From the IMG/VR virus record IMGVR_UViG_3300033074_000309: a stretch of 64,000 nucleotides of DNA. One strand, 5' to 3'. This document shows positions 1 through 64,000 of the stretch, one piece after another (positions within the stretch are counted from its first letter, which is position 1; every line of letters begins with the position of its first letter). Position numbers and translations under genes: made by a program. The notes under the pieces are model-generated. The model did no database searches. It saw nothing but the letters and a program-made list of their open reading frames with translations, and was not told where the DNA came from. This DNA is from an uncultured virus (IMG/VR IMGVR_UViG_3300033074_000309). Lineage: Duplodnaviria; Heunggongvirae; Uroviricota; Caudoviricetes.

Positions 1-113
1 TTCTGATTCAACACACCTATTACCTATAGAATATAGTTTAGATACTTTAGCTGCTTGAGCTGAGATACAACATAAACTATTAGTTAATACTATATTTAAA
101 TTAGTTGCGTTCA

Positions 114-695
114 TTATACTAAGTATTTATAAAGTACTGCTTTTTTAAGTACTAATGCGTTAGCTGTTGCTACAGAATTTTGTCCTGAAATTTCAAAAGC
201 TAATATTGTTGTTAAATCTAAAGTTGAAGTATCAATACCTATAAAAGTAGTTGCTGTTAAATTTATTGCTGATTTAGTTAAAAATTCTAGTGTCCAAAAT
301 TGAGAATTAGCTGATATTCTAGATACTTTTAACTTAATAATATAAATATAATCATCAACTCCAGAAGCTGTAATAGGTATAATTTTTGAACCAAATTTAA
401 TTCTTAAAGTAGCAGCATCATTAGAAGTATATTCAAAATAAATATAAGCTTCTAATTCATCACCATTTGTATTTAAAGTATTAGCAGGTACATTATAAGT
501 AAATAATGTAGTTTCTGTTAAACTTGCAGGAGTACCTACACCTGTTACACTATTATACGTATTTAGTATAGTAGTACCATTAGTACCATTAGTTCCATTG
601 CTACCATTAGTACCAGCAGGACCTTGAGGACCAGTAGCTCCAGTATCACCTTTTGGACCAGTAGGTATTGTTATTTCATTACAATCTGTACACAT
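114..695 (-). CDS. Collagen-repeat-containing virion fibre/appendage protein
   Basis: Gly-X-Y repeat GPKGDTGATGPQGPAG followed by GTN repeats; lies in the structural module. Confidence 0.6.
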   Translation of the reverse strand: MCTDCNEITIPTGPKGDTGATGPQGPAGTNGSNGTNGTNGTTILNTYNSVTGVGTPASLTETTLFTYNVPANTLNTNGDELEAYIYFEYTSNDAATLRIKFGSKIIPITASGVDDYIYIIKLKVSRISANSQFWTLEFLTKSAINLTATTFIGIDTSTLDLTTILAFEISGQNSVATANALVLKKAVLYKYLV

Positions 696-728
696 GTTTT
701 TTATATATTAATATAAGGTTTTTATTTG

Positions 729-1304
729 TTATTTGCAAGTTTTACATCCACTATTTAAACATAATTTATCTACTATTTTCTTAATAGTTATAAAATTAGT
801 TGAATCTCCACAAGCAGCTGCTTTTTTAAGAGATTGTAGTTGTACCCATGCTAATTCATAATTTTTATATTCATCAGTATCTTTACAACAATCACATGAT
901 AACTTAAGATTAGCTAACATTTGAGTTACACAACATTTAGAATTACAATAGAAATATTTAAATACTGAAGTAGTATAAGTAGTGGAACCATCACTTACAG
1001 CATAAGTAAAAATCCATTTACCATCTACAATAGAGGTAGGATTTCCTATAGAAGCTAAAGGAATATTATAACTTGTATATAATATATTACTTGGAAAAAT
1101 AGTAGTTGCAAACAAATCTATTGTATAAATTGTACCTGCAGGATTTATAATAGTTAAAACTGCGGTGGTAATACTACTAACATTAATATTTGGTGAACCA
1201 TAACCACCAGTATTTTTTGAATTATAAAATCCAGTGTTCTCACTAAATTTTATTTGAGTGCAATTATTAATTACACATAAATCTATTTTAGGTATTAAAG
1301 CCAT
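729..1304 (-). CDS. Putative tail hub/fibre-attachment structural protein
   Basis: Beta-rich N-terminus and Cys-rich helical C-terminus; position downstream of capsid genes as in crAss-like phages. Confidence 0.4.
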   Translation of the reverse strand: MALIPKIDLCVINNCTQIKFSENTGFYNSKNTGGYGSPNINVSSITTAVLTIINPAGTIYTIDLFATTIFPSNILYTSYNIPLASIGNPTSIVDGKWIFTYAVSDGSTTYTTSVFKYFYCNSKCCVTQMLANLKLSCDCCKDTDEYKNYELAWVQLQSLKKAAACGDSTNFITIKKIVDKLCLNSGCKTCK

Positions 1305-1389
1305 TTAATTTTAATTATTTAATTTAAAAAATTAACCCCAGCCACATTATAAACGCAACTGGGGCTAATACAACAAAAGAAAGGACTTG

Positions 1390-2688
1390 TTAGATCAACG
1401 ATGTAATAGCTGCAAAAGCTCTAGGAGTTGTAGCCATCCATGCATCTAAGATGTCAATAACATCTTGTTCAGCCGCTGATTTTGAATTATATGCACCACC
1501 ATTATCAATAGCTGGTACAGCAATTACTACAGACTTGTTAGCAATTGCAACAACTCCGGTTGGAGTGTTAATAGCATCATTATATTCAATATTAATTAAA
1601 TCATATTTTACACGAACTTGTAATACATCTGTACCAGCAGGACTTGTTAATAAAGGAGTAGTTAATACTACAGCATTAGCTGCTGTAACACCAGTACCAG
1701 TACCTTTAATATATTTAACTTCATATGTTACACCATCTACAGTAACTTTATCACCACCGGTAATAATACCAGCAATTGTAGCATTAACTGTAAAACTATC
1801 TTCACCAGTAGTTCCAGTAACTAATTTACCAGTTACAGCACTTGTTAAATAAGTTGAGCTTGCACTATAATCAAATGATGGGATAGGCCATTGTATACGG
1901 TTTAATACACCTTCAGTTCCTAAATCAAAGTTCTCTATAGCATATACTTGTTTGTATGTACCATTACCTGGATCAAAAGCTTGAATTTGTGTACAAGTAG
2001 TACCTGTTCCAAATCCACTAGCATCTAATACTGATACTGAGAAATAAACTTGATTATGAGTATAAGTTGTAGCTGAGTTAGCATTAATATCTAATCCCCA
2101 AATTTCAACACCATAATGTGTAGCACTTGTTAAACCATAAGCTCCAGTACCATCCCCTACGGTTACAGCTTTAATTTGAGATTTCCATGCAGAGTTATTA
2201 ATAGATGAAGTGATTTGTGTAGCAATAGATAATTCTGTTGCAGCAGCAGCTGAAGTGAATAATACACTTAAAACTTCTGGACGTTCAGAATACAATTGTT
2301 TATCATTTTTAAAACGAATAGCAAATTTATAATCTGTATCATTGTTTACTTCAATTGAACCTGTTGATAAAGATCTATCATAACCAATAGCCCATACTTC
2401 ACGTTTTTCTGCTTTATATTTTTTAGCAGTATAAGATATAATATTAGCACCATCAATTCTTCCAGAACGTTTAATATATCCTACACCATTAGAATCAGTT
2501 TTAGATTCCATAACATAAATATATGGTTGTGTAGTGATAGTATCACCACCTGCTGGATTTAAAGCTAACATATCTTGACCATAAATACCAACTTTACCAG
2601 CTGTTAATGATGTTGTATCAGCATTGTTAACAGGTAATGCAGTACCATCTGAAATAAATATTTGTTGTACTTTGTTTGAGTTACTCAT
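1390..2688 (-). CDS. Virion structural protein (auxiliary capsid-like)
   Basis: 432 aa, Thr/Gly/Ala-rich, codon usage like the capsid gene; crAss-like synteny; followed by a hairpin at about 1336-1365. Confidence 0.5.
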   Translation of the reverse strand: MSNSNKVQQIFISDGTALPVNNADTTSLTAGKVGIYGQDMLALNPAGGDTITTQPYIYVMESKTDSNGVGYIKRSGRIDGANIISYTAKKYKAEKREVWAIGYDRSLSTGSIEVNNDTDYKFAIRFKNDKQLYSERPEVLSVLFTSAAAATELSIATQITSSINNSAWKSQIKAVTVGDGTGAYGLTSATHYGVEIWGLDINANSATTYTHNQVYFSVSVLDASGFGTGTTCTQIQAFDPGNGTYKQVYAIENFDLGTEGVLNRIQWPIPSFDYSASSTYLTSAVTGKLVTGTTGEDSFTVNATIAGIITGGDKVTVDGVTYEVKYIKGTGTGVTAANAVVLTTPLLTSPAGTDVLQVRVKYDLINIEYNDAINTPTGVVAIANKSVVIAVPAIDNGGAYNSKSAAEQDVIDILDAWMATTPRAFAAITSLI

Positions 2689-2741
2689 TGTAATTTGTTT
2701 TTTAAATTTTTAATTTATTTAATTTAATTGTTTTTATTTTA

Positions 2742-3236
2742 TTATACTACTAAGAAGTGAATTTTAACTACATCATTTAATACTGTTGCTGCAGGAGCAC
2801 CATTACCAACTTTAATTTTAAAAGTTCCTGAACCAGGAGTACCTTCTAACTGTACAATTGGATTACCTGTTTTACCTGACGCATATTCTGCTGTTAATAA
2901 AATAGTTGAAGTAGCTGATACATAACTATTAGTTACTGTAAAAGGGCCACTTGTTGAACCACCAGCAGTTGTTAAAGCTACAGTTGTTATTACACCAGCA
3001 GCAGCATTTACAGTTACCCCAGTAGTAATATTTGTTAATTGAGTTACAGTACCTTTAGTAACAGTAGTTTTATCAGTTGTTAAAGCAGTTACTGTAAGTG
3101 CTGTAAAACTGTAAGTACCATCTGTAATACCATTTAAAGCATCAATGATTTCTACTATTTTAGCATATTGTACTCTAGGAAAGCTTTGAACTTTATTTGA
3201 ACCTAGAGAGTATTCTAATGGGTATTTAATTGCCAT
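2742..3236 (-). CDS. Thr-rich virion structural protein
   Basis: 164 aa, T/G/V-rich, in the capsid operon. Confidence 0.45.
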   Translation of the reverse strand: MAIKYPLEYSLGSNKVQSFPRVQYAKIVEIIDALNGITDGTYSFTALTVTALTTDKTTVTKGTVTQLTNITTGVTVNAAAGVITTVALTTAGGSTSGPFTVTNSYVSATSTILLTAEYASGKTGNPIVQLEGTPGSGTFKIKVGNGAPAATVLNDVVKIHFLVV

Positions 3237-3257
3237 TTAATTTTGTTTTAATTATTA

Positions 3258-3944
3258 TTATTCTTTTTGATTATCAACAATTGGTGTAAATGTAGAATTA
3301 CGTTTAGCTTCAATATCTTCTAATGCTATTTTAATAGCTTCATCAACTATTTCTTGATGAGTATGTTCACTAGTTTCAAAAGTTATATTTCCACTTAAAC
3401 TAACAGTTACTGGTTGTTTTAAATATCTTAATCTATATTGAGTTATTGTTATTCCTGTAGATGATACAAGTTCTACTTGTCCATCTTCCATTAATCTTAA
3501 TACTTTAGTATTATCAGGTTTTTTAAATGCATCCTTTACAACTTTATCAAACTCAACATGTTGTGTTGGTCTAACTTCTATAATATCAGTTTTAGTTACC
3601 CCTGTACAATCAATATAAGATACTTCTGCACGCTCTTGAATAATAAACCAATGATCAGTAGGTAATGTTACAAATCTAGCGTTAGAATCAATATTTAAAC
3701 TATTATAAGCTAAAGGTACTAAATTAACAGCTTTAACTAAATTCTTTAAATCTTCAGTACGTTTTTGAGTTTCTTCAAAGGATTGTCGTTTAACATTGTT
3801 AAGACCATATCTTTGTTTAACCCATCTTTTATAACCTTGATTTAAAAGTAAATCTATTTCTTCTGGTAAAAAGTTAGGATAATTCAGAGAGTCTATTTTG
3901 TCTAAACCAAACTTAAACGCTAAATGGGCTTCTGAAATATTCAT
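3258..3944 (-). CDS. crAss-like ring/head-tail connector protein
   Basis: N-terminal FxxxLDK..S...FLPEEIDLLLN and C-terminal H.EIVD.A resemble crAss ring proteins. Confidence 0.6.
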   Translation of the reverse strand: MNISEAHLAFKFGLDKIDSLNYPNFLPEEIDLLLNQGYKRWVKQRYGLNNVKRQSFEETQKRTEDLKNLVKAVNLVPLAYNSLNIDSNARFVTLPTDHWFIIQERAEVSYIDCTGVTKTDIIEVRPTQHVEFDKVVKDAFKKPDNTKVLRLMEDGQVELVSSTGITITQYRLRYLKQPVTVSLSGNITFETSEHTHQEIVDEAIKIALEDIEAKRNSTFTPIVDNQKE

Positions 3945-3946
3945 CT

Positions 3947-4747
3947 TTATTTATCTTTTTTAGCTTTCTTTAATCTTGTTTGCATTGCTAATACTACTGA
4001 TTGATTTTTTAAATCTTCAAAGAAGTCTATTGCTTCATCAGTACTAGATGCTATAGTATCATCACCATTGTTATAGTAATTACCATTTCTCTTTAAAATT
4101 CTATACTCTATTAGTTCTTCAACTAACATTCTAGTTTTTAATTGTTTATCTTTTAATGTATCACAGAATGCTTTAGGATCTTTCTTAAGCTCTTTAGTTA
4201 ATTCTGATTTTAACATAGCTTCTGATAATTCATCTACTCCACGCTTACCAAATAAGCGTAAAGAACTACGTTTTTCTTCAGGACTTAATTTAAGAACTAA
4301 TTCCATAGCTTCCCATTCATAATCAAATACTACAGATTCTGCTTTAGCTTTAGCTTCTTCGTCTACAATATAAAAATCCACAAATGGTTCTTTCTTTGCA
4401 ATTTCAGAATTAGCTACTTTACTAGAAGCATTTAAAACCTTATAGCGTAATTGATTAATAATATCATCTAAAATCAATTTAGTTTCTTTAGTATTATTTA
4501 AACGAGGAGCATATTCTACATTAAATACTTCACTCCACCATTTACTATGTTTAGAAAGCTCACCTTTCTTTAACCCTAGTTCTTGTTCATAATACAATTC
4601 TTCTTCAGCAGTTAAACCAGTTTTAAAACCATTTTTACTGAGTTCACAACCTAATGTTGTTGTTGATTTTGGATAGGCTGTTAAGCCAAAATAACCTGCA
4701 CGAGGTACTCTTTTAATTACTACTTCTTTTGGTCCTGTAAATTCCAT
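3947..4747 (-). CDS. Conserved crAss-like protein downstream of the major capsid gene
   Basis: 266 aa; synteny immediately after the capsid gene. Confidence 0.5.
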   Translation of the reverse strand: MEFTGPKEVVIKRVPRAGYFGLTAYPKSTTTLGCELSKNGFKTGLTAEEELYYEQELGLKKGELSKHSKWWSEVFNVEYAPRLNNTKETKLILDDIINQLRYKVLNASSKVANSEIAKKEPFVDFYIVDEEAKAKAESVVFDYEWEAMELVLKLSPEEKRSSLRLFGKRGVDELSEAMLKSELTKELKKDPKAFCDTLKDKQLKTRMLVEELIEYRILKRNGNYYNNGDDTIASSTDEAIDFFEDLKNQSVVLAMQTRLKKAKKDK

Positions 4748-4811
4748 TCTTTTTCCTTTTTTAGTTGTTTACCAGTTTACTGGTGTTTCCTTTTTATTGT
4801 TGTTTTATAAA

Positions 4812-4839
4812 TGTAAGGGGCTTTTTACACCCCTTTACA
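4812..4839 (-). terminator. Hairpin terminator after the major capsid gene
   Basis: TGTAAGGGG...CCCCTTTACA inverted repeat just past the stop codon. Confidence 0.55.
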
Positions 4840-4855
4840 AATATAAGTATTTTTA

Positions 4856-6313
4856 TTAACTTAAAGTATCGATATCAAGGATAAGTTGTCCTGCATCAGT
4901 AGGATCTTTTAACATGATACCACATTCTGATAATACATGGAATTCATATCCATCTACTGGAGAACTAGAAGTTCCATTTTTCTTCATTCCATATGGAGAA
5001 GCTAATCCTTCGATATATGTAGAAGCCATTTCACGTCCTTTATGATAAACTTTTTGTACATTAGATTCACCATTACCAGATTTCTTAAAGTTTAAGAAAG
5101 TAGCTTTGTATGATTCTGCTGGTTTACCAGTTTGTGGATGTAAATTACGGTTACGTACTAATGAGTTATATAATGGACATTCTTTTAAAGTAATTCTATC
5201 ACCATTTAAACCTACATAAGTTTTGAATTGTGCACCTAATGCTAATTCTTGTCCTGAACCAGTAATAAATTTACTATCAGTTAAGATGAAGTTAGAAGCA
5301 GATTTCTTCATAGCTTGATCAAACAAGTTCATGAATTGACGACCACATAAAGCTACATACTCACGTGGACCATCTTCAGTACCATTATATGATAAATCAT
5401 CCATGAAATCACGAATAACTTGTTCAGTTAAAGTTGTATAGTAACGTTTGTTTGCACCATGAATTTGCTCTTCAAGACCAGCACCCATATAAACAGTATT
5501 TCCTGAAGGACCTTTCATTCCTGTAGTACCGTTAGATTTAACGTTACCTTTACCATAAATTAAAGCTTTCTCCATTTCATCCATCCACTGAGCCCAGAAT
5601 TCCCATTCTGCATATTTAACCCAAGTATCAGATACTTTATTAGATTGAGGATCCATTAAAGAAATAACCATTACTTTAGATTGAGCAGCACCAGATACAG
5701 CATACATTTTACGATAAGTACTCATGTAATTTTCCATCATGAATGGAGTAGCATAAGTAGTTTCACCTGAAGTACGAGAGTGATCATGTTCAACAGTATT
5801 GAAATCTTTAGATAATTCTCTACCATTAGCAACTAATGAAGCAGGAATATAAGCTGTAGGATCTTTAGTTACTAATTGTAATACATAGATAAAATCTACA
5901 CCTTGAGCATAAGGTTCTTCCATTACACGTAAAGAATAACGATTATCATCTGGAACTAATATATCACCTAAAGCAAACCATTTTTCAGGTAAACCAATAC
6001 GGAAAGTTGTATTATTAATACCAGGAGTTGAACCACCATCTCCAAAAACTGACTGACTAATAGAAATAGGAACTGCTTTTTCACTGTCACCCATTAAAGG
6101 CCAACGGTAAACAATATTATCTAATTCTTTAGTACGTCCTGTACCTGTAGTTAAGAATGATAAAGCATTCTTGTAACCATTCATTTTGTTGTAAACTCTA
6201 GTTACTACTTGAGAAGCTAAAGCAGGTTCAGTTAAAAAGAAATTAGACAAGTGTGATGCTTGTGTTAACCCTTTATGCCAGTTACCTTGACTTATTTGTA
6301 AATCTAATTGCAT
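4856..6313 (-). CDS. Major capsid protein (crAss-like)
   Basis: 485 aa; WHKGLT..HL N-terminus, G.GL.EQI, SSSPVDGY..H and DPT motifs typical of Crassvirales capsid proteins; biased codon use. Confidence 0.9.
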   Translation of the reverse strand: MQLDLQISQGNWHKGLTQASHLSNFFLTEPALASQVVTRVYNKMNGYKNALSFLTTGTGRTKELDNIVYRWPLMGDSEKAVPISISQSVFGDGGSTPGINNTTFRIGLPEKWFALGDILVPDDNRYSLRVMEEPYAQGVDFIYVLQLVTKDPTAYIPASLVANGRELSKDFNTVEHDHSRTSGETTYATPFMMENYMSTYRKMYAVSGAAQSKVMVISLMDPQSNKVSDTWVKYAEWEFWAQWMDEMEKALIYGKGNVKSNGTTGMKGPSGNTVYMGAGLEEQIHGANKRYYTTLTEQVIRDFMDDLSYNGTEDGPREYVALCGRQFMNLFDQAMKKSASNFILTDSKFITGSGQELALGAQFKTYVGLNGDRITLKECPLYNSLVRNRNLHPQTGKPAESYKATFLNFKKSGNGESNVQKVYHKGREMASTYIEGLASPYGMKKNGTSSSPVDGYEFHVLSECGIMLKDPTDAGQLILDIDTLS

Positions 6314-6351
6314 TTGTTTTTTATAATTTTAATGTTAAAAATTCTATTTAA

Positions 6352-7512
6352 TTACGCCATTTTTTTAAATCCTGCGAATGGATTCTCACCTTCAGTATCA
6401 TAATGTGTACTACCTGTAGACATTCTTTCTCTTGTAGAAGGCTTATAGTTTTTCATAATACCGTTTAATTTACTAGCAGCTTTTGTAACAACTTGTTTTT
6501 CTAATTTAGAGATATCAAAGTTATTCATTGCTTGTAAACCAAAAAGTAAAGCTGCATCTGAATCACTTTCAACTGCTTTTTGATAACCTGTTTTACCAGT
6601 CTTTTTATCAGTTACAGTAAAGAAATTTACAAGATTTTCTTTTACTTTAGGAGTTAACTTAAAACCTTTAAGTTCGTCTTTTTTAAGAATATTATCTTTA
6701 AAATCTTCCCAGTATTTTTTTTCAGCAGCTTTATCTTGTTCAGCTTTTATTCTTTGTTTTTCAACTAATTCTTTTTTATATGAATCTTCAAATTTCTGTA
6801 ATTTATTTAAGTGTGTTTTAGCACGCTTTTCTAAAGTACCATTATCTGTAAACTCAGAAATCATATCTTCAATTTCTTCAGCCTCATATCCATCTAATTT
6901 TAAAGATTCACGTACTGCAATTTTTTGAGCAGCTTCATTATCTTCAATTGAATAATCAGACCAAGAAGCATCATTATAGTATATTTCTATAAAGTCTTTT
7001 GCATTTCCACCATTTTCTACAAAATCTAATAATGCTAATCCTTCTTCTCCAAGTTTATTCTTTAATAACTTTTCAAATTTAGTATTAATAGTTTGTTCAA
7101 TAGCTTTTTCAAAACCTTCTTCTGAATCTTCAATATCAACATCATTAAATTCTAAAATTCCTTTATCTGATAAATGTGATAATGCTGGTTTAAAACCTGC
7201 ACCTTCTAATTCTTCTGATTCATCATCTATTAAATCCTCATTATCAGTATTATCTGTTAAATCAGGTTTAGTAGAAGTTGTTTCTTTTTTAGTAGAAGCT
7301 TTAGCCTGTTTCTTAGCTACTTCTTCTAAAAGTTTTTCAGCATCTAATGCATTATCTCCTAAATCACCATTATCATTATCTTCTAATAATGTAGGATCTC
7401 CATCAATAATATCATCATCTGGTTTATCTTCATCACTATCAGGTTTAGTATTACCAAACCCTCCATTTAATAAATCAAATCCAGCAAATGGGTTTTCATT
7501 GTCTTTACTCAT
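6352..7512 (-). CDS. Acidic scaffold-like protein
   Basis: D/E-rich N-terminus and coiled-coil; directly upstream of the capsid gene; ENPFAGF occurs at both termini. Confidence 0.6.
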   Translation of the reverse strand: MSKDNENPFAGFDLLNGGFGNTKPDSDEDKPDDDIIDGDPTLLEDNDNGDLGDNALDAEKLLEEVAKKQAKASTKKETTSTKPDLTDNTDNEDLIDDESEELEGAGFKPALSHLSDKGILEFNDVDIEDSEEGFEKAIEQTINTKFEKLLKNKLGEEGLALLDFVENGGNAKDFIEIYYNDASWSDYSIEDNEAAQKIAVRESLKLDGYEAEEIEDMISEFTDNGTLEKRAKTHLNKLQKFEDSYKKELVEKQRIKAEQDKAAEKKYWEDFKDNILKKDELKGFKLTPKVKENLVNFFTVTDKKTGKTGYQKAVESDSDAALLFGLQAMNNFDISKLEKQVVTKAASKLNGIMKNYKPSTRERMSTGSTHYDTEGENPFAGFKKMA

Positions 7513-7540
7513 GTTTTCCTTTTATTTCCTTTGTTATACT

Positions 7541-7573
7541 ATTAATATAACGTATTTCGTTATATTTTGCAAA
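7541..7573 (-). promoter_or_regulatory. Variant promoter TTG-N20-TATATTAAT upstream of scaffold/capsid genes
   Basis: Same motif and spacing at 707-738 and 15130-15162. Confidence 0.55.
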
Positions 7574-7634
7574 TTTATTTTTAATTATTTCAAATTATTT
7601 TTACTAATAATAGATACTAGTATATAGCATTAAG

Positions 7635-8024
7635 TTATTTAAGATTCTGTAACTTATAAAGTGTTTGATATGTTAAAGCACTAATTTCATCTAATTGATT
7701 TTGCAACCATGTTTCTTTAAACATTTTATAAGCACTGCCACCATCTGTTAAAGAAACTAATTCTTTTAATAAACTTATAGCATCAATATCTTTAGATTCT
7801 TTAATTGTAATATTTACAATACCATATTTACCTTGATAAGACTCTATTAACGAGTCTGTTAGATCTAATATTTCATCATAAAATTCATTTAAAGCTTTAT
7901 GTGTAGCATATGAACCTATACCAGATACTCTTAAATGTCTAAGATGTATCTGATCTCTTATCTGAAATAACTTACCAAAAAATTGTTCTGGATTCATTGT
8001 ACTTGATTTTAAACTAGGTATCAT
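7635..8024 (-). CDS. Ferritin/Dps-like four-helix protein (DUF5856-like)
   Basis: H..H...SYATHKALNEFYD...D.LIESYQG...L.N.LDEI......TLYKL pattern. Confidence 0.7.
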   Translation of the reverse strand: MIPSLKSSTMNPEQFFGKLFQIRDQIHLRHLRVSGIGSYATHKALNEFYDEILDLTDSLIESYQGKYGIVNITIKESKDIDAISLLKELVSLTDGGSAYKMFKETWLQNQLDEISALTYQTLYKLQNLK

Positions 8025-10561
8025 TATTTTTTAGGTGTTTTAGGTTTTGCTTTAATTTTCATTCTTTCTAATTCAATCTTTTTCTGCATCATTTCTTTAT
8101 CTAATTTAGCTTTTTGATTAGCAAGTTTTTCTTGATTAGCATTTTGTTCTCTAACCATTTGTAACTTTTTATTTTCAATATCTACTTTAGAATTAATTTC
8201 TTTTTGCTTAAGATTTAGTTCAGCTTGATGTTTATTCTTTTCATGTGTTAATTTAGCATGCTCTAAAAATGCATTAGAAGCTACCTCACGCTCTTTTAAA
8301 GATTGTGCAGCTATTTCTATAGGATCAGGAATTCCATTCATGTCTGCGTCTAAATTCTCTTGTCTAGAATAAACTCCTATCTCAGCAACTTGAATTTTAG
8401 TTTGATTATTAGAGTCTGCTATATACTGTTGGATATCTCTATCTTTTTGTCTTTCAGCAATCTCTTCTTGATGCATAGCTTGAGTAGTTTGCATTTCTTG
8501 TTGTTGAGCTGCTAATTGTTGTTGTTGAGCATCAGCATCACGCTTATATTTCTCTTCTTCTCCACGTTTAAGTATCTTAATCATATCTCTAGGATTTTCA
8601 TTAATTACAGTATCCATGATAGTAGATAAATCCGCTTTATCAGATTGTAATGCAATTTTAGACCACTCTTTTAATTCAGCAACAACCATTGCATCTTTAT
8701 TACTATTAGATAAGTAAGTATTAAATTCAGAATTCTCTAACTCAAACTCATCTAATTTAAGTAACTCAATACCCATATCATCTAATACATATTGTGTAAC
8801 TAGACCATCTCTATAAGCTACCTTAGCAGCTTCAATAAGTGCTGTATATACTCTACGTTTAACTTCATTATGTGAATCAAACATAAACTCTGTAATTAAT
8901 GCAGATTGTTCTACTGAACGTTGTACATTACCTACAAGCTCATTACTTGCTATAGCACCTAAACGTTGTGGTGATACACCACTAATAAATGCTACTTGAG
9001 ATTTAATATATTCTAAAGTTTGAATATATTGTTGAATAACATTAGCAAGACTCATATCAATTGATTGGAATTGATTAAAGGTTGATATCTTACCTGTCAT
9101 AGAACCTTTCTGTCCTTCTTCATGAGAGTTAATGAAAGCTACTTTCATTGCTCTTAAATAGTACATCCATCTTTCAATATCAATACCTTCACTTCTAGGT
9201 ATTTGAGCTAAATCCATTAACATAATCTTACCCATATCACTAGCAAATGCCAATTCTAATCTATAAGATATAATGTTGTATAAATATTGGTAAGGTTTTA
9301 ATCTATCCATTAAAGATACACTAACACTATTAGTAGCATTATAAATTAAACCTGTATAACCTAGTTTACATACATATGGATTATCCATACGTCTACGTTG
9401 GTTAGGTTTAGGTTTAGCTTCAATATAAATATCAGAACCTATTTTAATACCTTCCCATGCTTCTGTAATCCAATACTCTTCAGTTTTAGCATCTGGATAA
9501 GCTTGTTTAAAAACACTTAATTTAAAAGTTTCATCAACTACTGTTTCTTGCGGTACTCCATCTTCATCAGTATAAGTTAAAGCAAATCTTTTAGTCATAG
9601 ATTTCCATTCAACTCTAACTACTCTTATTAGTCTTGAGTTAAATGAACTAGATTTAGAACCCATTGTTCCACCAATATCTACTGTATTAGCATTATTATC
9701 TAATACAAACATTGGATTAGGTCCTTGTGCTTGCATATATTGATTACCCACAGCATTAGTATACATTTCTAATGTATCTATCTCACTAGGTTTTAAACTA
9801 TCACCAAATTCATCTATAATAGTTGATGGAGTTAACATTCTAGTTTCAATAACTGCTACAGCATCATCAATAAAATCTGAATCATTATCTAGTACTACAG
9901 TAACATTACATGGATTACAACGTCTTAACATTGGTTCACCATTAGATACTCCTGTCCAATAAATCTCTTCACCAGCAATTAATGAATCTTTCCATCCACG
10001 TTTAAATATCTCTTTAGTATTTAATTTACGTCTAAGAGATTTTAATATCTTATTAGCTTGTGATTCTACTAAATCTGAAGGATTATATTTTTCATATTTA
10101 AGAATATCTTCAGGTTTTTGTACAGGATTATTAGGATCTACTGTTGAAGGATCAATACCTTCTAAAAGCATTTGTTCAATAGATGAATTAATCTTACCAA
10201 TTAATGCTTCATTCTTTCTAGTAATATCTTCTGGAGATTCTGAAACAACCATGAAGTTATCAGGTCTTTTAACTTCTTCTCCTATTAGTAAATTAAATGC
10301 TGGACTAACAACATCGTAATGTTGTAATGTAGCAGGAAATTCATTATCTGCTAATCCTAAAGGATTACAAACATATTCTAAATCTGCTTTATTAAATCTA
10401 CCATTGTATAAATCATAATTAACCAACTTATTAAAGTTAGTAGTTCTATTACCAGATGGTGAAGTATAAGATAACCTTTCAAAATAATTAATGGTATCTT
10501 TTTTCCATTCATCTGTTTTTTGTGATAATGGTATTTTTTGACGAGGTAAACCTTGTGACAT
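8024..10561 (-). CDS. Portal protein (crAss-like)
   Basis: LPRQK.P...K..EW start, GVSPQRLG, VGNVQRS; C-terminal coiled-coil with D.D.NG.PD. Confidence 0.88.
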   Translation of the reverse strand: MSQGLPRQKIPLSQKTDEWKKDTINYFERLSYTSPSGNRTTNFNKLVNYDLYNGRFNKADLEYVCNPLGLADNEFPATLQHYDVVSPAFNLLIGEEVKRPDNFMVVSESPEDITRKNEALIGKINSSIEQMLLEGIDPSTVDPNNPVQKPEDILKYEKYNPSDLVESQANKILKSLRRKLNTKEIFKRGWKDSLIAGEEIYWTGVSNGEPMLRRCNPCNVTVVLDNDSDFIDDAVAVIETRMLTPSTIIDEFGDSLKPSEIDTLEMYTNAVGNQYMQAQGPNPMFVLDNNANTVDIGGTMGSKSSSFNSRLIRVVRVEWKSMTKRFALTYTDEDGVPQETVVDETFKLSVFKQAYPDAKTEEYWITEAWEGIKIGSDIYIEAKPKPNQRRRMDNPYVCKLGYTGLIYNATNSVSVSLMDRLKPYQYLYNIISYRLELAFASDMGKIMLMDLAQIPRSEGIDIERWMYYLRAMKVAFINSHEEGQKGSMTGKISTFNQFQSIDMSLANVIQQYIQTLEYIKSQVAFISGVSPQRLGAIASNELVGNVQRSVEQSALITEFMFDSHNEVKRRVYTALIEAAKVAYRDGLVTQYVLDDMGIELLKLDEFELENSEFNTYLSNSNKDAMVVAELKEWSKIALQSDKADLSTIMDTVINENPRDMIKILKRGEEEKYKRDADAQQQQLAAQQQEMQTTQAMHQEEIAERQKDRDIQQYIADSNNQTKIQVAEIGVYSRQENLDADMNGIPDPIEIAAQSLKEREVASNAFLEHAKLTHEKNKHQAELNLKQKEINSKVDIENKKLQMVREQNANQEKLANQKAKLDKEMMQKKIELERMKIKAKPKTPKK

Positions 10562-10633
10562 TTATTTAAATTTTAAATTAAAATTATTGTTAAATTTTTT
10601 ATTTTATAAATACCAATTTTACTTTTATGCATA

Positions 10634-12673
10634 TTAGTATCTTAATTTATTATGTATATTTTTTTGAAAATATTTCTTACTAAAGAATGAATCCATCTCT
10701 AGTAATGTTTTAGGTTGAGTTGATTGTAAATGTATCTTATGCATTTCTTTAGATTGTAATATACATAACATCATAGCAATAACTCTATCTGTATTAGTTT
10801 CTCTATCATAAGCTATTAACTCTTTTAGAAGAGGAATAGATAAAATAGTGTTTAAGTTAAATGTTTTATTACCATCTGAATCTTGTCTTTCTTCATATAA
10901 CCATTGTTTAAGATAAATTTCACACTGATCTTTAATACCAGTAGCTCCACCTGATCCTCTGTTCATATGAATACCATATCCACGATTTACTCTAGAATCT
11001 TTAACTATATCTTTAATAATTTGAGGTTGTTCCCATAAATAGTGTAAACTATTCTTCATCTCAAAGTAACCTTTTAAACCTTTAAGTTGATTCTCATATA
11101 AAACTTTAGCATTGTAGTATATACACATACGTCTACAAGTTTCATAAAAATCATCAGCTCTTTCTGGTCTACCAGTAAACTCTGCAACAAACTGATCAGA
11201 CATTCTATCATAGATTAAAAATGAACCTAATGATTCACTACTCTCTGCTTTATCTTGATCATAAGGATCGACTCCTGCAATATATCTTCCATAAGGAGCA
11301 TGTTCTGATGGTTCATCCCATATAACAATACAACCTTTTTTATTTTTCTCTTTATTTAAAGGAAAATCAACTATATCTTCTAAATCTGGATTTAATTTAG
11401 ATTTAATATTACCAGCGTCATCAAAGTATAATTCTACTTTCTTTTTATTATTTCTTAGTGAAGGAGTAGTTTCTACTTTAGATAACCATTCATGCATTTC
11501 AATAGAACTAAATATAGCTCCAGAACTTCTTAAGAAGGATTCTGCTGGTGTTAATGGAAACTGTGTTATAGTATCTTTAATAGCTTGAGAATCACCTGTA
11601 GACTTCTTAATTTCTCTTAAATGCATAATTGATTCACGAGCAATATCTTCTAATGAGTTTCCATCATCATCAACCATTACTCTGTTATCATTTAAGTCTT
11701 CACCTAATCTACCTCTTGTAGCAGGAATAAACCAACCACAAGTAGTATTTTCTTTACCTTCATCCCAAACATTATTAAACTCTAAGAAGTTAAATACTCT
11801 AGGATTATAAAACATATAACCAAAATCTGCTGTCCCCGCTTCCATGTCCCCGCCTGTACCGAATACAATTGGAATACCAATCATATCATCTCCATCCTTC
11901 CAGCATGGTTCTGTAAGATTGAAAGACTCTTTTAGATTAGCAAACTTACCAGCTTCTTCAAATATGAATACACTTGTAGATTTACCAATAGATGCATATG
12001 GATTATCTTTGAATGTAATCTTCATTACTTCAGAGTTATAACCTTTCCATACTTTAACTCCATCTACATAAGATTCAAATCTAGCTTTAACTAACTCTTT
12101 AGTATCTGGATTACGTTGTTTACGCCATTCAGTGTGAGCATTTAAAAAGTTTAAATTATCAAGTACCATGTTCATGGTTTGATCTGCTAATTGTCCTAAA
12201 TAAGCTCCAATAACACATGTTGAATCTCTAAAGAAATTATATTCATGTGCTACAACTGCTGAATCTTTAAAACTAAATCCACCACGTCTAGGTTTAGAAA
12301 ATATTAAACCTTTCTTCTTAGCTCTTGCTACATCTACTAGATGGAAGAAATCATAATCTACATCTAGAAATCTAGGAAATCCTTTTCTCTTTCTACCAGT
12401 AGCTTTATCTTTTAATTTTATTTGTACATAGTTTAAGTAGAAATAATGTATACCAGTAATCCTAATACCTTTAGAATTAGTCATACCTTCTCTACATTTT
12501 CTATCTTCTTCTTTCCAGAATTCTAAATACTCTTGTGTACCTTTTAGTTTGTCTGTATATCTTTCTCTAGGTTTACCATTAACAAGTTCACTGAAGTAGA
12601 TTGCTCTCTCCCTAAACTCATCGGTATTACTAAACCATTCTACTGGTGGTACGTGCTGACAGTTAGATGGCAT
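10634..12673 (-). CDS. terL: Terminase large subunit
   Basis: ITG.HYFYLNY, KPRRGGFS (Walker A-like), FEEAGKF, FGTGG, YIAGVDPYD nuclease motif, N.DRV. Confidence 0.93.
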   Translation of the reverse strand: MPSNCQHVPPVEWFSNTDEFRERAIYFSELVNGKPRERYTDKLKGTQEYLEFWKEEDRKCREGMTNSKGIRITGIHYFYLNYVQIKLKDKATGRKRKGFPRFLDVDYDFFHLVDVARAKKKGLIFSKPRRGGFSFKDSAVVAHEYNFFRDSTCVIGAYLGQLADQTMNMVLDNLNFLNAHTEWRKQRNPDTKELVKARFESYVDGVKVWKGYNSEVMKITFKDNPYASIGKSTSVFIFEEAGKFANLKESFNLTEPCWKDGDDMIGIPIVFGTGGDMEAGTADFGYMFYNPRVFNFLEFNNVWDEGKENTTCGWFIPATRGRLGEDLNDNRVMVDDDGNSLEDIARESIMHLREIKKSTGDSQAIKDTITQFPLTPAESFLRSSGAIFSSIEMHEWLSKVETTPSLRNNKKKVELYFDDAGNIKSKLNPDLEDIVDFPLNKEKNKKGCIVIWDEPSEHAPYGRYIAGVDPYDQDKAESSESLGSFLIYDRMSDQFVAEFTGRPERADDFYETCRRMCIYYNAKVLYENQLKGLKGYFEMKNSLHYLWEQPQIIKDIVKDSRVNRGYGIHMNRGSGGATGIKDQCEIYLKQWLYEERQDSDGNKTFNLNTILSIPLLKELIAYDRETNTDRVIAMMLCILQSKEMHKIHLQSTQPKTLLEMDSFFSKKYFQKNIHNKLRY

Positions 12674-13205
12674 AGTTAAATGTATTATAAATTTTACTTA
12701 TTAAAGATTTAAATTCTTCTAATGATAAATTATTTTTAGCAGTATTACATTTAATACAACATGGTACACAGTTTTCTAATAAATATCCTTTTTCATTATT
12801 AACTCTATCTATTCCATTATATAATAATTTATCAGAATTTGTTTTTTTATAATATTTTTGTAAAGGTTCTATATTACAATAATTACAATTTCTTTTAGAT
12901 AATGATATTAATTCATCTTTTGTTAATTTAAATTCAAGATTTCTTTTTAAAGCTCCTCTTTTATATTTACTATATAGTCCATTTTCTAATGATATATTTT
13001 TACCTAAATAAATACCACATGTTCTACTACAACTTTTAGTATGCCCTCTTCTAACATTAACATCATCTTTTATACATTCTTTTCCACAATCACATTTAAA
13101 TAACCATTGTGAAACTTTTCCACTGATTCCTTCTCTATGACCATTATATTTTAGAGCTGTTAATTTGTTAAACTTATCTCCTTCTTTTAATTTGTGTTTT
13201 TGCAT
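12663..13205 (-). CDS. Free-standing HNH homing endonuclease
   Basis: W.FKCDCG..TKSC N-terminal module; CNYC, NGIDRVNNEKGY..ENCVPCC..CN.AK. Confidence 0.85.
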   Translation of the reverse strand: MQKHKLKEGDKFNKLTALKYNGHREGISGKVSQWLFKCDCGKECIKDDVNVRRGHTKSCSRTCGIYLGKNISLENGLYSKYKRGALKRNLEFKLTKDELISLSKRNCNYCNIEPLQKYYKKTNSDKLLYNGIDRVNNEKGYLLENCVPCCIKCNTAKNNLSLEEFKSLISKIYNTFNYAI

Positions 13206-13516
13206 TATTCTTCAAATAAACTATTTTCACTCTTACCTCTTCTAGAGATAGATTCTTTCTCTTCACGTTTTACTTTATCTTCTAACTTATCTAGTGATTC
13301 AATATTCTTACCTAAAAGTTCTCCAGCTTTTAAAACTGCTGTCATTACTTTTATTTTAAGTTCTACATCATCACCATACATATCAAAGTTAACTGATCTG
13401 TAGAATTTCTCTACCTCATATAAAGCACTTCTATAACTATCTAGAATTGCCATACTTACCGTTTTATTAGGATTAATGTCTATAGGTTCCTCTACCTTTG
13501 TTGTTTTCTTAGCCAT
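13205..13516 (-). CDS. Hypothetical protein, candidate terminase small subunit
   Basis: Helical 103 aa protein upstream of terL. Confidence 0.35.
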   Translation of the reverse strand: MAKKTTKVEEPIDINPNKTVSMAILDSYRSALYEVEKFYRSVNFDMYGDDVELKIKVMTAVLKAGELLGKNIESLDKLEDKVKREEKESISRRGKSENSLFEE

Positions 13517-13737
13517 TACTTACCTCTTAATAATTCAATCTTTGGAGTTTCATTTGTTATAATAGGAGATTTAGGTTTTTCTAAATACTCTAATAACGTA
13601 TTCTCTAAAAGTTCAATCCTTGTAGATAATGCTTTATTTCTAGCATCTAATTCCATTAAAGCTGAGCTTAAGCTGAACCCTTTGTCTAGTGTATGTCTTT
13701 CTATTATAGATTTCTCTTCGTAACTTTTTTCTTCCAT
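13516..13737 (-). CDS. Hypothetical protein
   Basis: Coupled stop/start with the downstream gene. Confidence 0.5.
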   Translation of the reverse strand: MEEKSYEEKSIIERHTLDKGFSLSSALMELDARNKALSTRIELLENTLLEYLEKPKSPIITNETPKIELLRGK

Positions 13738-13784
13738 AAATTGTTTCCCTTAATTCTGTTTCTTCATTTATTGTTTCTAGTTCA

Positions 13785-14105
13785 TTAGGATTTATTTCCC
13801 ACTCTTCTAGTTGTTCGTTGTTTTGAATTAGTTTTCTCATAGCTTATAGATTTAGCCATGAACCCTTTAACTTCCATAGGTCTTAGCAAAGCTGATAATT
13901 CTTCATAAGCTATATTAGCTTTATAGTATTTATCATTCTCTATAATAGTACAATACTTTTTAACAATATTACCTTTAGTATTAATATATTGTTCTATAAG
14001 TATGTTATCTAATTCAAACATTCTTTTATAGCAAACATCTTTCTTTATAACTTTATTAGTTGCAGATAAGACATCTCCACCATTAACTTCTATTTCCTTT
14101 CTCAT
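13785..14105 (-). CDS. Hypothetical protein
   Basis: 106 aa ORF in a co-oriented run. Confidence 0.5.
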   Translation of the reverse strand: MRKEIEVNGGDVLSATNKVIKKDVCYKRMFELDNILIEQYINTKGNIVKKYCTIIENDKYYKANIAYEELSALLRPMEVKGFMAKSISYEKTNSKQRTTRRVGNKS

Positions 14106-14111
14106 ATTATA

Positions 14112-14324
14112 TTATTTAATCCATTTATCTTTAGGACATTTACAATCAACACAACTAGTTTTAGCAGGTATAAAACAACCACATCCACCTAGTTCTTTAC
14201 TACAGAAGTTAGCTTTAAATATAGGACAGTCTGCACATACTTTAGCTCTTTCTTCAGCTAACTCTTTGTGATTACCTAATGCTAGATTACCCCAACCATT
14301 TATTATATCTTGTAGATTACTCAT
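14112..14324 (-). CDS. Small Cys-rich zinc-binding protein
   Basis: R...C..CP...C...GCGC...K......CP..KW. Confidence 0.65.
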   Translation of the reverse strand: MSNLQDIINGWGNLALGNHKELAEERAKVCADCPIFKANFCSKELGGCGCFIPAKTSCVDCKCPKDKWIK

Positions 14325-14514
14325 TCTTTAATTGTTTAACTCTATAAGGAGTAGGTTTAAATGTACCTATAAAGATTAGATTACATTCTTTATCACCTTT
14401 CTCTTTAACAGTATTAAAAGTTACTTTAAATTCTGATTTAACCATTCTACTAATATCAGCTCTAGGTATATCGTTAGTATTACAAAGTAAATCTATAACA
14501 TCTTCAATATCCAT
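14317..14514 (-). CDS. HU/IHF-like small DNA-binding protein
   Basis: Two helices followed by L.FIGTFK; crAss-like position. Confidence 0.5.
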   Translation of the reverse strand: MDIEDVIDLLCNTNDIPRADISRMVKSEFKVTFNTVKEKGDKECNLIFIGTFKPTPYRVKQLKNE

Positions 14515-14517
14515 ATC

Positions 14518-14835
14518 TTATAGTATAAAGTTAAATGTTAGTGTTGTTTGTGATGCTAATGCGATAATACTAGGATTAACACTTAGTGTCTTACCATCTT
14601 GTATTAGAATCTTCTTATCTTTTAGACGTTTAATATAATTGTTAGTACTGAACTTATCTCTGTCTAATACTTTACGTATTAAAAGTCTAGCAGAACTATC
14701 TACAACTGTTATTTTATTATTAAGCATAACAGCTAATACTTCAACTTCCTTTTCAGATAAACCTAATTTGAAGTTAAGTATAGTTAATACTGCTTTACAT
14801 AAACTTTCCTGTGTAACAGGTATTTTAAATTCCAT
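14518..14835 (-). CDS. Winged-helix (RepL-like) protein
   Basis: LSEKE..VL...NNYIKRLK.KKIL......VNP. Confidence 0.55.
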   Translation of the reverse strand: MEFKIPVTQESLCKAVLTILNFKLGLSEKEVEVLAVMLNNKITVVDSSARLLIRKVLDRDKFSTNNYIKRLKDKKILIQDGKTLSVNPSIIALASQTTLTFNFIL

Positions 14836-14864
14836 TATTCTTTCCTTTCTTTTAATTGTTTGTG

Positions 14865-14936
14865 AGCTCTCTTAGGGACTCAAACCCCATTCCTCCATAT
14901 TACAAGTATGGACATCATCATCAATGCTTAGAGAGC
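14865..14936 (-). tRNA. tRNA-Thr(TGT), degenerate T and D loops
   Basis: GCTCTCT/AGAGAGC acceptor; CCATA-CTTGTAA-TATGG anticodon arm; T loop is TTTGAGT instead of TTCGAGT. Confidence 0.7.
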
Positions 14937-14942
14937 TAATGT

Positions 14943-15101
14943 TTATAAGCTTGTAGAATCTGAAGTAACTTCAGGATCTTTTAAACCTTTTAGTAATAAT
15001 ACTAATTCATCTTCTACATAAGTTTTCAATCCTTCTCCAATAGAAGGGTTTTGAATAATTGTTAAATAAATGCTTAATCTTTCTTTTGTTTTTTCTGACA
15101 T
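14943..15101 (-). CDS. Small hypothetical protein (52 aa, MSEKTKERLS...)
   Basis: Read by eye; preceded by a promoter-like TTTG-N20-TATATTAAT at 15130-15162. Confidence 0.45.
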   Translation of the reverse strand: MSEKTKERLSIYLTIIQNPSIGEGLKTYVEDELVLLLKGLKDPEVTSDSTSL

Positions 15102-15184
15102 ATTATTAATATTTTATATTGTTATATATATTAATATAATATAATTTCTTATATTATCCAAATTTATTTTCACTTATTATATAA

Positions 15185-15512
15185 CAAGTGTTGTTATCTA
15201 CTAGACATAACTATACCCCTTCTAGTACTTTAAACCTTCTTGAGTTATAATCACTTATAACCGATATTAACTCTAAGTGTTTCATTGAATCAGTATTGAG
15301 CCTTACTATTACTAGTATCTGGTTGCTTTTCTCTGTTACTTCAGAAGGATACTTCTTACCTATTGAACCAGCTATTCAAATTCCCACATTATAGAGTCTG
15401 TTTCTAAGCTGAAGGGGACATCTCATTGTTTATTTAACAATTACAACCCTCCGTCTAATCCCATACTTCTTTAACCCTCTGGGATGATACACTAATTACT
15501 AGTGTGCTTATA
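15185..15512 (-). ncRNA. Candidate structured non-coding RNA
   Basis: No ORF; own promoter TTTG-N20-TATCTTTA (15516-15547); stems include CCCCTTC 15216-22 / GAAGGGG 15411-17. Confidence 0.4.
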
Positions 15513-15554
15513 CTGTAAAGATACGGATAATTTAGTTAATATCCAAATATTTTA

Positions 15555-15794
15555 CTAGTTATTTTCAATAAATTTTATGGCTAGAGGATCTATTTGTTTA
15601 ATATCTTCAGATATATTATCTACTCTCCAAGTATTAATTCCTTTAAATTTACTGAAATGAGCTTTAGATTCTTCTATCTGTTTAGCATATATCTCATTAG
15701 AGAACATCCTATAGAAGTCTAAAGGTTCTATCTCAGACCATTTAACTGCTTTCCTTAAAAGCCATTTAGATAGCTTAATCTTAATCCCTTTCAT
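15555..15794 (-). CDS. Hypothetical protein
   Basis: ORF track; co-oriented run. Confidence 0.45.
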   Translation of the reverse strand: MKGIKIKLSKWLLRKAVKWSEIEPLDFYRMFSNEIYAKQIEESKAHFSKFKGINTWRVDNISEDIKQIDPLAIKFIENN

Positions 15795-15999
15795 AATCCT
15801 CCATTCCTTCTATATATTTATAATACTTCTCTGCTTTCTCAAAATTAATCAAAGCATAGTTAATTTGTGGATCTAAGTCTTCAGGTTGTATTGAATCATT
15901 ATATCTCTTTCTAGTTACACCATCTTTTAAGTAGATACTACCATCAGGTAATATACCTCTAATTTCATGGTCTTTAAAATGTTTTGATTTTGTTTGCAT
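15781..15999 (-). CDS. Hypothetical protein
   Basis: ORF track; overlaps neighbour by 14 nt. Confidence 0.45.
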   Translation of the reverse strand: MQTKSKHFKDHEIRGILPDGSIYLKDGVTRKRYNDSIQPEDLDPQINYALINFEKAEKYYKYIEGMEDYERD

Positions 16000-16119
16000 A
16001 TTATTTTAATTCTTTTGTTATTACATTTACTTTTCTTACTAATATTGAACATTTCTTGTTTTTAAGGCTAGAATCTATCAATAAGTAATATTCATTTTTA
16101 AAAGCTTTAATTATATTTT

Positions 16120-16494
16120 TCATTTAATATTTAATTGTTGCATTAATTTAATTAATTCAGATTTGTTTTTAATGGTTCCTTGAAATACAAAGTCTGAATG
16201 ACAGTTATATATTTGAGCAAACTGATTATCAAACTGATAATATAGTTGAAATTCATTATTTGGATCTAACTCATTAAATATAAATGGTGTCATACCTCTT
16301 GTTTCACCATCTATCCACCCTAAACTTTCTATATCAAATTGATCTAAGTATTTAACTCTAATAAGTTCTTCATTATATTCTTTAGGTAGTATATCCTTAC
16401 AGGTATATCCAATATTTAAATTATTAATATTGCGATATTCAAATCCTACATGAAACTCTTCAATTGTAGGTGTGTAGTATAAGTTATTTTCCAT
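16120..16494 (-). CDS. Hypothetical phage protein
   Basis: YYTP.IEEFHVGFE...IRVKYLD..DIESLGW...F.G.IKNKSEL..LM resembles a Bacteroidota phage family. Confidence 0.6.
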   Translation of the reverse strand: MENNLYYTPTIEEFHVGFEYRNINNLNIGYTCKDILPKEYNEELIRVKYLDQFDIESLGWIDGETRGMTPFIFNELDPNNEFQLYYQFDNQFAQIYNCHSDFVFQGTIKNKSELIKLMQQLNIK

Positions 16495-16686
16495 TTGTTA
16501 TATAATAAGATTTAATTTTTGTTTTATCAAATTTAGGAATTTGTGGTTCATCAAATAATGGATTAAAAACCATACTCCAATTATTACCTAATGAATCTGT
16601 AAAATGAATCCATTTAATAGGTTTATCTTCCCAAAACTGTTGTTGTTCATATTCTTCATTCATATTACAAATATAAGTATTTATTT

Positions 16687-17040
16687 TTAATCTACCAAAT
16701 ATTTGTTTAAATATAATCTAGCACAACTATCAGCTGTGTTAGTAGTACCTAGTTTAGTAGTACCATAATAAGCAGTATATGTTTTATTGTTCATATCTAT
16801 AAGCATTTTAGTATTAGCTTCTTTTCTACCAATATTTAAATACAAGAAACCTTTCTTATGTTTAAAAGTTGTTCTAGTATATTTAACACCTTTTGGTAAA
16901 TCAATACCTCTCATAGATAAATCAAAGTTAAACATTCCTTCTATACCTGTTAGGAATACAAACTCTCTTCTTGGTTTAGAAGGTTTACTTAGAAGTTTCA
17001 TAACTTCTGTTATATTATCTATTGTTAATTTATTATACAT
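16687..17040 (-). CDS. Hypothetical protein
   Basis: ORF track; TATCTTTG promoter at 17067-17074 favours the ATG at 17040. Confidence 0.5.
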   Translation of the reverse strand: MYNKLTIDNITEVMKLLSKPSKPRREFVFLTGIEGMFNFDLSMRGIDLPKGVKYTRTTFKHKKGFLYLNIGRKEANTKMLIDMNNKTYTAYYGTTKLGTTNTADSCARLYLNKYLVD

Positions 17041-17257
17041 ATTGTTTTTCTTTAAATTATATAGCACAAAGATAATAATATTAGTTGGAATATAAAAATT
17101 TTTTTATAATTTTTTAAAAAATTTATTATGTGTATACTGAGGTGATTTTTAAAATTTTTTATATGTATAGACTTTTGATACACCCCCATCTAACACCCCC
17201 ACTAGACCTTGAGCGAGGGAAGCACCCTAGCCATCAACCTATTAAACCCCAGAAATC

Positions 17258-17584
17258 ATGGAACAAGCAACTAAACCTACAACTAGCTTAAAAGCAATGA
17301 GCATTAAAGACTTTGCTAAGTCTAAAGGATTTATACAGTTAGCACCTACAGTACGTATTAACACTAATGGTTATCCATTCATTACCTTCATTGATAGTAA
17401 TAATGTTGCAGAGAACATTTACTTCTCTAAGAGTGCTGCTGAACAAGTAGCAGAGGGTACACCTGTTGATAAAAGCTTATTAGCTAGACATCAGATTGGT
17501 ATTACTACTAATGCTGAAGGTGAAGAGCGTATTAAGCTTATCTCTAACAGTGAGAGAGTTGATTTATTCAGCTTACTAGACTAA
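17258..17584 (+). CDS. Hypothetical early protein
   Basis: First + strand gene after the strand switch; AGAAATCATG start context; followed by a hairpin. Confidence 0.65.
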   Translation: MEQATKPTTSLKAMSIKDFAKSKGFIQLAPTVRINTNGYPFITFIDSNNVAENIYFSKSAAEQVAEGTPVDKSLLARHQIGITTNAEGEERIKLISNSERVDLFSLLD

Positions 17585-17592
17585 AGTATTGT

Positions 17593-17626
17593 GTGCACTT
17601 AGCTTATGCTAGGTGTGCACTTTATT
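17593..17626 (+). terminator. Rho-independent terminator-like hairpin
   Basis: GTGCACTTAGC-TTAT-GCTAGGTGTGCAC followed by TTTATT. Confidence 0.5.
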
Positions 17627-17816
17627 ATTATTTAAATCAATTCAATTTAATCTAAATTAATTCAATTCAATCTATAAACAATTTAAACTACAAGTTATGA
17701 AACAATTATTCAACAAACTATTTGCAATTAGATATAATGAAATAGTACAATGTCCTGAAACACAAAGTATTACTACAACATTAATTGTTGGTGGTCATAC
17801 TATGGGGTTATAAAAT

Positions 17817-18733
17817 AATATCCTAGAGGCTCTATACGTAGGGAGATTCTGAAATCCGACTCTATACTATAGGATATTAAATGTGTAATTCAAGCTTACT
17901 AGTAGTGGCGGTGAGCTCTAGTAATCAGTTATAGCCTGATTTATTAAACTAACAACCTGTTACTAGGTTAATTACTTAGTAATCAGTAATTTAGAGTGTA
18001 TAACAGGTGTGTCTGTAGTGGACACTATACAACAACCAACCAATTCACCTATTTTCAACAATACTCAATATAATAAACATTATTATATAATATAGCATTA
18101 AATTAAAACTATTATCTAAAACATTAGACTCTAAGTACAACAATTGTTTATGTTCACACAGCCCTCGGCAGTAACATAACATACTCAATTGGATTCTAGT
18201 AGAGTCTAAACTTATTGTATTGTAACAAGGACCTGTGCAAGTATCAGGTATTACAATACAACCCATTACATCAATTAGTAATTCCACTGTAAATCATTGC
18301 ATCACAAACCCACTTCTTTGAAAGTGGTATATCCATTGGGTGTCAATGTTTGTGGGTTACTAATTGATTATCAATATTAAAATATAGGAAAGCTATAACG
18401 CAGTACGATATAACTAGTCAATCTGGTTATATTAGGAATGTTCCTATATTTTATATCTAGAGCAATAATGCTCATTATTAACAAGATGCAGAAATGTAAA
18501 AACGATTGGATTGCATAGTCACCAATATCACTGCTGTAAATTAAAGAGTCTGGTTGCTGGGATTGGAGAAAACCTTAAATAACCATCCATTATGTTAAAA
18601 ATTGAAGAGTATAAATTGCTAATACTCGTTCTAAGAAATTAGAATTATCGTAGTAAACATGTGAGCTATGAAGTCGTGCGGATGGAGCTATTAAACATGA
18701 ATCACTTTACTAGTTTATGTAGAAACTAGTTTT
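17817..18733 (+). ncRNA. Candidate long structured non-coding region (tandem large stem-loops)
   Basis: Five or more perfect 9-13 bp inverted repeats in series; no credible ORF; ends in an ACTAGTTT..AAACTAGT-TTTT hairpin. Confidence 0.4.
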
Positions 18734-18768
18734 TAAAATCTATTCAACAATCAATTAACCCTAATATT

Positions 18769-18978
18769 ATGCAAACTACACAAATTAAAACTAAAAGACC
18801 TAGAATTCAATCTAAACCATTACCAATATATACTGAAACTATTAATCAAAGATTATCTAAAGTATATAAAGAATTAGGTGTTAAAACTGAATATATTAAC
18901 AAACAAGTTAAACCAGTATTAACACATGATGAAAGAATGGATAAAATTAGACAAGATATGAATAAAATTATATCTTAA
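18769..18978 (+). CDS. Hypothetical protein
   Basis: ORF track; A-rich leader. Confidence 0.5.
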   Translation: MQTTQIKTKRPRIQSKPLPIYTETINQRLSKVYKELGVKTEYINKQVKPVLTHDERMDKIRQDMNKIIS

Positions 18979-19010
18979 TAAACATTATAAACCTATAAAC
19001 AACCCTACAA

Positions 19011-19217
19011 ATGAAAACAACTAAACAACAACTAAAGAAATTATTAGCTACATCATGGTTAACACTATTGAAATTAGCTAATACAACACATTTTCAATCA
19101 TTTTGGTATGATTATAATGGAAAAAATGAAGATATTATATTATCAATTGCTAATACTCCCTATGAAACTCATAGATTAGCAATGGAAGCAAAATTTAATG
19201 CTTTTATGTATAATTAA
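19011..19217 (+). CDS. Hypothetical protein
   Basis: ORF track; TATAAAC leader. Confidence 0.5.
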   Translation: MKTTKQQLKKLLATSWLTLLKLANTTHFQSFWYDYNGKNEDIILSIANTPYETHRLAMEAKFNAFMYN

Positions 19218-19345
19218 AAACAATATTAGTTTGAACATGATGGGGTTATGTTTAAATGGGGTGCTATAAGGGGTGATTAAGTTCATCCCTAATAGTATAA
19301 ATTATTAACTATAAACAATTATAAACAATCTAAAAACAAGAAATC

Positions 19346-19816
19346 ATGAAAAAAACAATCTATGGAGTATTAATAACTAGCTTAGTATTAATGTTCTCAC
19401 AACTATTTGCACAACAAGGTTTTGATACTAACTTATTAAAAACTAAAACACAATTAAAACAATTAGATAAAGGTAAAATCAAATTAGATTTATCTATCAT
19501 TGTTGATAATCAAATCATTGAAGATACAACATATCAAATGGATATTGTAAATTATAATACAGGTAAGTTAACATCATTTAATGTACCAAATAAAGTAATA
19601 TTGTATTTAGATTATTCAAATCAATATGAAATATCAGTATGTTATAAAAATACTAATACTAAAGCTATTATAGTTGATACAGATGCTCCATTTGATAATT
19701 ATTATATAATAACTGGAATATCATTAGTTTCAAATTCAAATAGTAGAATATTAGCTGGAGGAATAAAGTATGATAACATTAAAAACACATTTGTAAAATA
19801 TATAAATGGAAGATGA
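19346..19816 (+). CDS. Secreted/periplasmic beta-rich protein
   Basis: Sec-type signal peptide MKKTIYGVLITSLVLMFSQLFA-Q. Confidence 0.55.
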   Translation: MKKTIYGVLITSLVLMFSQLFAQQGFDTNLLKTKTQLKQLDKGKIKLDLSIIVDNQIIEDTTYQMDIVNYNTGKLTSFNVPNKVILYLDYSNQYEISVCYKNTNTKAIIVDTDAPFDNYYIITGISLVSNSNSRILAGGIKYDNIKNTFVKYINGR

Positions 19817-20317
19817 AATATGGAAAACAAAAAATAAAACAAACTTAAAGTATAAATAATGAGTAAAAACTCTCAAAGACAAACAATACCAGTATTTAAA
19901 GGTTGGTTAGGTGCTATTAGACCTAAATCAGATGTTTTACCACAAGTTGTAGCTGCTAAAGCTCCTGAAGTAAAACCAATGTATAAACGTCAATCTAAAT
20001 TTAGATAATATGTGGATATTAGCAATACTAGGAGGTATTGTTTTACTATATTTAATAGCTATTATTTATATTGTAATAACATTTAAGCCACCTGAAGATC
20101 CTTATGGAAAATAAACATTAATAATAAATTAATACAATTAGACAACAGAAGCTATTAAGTACACATACAAGATGATACAGCATCTTAGTACAAAGCTCGC
20201 AAAAACATCTCTAATTAGTTGATATTTATTATTGATAAGCTTACTACATGAGCTTTAAAACATGTATAAACTCAAATAAAATAAACTTATAAACAAACAA
20301 TTTAAAAATTAGAAATC

Positions 20318-20899
20318 ATGACAAAAGTAGCAACAACAATCGCGACATTAGTAGCAGGACAAGTATTATTAGCATCAGCACGTAGAGTAGCAGGTGATAA
20401 AGTACAATTAGAATTTGCAGAGATCATTGTAAATCCTAAGTCTTCAACAAACGTATTAGCAGAATTAAATGCTGATGATGACCGCTTTGCAGCTGGTAAA
20501 AAAGGAGCTCGTAGAGCATATTTAACTGCATCACCAAGTTTAGCAGAAGCTCATTTTGGTATCAAACTTGCAGATTTAAATGCAGATGGAAGTAAAACTG
20601 AATACAACATCTTAAATCCTGAATTGAAAGGAATGAAATTACGTATGCAAATCTCAGAGAAATTTGAAGGTTCAGCATATGAGATGGAAAACTCTCAAAA
20701 AACAGCTAAACAATACAAAGACAACAAAGGTGTTGTTAAGTATTTTGTTAAAGACGGTAAATTAATCTTCAGTGAAGCAACAATGGTTACAAATGAACCT
20801 AAGCATAAAATTATTGAGAGTGATTCTCAATTAACTTGGGATGAATATGTAGCTTCAAAAGTTGAATCTACTGTTGAATCAGCTTTAAATGCTGAATAA
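20318..20899 (+). CDS. Hypothetical protein, probably highly expressed
   Basis: 193 aa; biased codons; AGAAATCATG context. Confidence 0.65.
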   Translation: MTKVATTIATLVAGQVLLASARRVAGDKVQLEFAEIIVNPKSSTNVLAELNADDDRFAAGKKGARRAYLTASPSLAEAHFGIKLADLNADGSKTEYNILNPELKGMKLRMQISEKFEGSAYEMENSQKTAKQYKDNKGVVKYFVKDGKLIFSEATMVTNEPKHKIIESDSQLTWDEYVASKVESTVESALNAE

Positions 20900-20942
20900 A
20901 TAAACTTAAATCCTGCTATTAATTTAGTGGGGTTTATTTTAC

Positions 20943-21015
20943 ACATCACTAACTCAACTGGTAGAGTGCTGCTCTCCAAAAGCAGAAGTTCGAGGTTCAA
21001 ATCCTTGGTGGTGTG
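20943..21015 (+). tRNA. tRNA-Trp(CCA)
   Basis: ACATCAC/GTGGTGT acceptor, ACTC/GAGT D stem, CTGCT-CTCCAAA-AGCAG anticodon arm, CGAGG-TTCAAAT-CCTTG T arm. Confidence 0.9.
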
Positions 21016-21206
21016 CTAATTACTAATAGTATTTGTAAGGTATTTATATAAAGTATATTCAGCAATCATCCCATTAGAGTATAATGATTATTAATTTATT
21101 AATAAAAATTGTTACGCATATGGCCATTAACTGTGAGAAATATATAAAACAAACTCAACAACTATTAGTAATTTTCATATTAATTACTAATTTAAAACTT
21201 AAAATT

Positions 21207-21410
21207 ATGCAAAAGGTACAAACTAACATAGATCACAATATTAATGAGACTGAATTTAAGCAAATAATAGCTCTTACAGCATCATTAATTAAATATCAAG
21301 GTAAAGAGTATCTTGATAAATTAAAAGCTTTAAATGCAGGATATGAAATTCCTACAGTGAAATTCATATCTGAAAGAGAGTTACAAACTAAACAGGTAGA
21401 AAAATGTTAA
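21207..21410 (+). CDS. Hypothetical protein
   Basis: C-terminal part of ORF 21084..21410; likely start MQKVQT (coordinate approximate). Confidence 0.45.
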   Translation: MQKVQTNIDHNINETEFKQIIALTASLIKYQGKEYLDKLKALNAGYEIPTVKFISERELQTKQVEKC

Positions 21411-21595
21411 AAACAATAACACTTAACGAGTATGAAAAACTATTAAATGTACATGATTGGTATTACATGATGAGTGAAGATCAATATGTATATGCTAAAG
21501 GTGCATATAAACAACAAGAGTTAAAAGCATTAGCTACTACAGATGAATTAAAAGAAATGTTTGAATATTATCAAGCTAAACATAAAATAAATTAA
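21404..21595 (+). CDS. Small hypothetical protein (HDWYY..S.D family)
   Basis: LL..HDWYY.MS.D..VY.KG motif seen in phage proteins. Confidence 0.6.
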   Translation: MLKTITLNEYEKLLNVHDWYYMMSEDQYVYAKGAYKQQELKALATTDELKEMFEYYQAKHKIN

Positions 21596-21603
21596 AAATA
21601 TAA

Positions 21604-21660
21604 AGACTACACACAGCAAATTTAAAACTTTCAATTGGTGAAACAAAAAAAGTAGTCTGT
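21604..21660 (+). ncRNA. CAGCAA-module small RNA, copy A
   Basis: AGACTAC/GTAGTCT stem + ACA + CAGCAAA; inner hairpin TTTC-AATTGGT-GAAA; ends in CTGT. Confidence 0.6.
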
Positions 21661-21668
21661 TATTATTT

Positions 21669-21783
21669 GGGGGAATAGCTCAGTTGGTAGAGCAATGAAA
21701 AAATGTATTTAGAAATAAATACCTACAGCAAAATTATCTGCATTTTAAGCCATTGGCCCTAGGTTCGAGTCCTAGTTCCCCCA
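21669..21783 (+). tRNA. tRNA-Lys(TTT)-like gene with a 42-nt insertion (21698-21739) in the anticodon stem
   Basis: Perfect acceptor GGGGGAA/TTCCCCC, D arm and T arm; removing the insertion gives ATGGC-ATTTTAA-GCCAT and a 73-nt tRNA. Confidence 0.8.
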
Positions 21784-21826
21784 CATTAATAACCAAAATT
21801 AATTATTAACATTTAAACTAAAAACT

Positions 21827-23239
21827 ATGTCAAAATTATTAAAAGCCTTGGTTAAAGAAGAAAGTAAAAATACCACAGAAAATGGTATGAAAACATTTAC
21901 AACATCATTAAATGCAAATTTAGATTTATTTTTTATGGGTGGTGCATTTAGAAAAAGATCTGAAGAAGATTTAATTGCTTTATTTATTAAAGCATATTAT
22001 GAAGATCCAAAACTATCATTAAAGATATTAGCATATATCAGAGATTGTAGAGGAGGATTAGGAGAACGTAGATTCTTTAGAGTAGCTATTAAACATTTAG
22101 CTAAAAGTAATAAACCATTTAATATAGGATATATACCTGAATTAGGACGATGGGATGATTTATTTAAACTATTTGATACATCATTTGAGAAAGATGCTCT
22201 AAATGTAATTAAACAAGGTTTAGAAGCATCTAATGCGTTATGTGCTAAATGGATGCCTAGAAAAGGTATTATAGCTAATAAAATACGTAAATCTTTAGAA
22301 TTAACACCTAAAGAATATCGTAAAGTATTAGTTAAATTAACTAATGTTGTTGAAACAACTATGTGTAATAAAGAATGGTCTGCTATTAATTATTCACATG
22401 TACCTTCAGTAGCTAATATTAAATATAATAAAGCATTTTTACGTAATGATGAAGAAAGACGTAGAGAGTTTTTAGGTAAAGCTGTTAAAGGTGAAGTTAA
22501 AATTAACTCAAGTGTATCTTATCCTCATGATCTTATTGAGATGATGATTGATAATACAAGAAGTACACAAGAAAATCATAACCTTAAACCTAAACGCAAT
22601 GATACAGCTATTGCTATGTGGAATCAATTACCTGATTATATTGGTGAATCTAAAATTAATTTACTACCTATTTGTGATACAAGTGGAAGTATGAGTGGTG
22701 ATCCATTTTTAATTAGTGTTGGATTAGGATTATATATATCTGAAAGAACTAAAGGTATATTTAAAGATGCTTATATTACTTTTAGTGATAATCCATATTT
22801 ACAATATACTAAAGGTGATTTATTTGAAAGAATTTCACAAATGAAAGCTCATCATCCAAGTAATACAAATTTAGAAGCTACTTTTGAATTAGTATTAGAT
22901 ACAGCTGTAAAAAATAGAATTTCTCAAGAAGAAATGCCAACACATTTATTAATAATTAGTGATATGGAATTTGATCAAGCAACTAGAGCAAATCATACTG
23001 CTTTAAAAATGATTAAAGATAAATACAAATTAGCTAATTATGAAATGCCTAATATTATCTTCTGGAATGTGAATTCAAGACAAGATAATGTACCTGTAAG
23101 ATTTGATAAAAACGGTGTAGGTTTAATATCTGGTGCTTCTCCAGCAGCAATTAAAGCAGTACTTAGTGGTGATATTACACCTATGAGTATTCTATATAGA
23201 GCTGTTAATAAAGAGAAATATGAGAAATTCATAGTATAA
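21827..23239 (+). CDS. DUF2828-family helical-repeat plus vWA protein (Ro60/TROVE-like architecture)
   Basis: TENG...T..N..LDLFF, RD.RGGLGER, G.WDDL, AKW.PR, INYS.VPS.A; vWA MIDAS CDTSGSM, IISDMEFD, IFWNV. Confidence 0.8.
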   Translation: MSKLLKALVKEESKNTTENGMKTFTTSLNANLDLFFMGGAFRKRSEEDLIALFIKAYYEDPKLSLKILAYIRDCRGGLGERRFFRVAIKHLAKSNKPFNIGYIPELGRWDDLFKLFDTSFEKDALNVIKQGLEASNALCAKWMPRKGIIANKIRKSLELTPKEYRKVLVKLTNVVETTMCNKEWSAINYSHVPSVANIKYNKAFLRNDEERRREFLGKAVKGEVKINSSVSYPHDLIEMMIDNTRSTQENHNLKPKRNDTAIAMWNQLPDYIGESKINLLPICDTSGSMSGDPFLISVGLGLYISERTKGIFKDAYITFSDNPYLQYTKGDLFERISQMKAHHPSNTNLEATFELVLDTAVKNRISQEEMPTHLLIISDMEFDQATRANHTALKMIKDKYKLANYEMPNIIFWNVNSRQDNVPVRFDKNGVGLISGASPAAIKAVLSGDITPMSILYRAVNKEKYEKFIV

Positions 23240-23245
23240 CATTAA

Positions 23246-23312
23246 AGGAATGGAACTGCAAATTTAAACAAACATCAAATTTTTAACTTGAAGCGTTAAA
23301 CAACATTCCTGT
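23246..23312 (+). ncRNA. CWGCAA-module small RNA, copy C
   Basis: AGGAATG/CATTCCT stem + GAA + CTGCAAA; inner TCAA-A-TTTTTAA-C-TTGA; ends in CTGT. Confidence 0.55.
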
Positions 23313-23319
23313 ATACATT

Positions 23320-23378
23320 AGGTAACTTCCAGCAACTTAAAAATTTTCAATGCTTATGAAAAACAATAAGTTACCTGT
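23320..23378 (+). ncRNA. CAGCAA-module small RNA, copy D
   Basis: AGGTAAC/GTTACCT stem + TTC + CAGCAAC; inner TTTTCA-ATGCTTA-TGAAAA; ends in CTGT. Confidence 0.6.
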
Positions 23379-23384
23379 ATTATT

Positions 23385-23420
23385 AGTAATCTCTTGTAGA
23401 AATATGAGAGATTACTTTTT
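23385..23420 (+). terminator. Terminator closing the DUF2828/small-RNA unit
   Basis: AGTAATCTCT...AGAGATTACT followed by a T run. Confidence 0.65.
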
Positions 23421-23643
23421 ATAAACTTTATAAACAATTAAATTATGAAAAACAAGGATAAACAAAAAGTAAAGAAAATTAAAAATGTATTAACTTCTAA
23501 TGTTGAAGAATGTGATGGATTTAAAATCACAAGAATCAATGGTGTAGCTCATATAGAAGTTAATTAAGATATAACATGAATGACACACCTGAATAGTTTG
23601 CTCAGTACTAAATGGTTACGGATATAATAAATCTGAGCTTCAT

Positions 23644-24050
23644 GGGGCTAGCCAGGTATTTGCTCTTTTGATTATTAATTAACAAGCAGGTAGTGAGATG
23701 TTATCTATCACTTTAATCTATGATTTCAAGCTGTAACAGGCAACGTGGTAATCACTAACGAACTAGGCACAAGTGCAGACTTAGCCTTTTTAGTTACAAA
23801 ACAGCCAACTTCTGCAAAAGTGATTCAATTCACACCTACTCCTAAAGTAGAAGAGTTAGAGTTAGTAGCCTAATTTAGGAACACAATTTGATGAGCAGTG
23901 TGTATAAATAAATGTCAGTCTAACTTTGATAGTTTAATTAAAAACAAACTGTATATTCTGCTATAGAAGAAAAAAATTAGCTAAACTTGTAGAAAATTAA
24001 TTAAGTGAATTGGAAGAAACGAGGGTTCGACTCCCTCCTAGCCTCCACTA
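23644..24050 (+). ncRNA. ssrA: tmRNA (phage-encoded, divergent)
   Basis: 5' GGGGCTAG; 3' T arm GAGGG-TTCGACT-CCCTC then TAGCCTCCA; tag reading frame 23739-23873 after TAACA, ending ...ELELVA*. Confidence 0.8.
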
Positions 24051-24723
24051 GTAAAATAATAAATCAAATATGGAGTAATTAGCCATAACTTTAATAGTGC
24101 TGACCCTAAGCAATCATACAAATTGGCCAATAATTGAGTGATTACTGGGAGGAAATTTATAAGATATAAGCTTTAAAAAAGTAATATTGAAGATAAAAGT
24201 ACAGACCATAAATCTTATGAAAATTGATTATGTAAAGCAGATTTATTATTTTACAACACAATGCTTTCCTAGTTTACTTAGAAACTAGGTTAAATGTTAA
24301 ATTAAAATATAATGTTTCTTTACAAGTTATTAGTAATATAAGAACTAGAAAAGGAATATTGTATAAAAAAATTGGTTTAGAAGAGAACCAATTGGTGGAC
24401 TACTGATAATCGGTGGGCTCTGGGCTGATATAGAAATGTATCAGCTCTTTTTTAAAACCTTTAAAACCTCAAATATGAAACAAACAACTAATCTTAAAAG
24501 GAGTTAGTGAACCCTACCTGTAATAAGGTCGTAAATGGGTTTAATGAATAGCATTCAGCAACTCCTTTTACCTTATTATTAATCATTAAAAACAAAAACT
24601 ATTATGAAAAAATTAAAACTATTTTTAGCTATTTTAAGCTTATTTACACTATATTGCTATTAATTAAATTTATTTAATAAACTATAAACTTTATAAACAA
24701 ATCAAACAATAACCACTAAAACA

Positions 24724-24776
24724 AAGCCTTAAACAACTATGAACATTAAATAAACAGTTGTTTAGGGCTTTTTTTA
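24724..24776 (+). terminator. Terminator hairpin
   Basis: AAAGCCTTAAACAACT...AGTTGTTTAGGGCTTT followed by a T run. Confidence 0.6.
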
Positions 24777-24797
24777 CTAACCGATTATAAATAAATT

Positions 24798-25088
24798 ATG
24801 TCAAAAAATAAAATTAAAACAAAATACACTAAAGCAGATATTGCTACAATTAACAAAGCTTATTTTACAAAAGTAGAAGAATACTCAAAACTTTCTTTAG
24901 AAGAACTAAAGGAATTATATCCTTCATTAGGAGGAACGTATGAAATAGCTTGTTTAGAAGTAACTAATAAAAAGTTACAAGAATTAAAACAACAGAATTT
25001 AACTGAAGCTATCAATGATGTTAAAAATAACATTGAAGAAGCTGTAATTATTGATGAACCAACTACTAATACTGAAACACATGAATAA
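24798..25088 (+). CDS. Hypothetical protein
   Basis: First ORF of a long coupled operon. Confidence 0.55.
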   Translation: MSKNKIKTKYTKADIATINKAYFTKVEEYSKLSLEELKELYPSLGGTYEIACLEVTNKKLQELKQQNLTEAINDVKNNIEEAVIIDEPTTNTETHE

Positions 25089-25299
25089 AGAATATTTAAA
25101 AGCAGGAGAATATTATTGCTGGAATTATGATTCATTTATTACTGAAGAAGAAACTACTAAAGAAGAATCTCCAAGAAAAGTTAAAGTAGAATTAGATTCT
25201 AGAGCATATTCATTAGATGAAATATCTAAAGTAATTAATGCTAATTATGAAAAAGAAGATGCATTAGAGATTATTAAAACCATTAAATCTATTAAGTAA
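25081..25299 (+). CDS. Hypothetical protein
   Basis: ATG at 25081 overlaps the upstream stop. Confidence 0.5.
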   Translation: MNKEYLKAGEYYCWNYDSFITEEETTKEESPRKVKVELDSRAYSLDEISKVINANYEKEDALEIIKTIKSIK

Positions 25300-25643
25300 T
25301 GAAAAAGTATAAATTAATTAAAGAATATCCAGGTTCTCCTAAATTAGATACCATAATTATTCATAAAGATAATAGTTGGATAGATCCTTATCCTAGTGTA
25401 GAACATGATCAAATGATACTTATAGATTGGGTTATTAAATATCCTCAATATTGGGAAGAAATTACTGAAAAAGATTATGAAATATTATCTTTTAAATGTA
25501 ATAATAATATTTGGCAATTAAAAAATAATAAATATTATTATAATCATATGATTTATGATTTAGATTATATGTTAGAATGTATAACAGCGGTATGTAATCC
25601 AACAATAATTCATTCAATTAAACGTCTTTCAGATGGTGAATAG
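25299..25643 (+). CDS. N-terminal half of a gene split by an HNH insertion
   Basis: Starts KYKLIKEYPGSP; ends IHSIKRLSDGE*, and the motif continues as IFTIGD in ORF 26334. Confidence 0.6.
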   Translation: MKKYKLIKEYPGSPKLDTIIIHKDNSWIDPYPSVEHDQMILIDWVIKYPQYWEEITEKDYEILSFKCNNNIWQLKNNKYYYNHMIYDLDYMLECITAVCNPTIIHSIKRLSDGE

Positions 25644-25661
25644 TAAAATATAAAAATTTAT

Positions 25662-25692
25662 TTTGTACTTTGAATAATTATGTATATCTTTG
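25662..25692 (+). promoter_or_regulatory. Bacteroidota-type promoter (representative copy)
   Basis: TTTG-N19-TATCTTTG; equivalent -7 boxes at 28802, 33958, 42848, 50993, 53700, 55123 (+) and 16668, 17067 (-). Confidence 0.75.
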
Positions 25693-25714
25693 TATTTATT
25701 AAAATAATATAAAG

Positions 25715-26347
25715 ATGAAAAAATTAAATTTAGAATTTTTAGGATTACCAGAACATGAAATTTATGAAAATGGTATAATTAAAAGTATTGATAGAATTAT
25801 TGATACTAAATCAGGTAAAAGAATAATGAAAGGTAAAATAATGTCAAGTAAACCAGGAATACAAGGGTATCCACATATCACCTTAAATTATAAAGGAAAA
25901 TATAAAGGATATGGATTACATAGATTATTAGCTATTTGTTTTATACCAAATCCAAATAATTATCCTTGTGTTAATCATAAAGATGGTAATAAACTAAATT
26001 ATTCATTAGACAATCTTGAATGGTGTACTCATGTTAAAAATATTAGACATGCTTATCAAAATGGTTTAACACCAATAAGAAAAGGTATCAACAATAAATC
26101 TAGTGTTTTAAACCCTGAAAAAATTAATCAAATATTGGATATAGTTAAAAATACAGAAATTTCATATAAAGAAATTGGAAAGATTTTTAATGTTTCTAGT
26201 AGTTGTATTGGTGATATTGTTAAAGGTAAAACTTGGAATAATAATAAATTTTCAATACAAGATTTAGAGGATTTTATAAATTCTAATAAAATAGAAAGTA
26301 CAAAAGAATTAATTTTAAAATTAAAAGAAAATTATGGAGAAAAATAA
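25715..26347 (+). CDS. NUMOD4-HNH homing endonuclease
   Basis: HRLLA..FIPNPNNYP.VNHKDGNKLN....NLEWCT...N..HA; C-terminal HTH; own promoter. Confidence 0.9.
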   Translation: MKKLNLEFLGLPEHEIYENGIIKSIDRIIDTKSGKRIMKGKIMSSKPGIQGYPHITLNYKGKYKGYGLHRLLAICFIPNPNNYPCVNHKDGNKLNYSLDNLEWCTHVKNIRHAYQNGLTPIRKGINNKSSVLNPEKINQILDIVKNTEISYKEIGKIFNVSSSCIGDIVKGKTWNNNKFSIQDLEDFINSNKIESTKELILKLKENYGEK

Positions 26348-26813
26348 AGATATTTTTACTATTGGTGATAACACTAATTGTGGTATTATAAAAACATTTG
26401 AAAAATCTGGAGATATGATTAGGGTTTATTTTGAAGATAAACCTATAAATTATCATGTAAACTTAAAAATTTTAGAACATTGTAAACAACCATCATTTAC
26501 AACTGAAGATGGTGTTGATATATTTGAAAATGATATTTATTATGTAATTAATATTTTAGGAAGTAATGGAAATCCAAATGAATTTAAAATTTTTAGAATT
26601 GATCTTTTGGAGACTATAAATAATAATGATAAAAATTGTTATAAATGTAATCACATTAAAACATTTTCAACTAAAGAAAAAGCCCAAAAATATATTGATT
26701 TACATAAACCTAAGTATAGTTTAAATGATATTGAAAATTGTTTAATGTCTACAGCTATAACATATTTTCAACATAAAGTATTAGAAGATAATTTAAAACA
26801 ATTAAATAAATAA
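26334..26813 (+). CDS. C-terminal half of the split hypothetical gene
   Basis: IFTIGD...FTTEDGVDIFE.D...FSTKEKA..YI..KP.YSLND. Confidence 0.6.
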   Translation: MEKNKDIFTIGDNTNCGIIKTFEKSGDMIRVYFEDKPINYHVNLKILEHCKQPSFTTEDGVDIFENDIYYVINILGSNGNPNEFKIFRIDLLETINNNDKNCYKCNHIKTFSTKEKAQKYIDLHKPKYSLNDIENCLMSTAITYFQHKVLEDNLKQLNK

Positions 26814-28789
26814 TGGTAGAAGTATATGATATTGAAACATTAAAACCTATGTTTTCATATGTAGGTTTTAATGTTCATTCTAAGACACTTTCTAAATTTG
26901 TAATATCCGAGTATCAAAATGATTTAAAACCTCTTATAAAGCATTTAAATAACCTTAAAGGACAAATTGGTTATAACAATCTATCATTTGATGCTCAGGT
27001 AATACAATTTATATTAGTTAATTGGGATGATTGGTTAGATTTAACATCATTAGAAATTTGTAAATTAATTTATAATTATTCACAATATGTAATTAATAAA
27101 GCTAATAACAATGAATTTTTAGATTATCCTGAATGGAAATTAATTATTAAACAATTAGATTTATTTAAAATTTGGCATTTTAATAACAAAGCCAAAATGA
27201 CTGGATTAAAATGGGTGGAATTTTCAATAGATTTCCCAAATATTGAAGAAATGAATGTACCTCATAATATTGATAAATTAAGTCAAGAAGAAATTGAAGG
27301 AGTTTTATCTTATAATGTTAATGACGTAATGGCTACTTATGAATTTTATTTAATTACAATTGGTCAAACTGAACATCCATTATATAAAGGTATTGATAAA
27401 ATAAACTTAAGAAAAGATATTCAAAATGAATTTGGTATTAAATGTATTAATTATAATGATGTTAAAATTGGTGATGAATTAAATAAATTAGGTTATTTAA
27501 CTAAAATTAGTAAAAAAGATGATAAAGATTTTATTAAATATCAATTAAAACCTAAAAATGTTAAAACTGAATTTACATTTGGTGATTGTATACCTAATTA
27601 TGTAAATTTTAAAACAGAAAAATTTAATTTATTTTTCAATAATGTTAGAAAGCAAAAAGTTGATTTAAAATCTAAACAAGAGTTTAATTTAGAACATAAT
27701 GGTACTACATATACTATTATGAAAGGTGGAATTCATAGTCAAGATAAACCTAGAATTGTACAACCTAATGATAATGAAATACTTAGAGATGCTGATATTG
27801 GTTCTCAATATCCAAATGGTATTAGAAAAAGAGAATTAAATCCTTCACATTTAAGTAAAGTTTGGTTAGAGCAATATGTAGATACTATTCAAAGACGTTT
27901 AGATGCTAAGAAATTATATAAACAAACCAAAGACCCTAAATATCAAGCTATTCAAGAAGCTTATAAATTAGCTTTAAATGGTGGTGGTTTTGGTAAAACA
28001 GGTGAAGAATCTAGTTGGCAATATGACCCATTTGTAAGTATGTGTGTTACTATTGGAAATCAATTTGAAATTTTAATGTTAATTGAAATGTTAGAATTAA
28101 ATGGGATACATATTATTAGTGCTAATACAGATGGTATAGTTAGTTTATTTGATAAAAATTTAAATGAAACATATTATCAAACATGTAAAGAATGGGAATT
28201 AATTGTTGGTAATGAAGATTTAGGTCAATTGGAATATGCTGATTATTCTTTATTAGTTCAAACATCAGTAAATGATTATTTAGCTATTAAAGTTGGTGAA
28301 TCTAAACCTAAGTGCAAAGGTGATTTTGTAAGTGAATTTGAGATTCATAAAAATAAATCAGCTAGAATTATACCATTAGCTTTACAAAATTATTATTCAA
28401 ATAAAATAAATATTGAAGAAACAATATTAAAACATGATAATATTTTTGATTTTTGTTTGGGAGTAAAATCAAAAAGTGATTCAAAATTAATTCATTCAAA
28501 TCCTAAAACAAATGAAGAAATTGAATTACAGAAAATAAATAGATATTATATATCTACAGATGGATTCAATTTATTAAAAAGAATGAAACCATTAGAGAAT
28601 AAAAAAGGTTCTGGTCAATTAGATATATTTGGAAATATAGATGATGGTACAAGAGAATCTGAAGTTGAAGCTGGTTGGTTAACCACTATTTACAATAAAC
28701 ATATCATTAAAAATATAGAAGATTATAATATTGATTATTCATTTTATATTCAAAAAGCAAATAAAATTATAAATAATATTGGAAAATAA
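26813..28789 (+). CDS. DNA polymerase, family B (crAss-like)
   Basis: Exonuclease YDIET, GYN..FD, YN.NDV; polymerase motifs DIGSQYPN, K..LNG..GK, SANTDG. Confidence 0.92.
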   Translation: MVEVYDIETLKPMFSYVGFNVHSKTLSKFVISEYQNDLKPLIKHLNNLKGQIGYNNLSFDAQVIQFILVNWDDWLDLTSLEICKLIYNYSQYVINKANNNEFLDYPEWKLIIKQLDLFKIWHFNNKAKMTGLKWVEFSIDFPNIEEMNVPHNIDKLSQEEIEGVLSYNVNDVMATYEFYLITIGQTEHPLYKGIDKINLRKDIQNEFGIKCINYNDVKIGDELNKLGYLTKISKKDDKDFIKYQLKPKNVKTEFTFGDCIPNYVNFKTEKFNLFFNNVRKQKVDLKSKQEFNLEHNGTTYTIMKGGIHSQDKPRIVQPNDNEILRDADIGSQYPNGIRKRELNPSHLSKVWLEQYVDTIQRRLDAKKLYKQTKDPKYQAIQEAYKLALNGGGFGKTGEESSWQYDPFVSMCVTIGNQFEILMLIEMLELNGIHIISANTDGIVSLFDKNLNETYYQTCKEWELIVGNEDLGQLEYADYSLLVQTSVNDYLAIKVGESKPKCKGDFVSEFEIHKNKSARIIPLALQNYYSNKINIEETILKHDNIFDFCLGVKSKSDSKLIHSNPKTNEEIELQKINRYYISTDGFNLLKRMKPLENKKGSGQLDIFGNIDDGTRESEVEAGWLTTIYNKHIIKNIEDYNIDYSFYIQKANKIINNIGK

Positions 28790-28837
28790 TAGAAATTATA
28801 TTATATTTGCATAATAACATTCTTTAATATAAAAAAT

Positions 28838-29539
28838 ATGAATAAATCATTTAAACAAAAATCAGGAATATATAAAATAACGAATCTTATAAACAATAAA
28901 ATTTATATCGGTAGTTCTATTAATGTAAGTGTTAGAATTTCTCAACATAAATTACAATTAAAAAATAAAAAACATCATAATAAATATTTACAAAGTTCTG
29001 TAAATAAATATGGTATAGAAAATTTTGAATATTCAATATTAGAATATTGTAATGAAAATGAACTTTTAGAAAGGGAAGAATATTATATTAATTATTATAA
29101 TTCAAATAATAATAATTTTGGATATAATATTGAGTCTTTTATTAATGGTAGAAAAAGACATTCTGAAGAAACTAAAAAGAAAATTGGAATTAAAAATACT
29201 GGAAAAAGTAGAATTTTTACTAATGAATGGAAAGAAAATATATCAAAAAGCATTAAAGGAAGAGTAAATAGCAAAGAACATAATAAAAACATAAGAAAAT
29301 CTAAATTGGGTAAAAAAAGAGAACCATTTAGTGATAATTGGATAGATAATTTGAGAAAATCTCATATAAAATATTCAATTACAATTATGTTAAATAATAA
29401 TATAATTAAAGAAAATTTAACAGCACGAGAATGTGCAGATTTTCTAAACGTTCAAGTTAGAACAATATATCAAGCATTAAAATTTAATTATAAATGCAAT
29501 GGATATAATATATTAGATAAGCAATTAACATTATTTTAA
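28838..29539 (+). CDS. GIY-YIG/NUMOD3 homing endonuclease
   Basis: SGIYKITN.IN.KIYIGSS; HSEETKKKI. Confidence 0.9.
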   Translation: MNKSFKQKSGIYKITNLINNKIYIGSSINVSVRISQHKLQLKNKKHHNKYLQSSVNKYGIENFEYSILEYCNENELLEREEYYINYYNSNNNNFGYNIESFINGRKRHSEETKKKIGIKNTGKSRIFTNEWKENISKSIKGRVNSKEHNKNIRKSKLGKKREPFSDNWIDNLRKSHIKYSITIMLNNNIIKENLTARECADFLNVQVRTIYQALKFNYKCNGYNILDKQLTLF

Positions 29540-29540
29540 A

Positions 29541-31187
29541 ATGAGATTAAAACAAAGAATACCTACATATATTGTAGGACAAACAGTTACTATTCTCGAT
29601 AATCTTGAAAATAGAACAACAGATAATGTATCTGATGCAGGAATTGGTGATTTTGGTTTAATAAATCCAATGTCAAGTTATCAAGGAATACTTGCATGTA
29701 TACAATCAATTGATAGTAATGGTTTTTATAGAATAGATCTTGATGGAAGATCTTGGAGTTGGAGTCCTAATATGTTTAAAGAATCTTATGATTTTGAACC
29801 TACTTTATTATCACCTGTACCTATTTATGCTAGAGGACAAGTTGTTAGAATTCATAATAATTTAAATTTAAGAAGAGCTTTTCATAATATCACAATTAAT
29901 GATGCTATGATTACTTTACAAGGAGAATTAGCTAGAATAGATAGAATTATAATTAATGATACAAATCCTTCAAGAATTGTATATAGATTAGCTTTTTTTA
30001 ATGGTAGAGGAAATAGTTATAATTGGACAGCTAGTTGTTTTAGCCAATCATATTCTACTGAAAATTTAGTAGCTCAAATTGATGAAGAATTAAATAAACA
30101 ATCTAAAAATAAAGAAATGAAAGAAGACTTTTCAATTGATGATTTAAAAGAAGGAATGTATATATTTCATGATTCTTATTGTTCAGGAAATAATAGACAT
30201 ATATTAGCAATGATTGCTAAGATAACTAATGATAGATTAGATCTTAGATATATTCATAAATCTAATATACGTGATTATCAAATGCAACATAATTTAAATT
30301 CTATTGATGAAGAAGAAATTATAAAAATTTTACATTCAGGTTATAGTTCAAGTTTAACTTATACTGCTTCTTTCTATAAACGTGGAACTATGCAATTTAT
30401 TGCAGATAATATATTTATTCCAAATGATGAAGAATTAAAATTATTATTTAATTTATCAAATGAAAAATTCTTTAAAGAAGATCTAAAAGAAGGAATGTTA
30501 CCAACACCTGATTTATTTAAAGAATCTAAATTCAAATTAAAAAAAGTAGATATTTTAACTAAAACTGAAAGATTAAAAGATGCTTTTGCATTTCATATTA
30601 AAGATAATATTTATGTTCAAAATGTAAGTTTTGGTAAATATAAAACTATTAAATCTGATAAAACTACTAAGGCTATAACTATTACTAAAAAAGATTATAA
30701 AGATATTTTAGTTAAATTTAGTGCTGTTAAAATAACAAATTTTGAAGATTCTGCAATGATTTTTGGTCATAAGACTAGAAAAGAAGCAATGTTTAAATCT
30801 TTAAAAGCTGATGGTAAATCAAAAAATATCTTTAAAATTCATAATGTAATATTTAATTATGAAAAAAAAGGTAAATTTTATCATGTATTAGAAATTAATG
30901 ATGGTACTTTAAATCTTAAATTTATATTATCAGATTTAGAATTACTATTACCAAATGTTAATAACTATGTTTTACCAAAAGAACGTGAAATTAAAACTGA
31001 AACATTTTGTAAAGTAACTAGAGATAAACTTTTACCTGTTAAAAAAGGTGAAAAAGTTAAAGTGGTTAAAATGTTTAATCGTCATGTACCAGTTAAAGGT
31101 ACTTATGATAAAAATACAATATGTATTGTAGTAGATAATAACAATAAACAATTTGAGTGTAAAGCTCATCAATTAAAACGTGTATAA
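29541..31187 (+). CDS. Hypothetical protein with repeated SH3/KOW-like N-terminal modules
   Basis: Two Y..GQ.V.I..NL..R...W....F..SY repeats. Confidence 0.55.
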   Translation: MRLKQRIPTYIVGQTVTILDNLENRTTDNVSDAGIGDFGLINPMSSYQGILACIQSIDSNGFYRIDLDGRSWSWSPNMFKESYDFEPTLLSPVPIYARGQVVRIHNNLNLRRAFHNITINDAMITLQGELARIDRIIINDTNPSRIVYRLAFFNGRGNSYNWTASCFSQSYSTENLVAQIDEELNKQSKNKEMKEDFSIDDLKEGMYIFHDSYCSGNNRHILAMIAKITNDRLDLRYIHKSNIRDYQMQHNLNSIDEEEIIKILHSGYSSSLTYTASFYKRGTMQFIADNIFIPNDEELKLLFNLSNEKFFKEDLKEGMLPTPDLFKESKFKLKKVDILTKTERLKDAFAFHIKDNIYVQNVSFGKYKTIKSDKTTKAITITKKDYKDILVKFSAVKITNFEDSAMIFGHKTRKEAMFKSLKADGKSKNIFKIHNVIFNYEKKGKFYHVLEINDGTLNLKFILSDLELLLPNVNNYVLPKEREIKTETFCKVTRDKLLPVKKGEKVKVVKMFNRHVPVKGTYDKNTICIVVDNNNKQFECKAHQLKRV

Positions 31188-31189
31188 AT

Positions 31190-32134
31190 ATGTTAACTCT
31201 TAAAAAGAAACCAGTAAAAAAAGCTGTAAAACAAGTTCCTGTTAAAAAAGTAGCTGTTAAAAAAGTATTTACTTCATTTAAACCACAAGTTAGAAGTAGA
31301 CATCCCTCACATAAATGGTTAAGAGAAAACTTACCTTTATTTCCATTTAGAAGCATTATACGCTTAGGTAGTACTATGACCTTACAAGAAGCTTATCCAA
31401 GTAAAACAAGTGATCAATTAGCTCGTATTAAAGAAATAAACAGTGTTCAAGGAGTTAAAAATTCTTCTAGTAAACTATTAATGAAACAATGTTTTACTAG
31501 AGCAAAAGTTAAAACTGCTCAATGGTGGACATGTACTGATTTTACTAGACAAGGTGGAACATTTGAATTTTATGAAGAAGGATTAGAAAGAGATGATACT
31601 CAAAAAACTAATACTTTATCATATCCAATTATTGCTAAATCACATTATGGTTCACGTGGTGAAGGTAATACTTTAATTAATAGTCAACAAGAATTAGAAA
31701 CTTGGTTAAGAGGTAAAACACTTAGTAATTACATCTTTGAAAGATATTATACTTATACAAGAGAATATCGTTTACATGTAACTAAAAATGGTTGTTTCTA
31801 CACTTGTCGTAAAATGCTTAAACGTGATACACCTGATGATAAAAAGTTTCAACGTCACGATGATAACTGTGTTTGGATAATGGATACTAATCCAGCATTT
31901 GATAAACCAGTTAATTGGAAAGAAATTGAAGCTGATTGTGTAAAAGCATTAAAATCATTAGGACTTGATATTGCAGGATTTGATGTTAAAGTACAATCTG
32001 CTAAAGATGCTAAAGGTAAAACTAGAGCAACTTGTGATTGGATTGTTATTGAGTCAGGTAGTGCATGTTCACATGGTGAAGTAACTAAAGTAAAATATCG
32101 TGAAGAAATTATTAAATTATTAAAGAATGAGTAA
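31190..32134 (+). CDS. ATP-grasp (RimK-like) ligase
   Basis: YPIIAK..YGSRGEG, E.Y....REYRLHV, ALK.LGLD.AG.DV, IE...A. Confidence 0.8.
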   Translation: MLTLKKKPVKKAVKQVPVKKVAVKKVFTSFKPQVRSRHPSHKWLRENLPLFPFRSIIRLGSTMTLQEAYPSKTSDQLARIKEINSVQGVKNSSSKLLMKQCFTRAKVKTAQWWTCTDFTRQGGTFEFYEEGLERDDTQKTNTLSYPIIAKSHYGSRGEGNTLINSQQELETWLRGKTLSNYIFERYYTYTREYRLHVTKNGCFYTCRKMLKRDTPDDKKFQRHDDNCVWIMDTNPAFDKPVNWKEIEADCVKALKSLGLDIAGFDVKVQSAKDAKGKTRATCDWIVIESGSACSHGEVTKVKYREEIIKLLKNE

Positions 32135-32744
32135 ATACAGTGATTTTCATAGAATTTCTAATAAAGAACTTGAAATATTAAAATATAATAAAAGATTTGA
32201 AAAAATAGATAAAAAAGATGCTATATTGAAAGTACTTAATTATTATCAACCACAACTTAATAAATTAACAGAACGTTTAGAAAAAAAAGTATCTAAATGG
32301 GAAGTTGATTTTGAAGAAAATGTTTATAATAATTTTCCACATATATTAGCAGTTTATATATCTAATAATGTTTGTAGTTTTCATCTAAATGAACAATTCT
32401 CTAATTGTGGTATTTTAGTATCATCTAAAACTTATTCTTATCATGCTAATTTAGGAATTGGTAGCTTATTACAATGTATTAAAGAAGATATAGCTTATGT
32501 ATTTGGATATTCATTTTTATCATATACCGATGCTATTTGGACTAATAGAGAGAAAACTAACACTAAATTAATACTTAATACAGGTGCTAAAGAAATCTTT
32601 AGAGGACATAATACCAGAAGTAGTAATATGATAGCTATATGGATTAAAGATCTTCATGCTTATTATAAAGAGAGAAAAGTAACAGAATTAACTGAACAAA
32701 CAGTAGTAGAAACAGAAACAGTAGTAGAAACAAAAGAATTATAA
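32127..32744 (+). CDS. Putative GNAT-like protein
   Basis: NLGIGSLL (acetyl-CoA loop-like), A...GY..L, N.RS.N.I.IW.KDL. Confidence 0.4.
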   Translation: MSKYSDFHRISNKELEILKYNKRFEKIDKKDAILKVLNYYQPQLNKLTERLEKKVSKWEVDFEENVYNNFPHILAVYISNNVCSFHLNEQFSNCGILVSSKTYSYHANLGIGSLLQCIKEDIAYVFGYSFLSYTDAIWTNREKTNTKLILNTGAKEIFRGHNTRSSNMIAIWIKDLHAYYKERKVTELTEQTVVETETVVETKEL

Positions 32745-32746
32745 AT

Positions 32747-33880
32747 ATGAAAAACAGAATTATTTTATCCGCAGTAATGTTAGGGTCAGACCCTGAGATT
32801 TTATTATTTTCACCTTCAGAAAATAGACATGTAACAGGAATTGGTTTAATTGGTGGTACTAAGGAAAAACCTACACCAATTACCAATGATGGACATTTTA
32901 TTCAAGAAGATGGGGTTGCTGCTGAATTCAATATTCCACCATGTAAAACAGCTGAAGAATATATTAAGAATATTAATTTTGTAAAAAATTATATTCAAGA
33001 TACTATTTGTACACCTAAAGGATTAATATTAAGTAAAGAAGCTAGTGCTATATTTACTGATTCACAATTAGCATTTAAACAAGCTCAAGAAATTGGTTGT
33101 ACACCAGATATTGATGCTTGGCAGTTAATTATGAATAGTCCTGAAGGTTATACAAGTAATTTAAGAGCTGTAGGTAAAATTGGCTGCCTCCTTACTAAGT
33201 AATTAGTATTGCAAATTGAGTAAAAACGGTGAACAAATGTTAAATTTGATAAATATTTTGAATACCGTGCTAAGACAACAGATAATACTGTTGGACAGTG
33301 TAACGCATAGAAGATGAACCTCTTAATTGAGAATATAATTCTTCCAAGAGTACTCAGATCCTAACTATAGTCTATAGTGGATTAAAATATATGCTGAACT
33401 ATAAGAAGTTAACAGTACTTATAGAACTAAAGGATAAAAAGCCTTTAGGATAACAGGATGGGCCACATCCATGTAGGATATAATAACCCTGATGATAAAA
33501 CATCATTTGAAATAGCTAAAGCTATGGATTTATTCTTAGGAGTAGGTTCAGTATTATTAGATAAAGATACTCAACGACGTTCTTTATATGGTAAAGCAGG
33601 GGCTATGCGTCTAAAATCTTTTGGTATGGAATACCGTACTTTAAGTAATTTTTGGATATTTGATGATAAATTAATTTCATGGGTATTTAATAATACATTA
33701 AAAGCTTTAGAGTTTATTAACGCTGAAGGAATAATTACTAACCCTGAAGATATTGTAAAATGTATTAATACATGTGATAAAGAATTAGCATTAGAAATTG
33801 TTGATGATTATCATATTGAAATACCTGAATTACAAGAATCTGAAGAACAAACAACAGTTGCATATGCAGGAACTAACTAA
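32747..33880 (+). CDS. phiEco32-like COOH-NH2 ligase type 2; spliced, exons 32747-33175 and 33461-33880 (282 aa)
   Basis: GSDPE, GLIGGTK..P, QED.V.AEFNIPP, GC.PD; LRAVG|GHIHVG restored on splicing; RR.LYGKAG..R, EYRTLSNFW. Confidence 0.88.
33176..33460 (+). mobile_element. Group I intron (no ORF, 285 nt)
   Basis: 5' exon ends in U, intron ends in G; guide TGGCTGCCT pairs both exons; AACGGTGAA/AATACCGTG core; P7-like GCATA/TATGC. Confidence 0.88.
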
Positions 33881-33969
33881 ATACTTTGATGAACTACCTG
33901 TAGATACAGATGTAGTAGCAAGTTAAATAAAAATTTGGAGTTTGTTGTTTTTATTTGTATATTTGTATT

Positions 33970-34494
33970 ATGAAAATATGTACAAAATGTAAAGAACAAA
34001 AAGAAATAAATGAATTTCATGTTTTTAAAAATAACAAAGATGGTTTAAGTAATAAATGTAAAAATTGTAAAAAAGAATATGATGTTAACTATAGAAAATC
34101 TGATAAAGTTCAGAATATGCAAAAATCTAAATCTTATAGAGATAGAAAAAGAGAATATAAAAAATATAGATTTAATACAGATTTAAGAATACAAATGTTA
34201 CATTCTGCTAAATCAAGAGCTAAAAAGTTAAATTTAGATTTTAATATTGATATAGAAGATATAATAATACCTGAATATTGTCCTATATTAGGAATTAAAT
34301 TAGAAAGAAAAGAATATGGTAAAGGACTAAGTTTCCAACCTAATTCTCCAAGTCTTGATAAGATAATTCCAGAATTAGGATATACTAAAGGTAATATAAT
34401 AGTATTATCAATGAAAGCTAATGTTATGAAAAACAATGCTACAAAAGAAGAATTAAAACTATTTAGTAAAAATATAATGAAAATTTTTAATTAA
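33970..34494 (+). CDS. Free-standing HNH-type endonuclease
   Basis: C..C zinc fingers; AK.RAK....F.I..EDI.IP..CPILG; SPSLDKI.PELGY.KGN. Confidence 0.85.
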   Translation: MKICTKCKEQKEINEFHVFKNNKDGLSNKCKNCKKEYDVNYRKSDKVQNMQKSKSYRDRKREYKKYRFNTDLRIQMLHSAKSRAKKLNLDFNIDIEDIIIPEYCPILGIKLERKEYGKGLSFQPNSPSLDKIIPELGYTKGNIIVLSMKANVMKNNATKEELKLFSKNIMKIFN

Positions 34495-34511
34495 CATAAA
34501 TAAACATAAAT

Positions 34512-36161
34512 ATGATATTATTCAATGCACTTTGTGCAATAACTTTATGGAACCTAATAAGTTCCATTTTTTATTTAAAAAATAAACCAAAAAAATTAAC
34601 ATTATATTGTGGATTAATAGGTTACAGTGGTAAAAAGAATTTTAACAAAGATAAAATAAATCTTGTTATGCTTTGGAATTCTTTTGAAAGAGGTAGAGAT
34701 TCAACTGGAATCTATAGCCCTAAAAACAATTTGATTAAAGAAGCAGATCCTGCTGCTAAATTTCTAAGAGCTAAACCATTTGAAGAAGATAAGTTTCTTA
34801 TAGCTCATGTTAGAGCTAAAACTATTGGTGCAAATATTGCTAAAAATGCTCACCCTTTTATGGAGGGTAATTATGTTTTAGCACACAATGGTACATTAAA
34901 AAACCATTGGGCTTTACTTAGAAAAAATGATTTAAGTTATGCTACACATGATGTTGATAGTCATGTTATTTGTAGTATTATAAATAAAGAAAAAAACTTT
35001 AATGTTTTATCTGAAATTGATGGTGCAGCAGCATTATTAATTAATGATACAGAAAAACCTGATATTCTATATGTATTTAGAAATGGTGAAAGACCATTAT
35101 TTAAAGGTTTATTAGATGGTGGAATGTATATTTCATCATTAAAAGAACCTTTAGAACTAATAGGATGTAAGAATATTAAGGAATTTAAAGAAAATTATCT
35201 TTATACTATTAAGGATGGTATGATTCAAGGTACTGCTAAGAAAATTGTAAACAAACCTTATTCATCACCTATTACTCCTTCTACTAATACTCCAGTACCA
35301 ATTAATAATTGGCTTAATAGAAAATATTTAGGATATAATACTCCTGATGCTAAAGACTTATTTAATATTTATTTAGAATTTGATCGTCGTAATAACTATA
35401 GATTTAATGATAGTGATTTAACTGAAGGTAAAGAGTATTTAGTACTTGGAGTAATACCTGAAGAAAATTCTGTTGAAGTAGAAAATGACTTTGGAGTTAG
35501 ACGTAAAGTTAACGCTTACAAATTTAATAGATCTGATGGTTATTTTACTAAAGATGATTATGTTAAAACAAGAGTTAAATTAGTAGTAACAGGTAATGAA
35601 TCAAAAGTTGCTTTTGAAGAAGAAACTAATGGTTATATTATCAAAGATTATGGTAATGGTACTGTTAATGTTTTAAATTTGGAAACAAATAAGAAATACG
35701 ATGTACTTAAATCACAATTAAAACGATTAGATGATTTAGAATTAGAAGCATTAGGTCATAATTCAGTTGGTGATTTATTCTCAAATACAAATTTCTTAGT
35801 TCAAAATCCAATGATTCCTCAAATTCCACAATCTAATAATACTGATGGGGATAATGAATTAAATTTTGAAGAGTATTATAATCGTGGAGAATATGAAGAG
35901 GAATCATTTAAAAATGAAGATGATTTAGAAGTTGAAAGTGAAGAAGAGGAAGAAGATGAATCATTTTATGATTTAAATGTTAACGAAGAAATTTTAATTA
36001 ATGATTTAGACAATATTAATATTGCAGCTAAAGATTTAGTAGATTATGTTACTCCATTAATTACTTCAGAAAATCTTAGTATTTTTAAAGCTAAAACTAT
36101 TGAGTTAGATCAAACAATTGGTGAATGTTTAAATAAATATCATGTAACAAAAATAGAATAA
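34512..36161 (+). CDS. Class II (Ntn) glutamine amidotransferase with an N-terminal extension
   Basis: CGLIG, RGRDSTG, AHVRAKT.G, NAHPF, HNGTL, VDS; acidic C-terminus. Confidence 0.85.
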   Translation: MILFNALCAITLWNLISSIFYLKNKPKKLTLYCGLIGYSGKKNFNKDKINLVMLWNSFERGRDSTGIYSPKNNLIKEADPAAKFLRAKPFEEDKFLIAHVRAKTIGANIAKNAHPFMEGNYVLAHNGTLKNHWALLRKNDLSYATHDVDSHVICSIINKEKNFNVLSEIDGAAALLINDTEKPDILYVFRNGERPLFKGLLDGGMYISSLKEPLELIGCKNIKEFKENYLYTIKDGMIQGTAKKIVNKPYSSPITPSTNTPVPINNWLNRKYLGYNTPDAKDLFNIYLEFDRRNNYRFNDSDLTEGKEYLVLGVIPEENSVEVENDFGVRRKVNAYKFNRSDGYFTKDDYVKTRVKLVVTGNESKVAFEEETNGYIIKDYGNGTVNVLNLETNKKYDVLKSQLKRLDDLELEALGHNSVGDLFSNTNFLVQNPMIPQIPQSNNTDGDNELNFEEYYNRGEYEEESFKNEDDLEVESEEEEEDESFYDLNVNEEILINDLDNINIAAKDLVDYVTPLITSENLSIFKAKTIELDQTIGECLNKYHVTKIE

Positions 36162-36162
36162 A

Positions 36163-37944
36163 ATGCCAACAAATAATAATAATAATACAAGGCCATTTCA
36201 AAATTTATGGAGAATAGGTACAGATCCTATTACTCCAGAAGAAGTAAATAGTCTTACTGATCCAGAAGGAGAATTACCTGAAGATCTTACTTTTAATGGA
36301 GATCCTCCTGGAGAAGGAAATAATGCAGTATCTAATGAACCTTTTGAAGCTCTATCATCTTCAAGACCATCTCTTACCATTTGGGAACAACAATTAGAAA
36401 GAGCTGATAGCTCATTATCAGAAAGACTAGCATCTAGAAGAATATCGATAATTTCTGGTGGATTATCAAGTACCGATACTTCTTTTGGTGAAGAAGCAAC
36501 TTTTAAACAACCTGAAATAGATCCTGAAAAATTAGTATCTTTACAAAATGGTGATATAGCTAAATATAAGGATGTAGTAATGATTAATTATCAGTATTAT
36601 CTTAAAACAGATAATAATATTGTTCCTGATTATTTTAGACCTGAAGAGTATATTCATAAGAATAATTCTACAAGATTAAATGTTGAATTTGATAATGAAG
36701 GTTTAGTTAAAAATAAATCTTATGCTTATTATAATCCTAGAGGAATTAGAGCTAATTCTATTATAACAATTGAAGATAGTAGAGATCAATATTTAACAGA
36801 TTATAATATATTACCTAAAGATAGTTATGTAGAATGTATTAAAACTAATATTTTCTATCATAAAACAGTATCATACAAAGCTGTTTTAAATAAACAACTT
36901 AAAATTAAAGCTCGTAAAGCTAATTGTATATATAAACCAAGTTATAATAAAGCAAATCTTGCAAAAGATTATGCTATGGGTGTATTATCACCTAGTTTTG
37001 TTAAAACTGAAGGTAAACGTTATACATTTGGTTTAGAAATGGAAACTATTAGTGGTATTATTCCTCAATATATGGATTCTGATTTAAATTACTTATCTAT
37101 TAGAGATGGTAGTTTAAGAGATGAAAATGGTGAAGAATATGGACATGAGTATGTTACTGGAGTATTAGTTGGTGATACTGGTATGCTACAATCTAAAAAA
37201 CTATGTAATGCTTTAACAAGCCGTTGTATGGTTAATAGAAAGTGTGGTTTACATATGCATACAGGTGGTATTAAATTTAACAATGAGTTGATAGTTTATT
37301 TATATAAATTATCATTATTAGTTGAAAAAGAGATTTTTAGTATGATGCCAGTTTCTCGTAGAGAAAATGAATATTGTAAGAAACTAAAACCTTTTAAATT
37401 CAATTTCTCAGAAGAAGATTTAAATAATCCAAACAGATATAATGCTCTAATTGAAGAGTATTATACTCAAATTTACAAATTCATTGCTACAAGTGAACAC
37501 TTACCAAGTGCAAAGTTTAATAAAAAATCTCAACATCCTATGGGAGCTAAATGTGGTTATAATCACAGTACCGCTAGATATTGTTGGATGAACTTTGTAC
37601 CTACTATCTTTGATACTAGAGATAATGGACAATATACTATTGAGAATCGTATACATCAAGGTACAACTAACTTTACAAAAGTTAAAAATTGGATTTTGAT
37701 TAATATGGGTTTAATTTGGTATGCTGAAAATTATGGTAAAGAAATAGCTTTAGCAACTGGATCAATATCTTTAAAATATATCATGAAGTTAGCATATCCT
37801 AAATCTCATAAAGAGATTAATGATTATATTGATTTAAGAAGCACTAAATTCAATTGTGAAGATAGTGAAAAAAATAAACAAAATGAACTTAATGATTACT
37901 CTGAAGTAGTTGAGAGTAATGATTTAACCTTTAAAAATTTATAA
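36163..37944 (+). CDS. Putative amidoligase (COOH-NH2 ligase, Amidoligase_2-like)
   Basis: TFGLEMET, RDGSL, EYVT, CGLHMH, RY...N, TIE.RIHQGT.NF.K. Confidence 0.85.
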   Translation: MPTNNNNNTRPFQNLWRIGTDPITPEEVNSLTDPEGELPEDLTFNGDPPGEGNNAVSNEPFEALSSSRPSLTIWEQQLERADSSLSERLASRRISIISGGLSSTDTSFGEEATFKQPEIDPEKLVSLQNGDIAKYKDVVMINYQYYLKTDNNIVPDYFRPEEYIHKNNSTRLNVEFDNEGLVKNKSYAYYNPRGIRANSIITIEDSRDQYLTDYNILPKDSYVECIKTNIFYHKTVSYKAVLNKQLKIKARKANCIYKPSYNKANLAKDYAMGVLSPSFVKTEGKRYTFGLEMETISGIIPQYMDSDLNYLSIRDGSLRDENGEEYGHEYVTGVLVGDTGMLQSKKLCNALTSRCMVNRKCGLHMHTGGIKFNNELIVYLYKLSLLVEKEIFSMMPVSRRENEYCKKLKPFKFNFSEEDLNNPNRYNALIEEYYTQIYKFIATSEHLPSAKFNKKSQHPMGAKCGYNHSTARYCWMNFVPTIFDTRDNGQYTIENRIHQGTTNFTKVKNWILINMGLIWYAENYGKEIALATGSISLKYIMKLAYPKSHKEINDYIDLRSTKFNCEDSEKNKQNELNDYSEVVESNDLTFKNL

Positions 37945-37948
37945 AAAT

Positions 37949-39268
37949 ATGTGTTTAATATCTGTGTGTCCAAAAGGCACACCAAAATATACTGATGAAG
38001 TTAAAGAATTTATTCAAAATGGATTTAATTCTAACAAAGATGGTTCTGGTTTTATGTACAAAAAGGAAGGAGAGTACTTTGTACATGTAGAAAAAGGATT
38101 CTTTAAATTTGATGAATTAATGGTTGCTATTGAAAAAGCAAATTTAAAAGATGAAGATGAATTAGTAATTCACCATAGAATTGGTACTTCAGGTAAAGTT
38201 TCTAAAGAAAATACACATCCTTTTGTAATTTCACATGTTCATGAAACAGTTTGTTCTATATCAATTAAAACTAACAAAGCTTGTTTAGTACATAATGGTT
38301 ATTTTAGTGATATATATGAATATATGTCTAAGAATCCTGATTTTTCAGATACTTATGCTTTTACAAGATATATTATGCCAAATGTAATTGATTTCTATGT
38401 ACAAGAAACTAAAATGTTTAAAAAAGCATTTTTAGGAATTGTAGGTACTTCTAAAATTTGTGTATTATTTCCTTATCGTAATTTAGTTATGATGGGTAAT
38501 TTTACAGAAGATAATGGATATTTTCATTCAAATGGAGGTTATAAAAATTGGCGTCATAGAGATGTAGGAGGTGTTGAAGAAACAGCTTTTACAGTGGCTG
38601 GTGGGACTAATTCTGGAACCTTATCAGCAGTTGCGGTTGCAAGTAGAAAATTAACTCTTGCACAAGGTAAACAGCCAGTTGTATTAAATGCCCATGTAAT
38701 TGATATTAATAAATTTAATTATCATCATTTTGTTTATATGGCTAATAATTCTTATGATACAGAAGTATACAGTATACATAAATTTGATGATAGTGATGCA
38801 GTTACATTAGAAGATACAAATAGTTCACGTAAGATTTCTAAAATTATTACTAAAAAGTCTTTATATAGCTATTATTCATTTTATCCTAAAAAACAATATG
38901 AACCTTTTTATAATGAATATACAGTTTTATTAGCAAGATTAACACCTAGTAAAAATTCATTTAAGAAGATTTATCATATGTTGATGGGAAATAGAGTTTC
39001 TGATTTTGCAAATACTATACGTATAAATAAAATAGAAATTACTGTATTAACAGCAATTAACTATTATTTATCATGTGCTGAAAACTATATGAACGATGGT
39101 TCTCAATTTAGTAATGTGAAACCTGAAGAATTTTTAAAGAATTTAAGTAGAAATAGAGCTGCAAAAAGACTTAAAGAACTTAAAAATGTTTCTTCAGAAT
39201 CTACAGGTCAAGATGAAGAAAAAGGTATTCCAACTATAGCTGTAGCTGCAAATGCTTGTCCATGTTGA
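37949..39268 (+). CDS. Second class II glutamine amidotransferase
   Basis: MC start, N.DG.G, HHRIGTSG, NTHPF, HNG, SDT. Confidence 0.85.
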   Translation: MCLISVCPKGTPKYTDEVKEFIQNGFNSNKDGSGFMYKKEGEYFVHVEKGFFKFDELMVAIEKANLKDEDELVIHHRIGTSGKVSKENTHPFVISHVHETVCSISIKTNKACLVHNGYFSDIYEYMSKNPDFSDTYAFTRYIMPNVIDFYVQETKMFKKAFLGIVGTSKICVLFPYRNLVMMGNFTEDNGYFHSNGGYKNWRHRDVGGVEETAFTVAGGTNSGTLSAVAVASRKLTLAQGKQPVVLNAHVIDINKFNYHHFVYMANNSYDTEVYSIHKFDDSDAVTLEDTNSSRKISKIITKKSLYSYYSFYPKKQYEPFYNEYTVLLARLTPSKNSFKKIYHMLMGNRVSDFANTIRINKIEITVLTAINYYLSCAENYMNDGSQFSNVKPEEFLKNLSRNRAAKRLKELKNVSSESTGQDEEKGIPTIAVAANACPC

Positions 39269-39485
39269 ACACGAAGTAAAAAGAGAAGAAGATTTAGTTT
39301 ATTTAATAAATAAAATACCTAAATCTTTTTCCAACTTAAACAATTATCAAGAAATAATAAACGTTATTAAAGATATGTTTAATGTTACTGTTACACTAGA
39401 GCAGTTAGAAGAATATTATAGCCCTAATGCTAGTGAGATTGAAGAAGATTTAAGACTTCAATTTAAACATTTAGGTTATGCTTAA
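39252..39485 (+). CDS. Hypothetical protein
   Basis: Coupled ORF. Confidence 0.45.
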   Translation: MLVHVEHEVKREEDLVYLINKIPKSFSNLNNYQEIINVIKDMFNVTVTLEQLEEYYSPNASEIEEDLRLQFKHLGYA

Positions 39486-39490
39486 CAACA

Positions 39491-40072
39491 ATGGAATTAC
39501 AAATTAAGTTAGATAAATTAATACAATATGAATTGAGTTTTGAAGCTTGGTTTATATTGTATTGTTTATTTAATAACAACGAGAAAATTCTAATTGATTA
39601 TATACAAAACTGTAGAAAAATACCTACTGAAATATTTAATCTTTTAGAAGAAAGACAATTAATTACAATTAACAGACAACAATTACAAGACAATAAAATT
39701 GTATATTCTTTATTAAAAATCACAAAAGAAGGTAAATCATTATTTGAATTACCTAATTTTGATCAGATGTTTGAAGAATTAAGACAAGTTTACCCTAAAA
39801 GGGTTGGTGGAAAACTAGATGGTAGACCATTACATTCAGATTTAAAGAGATGTAAAGTTTTATATAAAAAGATTATTAATGATAATGTAGAGTTACATAA
39901 GAAAATATGTAAATGTGCTTTAATGTATCATCAAGAGAAGCTTAGAACAAATTCTGAAATCTATATGCAAAGTTTACCAACATGGTTACATCAAGAAAAT
40001 TATAAACAATATATTGATGAAGTTGATAATTACAATGAAATTGTTGAACAATCTAACATAACAACTATATAA
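39491..40072 (+). CDS. Replication-initiator/helicase-loader-like protein
   Basis: Winged-helix-like N-terminus; F......YPK.V and Y.Q...TWL.Q..Y; directly upstream of the helicase. Confidence 0.5.
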   Translation: MELQIKLDKLIQYELSFEAWFILYCLFNNNEKILIDYIQNCRKIPTEIFNLLEERQLITINRQQLQDNKIVYSLLKITKEGKSLFELPNFDQMFEELRQVYPKRVGGKLDGRPLHSDLKRCKVLYKKIINDNVELHKKICKCALMYHQEKLRTNSEIYMQSLPTWLHQENYKQYIDEVDNYNEIVEQSNITTI

Positions 40073-42309
40073 TGAAGAGTCGAATAGAAGCAGGGTTATA
40101 TGGTGATTATGAAGGTTTATCTAATGGTCTTACTAGAATTAATGATTATATCTTTGGTTTACAAAGAAGTAGTTATACACTCATAGGAGGATTATCAGGT
40201 TCAGCAAAAACAACATTCTTAGATTATATTATATTAAATGCTATACAAGATGCTGAAGCAAAAGGTATTACAATTAATATTATATATTATTCTTGGGAGA
40301 TTGATGAAACATCTAAAAAAGCTAATTGGCTTTCAATACTAATCTATCAAAAATATGGAATAACAATACCACCTGAAACAATAAAAGGATTTGGTAAATT
40401 CAGATTGACAGATGAAGAGAAAGAATTAGTTTATTCAGAACTAGATAATTTAGAAAAGATATTTTCTAAAATTAAATGGATTTGGGAATCATCTAATCCT
40501 ACAGGAATTTATAAAGAATGTTGGAGTTTTATGGAAAAAAGAGGTACTTTTAAAAAAGAACCTTATATCGATGAAAACAATGAGAGAAAAGAAAGAATTG
40601 TTAGTTTTGAATTAAATGATCCTAAAGAATACAATGTAGTTGCGGGTGACCATTTGGCCCTAGCTAAACTAGAGAGAGGATTTACTTTAAAACAAAATAT
40701 TGACAAGATTTCAGAGTATTCTATTACATGTAGAAATCTATTTAAAATGACTTTTATATGGTTACAACAATTCAACCAAGGGTTAACAAAAAATAAACAC
40801 TGATTAATTAGGATATGTGAAATATTTTGTTTATATTAATAATATGAAAGCAATAATATACAAAATAACTAATTTACTTAATAATAAAGTATATATAGGA
40901 AGTACAAAATCTTGGGATAAGAGATTTAAATCACATTTAAGCAAATTAAATGGTAATTATCATATAAATAAGCATTTACAATCTGCTTGGAATAAATATG
41001 GAGAAGAAAGTTTTAAATTTGAAATAATAAGAGAAGTATCTGAAAATATTTTAAGAAGAGCTGAACAATTTTATATAAATAAATTTCAGTCTTTAAATCC
41101 TTTATATGGATATAATAAAGCTGTTGTAATTTCTAACGCTTGGGATAATCAAAAAGAAATTATAATTAATAAAAATACTATATATTTTGGATGTTATAAT
41201 AAACAAGGTAAATTAGTTAAAGTTTTTAGAACAATAGATAAGGTTTATGAATTTTTAGGGAATAGAAGAACAAGAGTATATGAAGCATGTAATAGTAATT
41301 TAACTAAAACAGCAGAAGGATACTATTGGTTAAGATTAGATATTTCTAAAGAAAAATTTAAAAATATTATTCTAGTTAAAAAAAGAAAAGGTAGACATAA
41401 ATCAATTATTCAAAAAGACATGAATAATAATTTTATTAAAGAATGGTCTAGTGCTGTAGAAGCTGCTATAGATTTAAAATTGTCATCTTTTAATATAACT
41501 AGATGTTTAAAAACAAATAACACATATAAAAATTATAAGTGGTTTTACTCAGCCCCCTAGTATAGTAATATACTTTGAATAACTCAGAATATCGGTGAAA
41601 CTCTCTAAGGAGACAATACCGAGGGATAGATTAATAATTAAAAATAAATAATATAAATATAGATGAAGTATTAAAAGCTTTTGATAAAGCACATGAAGAA
41701 AACCCAAAAAGTAATAAATTTTGGTCTTATGATAGTGGTGAATCTGTAGAAAATTTTATAAGATTTTTTAAAGAAGTTAATAAGCCCGTAGAGACTACCA
41801 ATGAGGAACCTACAAGTGAAGAAGTAGATAATGCACTAGATTGTTTATATGGAGATAATTCATGTGATCATTCAAAGGTATGTAATTATTTACAACAATT
41901 AACTTAGGTTTATGGTATAGTCCGATCTGCAAATATAAAATGAAATTGCAGTTAACAGTTTACACATGTGAGTAGTGTAGAAAGAGCAAAATTTAAAGGT
42001 GTGGATATTAGTCCACAACAATCAGATTTTAAAGACTCAACAAATCCTTATGCTGATGCTGACGTTGTATTAGGTTTAATGAATCCTCATAAAATGGACA
42101 TGGATAAGTGTTTAGGTTATGATATTAATTTACCTGGTAGTCATATGAATTTAAGAGATAACTTTAGAATGCTTAAAGTTATTAAAAACAGATTAAGTAG
42201 AGATAACATTGCAATAGGTTTATTATTTTTACCAAAAAGTGGTAGTTTTATAGAACTACCAAAACAAGAAGAGTTAACTACAACATGGTTAGCTAAACAT
42301 TTAAAATAA
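40072..42309 (+). CDS. DnaB-like replicative helicase; spliced, exons 40072-40783 and 41969-42309 (350 aa)
   Basis: GLSGSAKT Walker A, S.E, DH, QQFN; SDFKDS...ADAD.V and KNR in exon 2. Confidence 0.85.
40784..41968 (+). mobile_element. Group I intron (1185 nt) with a GIY-YIG gene in the P1 loop
   Basis: GGGT|...ATG|TG joins as QGLSSV; guide ACTCAGCCCC (about 41547-41556) pairs both exons; ATCGGTGAA/AATACCGAG core; P7 GACTA/TAGTC. Confidence 0.88.
40844..41560 (+). CDS. Intron-encoded GIY-YIG endonuclease
   Basis: IIYKITN.LN.KVYIGST; C-terminal NUMOD1-like repeats. Confidence 0.88.
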   Translation: MKAIIYKITNLLNNKVYIGSTKSWDKRFKSHLSKLNGNYHINKHLQSAWNKYGEESFKFEIIREVSENILRRAEQFYINKFQSLNPLYGYNKAVVISNAWDNQKEIIINKNTIYFGCYNKQGKLVKVFRTIDKVYEFLGNRRTRVYEACNSNLTKTAEGYYWLRLDISKEKFKNIILVKKRKGRHKSIIQKDMNNNFIKEWSSAVEAAIDLKLSSFNITRCLKTNNTYKNYKWFYSAP

Positions 42310-42319
42310 GACAAGATAA

Positions 42320-43857
42320 GTGGGACAAGGAATATTAGTAATCGGAGAATCTGGTAGTGGTAAATCAACCTCTATTGAGAATCTTGAACCAAAAGAAACG
42401 TTTATCATCAACGTTAAAAATAAACCTCTACCTTTTAAAGGGTGGAGATCCAATTATATACCTTTTACAAAGGATACACCTACAGGTAATTATATTGGAA
42501 CAGATGATCCTAATGTGATTTTGCGTATTATGCAACATGTTAGTGATAAAATGCCACATATTAAGACTCTAATTGTAGAGGATTTTCAATATATGGCAGC
42601 TAATGAATATATGAATAGAATTAAAGAAACTGGGTTAATTACTGTAGCTCAGAATAAATCTATCTAATTGACTGGAAGTTCCTTAGAGTCTTACACACTC
42701 AATAACACAGTAATGATGTTATCATAGTAAAAGAGGTAAGAATTGGATAACCAGCAGCCAAGCATCTTTATGAGATGAAGGTTCAACGACTAGTCGAAAG
42801 ACGTACATTTAATTTAAAAATTATTTGGAAATGGTAGAAACTTTACCTATATTTGTAAATAAAAATTTACACAAATGGGAAATATAAGAAGAAATAATGG
42901 TAAAATAATTAAAGAATATAGAGCTTGGAAAGCAATGAAAGCTAGATGCTATTCAGAATGTAATAAAAATCATGGGAAATATCATGAAAATAATATACAA
43001 GTTTGTAATAGATGGAAATATAGTTTTGAAAACTTTTTAAATGATATGGGATATTGTCCTGAAGGATATTCTTTAGACAGGATTAATAATAATGGTAATT
43101 ATGAACCATCTAATTGTAGATGGACTGATGATTTAAAACAATCTAATAACAGAGGAGAATTTAACTTAATTTATACATATAAAGGAGAATCTAAAACTTT
43201 AAAAGAATGGTCTAAAATCTTAAATATAAAATATACAACTTTATATATGAGAATTACTAGACAAAATTTAAGTTTTAATGAAGCTATTAATGTTAAAGAT
43301 GAAGATAAATTAACTGAATATAACGGTCAAAAAAGATCTATCAAAGATTGGTGTATTATTTTAAATTTACCTTATAAAACTATTATAAATAGAAAACATC
43401 AAGGTTGGTCAATAAAAGACTGTTTTGAAAGACCTATTAAAAAAGTTAAGATATAGTCTGATCTCATATGAAAATATGAGTTAACAAAAATGTCCAGAAA
43501 TTTAATGATATTGGTAAAAACATTTATTCAGTAGCAGATATTCATAATAAACTAAGAGATGATTTAATTGTAGTATATATTAATCACCCAGATGAATCAA
43601 CTGATGCTATGGGAGATCGTAAAGTTAGAGCTAAAACTATAGGCAAAATGGTGGATTCCGTTGTAACTTTAGAAGGATTATTTACTACAGTGTTGTTTAC
43701 TAAAGTAAAGAAAGGTAAGGAGGGTATGGAATATAGCTTTATTACTCAATCAGATGGTATGACAACTGCAAAGAGTCCTAGAGGAATGTTTGAAACATTA
43801 GAAATTCCTAATGATTTAAAATTCGTCATAAACAAAATCAACGAGTACAATAGTTAA
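42320..43857 (+). CDS. Sak4-like/AAA_24 ATPase; spliced, exons 42320-42635 and 43493-43857 (226 aa)
   Basis: GESGSGKSTS, KPLPF, EDFQY; KETG|FQKF restored; KTIGKM, EGLFT.VL, TAKSP.GMF, IPNDL. Confidence 0.87.
42636..43492 (+). mobile_element. Group I intron (857 nt) containing an HNH gene
   Basis: P1 CTGGGT/GCTCAG; TTGACTGGAA/CCAGCAGCC core; GTTCAACGACTA/ATATAGTC; terminal G. Confidence 0.88.
42875..43456 (+). CDS. Intron-encoded HNH endonuclease
   Basis: W.AMK.RCY, I.VC.RW..FENFL.DMG..P...SLDRINN.GNYEP.NCRW; stop codon lies within the P7 3' strand. Confidence 0.9.
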   Translation: MGNIRRNNGKIIKEYRAWKAMKARCYSECNKNHGKYHENNIQVCNRWKYSFENFLNDMGYCPEGYSLDRINNNGNYEPSNCRWTDDLKQSNNRGEFNLIYTYKGESKTLKEWSKILNIKYTTLYMRITRQNLSFNEAINVKDEDKLTEYNGQKRSIKDWCIILNLPYKTIINRKHQGWSIKDCFERPIKKVKI

Positions 43858-43897
43858 TTAAGAATAAGTAAAATTTAAAACAAATACAATATATAAT

Positions 43898-44470
43898 ATG
43901 TTTAATTTAAAAGACGCAGCAACAGAAAAACCAAAATCAAATTATCAACAACCTGGTATTCATGAAAATGAAACTATTTCAGCTGTAAATTTAGGAAAAG
44001 CTTCAACAGGTAGTACTTATTTACAATTTGAAACAGCAAGTGCTGATGGTTTAAAAGGTAAATCGCCTCAAATGTTCTTAAATGGTGCAGGTGAAACTCC
44101 AGTAGATGGTAAAGTTACTGCATGGTCAATTACTGCACGTAATTTAAAAAAGTATCTTTCATCAACTAACAATGTTAGTTTAGAAGAAGCTACTGATATG
44201 ATTAATGGAGTTGCAACAGTAGAACAATTACAAGCTAAAGTAGCTGCTTTATTAGTTGGTAAAAAGTTCCGTGCTAAATACAAAGGTGTACAAACATCTA
44301 AAGGTTTCACTATTGCTGAATTATGTGATTCAGAATCAATGCGTGTACCAGCTGAAGAATCATCATTAAAATATGATGCAACTAAAGATTTTGTTCCTTA
44401 TAAAGGTACACTTCAAGTTGCTCAACCTACAATGACTGCTTCAGCAGGTTCAGATGATTTACCCTTTTAA
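43898..44470 (+). CDS. Single-stranded DNA-binding protein (putative)
   Basis: Follows the Sak4-like gene; acidic DDLPF C-terminus. Confidence 0.65.
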   Translation: MFNLKDAATEKPKSNYQQPGIHENETISAVNLGKASTGSTYLQFETASADGLKGKSPQMFLNGAGETPVDGKVTAWSITARNLKKYLSSTNNVSLEEATDMINGVATVEQLQAKVAALLVGKKFRAKYKGVQTSKGFTIAELCDSESMRVPAEESSLKYDATKDFVPYKGTLQVAQPTMTASAGSDDLPF

Positions 44471-44665
44471 TCTATAAAATATGCAAATCAAATTATTTTA
44501 TTGGGAAGAAGAAACAGAAGTTTTTACTTTAATTAGTATTGCTTTTGGTAAATTTTTAAAAGAATAAATAATTAAAATAATATGGTGGCCTGGAACTAAT
44601 GAGCTAGACATTAGAGGATTTGCTGGGATAAATGCACTAGACAGCCTATTATTTTATATAAAATT

Positions 44666-45679
44666 ATGTTTAGTTTAAAAGATGCAATGCCTGATATTAG
44701 TACAGATTTAATTCTATCTAAAATATCAGAAGAACAAATTTGGAAGAGATATTGTAGTAAATTTGAACAAATTGATAAGTCTTTTTGTTCAGATTTATAC
44801 AACGATAGAAATCCAGATTGTAGAATATACTATAACAAATCCAATAAACTAGTTTATAAAGATTTTGGTAATGGTGATTCTCATGATTGTTTTAGTTATA
44901 TTCAAGCTAAATATAATTGCACTTTTAACGAATCATTAAGAATAATTTACAACGATTTTAAGCTTGGAGAACTCAAATTTGATATAATACCTCAACTAGT
45001 ACTTAATAATGCACCAGAAGTGCTTAAAATAAGTTCTAAGAGTGTTATTGAAATAGTTCCTCAAGCTTTTAATCTTGTAGATTATAATTACTGGAATCAA
45101 TATGAAATTCCACTTACTTTACTAGAAGAATACAATGTATTTTCTTGTAGTATTGTATATTTACATAAAAATGGTAGAACTATTGAATATAGAACTAGCA
45201 GAACAAATCCAATTTATGCATATAGATTTTGTTTTGATGGTAAATATTCATATAAAATTTACTTTCCTTTAGCTGATAAAAAGAAGAAATGGTTGTTTTC
45301 TGGAGGTTCAGAGAATGATATTGAAGGATATGATCAGTTACCACTATTTGGTGATAATATTATTCTTACTAAAAGTTTAAAAGACTGTATGGTTTATAAT
45401 TTACTTGGTTATCCTGCGATAGCATTGCAAGGTGAAACAAATAAATTAAAACAAGAATTAGTTAATAAATTATATAGAAGATTTGATAATATTATTGTTA
45501 ATTATGATAATGATACTGAAGGAATTAAAGGTTCAAAAAGATTAGAACAACAATATGGTTTTAAATACTTTTATGTAGACGGGGAAAAAGATTTGAGTGA
45601 TTTTGTAAAAATGTATGGTTTACAAGAAGCAAGACAAATGATTAATAACAAATTAGAACAACTTAATGACAAAAATTAA
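44666..45679 (+). CDS. DNA primase (crAss-like TOPRIM)
   Basis: D.NP.C....KDFG.G...CF; ILTKS.KD.M; QGE; YDND..G; KD.SD. Confidence 0.85.
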   Translation: MFSLKDAMPDISTDLILSKISEEQIWKRYCSKFEQIDKSFCSDLYNDRNPDCRIYYNKSNKLVYKDFGNGDSHDCFSYIQAKYNCTFNESLRIIYNDFKLGELKFDIIPQLVLNNAPEVLKISSKSVIEIVPQAFNLVDYNYWNQYEIPLTLLEEYNVFSCSIVYLHKNGRTIEYRTSRTNPIYAYRFCFDGKYSYKIYFPLADKKKKWLFSGGSENDIEGYDQLPLFGDNIILTKSLKDCMVYNLLGYPAIALQGETNKLKQELVNKLYRRFDNIIVNYDNDTEGIKGSKRLEQQYGFKYFYVDGEKDLSDFVKMYGLQEARQMINNKLEQLNDKN

Positions 45680-46091
45680 AGTAGGTTTTGAAGTAACAGA
45701 TAATTGGGCTAGAGGTGATTTTAGAGAATTTATTGGTTCTTTAATTAAATTACCTGAAATATATGAAGTATATATTATCTCTAATGATGATAGTAGTGCT
45801 TATATTACCTCAGTAGGTGTTACTTTAGGATTACCAACAACTCAAGTCTATATAGTTAATTTTACTCAAGATAAACTTGATACAATTGACCAAGTAGGTG
45901 TACAAATATACTTAGAAAATCTAAAGTATGTAGCTGATCAGATTGAAGATACCACAAATGCTTATGGGATTTATGTAAATGAATTACCTAGAAAGTATTA
46001 TGTAAAACCAACATATATTGTGGACTTTGAAAGGCTTATTAATGGTTTAAATGAAGGTACGTGTGAAGAGAATTTTAAGCCCAAGGAGTAA
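45666..46091 (+). CDS. Hypothetical protein, possibly a degenerate HAD fold
   Basis: KVGFEVTD, EVYIIS, K...G..IYLEN spaced like HAD motifs but lacking the catalytic Asp residues. Confidence 0.35.
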   Translation: MTKIKVGFEVTDNWARGDFREFIGSLIKLPEIYEVYIISNDDSSAYITSVGVTLGLPTTQVYIVNFTQDKLDTIDQVGVQIYLENLKYVADQIEDTTNAYGIYVNELPRKYYVKPTYIVDFERLINGLNEGTCEENFKPKE

Positions 46092-46533
46092 TAAGGGTAA
46101 GATTAAAAATGCAACAGCATTAGAAGTAAATGGATTAAAGTTTAAATCTAAACTAGAATTATTTACTTATAATAAACTTGTAGAGAGTAATATAAAAGAT
46201 TTTAAATATGAAGAGGTTAAATTTCAATTAATGGAACCTTTTACTTATAATAATGATAGCTATGAGTTAAAAAAAGATAAGTCTTTTGATACTATTAGTG
46301 AAAATATTAGAGGTATTACATATTTACCAGACTTTACTTGTATTGCTGAAGATAAAACAGGATGGATTATTGAAGTTAAAGGTTATGCTAATGATGGGTT
46401 TGCTAATAAATGGAAAACATTTAAAGAACATTTAGTTAAAAATGGTTATAACGTAACTTTATATAAACCCAATAATCAACAAAATGTATTAACTTGTATA
46501 AACTTAATTAAACAAAAATTTTATGAAAATTAA
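46051..46533 (+). CDS. PD-(D/E)XK nuclease (DUF1064-like)
   Basis: G.KFKSKLE, YE...F.L, TY.PDF, IIEVKG. Confidence 0.8.
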   Translation: MKVRVKRILSPRSNKGKIKNATALEVNGLKFKSKLELFTYNKLVESNIKDFKYEEVKFQLMEPFTYNNDSYELKKDKSFDTISENIRGITYLPDFTCIAEDKTGWIIEVKGYANDGFANKWKTFKEHLVKNGYNVTLYKPNNQQNVLTCINLIKQKFYEN

Positions 46534-46969
46534 AAATTTAGCTATAATATTTTCAATAGTGGGAATTATGGCACTAGGATTGTATAGACTTTCCGTTTCA
46601 AGTGAAGAACCAGTAAGAGAAATACCTAAACCAACAATGATAGCAGATACTGTTAAAATTGATAGTTTTAGTGAAAATGAATTGATTTTAGAAATGCATG
46701 ATTTAAAAATATTAGCACCAAATATAGTATTAGCTCAAGCTAAACTAGAAACAGGTAATTTTAAATCTTATTTATTTCAAAAATCTAATAATTTATTTGG
46801 TTTTAGAAACTTTAACGGTTATATCAAATATGAATCCTGGAAACATTCAGTAGCAGCATATAAGAATTGGCAAGCTAAAAAATATAAAGGAGGAGATTAT
46901 TATGATTTTCTTGAAGATATTAAATACGCAGAAGATACTTTATATTGCTATAAATTAAAGCAATTTTAA
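46523..46969 (+). CDS. Membrane-anchored glucosaminidase-like (GH73) peptidoglycan hydrolase
   Basis: N-terminal transmembrane helix; LAQA.LETG, NNLFG, YAED..Y. Confidence 0.75.
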   Translation: MKIKNLAIIFSIVGIMALGLYRLSVSSEEPVREIPKPTMIADTVKIDSFSENELILEMHDLKILAPNIVLAQAKLETGNFKSYLFQKSNNLFGFRNFNGYIKYESWKHSVAAYKNWQAKKYKGGDYYDFLEDIKYAEDTLYCYKLKQF

Positions 46970-46972
46970 TAA

Positions 46973-47164
46973 ATGTCAAAAGTAAATAGAGGAAATCTTT
47001 ATGATTATTACTTACATTACAATCCTTATACAGGTTATTGGAATGCAGTAAAACGTGATAAAGCTGTTAATTACCTTAATGGTAGATTAGGAGCAAATGA
47101 TGTTGTGAAACATAAGAATATTGAAGTATTAATTGATTACCTTTCAAAAGAAAAATCTGAATAA
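46973..47164 (+). CDS. Hypothetical protein
   Basis: LYD...HYNPY...W.A..R.....Y.NG. Confidence 0.55.
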   Translation: MSKVNRGNLYDYYLHYNPYTGYWNAVKRDKAVNYLNGRLGANDVVKHKNIEVLIDYLSKEKSE

Positions 47165-47994
47165 TGACAGCTGTAGTAGATTTAGATAGTGTAATGTTTA
47201 GTATTGGTAATCCTAACAAAGTATTAGGAACTGATGGACAACCATTAAGAAGAGATAATAAGTTTGTTTATGAGGATAAAACAAATGAACAATTAGCTGA
47301 TAGTTGTGAATTTATTATGAATAAAATCTTAACAAATTCTAAATGCACTGATTATATTGCTTTTATTAAAGGTAATAATACTACTAAGTCTAAAAGATTA
47401 ATAGACCCAAATTATAAAATGGATAGACATGGTGAATCTCCTAAATGGTGGAATTTTACTAAAGAATATCTTATTCAGAATTGGGGAGTTGTACCTGTAG
47501 ATAATATTGAAGTAGATGATGCTGTAAATATTACAAGGTTACAAATACCTAATTCATTTATTTGTGCTATTGATTCAGATTTATTAGGATTGCAAGGTAC
47601 ACATTATAATTGGAAGAAAAACGAACTAGTAGGTGAATGGATAACTACTACTGCTGAACAAGCAGAATACAAATTCTGGTCTGATATGATTACTGGAACT
47701 CATAATAATACTAAAGGATTACCTGGTAAAGGTGAAGTTTTTGTTAAAAAATTATTTACTAAAACTATTTCTATTGGAGATTATAATGTTGAAACAACAT
47801 ATGTTCAACATAAATATCAAATAATATTAGAAGTTTATGTTGAATATTTTGGTGAAGAACTAGGAATTGAAGAATTTTATAAGAACTATAAAATGATTAA
47901 AATATTAGATAAATATGAAGGATTTGTAATACCAGAACCAATTAGATTTAAAAAGAAAGAAGAATTACGTGAAGAGAAGGGAATATTTGACTAA
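47164..47994 (+). CDS. 5'-3' exonuclease (FEN/PIN family)
   Basis: VDLDS, YK..R, EVDD, IDSDL, GLPG.G. Confidence 0.8.
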   Translation: MTAVVDLDSVMFSIGNPNKVLGTDGQPLRRDNKFVYEDKTNEQLADSCEFIMNKILTNSKCTDYIAFIKGNNTTKSKRLIDPNYKMDRHGESPKWWNFTKEYLIQNWGVVPVDNIEVDDAVNITRLQIPNSFICAIDSDLLGLQGTHYNWKKNELVGEWITTTAEQAEYKFWSDMITGTHNNTKGLPGKGEVFVKKLFTKTISIGDYNVETTYVQHKYQIILEVYVEYFGEELGIEEFYKNYKMIKILDKYEGFVIPEPIRFKKKEELREEKGIFD

Positions 47995-48568
47995 TATTGG
48001 TAAGGTTAGGAAGAGTGGAGCAATCAAACATACATTTGCTACTACATTCTTACTACCTACGATAGGTTATTGTGAAAAAGACTTTAATAATAATTTAATT
48101 AATGTATATATAGATGAAGATTTGGAAACTCCAACATTAGTACTAGTAATAGATATTAATACATTCTTTACAGATGATATGTTAAAAAGACTTGAAAAAA
48201 ATCCTATTTATGCAGGATTTGAAAAGTTTGATAGTGAAATTGTTATTAAATTCAGAGTACCACTAAAACACCATGATACTTTTAGAAAGTTTATTAATGG
48301 TAAATATAGTGAATTTAACAATGAATATAAACAAGTATTAACAAATATATATGGTTATAAAGTAAATACTATAGGTAAGCTGGTAACAGAATATGATATT
48401 ATTTATCCAAGAAAAGACAAGAGAAAACAAATAGCAGAGGAATTATCTACACCTCCAAACTCAATTATAGATTATACTTCAATTAAAGAAGTATTTGATA
48501 GACCTGATATGGAATATGAGATATATCAATCTTTACAACAAATAAAAGAACAACAAGTACATGAATAA
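47969..48568 (+). CDS. Conserved phage hypothetical protein
   Basis: TFLLP...INVY...F..GKYS.F pattern. Confidence 0.55.
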   Translation: MKRREYLTNIGKVRKSGAIKHTFATTFLLPTIGYCEKDFNNNLINVYIDEDLETPTLVLVIDINTFFTDDMLKRLEKNPIYAGFEKFDSEIVIKFRVPLKHHDTFRKFINGKYSEFNNEYKQVLTNIYGYKVNTIGKLVTEYDIIYPRKDKRKQIAEELSTPPNSIIDYTSIKEVFDRPDMEYEIYQSLQQIKEQQVHE

Positions 48569-50468
48569 AGAACAAGAAATTCCTTGGGGAGAAATTGGTT
48601 ATATAACATATAAAAGAACTTATGCAAGAAGATTGAATGAAGAAGATTCAAACTCTGATACTGAAGAATTCAAAGATACAGTATTAAGAGAATTAAAAGC
48701 TTGTAAAGATCAATTGAATATAAATTTTACTGAAGAGGAAAAACAAAATTATATTACAACAAGAATGTCTTTGAAATGGTCTGTTGCTGGAAGATTTATG
48801 TGGCAATTAGGTACTAAAACAGTTGATAAATTAGGATTACCTAGTTTACAAAATTGTGCATTTGTTACAATAGATTCTCCAATTAGACCTTTTACATGGG
48901 CTTTTGAAATGCTTATGTTAGGAGCAGGTGTTGGTTATAATATACAAAAAGAACATGTATATCAAATACCAAAAGTACATTCAAACAAAATAAAAATACA
49001 AAGATTAGATGAAAAAGATGCCGATTATATTGTTCCAGATTCAAGAGAAGGATGGGTTAAACTTTTAGGTAAAGTTTTAAAATCTCATTTTTATAGTGGA
49101 GAAGGATTTTCTTTTAGTACTCAATTAATTAGAACTAAAGGAGCTCCAATTAAAGGTTTTGGAGGATTAGCATCAGGCCCAGAAGAATTGTGCGGGGGAA
49201 TAGAAGAAATATCAAAGCTTTTAAATAATCGTTCTGGTCAAAAATTAAGACCTATTGATTGTTTAGATATAATGAATATTATAGGATATATAGTAGTATC
49301 TGGTAATGTTAGAAGATCTGCTCAAATTGCTATAGGTGATTATGATGATTTAGAATTTTTAAAAGCAAAAAGATGGGATTTAGGTAATATCCCTAATTGG
49401 AGAGCTATGAGTAACAATTCAGTTGCTTGTAATGAAATATCAAAATTACCAAGTGAATTTTGGGATACATATAATGAAGGTGAACCATATGGGTTAATAA
49501 ATTTAGAATTATCTCGTAAAGTAGGTAGAACTGGTGATACAAGATATCCAGATCCTAATGTTATGGGTTTTAATCCTTGTGCAGAGCAATCATTAAATAA
49601 TTTTGAAACGTGTTGTTTAAGTGAAGTATATTTACCAAATATAACTTCATATGAAGAATTATTAAGTATTTTAAGATTAACGTATCGAGTAAATAAACAT
49701 AGTCTTGCTTTAAAATGTAGTTTAAAAGAAACTGAACATATAGTAAATACTAATATGAGAATGGGTATTGGTATGACAGGTATATTACAAGCTACTGAAG
49801 AACAAAGAAGTTGGTTAAAAACTGCTTATGATTATATAAGAGCTTATGATAAAGAATATTCATATCATATGAAATGGCCTATTAGTATAAAAATAACAAC
49901 TTGTAAACCTTCTGGTACATTGAGTTTATTACCAGGAGTTACACCAGGTGTTCATCCAAATCCTGCAGGACCTTATTATATACGTAGAATTAGAATTTCA
50001 ACAAATTCACCATTGATACATGTATGTAAATTACATGGTTATCATATTGAACCTCAAATTAATTTTGATGGTTCTGAAGATAAAAGTACAATGGTTGTAG
50101 AATTCCCATGTAAAGTTCCAGAAGGAACTCCTATTGCTTCTGACTATAGTTGGAAAGAACAATTAGAAATGGTTAGAAGAATTCAAGCTGAATGGTCAGA
50201 TAATTCAGTTAGCTGTACGGTATATTATAAAAAAGAAGATTTAAACGATATTAAACAATATTTAAACGAAAATTATAAAGATAATTTTAAAACATTATCT
50301 TTTTTATTATATCATGGACATGGTTTTAAACAAGCTCCATATGAAACAATAAGTAAAGAAAAATATGAAGAGTTAGTTGTAAAAACTAAACCTATTACTT
50401 CTGTACAAGTAAGTGAATCAGATTTTGAAATTACAGACTGTGATAATGGAAGTTGTCCAATAAAATAA
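48561..50468 (+). CDS. nrdJ: Class II (adenosylcobalamin-dependent) ribonucleotide reductase
   Basis: YKRTYAR, NC, G.GVG, DSREGW, VVSGNVRRSA, NPCAEQ, KPSGT.S, W.DNSVSCT, C-terminal CDNGSCPIK. Confidence 0.92.
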   Translation: MNKEQEIPWGEIGYITYKRTYARRLNEEDSNSDTEEFKDTVLRELKACKDQLNINFTEEEKQNYITTRMSLKWSVAGRFMWQLGTKTVDKLGLPSLQNCAFVTIDSPIRPFTWAFEMLMLGAGVGYNIQKEHVYQIPKVHSNKIKIQRLDEKDADYIVPDSREGWVKLLGKVLKSHFYSGEGFSFSTQLIRTKGAPIKGFGGLASGPEELCGGIEEISKLLNNRSGQKLRPIDCLDIMNIIGYIVVSGNVRRSAQIAIGDYDDLEFLKAKRWDLGNIPNWRAMSNNSVACNEISKLPSEFWDTYNEGEPYGLINLELSRKVGRTGDTRYPDPNVMGFNPCAEQSLNNFETCCLSEVYLPNITSYEELLSILRLTYRVNKHSLALKCSLKETEHIVNTNMRMGIGMTGILQATEEQRSWLKTAYDYIRAYDKEYSYHMKWPISIKITTCKPSGTLSLLPGVTPGVHPNPAGPYYIRRIRISTNSPLIHVCKLHGYHIEPQINFDGSEDKSTMVVEFPCKVPEGTPIASDYSWKEQLEMVRRIQAEWSDNSVSCTVYYKKEDLNDIKQYLNENYKDNFKTLSFLLYHGHGFKQAPYETISKEKYEELVVKTKPITSVQVSESDFEITDCDNGSCPIK

Positions 50469-50485
50469 TTATTTATATAATATAA

Positions 50486-50938
50486 ATGACAAATATAGGA
50501 GTAAAATTTGATTTTGATAAATTAAATAGACCTGCTACTGCTGAAGAATATAAGGGTGATGAGAAATCATCCCCTTGTGCTTCACATGATAAGGAAACTG
50601 AAATTGCTGTAGCTAAAGAAAGATTAGAAACAGTTAAGAGTAAAGCAGGTTTAAAATATGACAACGGTAAAACAAGATATGATTTATATCCTTTAGATGC
50701 TTATAAAGGTTGTGCAGATGTATTAACATTTGGTGCAGCTAAATATACACCTAATGGTTGGAAATCAGTTCCTGATGGTAAGAATAGATATTATGCAGCA
50801 ATGATTAGACATCTTAATGAACAATTAGAATATGCTCAAAATGGTGGTATAGGTTTATGTTTAGATAAAGAAAGTGGTTTACCTACTTTAGATCATGCTC
50901 AATGTTGCTTAGTATTTTTAAGGGAAATCAGTAAATAA
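50486..50938 (+). CDS. dATP/dGTP diphosphohydrolase-like protein (DUF5664)
   Basis: G.KYD.GK.RYDL.P, VL.FGA.KY....W, Y.A..RH, D.ESGLP...HA. Confidence 0.8.
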   Translation: MTNIGVKFDFDKLNRPATAEEYKGDEKSSPCASHDKETEIAVAKERLETVKSKAGLKYDNGKTRYDLYPLDAYKGCADVLTFGAAKYTPNGWKSVPDGKNRYYAAMIRHLNEQLEYAQNGGIGLCLDKESGLPTLDHAQCCLVFLREISK

Positions 50939-51005
50939 AACAAAATAATGACAAAAAAACAACAACAATTTGTTTTATAAATAATAAATGATTATCTTTG
51001 TATTT

Positions 51006-51716
51006 ATGAAAAACATAGATAAAGCATTTATATATACAATAATTAATACTATCAATAATAAAATTTATGTTGGTAGTACAACCAGACAACTTTGGGCTAG
51101 AAAATCTAGTCATTACAATTCATTAAGAAATAATAAACATTGTAATATATATTTACAAAGAGCTTTTAATAAATATGGTGAAGAAAATTTTATATTTGAA
51201 CTATTAGAAGAAACAAATAAAGAATTTTGTTTATCACAAGAATTATATTGGATAAATACTTTGAATGTGACTAATAGAAAATTTGGATATAATATTTTAT
51301 CTAATCCAGGAAATGGTAGGAGAAATATAAAACATACTCAAGAAACTAAAGATAAGATTTCAGAAAAACATTTAGGTAAAAAATTATCAAAAGAAATTAG
51401 AGATAATATGAAAATTGCTGCTAAGTTAAGATATATTAAATATGGTAATAAAGCAATGGATTCAAGACCAAGTGATGAAAGAATTAGAAATATGATTCTT
51501 GGAAGAATGGTTAAAGTTTCTAAATATGATATAAATAATATATTTATAGAAGAATATGATTCTATTACAAAAGCTTCTTTAGAAAATAATAATATTAATA
51601 TTGGAAATATATCTAAATGTTGTAATAATAAAAGGAAAACTGCTGGTAAATTTAAATGGAAATTTAATGAAACTAAACAAGAAACAACAACAAGTATACA
51701 ATTGGTTATTAAGTAA
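51006..51716 (+). CDS. GIY-YIG/NUMOD homing endonuclease
   Basis: FIY.I.N.IN.KIYVGST; HTQETK.KIS; NUMOD1-like C-terminus. Confidence 0.88.
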   Translation: MKNIDKAFIYTIINTINNKIYVGSTTRQLWARKSSHYNSLRNNKHCNIYLQRAFNKYGEENFIFELLEETNKEFCLSQELYWINTLNVTNRKFGYNILSNPGNGRRNIKHTQETKDKISEKHLGKKLSKEIRDNMKIAAKLRYIKYGNKAMDSRPSDERIRNMILGRMVKVSKYDINNIFIEEYDSITKASLENNNINIGNISKCCNNKRKTAGKFKWKFNETKQETTTSIQLVIK

Positions 51717-52596
51717 ACCAGGTTATTTAAAAAAAGGTGCTGTAGAAGTATCTTTTAACCAGAAATTTACTAATAACATTACAGATGTAGATATAGCTTT
51801 AAAACAAGCTAGAATTGATTATAAGAAGCTTTCAGTTAAATCTGAATTAGTAACACCAGTTATTGAGAAAAGTGTTAAAATACCTTCTAATGCAACTTCT
51901 GTTAATATTATAAAATCAAATTGGTATGATATCAATAATGTTTTATGTATTGCAGATACACATGAACCTTTCTGTAAAGAAGGTTACTTAGAACATTGTA
52001 AAGAAGTTAAAGAAAAATATCACTGTGGTACAGTTGTACATTTAGGGGATGAAGTAGATTTATGTGCAATATCTCAATGGGAAAAAGATCCTGATGGCTT
52101 TAGTGCAGGAACAGAAGCTGAATTAGCTCAATTAGCAATGGAAAAATGGTATAAAGCATTTCCAAATACATTTGTTTGTATTGGAAATCATACTGCTAGA
52201 CCATTTAGATTAGCTAGAACAGCTGGCTTACCTAAAAAGTTTTTAAAAACTTATGAAGAAGCTTGGAATGCACCAAAAGGTTGGAAATGGTCTGAACATT
52301 GGGAATTTAATGGTACATTATATACTCATGGAACAGGAATGTCTGGTGAAAAAGCAGCTATTACTTTAGCTACTAGATATCGACAAAATGTAGTTTTAGG
52401 ACATATTCATAGTTCAGCAGGTATTCAATATAATGCTAGTAAAATAGATTTAGTTTGGGGAATGCAATTAGGGGGAGCAATTGATGATAAATCTTATGCT
52501 GCAGCTTATGCTAAAGATCAACTTAAGAAATCTATTGTTGGATGTGGGGTAGTTTTAAATGGTAAATTACCAGTTTATGAACCAATGATTTTATAA
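51667..52596 (+). CDS. Metallophosphoesterase
   Basis: DTH, GDEVD, GNH, HG, GHIH motifs. Confidence 0.85.
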   Translation: MKLNKKQQQVYNWLLSKPGYLKKGAVEVSFNQKFTNNITDVDIALKQARIDYKKLSVKSELVTPVIEKSVKIPSNATSVNIIKSNWYDINNVLCIADTHEPFCKEGYLEHCKEVKEKYHCGTVVHLGDEVDLCAISQWEKDPDGFSAGTEAELAQLAMEKWYKAFPNTFVCIGNHTARPFRLARTAGLPKKFLKTYEEAWNAPKGWKWSEHWEFNGTLYTHGTGMSGEKAAITLATRYRQNVVLGHIHSSAGIQYNASKIDLVWGMQLGGAIDDKSYAAAYAKDQLKKSIVGCGVVLNGKLPVYEPMIL

Positions 52597-52931
52597 TGGA
52601 AGAATTACTAGAAGAATTAGAAAATTATACTGAATGGATGGAAACTACTGAAGGTGATGAAGTAGAATGTATTTCTATTGAAAATCTAAAAAGTATTCTA
52701 AAAAAGTATAAAGTAGAACTAATTAAATAAACAAAATAAGAGTTACTATAGAATGGTTAAATACTAACAATTAAAATATAATAGTTAATAATTTAAATTT
52801 TTACACCCATATTTATAGTAACTCTTTATCCTGTACCCTTGTATATATTAAATTATAGAAACTCGGATAGGTTCAGCAGGATAATCTCAAAATAAAAGGG
52901 TTTAAATATGAGATTTTTAAAAATAAATAAA

Positions 52932-53126
52932 ATGGATAGACAAGAAGGATATTATTGGGTTAAATTTGGTGATGGTTATACTATTGCTCAATTTACAATT
53001 ACGTAAAAAATGTCAGGTAAAAGTTCAACATGGAGTTTATTTTGTGATGATAATGCTTATACAGATGAAGATTTTGAACACATTAATGAAGTAAGAATTA
53101 AAGAACCTGGGGAGTTACCTGATTAA
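52932..53126 (+). pseudogene. Small gene with an in-frame TAA (53004-53006)
   Basis: MDRQEGYYWVK...FTIT*KMSGK...DEDFEHINEVRIKEP reads as one protein across the stop. Confidence 0.45.
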
Positions 53127-53129
53127 ATT

Positions 53130-53687
53130 ATGAGTCAAGTTAGATTTATAGGATGCTTACATTTTGGACATAAAAGTATAGCACAATACAGAGGTTTTCA
53201 GGATGAATATTATCATGATGAACATTTAGTTGATTATTGGAATAGAACTGTACATAAGAAAGATTTAACCTATATATTAGGTGATATTACTATGGAAAAG
53301 TCTAATGATTATTATCAATTAGATAGATTAGCTGGTAGAAAAATAGTTGTACTTGGTAATCACGATAAATGGCAAGATGTACCTCATTTGTTAAAATATG
53401 TAGATGGTGTAGCAGGTATGGTTGATTATAAAGGTTTTGCGTTAACACATGCTCCCATACATCCAAATGAAGCACATTTCTACAGAGGTAATATACATGC
53501 TCATATTCATCATATGAATAAATTAGAAGAAGTAATTACTAATAATAGTTACTTAGATAAAGATTCTAAACCCGAATCTACATTACATAAATATTTTTGT
53601 GTAGATGCAAAATTAATAGATTTTAAACCTAAAACAATAGAAGAATTATTAGATGCAAGTAAAAATAAAAATAATTTTGGTTTTTAA
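53130..53687 (+). CDS. Calcineurin-like phosphoesterase
   Basis: LHFGH, WN..V...D..YILGD, GNHD, TH.P, NIH.H.H. Confidence 0.85.
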   Translation: MSQVRFIGCLHFGHKSIAQYRGFQDEYYHDEHLVDYWNRTVHKKDLTYILGDITMEKSNDYYQLDRLAGRKIVVLGNHDKWQDVPHLLKYVDGVAGMVDYKGFALTHAPIHPNEAHFYRGNIHAHIHHMNKLEEVITNNSYLDKDSKPESTLHKYFCVDAKLIDFKPKTIEELLDASKNKNNFGF

Positions 53688-53726
53688 TTAAATTGTTTGT
53701 ATTTTTGTATTATTAAATAATACACT

Positions 53727-54374
53727 ATGTACAAATTATATATTTTATATTCAACAAAAGATTTTAAAATTAGATATGTTGGAATTACATCTAAGCTCTT
53801 AAAAGTAAGATTAAATGAACATTTAAAAAATTATAAAAAATTAAAAACCCATAAAGAAAAATGGATAAATAATTCTCTACTTAATAATTATGAAATAAGA
53901 ATTAAACAAGTTTCATTTAAAACAAATAAATCAGAAATTAAAGAATCTGAAATTAATTTAATTACATTATTAAGAAATAAAAATTATAATTTAACAAATG
54001 CTACATATGGAGGAGATGGTTTATTAAATCCTTCTTCTGAAGTTAGACTTAAAATGTCTAAAGCTAGAAAATTATATAAATGGAAAGATGAAAGTAGAAT
54101 AAAACTTTCTAATTTGAAATTAGGTAAACCATCACCAACTAAAGGTTTAGTTTGGAAAATAGAATCTAGATTAAAGTTATCAAATAGTAAAAAAGGAAAA
54201 CCTTCTAATAATCAAAAAATTGTATTTGAATATAATTTAGAAGGAGTTTTTATTAAAAAGTGGAACAATATAACAGAAGCTGCTAAATATTATGATATTG
54301 TAGTAAGTAGTATAACTAATAATTTAAAAGGATTAAGTAAAACTTGTAATAAATCTATATGGAAATATGAATAA
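53727..54374 (+). CDS. GIY-YIG homing endonuclease
   Basis: LY.L......IRYVG.T....RL.EH, E...I, LTN.T.GGDG. Confidence 0.85.
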   Translation: MYKLYILYSTKDFKIRYVGITSKLLKVRLNEHLKNYKKLKTHKEKWINNSLLNNYEIRIKQVSFKTNKSEIKESEINLITLLRNKNYNLTNATYGGDGLLNPSSEVRLKMSKARKLYKWKDESRIKLSNLKLGKPSPTKGLVWKIESRLKLSNSKKGKPSNNQKIVFEYNLEGVFIKKWNNITEAAKYYDIVVSSITNNLKGLSKTCNKSIWKYE

Positions 54375-55080
54375 CAACTTAAATATAAAAATAAAGAAAT
54401 TAAATGATGCTGCTGTAATTCCTACAAGGGGTACAGAACATTCAGCAGGAATGGATTTAACTGCTGTAAGTAAGGAAGTAGTAGATAATGATAAACATGG
54501 TTATGTAAACTATGGTACAGGATTAGCATTTGCTATACCTGAAGGACATGTTGGTCTATTATTTCCTAGAAGTTCAATAAGTAAAACAGGTTTAATCTTA
54601 AGTAATTCTGTAGGAGTAATAGACTCTAAAAATAATCGGAGTCTTTAAATCGGATAAATTGCTGGAAAACCCTGAAGAGGACAATCAGCAGCCTATCACT
54701 ACTTTAAATGAGTAGTGCGGGTTCAACGACTAGATATTGAAACTATAAATTAAGGACTTTAATTGTCCTTTTTTTATTTATAGAATATAATATATCCATG
54801 AACATCCGACACTGTGAAGTGATGATATAGTCTGAACTATAGATATAACAATATGAAACTATAGAACTATGGGATAAAGAGCCTATAGGTTAACAAATTG
54901 GATTACAGAGGAGAAGTTACTATGAGATTTAAACATATTAAAGATACTGATGATTATAATGTAGGTGATAGAATAGGACAATTAATTATTGTACCTTATC
55001 CTCAAGTTACATTTGAAGAAGTATCTGAATTAGATGAAACAGTTAGGGGGACTGGTGGGTACGGTAGTACGGGGTCATGA
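54367..55080 (+). CDS. dut: dUTPase; spliced, exons 54367-54627 and 54901-55080 (146 aa)
   Basis: AGMDL, PRSS, GVIDS|DYRGE, RIGQL, RG.GGYGSTG. Confidence 0.93.
54628..54900 (+). mobile_element. Group I intron (no ORF, 273 nt)
   Basis: P1 AGACTCT/GGAGTCT; P10 TAATC/GATTA; TTGCTGGAA/AATCAGCAG core; GTTCAACGACTA/ATATAGTC; terminal G. Confidence 0.92.
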
Positions 55081-55151
55081 TTATTTTCCAGTAAAATATT
55101 TTGATAAGTTAAATAATTTATGTATATTTGTATAAAATATATAAATAAATT

Positions 55152-55742
55152 ATGGAAATTAAAAAAGGAACTGAAATTGGAAATTGGAAAGTATTAACTG
55201 ATAAATATAAAAAAGATAATATATTCTGGAATGATTGTGAATGTATATGTGGTAACAAAAGAGCTGTTAGAACTTGGTGGTTAAATAACAACAATTCTAA
55301 AAGTTGTGGTTGTACAAACATTAAAGGTAGATTTAAAGCTAAATGTATAGGAGATTTATCATTATCTTATTATGGAAGTTTTAAATATGGTAGAAAAGTT
55401 AAGGGTATAGAATTTTCTGAAGATATTACCATGGAATATTTATGGGATTTATTCTTAAAACAAGATAAAAAATGTGCAATTAGTGGTATACCTTTACAAT
55501 TAAATCCAAGATGGTCAAAACAAAATAAAGGACAATATACAGAGATTATTCAAAATGCTTCTGTAGATAGAATAAATTCTAAAATAGGATATGTCTTAGA
55601 TAATGTACAATGGGTACATAAAGATATTAATATGATGAAAGGTTCTTTATCAGAATTAGATTTTATATCTTTTTGTAAACAAGTATATTTAAATAATCAA
55701 AATATTGAAACCAATGAAGATTTCAATCAAAAATTAAACTAG
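55152..55742 (+). CDS. Free-standing HNH endonuclease
   Basis: C.C.CG..SKSCGC; Q..KCAISG; ASVDRI.S..GY...NVQWVHK.IN.MK. Confidence 0.87.
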   Translation: MEIKKGTEIGNWKVLTDKYKKDNIFWNDCECICGNKRAVRTWWLNNNNSKSCGCTNIKGRFKAKCIGDLSLSYYGSFKYGRKVKGIEFSEDITMEYLWDLFLKQDKKCAISGIPLQLNPRWSKQNKGQYTEIIQNASVDRINSKIGYVLDNVQWVHKDINMMKGSLSELDFISFCKQVYLNNQNIETNEDFNQKLN

Positions 55743-55783
55743 AGAAATTAAACAAAAATAAAAATAAAAAAACAAAAAACAGT

Positions 55784-56671
55784 ATGCAAAGTTATATTAT
55801 TACAGGTTTCAGAAGAAACAGAGGTGGAGCAATTTTTGAATTGCAAGTTACAGGAACTAAATCAGGAGGTTATTCAAATGGTGATACTCATTACAGATTA
55901 AATGATTTTATTTGTAATCGTGATTTTACAATTAATTCAGTAATGCGTGTTACAGGTACAATACCTAATACTAATGGTAGATTACAAGGTGAAATATTTA
56001 CTGTTGGTAGTCGTGTTACTAGAATAGCTGGTAGATTAGTTGGTGGATTTATTATTAAACAAGGTAATTGTTATGCTACAGTTTATTCAGAAAATAATAC
56101 TGATTCTACAGAAGAAATCTTAATTACAGAATTAAGAACTTATGTAGCACCAGCACCTAGAACTAGAAATACTAATTTACCACCAGCAACTAATGCTACA
56201 CCAGCTACTCCTACATTAACAAATACAAATGCTAGATTTTTACAAGTAGAATCAGATATTTTAAGTAGAAATATTAGACCTATTAGATTAGAACGTTTAT
56301 TAAAACGTCGTACAGAAACTTTACAAAGATTTTTAGAACGTTTCTTCCAAGATTGGAATAAAGACAGAAATACAATCTATGCAGATGATAGTTCTGTACA
56401 AACTGAAATGGGTCGTCGTAGATCATTAGGAGATATTTACATGATTTGTAAGTATTATTATCCTACATGTACACTAAATGAAGTGTTAAATCTACTTTAT
56501 AATGTTTTACCTACATCAATGCCTGATGGATTTAGAACATCTTATTGTAATACTATTCTTAAACGTGTATGGTATTTTGATGAAGATCAAGCTACAAATC
56601 AACTAGATAAAACTAGAAATGATGAGTTTGGTAACAACTATCAGTTTTATTTAACTAATATAAATCAATAG
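55784..56671 (+). CDS. Hypothetical protein (GRRRS..DIY.ICK domain)
   Basis: C-terminal domain shared with the next gene. Confidence 0.6.
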   Translation: MQSYIITGFRRNRGGAIFELQVTGTKSGGYSNGDTHYRLNDFICNRDFTINSVMRVTGTIPNTNGRLQGEIFTVGSRVTRIAGRLVGGFIIKQGNCYATVYSENNTDSTEEILITELRTYVAPAPRTRNTNLPPATNATPATPTLTNTNARFLQVESDILSRNIRPIRLERLLKRRTETLQRFLERFFQDWNKDRNTIYADDSSVQTEMGRRRSLGDIYMICKYYYPTCTLNEVLNLLYNVLPTSMPDGFRTSYCNTILKRVWYFDEDQATNQLDKTRNDEFGNNYQFYLTNINQ

Positions 56672-56673
56672 TT

Positions 56674-57327
56674 ATGATAGTAAAATATAAATTAACAAAT
56701 TTTAATTTTAAGTTTTTAGATAACATTAGTGACTTTGGTAAACCTGATTCTTTATTTGAAGTATTTACTAATAATATAATTATATTATTAGCATCTTTAA
56801 TAATTTTTATATTTACTATAATAATGTTTATACCTTTTAATATAAGTTTATTATTTGAATATGTATATGTTAAATTTAATGGCTCTCTTGGTAAAAAATA
56901 TACATTAAAAGTTATTAATAAATATTATAATGATTTAATACCTAAAAGTAAATTTTATTATTTAAAAGGTTATACACATAGTAATGATTCATTAGAAACT
57001 TTTATATATAAATTTATAACACTATATAAAGATCACTATCCCACTATTGAAGTAGGAAATGATGAATATATATGTGGTACAGGTAGACGAAGGTCTGCTC
57101 ATGATATATATTTAATATGTAAAAACTATTATGAAGGTATTACTATTGATGATGTATTAAAAATATTAGTAAATCTTAGAAATACTAATCAAATTAGAGG
57201 TTCTTACTGTACTACTATTTGTAAATATGTATATCATATCAGTAGTAATTATAGAGATGATAATGATAATACAGAATATAGTAATGGTATAAAATTTAAA
57301 GATTTAATAAACGCACATAAAGAATAA
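56674..57327 (+). CDS. Membrane-anchored paralogue (GRRRS..DIY.ICK domain)
   Basis: Hydrophobic segment IIILLASLIIFIFTIIMFI plus the shared domain. Confidence 0.6.
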   Translation: MIVKYKLTNFNFKFLDNISDFGKPDSLFEVFTNNIIILLASLIIFIFTIIMFIPFNISLLFEYVYVKFNGSLGKKYTLKVINKYYNDLIPKSKFYYLKGYTHSNDSLETFIYKFITLYKDHYPTIEVGNDEYICGTGRRRSAHDIYLICKNYYEGITIDDVLKILVNLRNTNQIRGSYCTTICKYVYHISSNYRDDNDNTEYSNGIKFKDLINAHKE

Positions 57328-57330
57328 ACA

Positions 57331-57684
57331 ATGTCAAATATCTTAATACAACCAGATGCTACTGGTAGACACTTCAATATAAATGTTTCAAATTTAACAA
57401 TAGCATATATGTATCCATCACCAACTGGTGATTGTCAAACATATAGTGTTAGTAATGTAGATCAAATTTTAGTTAAAGAAAATGCTTTAGATATATTTAA
57501 AGCTGTTCATACTAAAGTTATGAAGAAACAATTATTAATGAATGTTAGAGAAGATCAAAACGCTTACAAACAATTGAAAGAAATGTTTAAAGGAGATATA
57601 ATTATTGAACAACCATATACTAGTACTAGAGATAGTTCTATGTGTATGTTTTTAGTAAATACAAGAAAATTAATAACAACATAA
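57331..57684 (+). CDS. Hypothetical protein (PTG.CQ family)
   Basis: Shares motifs with the next gene. Confidence 0.55.
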   Translation: MSNILIQPDATGRHFNINVSNLTIAYMYPSPTGDCQTYSVSNVDQILVKENALDIFKAVHTKVMKKQLLMNVREDQNAYKQLKEMFKGDIIIEQPYTSTRDSSMCMFLVNTRKLITT

Positions 57685-58256
57685 TGAGTACATCAACAGT
57701 AAAAACAGTTAAACGTGGTCCAGGTAGACCTAAAAAGAGTGAATATGATGCTAATGGTAATTTAATACCTAAAGTAGTAGCAGTAAAAGCAGTTCCTGTA
57801 GTTAAAAAAGAAAAGTTAACATTACCTATTGTTACTAGAATGGGTTTAGCTTTACAAGCATCAAGATCACATGTTGGTACACCAAATCGTACAGTATTTA
57901 ATCTTGGTTCATCAATACAAGCACCTACAGGTAATTGTCAATTAGCTTCTATTCAATATTTTAATCAAACTTTAAGATTTGTTAATACAACAGAAGAATT
58001 AATTCATGTATTAAAATGTTTTTCATTAATATCTAGTAAAAAAATACAGTTTTTAGATTTAAATTATATTGAAGCAAATAAACTTAGAAAGTTATTAAAA
58101 GACACAGACATAATTATGATTGATGAACCATATATTTCTACAAATAATAGTAGAATGGCTATATTTTTAGTTAAAGTATATGGTGGTAAATTTGGTTCTG
58201 AAATAGATTATGATTACATGAACAAAATGAAGAAAATCCAAGACAAACAAGTATAA
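57684..58256 (+). CDS. AT-hook plus PTG.CQ-family protein
   Basis: KRGPGRPKK; coupled TAATG start at 57684. Confidence 0.55.
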   Translation: MSTSTVKTVKRGPGRPKKSEYDANGNLIPKVVAVKAVPVVKKEKLTLPIVTRMGLALQASRSHVGTPNRTVFNLGSSIQAPTGNCQLASIQYFNQTLRFVNTTEELIHVLKCFSLISSKKIQFLDLNYIEANKLRKLLKDTDIIMIDEPYISTNNSRMAIFLVKVYGGKFGSEIDYDYMNKMKKIQDKQV

Positions 58257-58282
58257 CAAAATAACAAACAAACAAAAGTAGT

Positions 58283-58495
58283 ATGAAAAACAAAACAACA
58301 AACAAATCAACAACAAGTAACATTACAACTAACACACCAAAGTACAAAACAACTAATGGTATTCAAAAATTACCTAATGGTAGTTATAGAGTGCGTAAAA
58401 CAATCAATGGTGTTAAATATTCTGGTAGTTTCACTAAACGTGGAAAAGCAGTAGAGTTTTTAACATTAGTTGTTACAGCTAGTAAAACAGCGTAA
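58283..58495 (+). CDS. Small AP2/Arm-like DNA-binding protein
   Basis: GI.K..NGSYRVR..ING.KY..SF.....A. Confidence 0.5.
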   Translation: MKNKTTNKSTTSNITTNTPKYKTTNGIQKLPNGSYRVRKTINGVKYSGSFTKRGKAVEFLTLVVTASKTA

Positions 58496-58503
58496 TAATT
58501 ATT

Positions 58504-58533
58504 AAGGCTGGGGAATTAACCTCAGCCTTTTTT
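58504..58533 (+). terminator. Rho-independent terminator
   Basis: AAGGCTGGGG-AATTAA-CCTCAGCCTT followed by TTTT. Confidence 0.7.
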
Positions 58534-58547
58534 AAAACAATTAAAGA

Positions 58548-59018
58548 ATGAAAATAGAAGATATTATTAAAAAGAATAAAACAAATGCTAATATAACAAA
58601 AGCATTAGCAGGAAAAAAAGTTACTTTTGCTACAAGTATTTATAGTTCTGGTCAAGGAATTGCTATTGGTACTAAAATAACAATAATTAATTGTCAAGGT
58701 TCTTTACAAGCTCCTTATTATGGATATTATTCTGTACAAACTCCTATAGGAGTTAGAAGTGTATATGGATGTGAGCTTAAATTTGAAGCAGATTCTATAG
58801 AAAGTATTAAAGAAGATATTAAAGATTTAAAAAAATCTATTGAAGAACAAAAAGAAGAAGTTAAAGTTTTAGAATCTAAAATTAAGTTTATGGAAGAAAA
58901 TAAACTTGAATCATATGATGAAAATGTATTTAAAGCTTATCATACATTAAGTATTATTAGTGAAGGTACAACAACTATAGAGAAAGCTAAAGCTATTGCT
59001 GAACTATTTAAATCATAA
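58548..59018 (+). CDS. Hypothetical coiled-coil protein
   Basis: 156 aa; last + strand gene. Confidence 0.55.
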   Translation: MKIEDIIKKNKTNANITKALAGKKVTFATSIYSSGQGIAIGTKITIINCQGSLQAPYYGYYSVQTPIGVRSVYGCELKFEADSIESIKEDIKDLKKSIEEQKEEVKVLESKIKFMEENKLESYDENVFKAYHTLSIISEGTTTIEKAKAIAELFKS

Positions 59019-59022
59019 TAAT

Positions 59023-59060
59023 AAAGCCCTGAAGGATTAATTTCCAACAGGGCTTTTTTT
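59023..59060. terminator. Probable bidirectional terminator at the convergence point
   Basis: AAAGCCCTG...CAGGGCTTTTTTT between converging genes. Confidence 0.7.
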
Positions 59061-59075
59061 AATAACCGTAGCGAT

Positions 59076-59612
59076 TTAAGAATTACTTTTTAAATATCTT
59101 ATAGTTTCTTCTAGTATTAATATATTATCTTTAAAAAATCCTAATCCTATGTTACAATTAGTACACAATAGTCCTCTAACTTTACCAGTAGTATGATCAT
59201 GATCAATAGCTAATTGTATACCACTTTTACTAGGTTTTTTACAAATTTTACATAAATTATTTTGTTCTAATAACATTTTTTCATATAACTCTACAGATAT
59301 ATTATATTGTTTTGTTTTTATCTTTTTTCTATGACAATCATTACATGAAGGAAATTTTTTATATTTATTTCTACTTTTAAAATCTATAATACTTTTAACT
59401 TCTTTACAAGTAGAACATAATTTTGTACCATTATCAAATTCTATAGCTTTATAATTTGGATCACCTTCTTTTCCTAACAAAGGTCTTCCTTCTTTCTTAA
59501 TACATATACAATTTTTACAATGACTAGAGTATCCTCTTTTTCTATTAGATTTTTTAGAAAACATTTTCAATTCTTTAAATTGATTACATTTACTACATTT
59601 TAATTTTTCCAT
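59076..59612 (-). CDS. Endonuclease VII-type HNH nuclease
   Basis: Q...C.IC, L.IDHDH.TG.VRGLLC..CN.GLG.FKD. Confidence 0.88.
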   Translation of the reverse strand: MEKLKCSKCNQFKELKMFSKKSNRKRGYSSHCKNCICIKKEGRPLLGKEGDPNYKAIEFDNGTKLCSTCKEVKSIIDFKSRNKYKKFPSCNDCHRKKIKTKQYNISVELYEKMLLEQNNLCKICKKPSKSGIQLAIDHDHTTGKVRGLLCTNCNIGLGFFKDNILILEETIRYLKSNS

Positions 59613-59620
59613 TTTTCTTA

Positions 59621-62600
59621 TTATTTATAAGATTGATATTTCACATCTTTCTTATAGTTTCTAGCAACTTTAGCAATAGGTGCAATAACTGGTGTTACAT
59701 CAATTAATTTTGCTGTAAATTTATTTTCATTCTTACGACTTCCTGAAGTATATATATCTTTCTTACCTTGTAAACCAAATATATGTGGAAATGCTACCAT
59801 ACAATTAATAACATCACTAGTTGTTTTAGCTAATGCTATAGGTTTTAATACTGTTTCAGTATAACTACCAGGATTATAAAAGTATAATAAATCTCCAGAT
59901 AATCTATCTAATTGATCCATTGTAAACTTATAATATGGGTTTTTCTTTAACTCTTCATCATCATCACCAAATGCTCCCATAGCTATAAAACTTAAAGTAG
60001 CAGCTAAAGCAATAACAATCTCAGCTAAATTCTTCTTCATATTATAAAGTTCAAGTTCTGTCATATTACCAGCTTGTAATGCTTTTAAATCCCCTTCTAA
60101 AGCTCTTTTAAGCAATCTCCAGCCTGTTTTATACCTTCCCTCTACTTCCACACCTAAATCTACATTAAAGTGCTTAGATTCAAATCTAGACTCTATCGCA
60201 GCAGGTATCCATTTCTTGAACTGCATCATCATTCTAGGTAATACTTGTTGTGATATAGCTGCAGCATCTCTACTAGAATAACGACCATGAATTTTATTAT
60301 TTACCTCATAACACTTATTAATAAGTCTTTTTAATTCAGTTTCAGTAATATTCTTACCTTTTTCAGTAGTTTTACCATCAGAATCCATATAACCATCTTT
60401 TAACAAGATAGCTACCATAGTTCTATTCTGTAACCAAGTTTCACCTAGTTTCTGTGGCATATACATAAAATTCTCAACTTTCTCCTTATTAATACCTTTA
60501 CCAGTAGATACTTGTTCAACAGTTTCATAATCTTCTAACTCTTGTAAGGGCCCTATTTTATCTCTCCAATGATTTAAATCAGAGTCTTCATTTAAAGCAT
60601 CTTTAAAGAATATATTACTAGCATCTTTTAAGTTAGTTAATGTATAGAATCTACCACCAAATGCTTCAATAATGTTACCAATATCACCTACAAGTAAGTT
60701 AGTTACAGCATTAATAGGATTTAAACCAATTCTAAGTAAACTATTATACTTCATACCAAAGTCAGCAACTTTAGAACCATGAACATACTTTTCACCAATA
60801 GGATTACCTTCTTCATCAGTAAGTGTACCTACTTTAATTTTAAGTTCATCTTTTTTCATATTACCTTTAACCTGCATGTCAATAACAGTATCAATAAACT
60901 TATAGATATTAGTTTCAACACCTTTAATAGCTATTGTAGGGTCACTAGACTTAGTAAATGATTGCTTACCTAGTTGATTTTGCATAGACCTAATAGTAGG
61001 TAATATCTCAGACATTTCCTCATAGTTATTAGCAAAGTTTACAAATTTAGCAAGATTATCACCTAAGTTTTTAGATTTCTTAGATGCATCCATACTAGCA
61101 ATAAACTTTAAAGGAATTAAGTCTTGAAACAAACCTTCATCAGCTACAAAAGTACCATCTTGGAATTGTTTAATATTAATACCTGTAAGATTAGAAGCCA
61201 TTTCTAACAATTGTTTACTCTTAGTAGTTTCATCAGATTTTAATGCATCTTTTAGACTATTAGAAGATATATTAGCAATAAACTCTGGGTTGATTTTAAC
61301 TGGTAACTTACTAGCAGCTTCTGTTACAAGGCTAGTATGAAAATCATAAAATCTTTTAAGAGCTGGAGTATTCTGGATTTTAGTGTAGTTTTCATTAATA
61401 TATTTTTTGTTTTTAGGAATCCACATATTAAGACTACTCTCATATTTACCTATCTTACTTAAAGCTTCATATCTTTCACTCTTAGGTAATTTAAAAGCAG
61501 CATCTATTTCTTTATAGAACTCTGGTGTAAATCTTCTAGTTAGTACTGTAGTATTCTTATGTTCTTGAATAAACACATTATACATATCTTCTTCAGATAT
61601 ACCATTATCTTTAGACCATTGTCTTAAAGCTTCAACTTCTTCCTTAATAGAATGTAAGTTTTCTTTATTCTTAGCAGAAACTTTAGATTGAACTTCTTTA
61701 ATCATCTGGTGAATAGTTCTAGCAATATAGTTAGGACTGTTTGATAACTTACCAAACCATCCTGTTAACTTACTAACATCACTAGTTCTACCAAAGATTT
61801 CTTCTTCAGTAATTTCCCTACCTTCAGTAGCTCTATCATTAATCTCTTTAACCATATATTCTTGTACAATAGGTTGTAATCTCTGTTCAAGACTCATAGC
61901 ACGTTGAGCTAATGCTGGTACTTTAGCTAGTTTACTAAATGTAGTTTCAGCAGCATTAATAGTTTTATTATCTAACTTAAGTTCAATATCAGGATCCTCA
62001 ACATTATTTAACATTATTTCAAGGTTGTCAAGTAACTCATTACCTAAATCAATAACAATTTGCTTATTACCAGTAGCTTCTAATTCTTCTAAAGCAGCTT
62101 TATTTTTTTTAATTTTATCTCTTAAGATAGGAAAATCAGGATCATCTTTATCAAGACTAGATAACTTATCAATATTTTTCTTTAATTGTTGTTTAAGATA
62201 TACAAATTGTTCTTTAATATCTTCAACTTTAGATTTAACTTTAGTAGTATCTACTTGAAAATAAACACTATTCTCTTTAGAAACTTCATCAAATGCTACA
62301 ACTTCTTTATTAATAATCTTACTAGCTAAGTCTTTAATAGTATCTTCTAATCTATCATTACGTTTAAATAATGAAATGAATTTATCTATTAACTGCATAA
62401 TAGCACCAAATAACTTAAATTCTGCTTCAGTTTTAGGTTCATATTGTTTAACTAAAACCTTAGCTATCATTTTACCTATTACTTCATGTTTTAAAGCAGT
62501 TTCATTGTTTTTGTATAATGCAACATATTTAGGGTCTAAAGTACTCTTATAATCCGTTCTAGACAGTAAATTGAATGCTTTCTTAACTAAAAAATGATCT

Positions 62601-64000
62601 TCACCTAAAGCTAATGTTAAACTATGAGCAATCTCTTCAGATAATGTATCTATACCAGCTTTACCTTCATTAATATAAACTATTTTATTAACTGCATCAT
62701 AAGCAGCAGTATAATCACCACCAAATTGCTCTACTAATGAATCAACAAACTTAATTTGAATACCATTGATTTGTGCAAACTCTTTTAAGTCTTGCTCAAG
62801 TTTGGTATTTTTTTTACTAACCGTATCTTTAGATTTATTTTGTAATAAAATATTACTTAAATCTTTCTCTGTTAATACAACTTCGTTCCATGTATTACCA
62901 TATTCATCTGTAATTTGTTTTATATTTTCTTTACCATATTGTTTAACAAGAATATTTTTTACAGTATTTTCATAGAATAATCCTGTATTTGCTAAATTAA
63001 TTTGGTTTTGATTTTTAGCATCTTCAATACTTTGTATTCCTGTGTTAGGACCTTCTATTTTAACAACAGTATTGCCACTAGGAAATAATACTTTCTCATA
63101 TCCTTTTTTAGCACTATCTTGGATAATAGATTTAATAAAGAATGTTACCCAATTATTATTTTTATTTAGAAGTTGTAGGAATTGGTTTTCGTTTGAAAAT
63201 GCAAGATCGTCTGGAGTTCCATATTTTGAATTAAATTCATTATATGTCATCCCTATATATTCTGGGCTGTCCGCAAAAAACTGATAAAACTCTTCTTCTG
63301 AAATTTCACTTCTATCTTTTGGCCTAAATAATAGATTCTTATCCCTACCTTTCTGAAATAAATCAGATTGTACTTCAAGAATACGCCTTGTTTTAGTAGA
63401 TTCCCTTTTAGAAGCAATTGGTTGCAGACCAAATATATCATTATTATCAACATCTTCTTTTGTTAATTCTCCACCAATTGTTTGATCGTCACTTCTAAAC
63501 CAACCTATACCATTATCTGTAGCAAATTGAGCATGTCCTTTAATTGAAGGTGTAATATTAGGTGTAGCTATTTCTTGTTCTGTATAATTAGTACCTCCAG
63601 GAACTGTTAGATTAGAATAATATTGAGTAGGAGTATTTTGTTCTAATACATCAGCAGTTATTTCTTCAGATTCATCAAATGGATTGTCATATACATTTGT
63701 ATATTTATTACTTTTAGCAGTATTAATCTCAACAGTATAACTATACTTAGCTACAAAATCTAATAACTTTTCTTCAATAGTATTACCTTCAGATTGTCTT
63801 AATAATTCAACCTGTTCTTTAGGAATAGCTAAATCACTCTGTACTTTCTTCCAGAATTGATCAGTATCCTTCATTTGTTTAAACCAACCATTAATTTTAC
63901 TAATGTTTGATTCTACTTTATTTACTACTTTTAAATCAAAATCAACTTTAGGTTCCCCTACTTGATAAAATACACCATTAGCAGTATCTATTTTTTTAAA
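59621..64000 (-). CDS. Giant virion cargo/polyvalent protein, 5' end outside the window
   Basis: Frame stays open 42 codons upstream of the listed ATG to position 64000; EVQSD..Q motif; zincin-like LSEEIAH; helical C-terminus with MQFKKW. Confidence 0.65.
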   Translation of the reverse strand, partial: FKKIDTANGVFYQVGEPKVDFDLKVVNKVESNISKINGWFKQMKDTDQFWKKVQSDLAIPKEQVELLRQSEGNTIEEKLLDFVAKYSYTVEINTAKSNKYTNVYDNPFDESEEITADVLEQNTPTQYYSNLTVPGGTNYTEQEIATPNITPSIKGHAQFATDNGIGWFRSDDQTIGGELTKEDVDNNDIFGLQPIASKRESTKTRRILEVQSDLFQKGRDKNLLFRPKDRSEISEEEFYQFFADSPEYIGMTYNEFNSKYGTPDDLAFSNENQFLQLLNKNNNWVTFFIKSIIQDSAKKGYEKVLFPSGNTVVKIEGPNTGIQSIEDAKNQNQINLANTGLFYENTVKNILVKQYGKENIKQITDEYGNTWNEVVLTEKDLSNILLQNKSKDTVSKKNTKLEQDLKEFAQINGIQIKFVDSLVEQFGGDYTAAYDAVNKIVYINEGKAGIDTLSEEIAHSLTLALGEDHFLVKKAFNLLSRTDYKSTLDPKYVALYKNNETALKHEVIGKMIAKVLVKQYEPKTEAEFKLFGAIMQLIDKFISLFKRNDRLEDTIKDLASKIINKEVVAFDEVSKENSVYFQVDTTKVKSKVEDIKEQFVYLKQQLKKNIDKLSSLDKDDPDFPILRDKIKKNKAALEELEATGNKQIVIDLGNELLDNLEIMLNNVEDPDIELKLDNKTINAAETTFSKLAKVPALAQRAMSLEQRLQPIVQEYMVKEINDRATEGREITEEEIFGRTSDVSKLTGWFGKLSNSPNYIARTIHQMIKEVQSKVSAKNKENLHSIKEEVEALRQWSKDNGISEEDMYNVFIQEHKNTTVLTRRFTPEFYKEIDAAFKLPKSERYEALSKIGKYESSLNMWIPKNKKYINENYTKIQNTPALKRFYDFHTSLVTEAASKLPVKINPEFIANISSNSLKDALKSDETTKSKQLLEMASNLTGINIKQFQDGTFVADEGLFQDLIPLKFIASMDASKKSKNLGDNLAKFVNFANNYEEMSEILPTIRSMQNQLGKQSFTKSSDPTIAIKGVETNIYKFIDTVIDMQVKGNMKKDELKIKVGTLTDEEGNPIGEKYVHGSKVADFGMKYNSLLRIGLNPINAVTNLLVGDIGNIIEAFGGRFYTLTNLKDASNIFFKDALNEDSDLNHWRDKIGPLQELEDYETVEQVSTGKGINKEKVENFMYMPQKLGETWLQNRTMVAILLKDGYMDSDGKTTEKGKNITETELKRLINKCYEVNNKIHGRYSSRDAAAISQQVLPRMMMQFKKWIPAAIESRFESKHFNVDLGVEVEGRYKTGWRLLKRALEGDLKALQAGNMTELELYNMKKNLAEIVIALAATLSFIAMGAFGDDDEELKKNPYYKFTMDQLDRLSGDLLYFYNPGSYTETVLKPIALAKTTSDVINCMVAFPHIFGLQGKKDIYTSGSRKNENKFTAKLIDVTPVIAPIAKVARNYKKDVKYQSYK

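Follow-up and report, generated by a model that had tools for sequence, protein, structure and literature searches.

A tRNA-Lys-like gene with a capped CAGCAA module in its anticodon stem, next to the gene of a predicted Ro60-like protein in an uncultured tailed phage

The window, by which the whole analysed stretch of 64,000 nucleotides is meant, is an AT-rich (GC 23-30%) piece of a tailed-phage genome, in which genes for major head protein, portal, terminase and DNA polymerase were identified together with numerous homing endonuclease genes. Only two tRNAs were called by ARAGORN in these 64 kb, tRNA-Thr (14864-14936) and tRNA-Trp (20943-21016). A compact unit was revealed in the order RNA, tRNA-bearing RNA, protein gene, RNA, RNA and terminator, and its features are as follows.

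21602..21661, + strand: open CAGCAA module RNA of about 60 nt, 7-bp terminal stem (21604-21610 with 21652-21658), CAGCAA at 21614-21619; Rfam Dicty_Class_I_RNA, 22.8 bits at 21605-21659
21669..21783, + strand: tRNA-Lys(TTT)-like gene, 115 nt, with the module within the 5' strand of the anticodon stem; Rfam tRNA 52.6 bits, covariance model R1 (see below) 101 bits, fold z -3.51
21698..21739, + strand: insert of 42 nt, the capped module, between tRNA positions 29 and 30; direct reading and Rfam alignment
21705..21722, + strand: module hairpin, 7 bp (21705-21711 with 21716-21722), closed by GAAA; fold and covariation of 7/7 pairs
21726..21731, + strand: CAGCAA motif, single-stranded, 3 nt 3' of the hairpin; ACAGCAA in 9/11 pattern-independent relatives
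21742..21748, + strand: anticodon loop, canonical, 7 nt, anticodon TTT at 21744-21746; direct reading
21827..23239, + strand: gene of a DUF2828 + DUF7788 protein, 470 aa, with predicted Ro60-like ring and vWA domain; Pfam, phrog_850, AF2 and Foldseek
23244..23313, + strand: open module RNA, CTGCAA variant, stem 23247-23252 with 23304-23309; script and fold
23319..23378, + strand: open module RNA, CAGCAA at 23330-23335; Rfam Dicty_Class_I_RNA 30.0 bits, E 0.0034
23385..23416, + strand: terminator-like hairpin and T run, which would close the RNA-protein-RNA unit; terminator reading

Elsewhere in the window, genes split or truncated beside homing endonucleases were observed at 25299-26813, 32747-33880 and 42320-43456. 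Halves of a phrog_11079 gene lie on both sides of an HNH gene (25715-26347), a gene of the COOH-NH2 ligase family (phrog_3815) was found as two halves with 255 nt between them, a gap that could hold an intron, and an HNH gene comes after a short Sak4-like ORF. GIY-YIG homing endonucleases are encoded at three places, 28838, 40817 and 50988. A tmRNA-like RNA was also detected at 23644-24050 (+), with a full-length Rfam tmRNA match of 39.1 bits (below the gathering score of 47; E 9.5e-14 when 1.6 kb were searched), a T arm like that of a tRNA and a CCACTA end; it received no ARAGORN call.

The tRNA-Lys-like gene has a perfect acceptor stem of 7 bp (21669-21675 with 21776-21782), perfect D and T stems of 4 and 5 bp, D and T loops with the usual tRNA letters, and discriminator A. 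Its anticodon stem is split and also perfect, and excision of 21698-21739 in silico left 73 nt that form a tRNA whose anticodon arm has a 5-bp stem, a loop of 7 nt and the anticodon TTT. The insert consists, in order, of an A run, the 7-bp hairpin with its GAAA loop, 3 nt, CAGCAA and an 8-nt linker. The Rfam tRNA model (RF00005, gathering 29) spans 21669-21783 from end to end (model positions 1-71), with 53 nt in place of the 11 that the model has for distal anticodon stem and loop. ARAGORN made no call at 21669-21783, where the 5-bp anticodon stem is not continuous. The fold of the 115-nt RNA was better than that of 200/200 shuffles.

The perfect acceptor, D and T arms had already been read in the first-pass annotation, and both direct reading and the full-length Rfam match agreed with them; its anatomy of the insert (42 nt at 21698-21739, between positions 29 and 30, 73 nt after removal) proved exact. 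It had further judged the insert far too short for a group I or II intron. Group I introns have a conserved core and a size of roughly at least 200 nt, which a 42-nt insert lacks, and no intron family was matched at the element by Rfam, either at gathering or at E up to 10 in 21400-22000. An assembly chimera had been named as an outcome that would overturn the reading, and it is ruled out because DNA contigs from two other metagenome studies cross the element intact: one (X7 record 24) covers 21348-21782 with 0 differences, and another from the second study (X5 record 18) extends over 21567-23300 without gaps and with 8 differences. The element is thus real DNA. The nearest record (G001) gave no match to 21500-21900. 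Two wastewater metatranscriptomes (X15 and X16) contained exact contigs of parts of the locus, e.g. 21779-21929 and 22175-22376, and none over 21696-21744; within this coverage a joined form 21697/21740 was not seen. Apparent joints in contigs, e.g. from 21693 to 21752-21754 with 16-18 foreign letters, were rejected as splicing; since such joints were present in DNA runs too, they were attributed to tRNAs of other organisms that share the D and T arms.

When 21000-24000 was compared with phage records by distant BLAST, a match to the element, 76% over about 106 nt, came from the 735-kb genome of an uncultured phage. In this phage the gene at L001 3003-3120, which resembles tRNA-Arg(TCT) (Rfam tRNA 52.6 bits), carries an insert equal in kind and site to that of the window, with a hairpin whose letters differ yet pair. 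A pattern made of the motif and the T-loop consensus was found in at least 124 IMG/VR stretches, and the covariance model R1 of the whole element was built from 19 pattern-found stretches (alignment A2). Searching with R1 gave 37 strong matches (E <= 1e-9) from 29 sources; 11 of the 37 lay outside the exact pattern, and ACAGCAA was retained in nine of these 11. Compensatory changes were found in the acceptor, T and module helices. In the alignment of the 37 relatives, which was fitted to the model and so favours pairing, 97.3% of cells were paired overall and 93.8% in the module hairpin, where 7/7 pairs were changed on both sides. The covariation score of the hairpin was 1.045, versus 0.235 in shuffles (0/500 reached 1.045) and at most 0.18 with slid partners, a control that uses the same alignment. 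The insert is therefore a conserved module and not a product of chance, made of a 7-bp hairpin, 2-3 nt and ACAGCAA. Elements of this kind were also arranged in tandem within single phages, four in L048 and three in L055.

Two properties vary among these relatives. The module is grafted after tRNA position 27, 28, 29 or 31, or in the loop, and a canonical anticodon loop is kept in about half of the 37 (22 by script, 18 by a stricter reading). The canonical relatives have the identities Thr, Asn, Arg, Phe and Gly, and two are suppressor-like, with the anticodons CTA and TTA in canonical loops (L125 241-364 and L057 266-384). The others have loops without U33 or of the wrong size, yet acceptor, T arm and module were retained. 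The first-pass annotation had held that random or unstructured inserts, or decaying arms, in homologous loci would speak against it: the inserts turned out to be structured and covarying, while about half of the anticodon arms are degenerate.

The module was not limited to tRNAs. The open modules of the window have a terminal stem of 6-8 bp, then 2-3 nt, CAGCAA, a variable middle and an A-rich run 5' of the 3' strand; at 21602-21661, 3 nt stand between stem and CAGCAA, the A run precedes the 3' stem strand, and the RNA starts with AAG and finishes with CTGT. In the embedded copy the GAAA loop replaces the free ends and the tRNA replaces the variable loop. The earlier claim that the insert is the same module in circularly permuted form was thus borne out by the open versions at 21602-21661, 23244-23313 and 23319-23378. 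Three other window sites flagged by the helix script (1507-1565, 24546-24624 and 50785-50854), without AAG and CTGT ends, were not counted.

The association of these RNAs with DUF2828 genes was observed from both directions. DUF2828 was detected in 39 of the 45 viral records that had been selected by the RNA pattern alone, including 17/17 of the RNA-pattern records that were at least 90% complete, and in 0/14 control genomes. Among the 14 records having both, the embedded element lay within about 2 kb of DUF2828 in 11; the remaining three are genomes of 412-735 kb with a distance of 30-134 kb, which counts against a Y-RNA-like reading. For the reverse test, 80 loci were picked for the DUF2828 protein alone. 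In the 750 nt before the gene, CAGCAAA occurred 24 times on the gene strand versus 4 on the other strand, and in the 750 nt after it 26 versus 2. CAGCAA was found in these flanks in 68/80 loci, with at least one helix-closed module in 66/80 according to the script heuristic, whose false positives are sizeable: 42% of the CAGCAA sites on the + strand were helix-closed, versus 9.5% on the opposite strand and 15-19% for control hexamers. Up to five module RNAs follow one another in a row (e.g. L192, L195, L196 and L205), and the CAGCAA module is the one element common to the RNAs that flank DUF2828 genes.

Permuted forms made up a further architecture. In L114 the order is 5' stem strand, ACAGCAA, anticodon hairpin, T arm, loop-closed acceptor, D arm, A run and 3' stem strand. 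Such forms were recognized by a strict script in 13/80 DUF2828 loci, and they matched the Rfam YrlA family (RF02553) below its threshold, with 33.6-40.6 bits (gathering 69) in 8/20 loci scanned; across both scans the scores of permuted relatives were 26-40.6 bits, with full-length alignments. Six long R1 matches occurred in the 80 protein-picked loci, four of which were accepted as embedded (L176, L180, L177 and L169, the last three being related to one another); L189 and L198 were rejected as embedded and read as permuted. A search of other DUF2828 loci for tRNAs with the same insert, which had been suggested from the window alone, hence yielded 4/80, making the embedded form the rarer architecture. 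An embedded and a permuted form stand side by side in L176. Taken together, three architectures of the module were distinguished: an RNA that stands alone, a permuted form built around a tRNA body, and an insert in a tRNA that is normal in other respects.

Three to five module RNAs in a row were noted within 800 nt before the DUF2828 gene in L192, L195, L196, L204 and L205. Their inner domains differ widely, some being short hairpins and others structured inserts of up to about 250 nt, which suggests a family with one handle and many effector parts. In another locus (L129), a freshwater-1 RNA (1919-1980; Rfam RF02979, 74.3 bits, gathering 72) was found within a long tRNA array upstream of the DUF2828 gene.

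Cultured phages also possess these RNAs, which are unannotated or mislabelled there. In Campylobacter phage CP30A, two open modules directly precede the gene of its 'RNA-binding protein', and Pseudoalteromonas phage J2-1 has one permuted form together with open forms. The jumbo Yersinia phage fHe-Yen9-04 gave four R1 matches of 114-126 nt. Three of its elements were looked up (L215 523-636, 1346-1471 and 2356-2476, at 297922-298035, 298745-298870 and 299755-299875 of NC_042116.1, with the motifs CGGCAT, ACAGCAT and CAGCAAC), and they carry the RefSeq labels 'tRNA-Pseudo-AAA', 'tRNA-Pseudo-GAA' and 'tRNA-Undet'. At L207 154-1407 (NC_042116.1 100148-101401) of this phage, an annotated RNA ligase is encoded two genes upstream of the DUF2828 'RNA-binding protein'. 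This position fits the RNA-repair setting that is discussed for phage TROVE proteins in PMC7824862.

The DUF2828 gene of the window starts 44 nt downstream of the tRNA-like element, and its product (21827-23239) matched phrog_850, 'RNA-binding protein'. By sequence the product showed no relation to Ro60: in Pfam at E up to 0.01 there was no match to TROVE, with DUF7788 and DUF2828 alone detected, NCBIfam gave no match, and Ro60 was not found in PDB by sequence or profile search. The structure model pointed elsewhere. AlphaFold, with an alignment of 40 sequences, gave a model of pLDDT 86.7 and pTM 0.86, and its 12 best Foldseek matches were all Ro60/Rsr/TROVE chains over the full length (E 2.6e-8 to 5e-5, TM up to 0.62), among them 2i91, 1yvr, 1yvp, 2nvo, 9kop and 9l5y with E 2.6e-8 to 7.7e-6 and TM 0.46-0.62. 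Xenopus Ro60, human Ro60, Deinococcus Rsr and the Ro60 of Thermus phage phiLo are the proteins behind these matches. The window protein is accordingly predicted to have the HEAT-repeat ring and vWA fold of Ro60. In a protein atlas search DUF2828 clusters alone were returned; more than 6,000 DUF2828 relatives were found at E <= 1e-10, and at least 571 viral stretches were confirmed. DUF2828/DUF7788 proteins (P0121-P0242) were also seen in Mortierellomycota, Zoopagomycota, chytrids, land plants, green algae and Daphnia, and one eukaryotic DUF2828/DUF7788 protein is named a TROVE domain protein by UniRef.

For Ro60 particles, it is described in Chen et al. 2014 (PMC4201824) and in PMC12135203 that Ro60 is linked by the Y RNA to an effector, e.g. 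PNPase, and that YrlA has a tRNA-like domain; the two papers also give a precedent for Ro60 homologs of phages that have Y-like RNAs beside them. Compared with YrlA (RF02553), as presented in PMC4201824, the window element is likewise encoded beside a Ro60-type gene, in so far as the predicted fold is Ro60-like, and it likewise has a tRNA-like body (acceptor, D and T) joined at the anticodon-stem end to a putative binding helix with an A-rich 3' strand. It differs in being non-permuted, in ending at the acceptor and in its GAAA-capped helix, whereas the permuted topology is found in L114; it also keeps a complete anticodon stem-loop and the motif ACAGCAA, and its partner is DUF2828/DUF7788 and not Pfam TROVE. 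RF02553 gave no match on the window at gathering (69), nor in 21400-22000 at E up to 10. Thermus phage phiLo (9kop, 9l5y) resembles the window in having a phage Ro60-type protein with Yrl1 and Yrl2 encoded just upstream, but the protein is a recognised Ro60 homolog, and Yrl1 and Yrl2 are described in PMC12135203 with a CGAA motif and without a tRNA body.

The other systems to be compared are those in which tRNA genes are interrupted or rearranged. Introns of tRNA genes are known as group I introns in the anticodon loop in bacteria, and as bulge-helix-bulge introns at non-canonical sites in archaea. The window element is like them in its insertion into the anticodon arm and in the restoration of a tRNA on removal; it is unlike them in that the 42 nt are far below group I size, the phage is one of bacteria, the element also exists outside tRNAs and its position varies. 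The circularly permuted tRNA genes of red algae, which are processed to ordinary tRNAs, share with the present RNAs the occurrence of the same tRNA parts in permuted and non-permuted arrangement, but here a conserved module linked to a protein sits at the junction. A search of mainly open-access literature gave no paper on RNAs linked to DUF2828, and the element can be placed with the Y RNA/YrlA sort, within a large RNA-protein system that is apparently undescribed.

The element is most likely a tRNA-shaped partner RNA of the Ro60-like protein rather than a broken tRNA. More specifically, the 115-nt RNA is probably a stable, non-permuted chimera similar to Y RNA and YrlA, whose capped CAGCAA helix would bind the Ro60-like protein and whose tRNA body would be the effector; protein binding, a stable 115-nt form with insert and the identity of the effector are what we infer here. 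A mechanism can be modelled by analogy on Ro60-Y RNA particles. With acceptor, D and T arms intact, the 115-nt RNA could be excised by tRNA-processing enzymes from a transcript shared with the Ro60-like gene. The 42-nt insert would be retained and form an extra arm on the anticodon stem, in which a 7-bp helix lies between the A run and NNN-CAGCAA; the same helix with the same asymmetric loop closes the RNAs that stand alone in the locus. The proposed binding site of the DUF2828 ring is the capped helix together with its A-run/CAGCAA loop. In the YrlA consensus an outer stem is likewise followed by a short 5' strand that contains GC and faces an A-rich 3' strand, so a relationship between the two binding sites is possible. 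The tRNA body, in which the lysine anticodon arm is still present, would serve as effector domain, which might bring a tRNA-recognising factor to the protein or offer it a tRNA look-alike.

The first-pass annotation had proposed such a two-domain RNA, with a binding module and a tRNA effector as in YrlA, and had named an unusual tRNA intron as the alternative. The two-domain reading gained support from the Ro60-like fold, the shared CAGCAA module, the permuted forms that match YrlA, the covarying hairpin and the anticodon loops lost in relatives. What counts against it, besides the three distant pairs above, is that RF02553 did not match the window element and Pfam TROVE did not match the protein, and that the flawless split anticodon stem, the canonical loop and the discriminator A are those of a working tRNA-Lys after excision. 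The last point belongs to the intron, which would be a small intron-like element in a real tRNA-Lys gene: 42 nt would be removed by a protein route, e.g. endonuclease and RNA ligase, for which the Ro60-like protein might act as a guide, and AAA would be decoded by the 73-nt product in an AT-rich phage that has only two other tRNAs in 64 kb. Removal indeed restores the 5-bp stem, the 7-nt loop and a 73-nt tRNA, canonical anticodon arms are also restored in at least 18/37 relatives (Thr, Asn, Arg, Phe and Gly), and an RNA ligase is encoded two genes away from DUF2828 in a cultured phage that possesses such elements. However, copies of the module in free-standing RNAs or at the termini of permuted tRNA-like RNAs cannot be introns, a varying graft point is expected of a structural junction and not of a fixed splice site, and the loss of a canonical anticodon loop in about half of the relatives is a poor fit to an intron in a decoding tRNA. 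To our knowledge no bacterial mechanism for such splicing has been described. The intron was thus weakened by the free-standing and permuted forms and by the degenerate anticodon arms, and we regard it as unlikely.

Intact tRNA identity features would equally suit an RNA that still translates as tRNA-Lys with the insert as an extra arm, and long extra arms are tolerated elsewhere in tRNAs, e.g. as the variable arm. With a size of about 25 nt, an arm at the anticodon stem would however be expected to face the decoding site of the small subunit, and the module is kept in relatives whose anticodon loops are degenerate, so such a decoder is very improbable. Just as little credit is given to a dead tRNA gene that was struck by a small mobile or repetitive element and has no function. 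The labels 'tRNA-Pseudo' and 'tRNA-Undet' on the copies of the cultured Yersinia phage would agree with it, but the arms are perfect, compensatory changes are seen in the acceptor, T and module helices of 37 relatives, tandem arrays exist within single phages, and the identical element was recovered from independent metagenomes.

The partner RNA of a Ro60-like protein remains the preferred reading of the element, and the open modules of the locus gave a further resemblance. They were matched by the Rfam family of Dictyostelium Class I RNAs (RF01414), all below its gathering threshold of 41.5, with 22.8 bits at 21605-21659, 30.0 bits at 23319-23378 (E 0.0034) and 28.5 bits in L199. In the RF01414 consensus a terminal stem of 6 bp is followed by CUUACAGCAA; an A run stands close to the 3' strand, and CUG forms the end. 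Class I RNAs are described in Kjellin et al. 2021 (PMC7919456) as about 60 nt long, with a covarying 6-bp terminal stem, a motif of 11 nt adjoining the 5' strand of this stem, AAG at the start and CUGU at the end, and as 'unique to dictyostelid social amoebas'; the Fragrep pattern of the D. discoideum Class I RNA given in PMC5054030 has the same motif. The open modules are alike in their length of about 60 nt, a terminal stem of 6-7 bp and varying sequence, a motif ending in ACAGCAA directly after the 5' strand, an A-rich stretch before the 3' strand, an AAG or UAG start and a CUGU end. These hallmarks were found in 21602-21661, in 23319-23378 and in 34 aligned phage modules, whose rows were chosen for a 6-bp helix, so that the pairing rate is circular and the variety of pair types alone is informative; a G-C pair at the outer stem end is invariant in the 34. 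They were not found in the embedded copy, which has no free ends. In a large Rfam E-value search of 10 DUF2828 loci, one Class I match was listed, which makes RF01414 too remote a model to detect such modules routinely.

The two groups also differ, with phages here and amoebae there, with an embedded and capped module in the window, and with an RRM protein as the known binder in Dictyostelium. Avesson et al. are reported to have named four Class I RNA-associated proteins in 2011. Dictyostelium was absent among the 120 eukaryotic DUF2828 matches listed. The link between Class I RNAs and phage modules is consequently a lead and not a finding. It is conceivable, though on balance rather doubtful, that the CAGCAA-stem RNAs of phages and the Class I RNAs of dictyostelids are one family, with a common partner in the DUF2828 branch of Ro60-like proteins, which also occurs in fungi, plants, algae and Daphnia. 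If this were true, the orphan Class I RNAs would be analogues of Y RNAs, and the embedded and permuted forms would be living intermediates in the origin of tRNA-mimicking Y RNAs, by a route in which a Ro-binding helix was grafted onto the anticodon stem of a tRNA. The phage RNPs would then present real anticodon arms (Lys, Arg, Thr, Asn and Phe) to repair ligases or to enzymes of the host that target tRNAs.

Ro60 and Y RNAs form a conserved RNA-surveillance system, and its bacterial tRNA-like partner RNAs have no known effector. The motif match offers a testable lead on the Class I RNAs, whose mechanism has been open since 2004. The RNAs of DUF2828 loci appear to be a large unannotated sister system, with one simple and searchable module common to all. 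The embedded form would explain the 'pseudo' and 'undetermined' tRNA labels in cultured jumbo phages, and it may serve as a natural test of which tRNA parts are needed by a Ro60-like particle.
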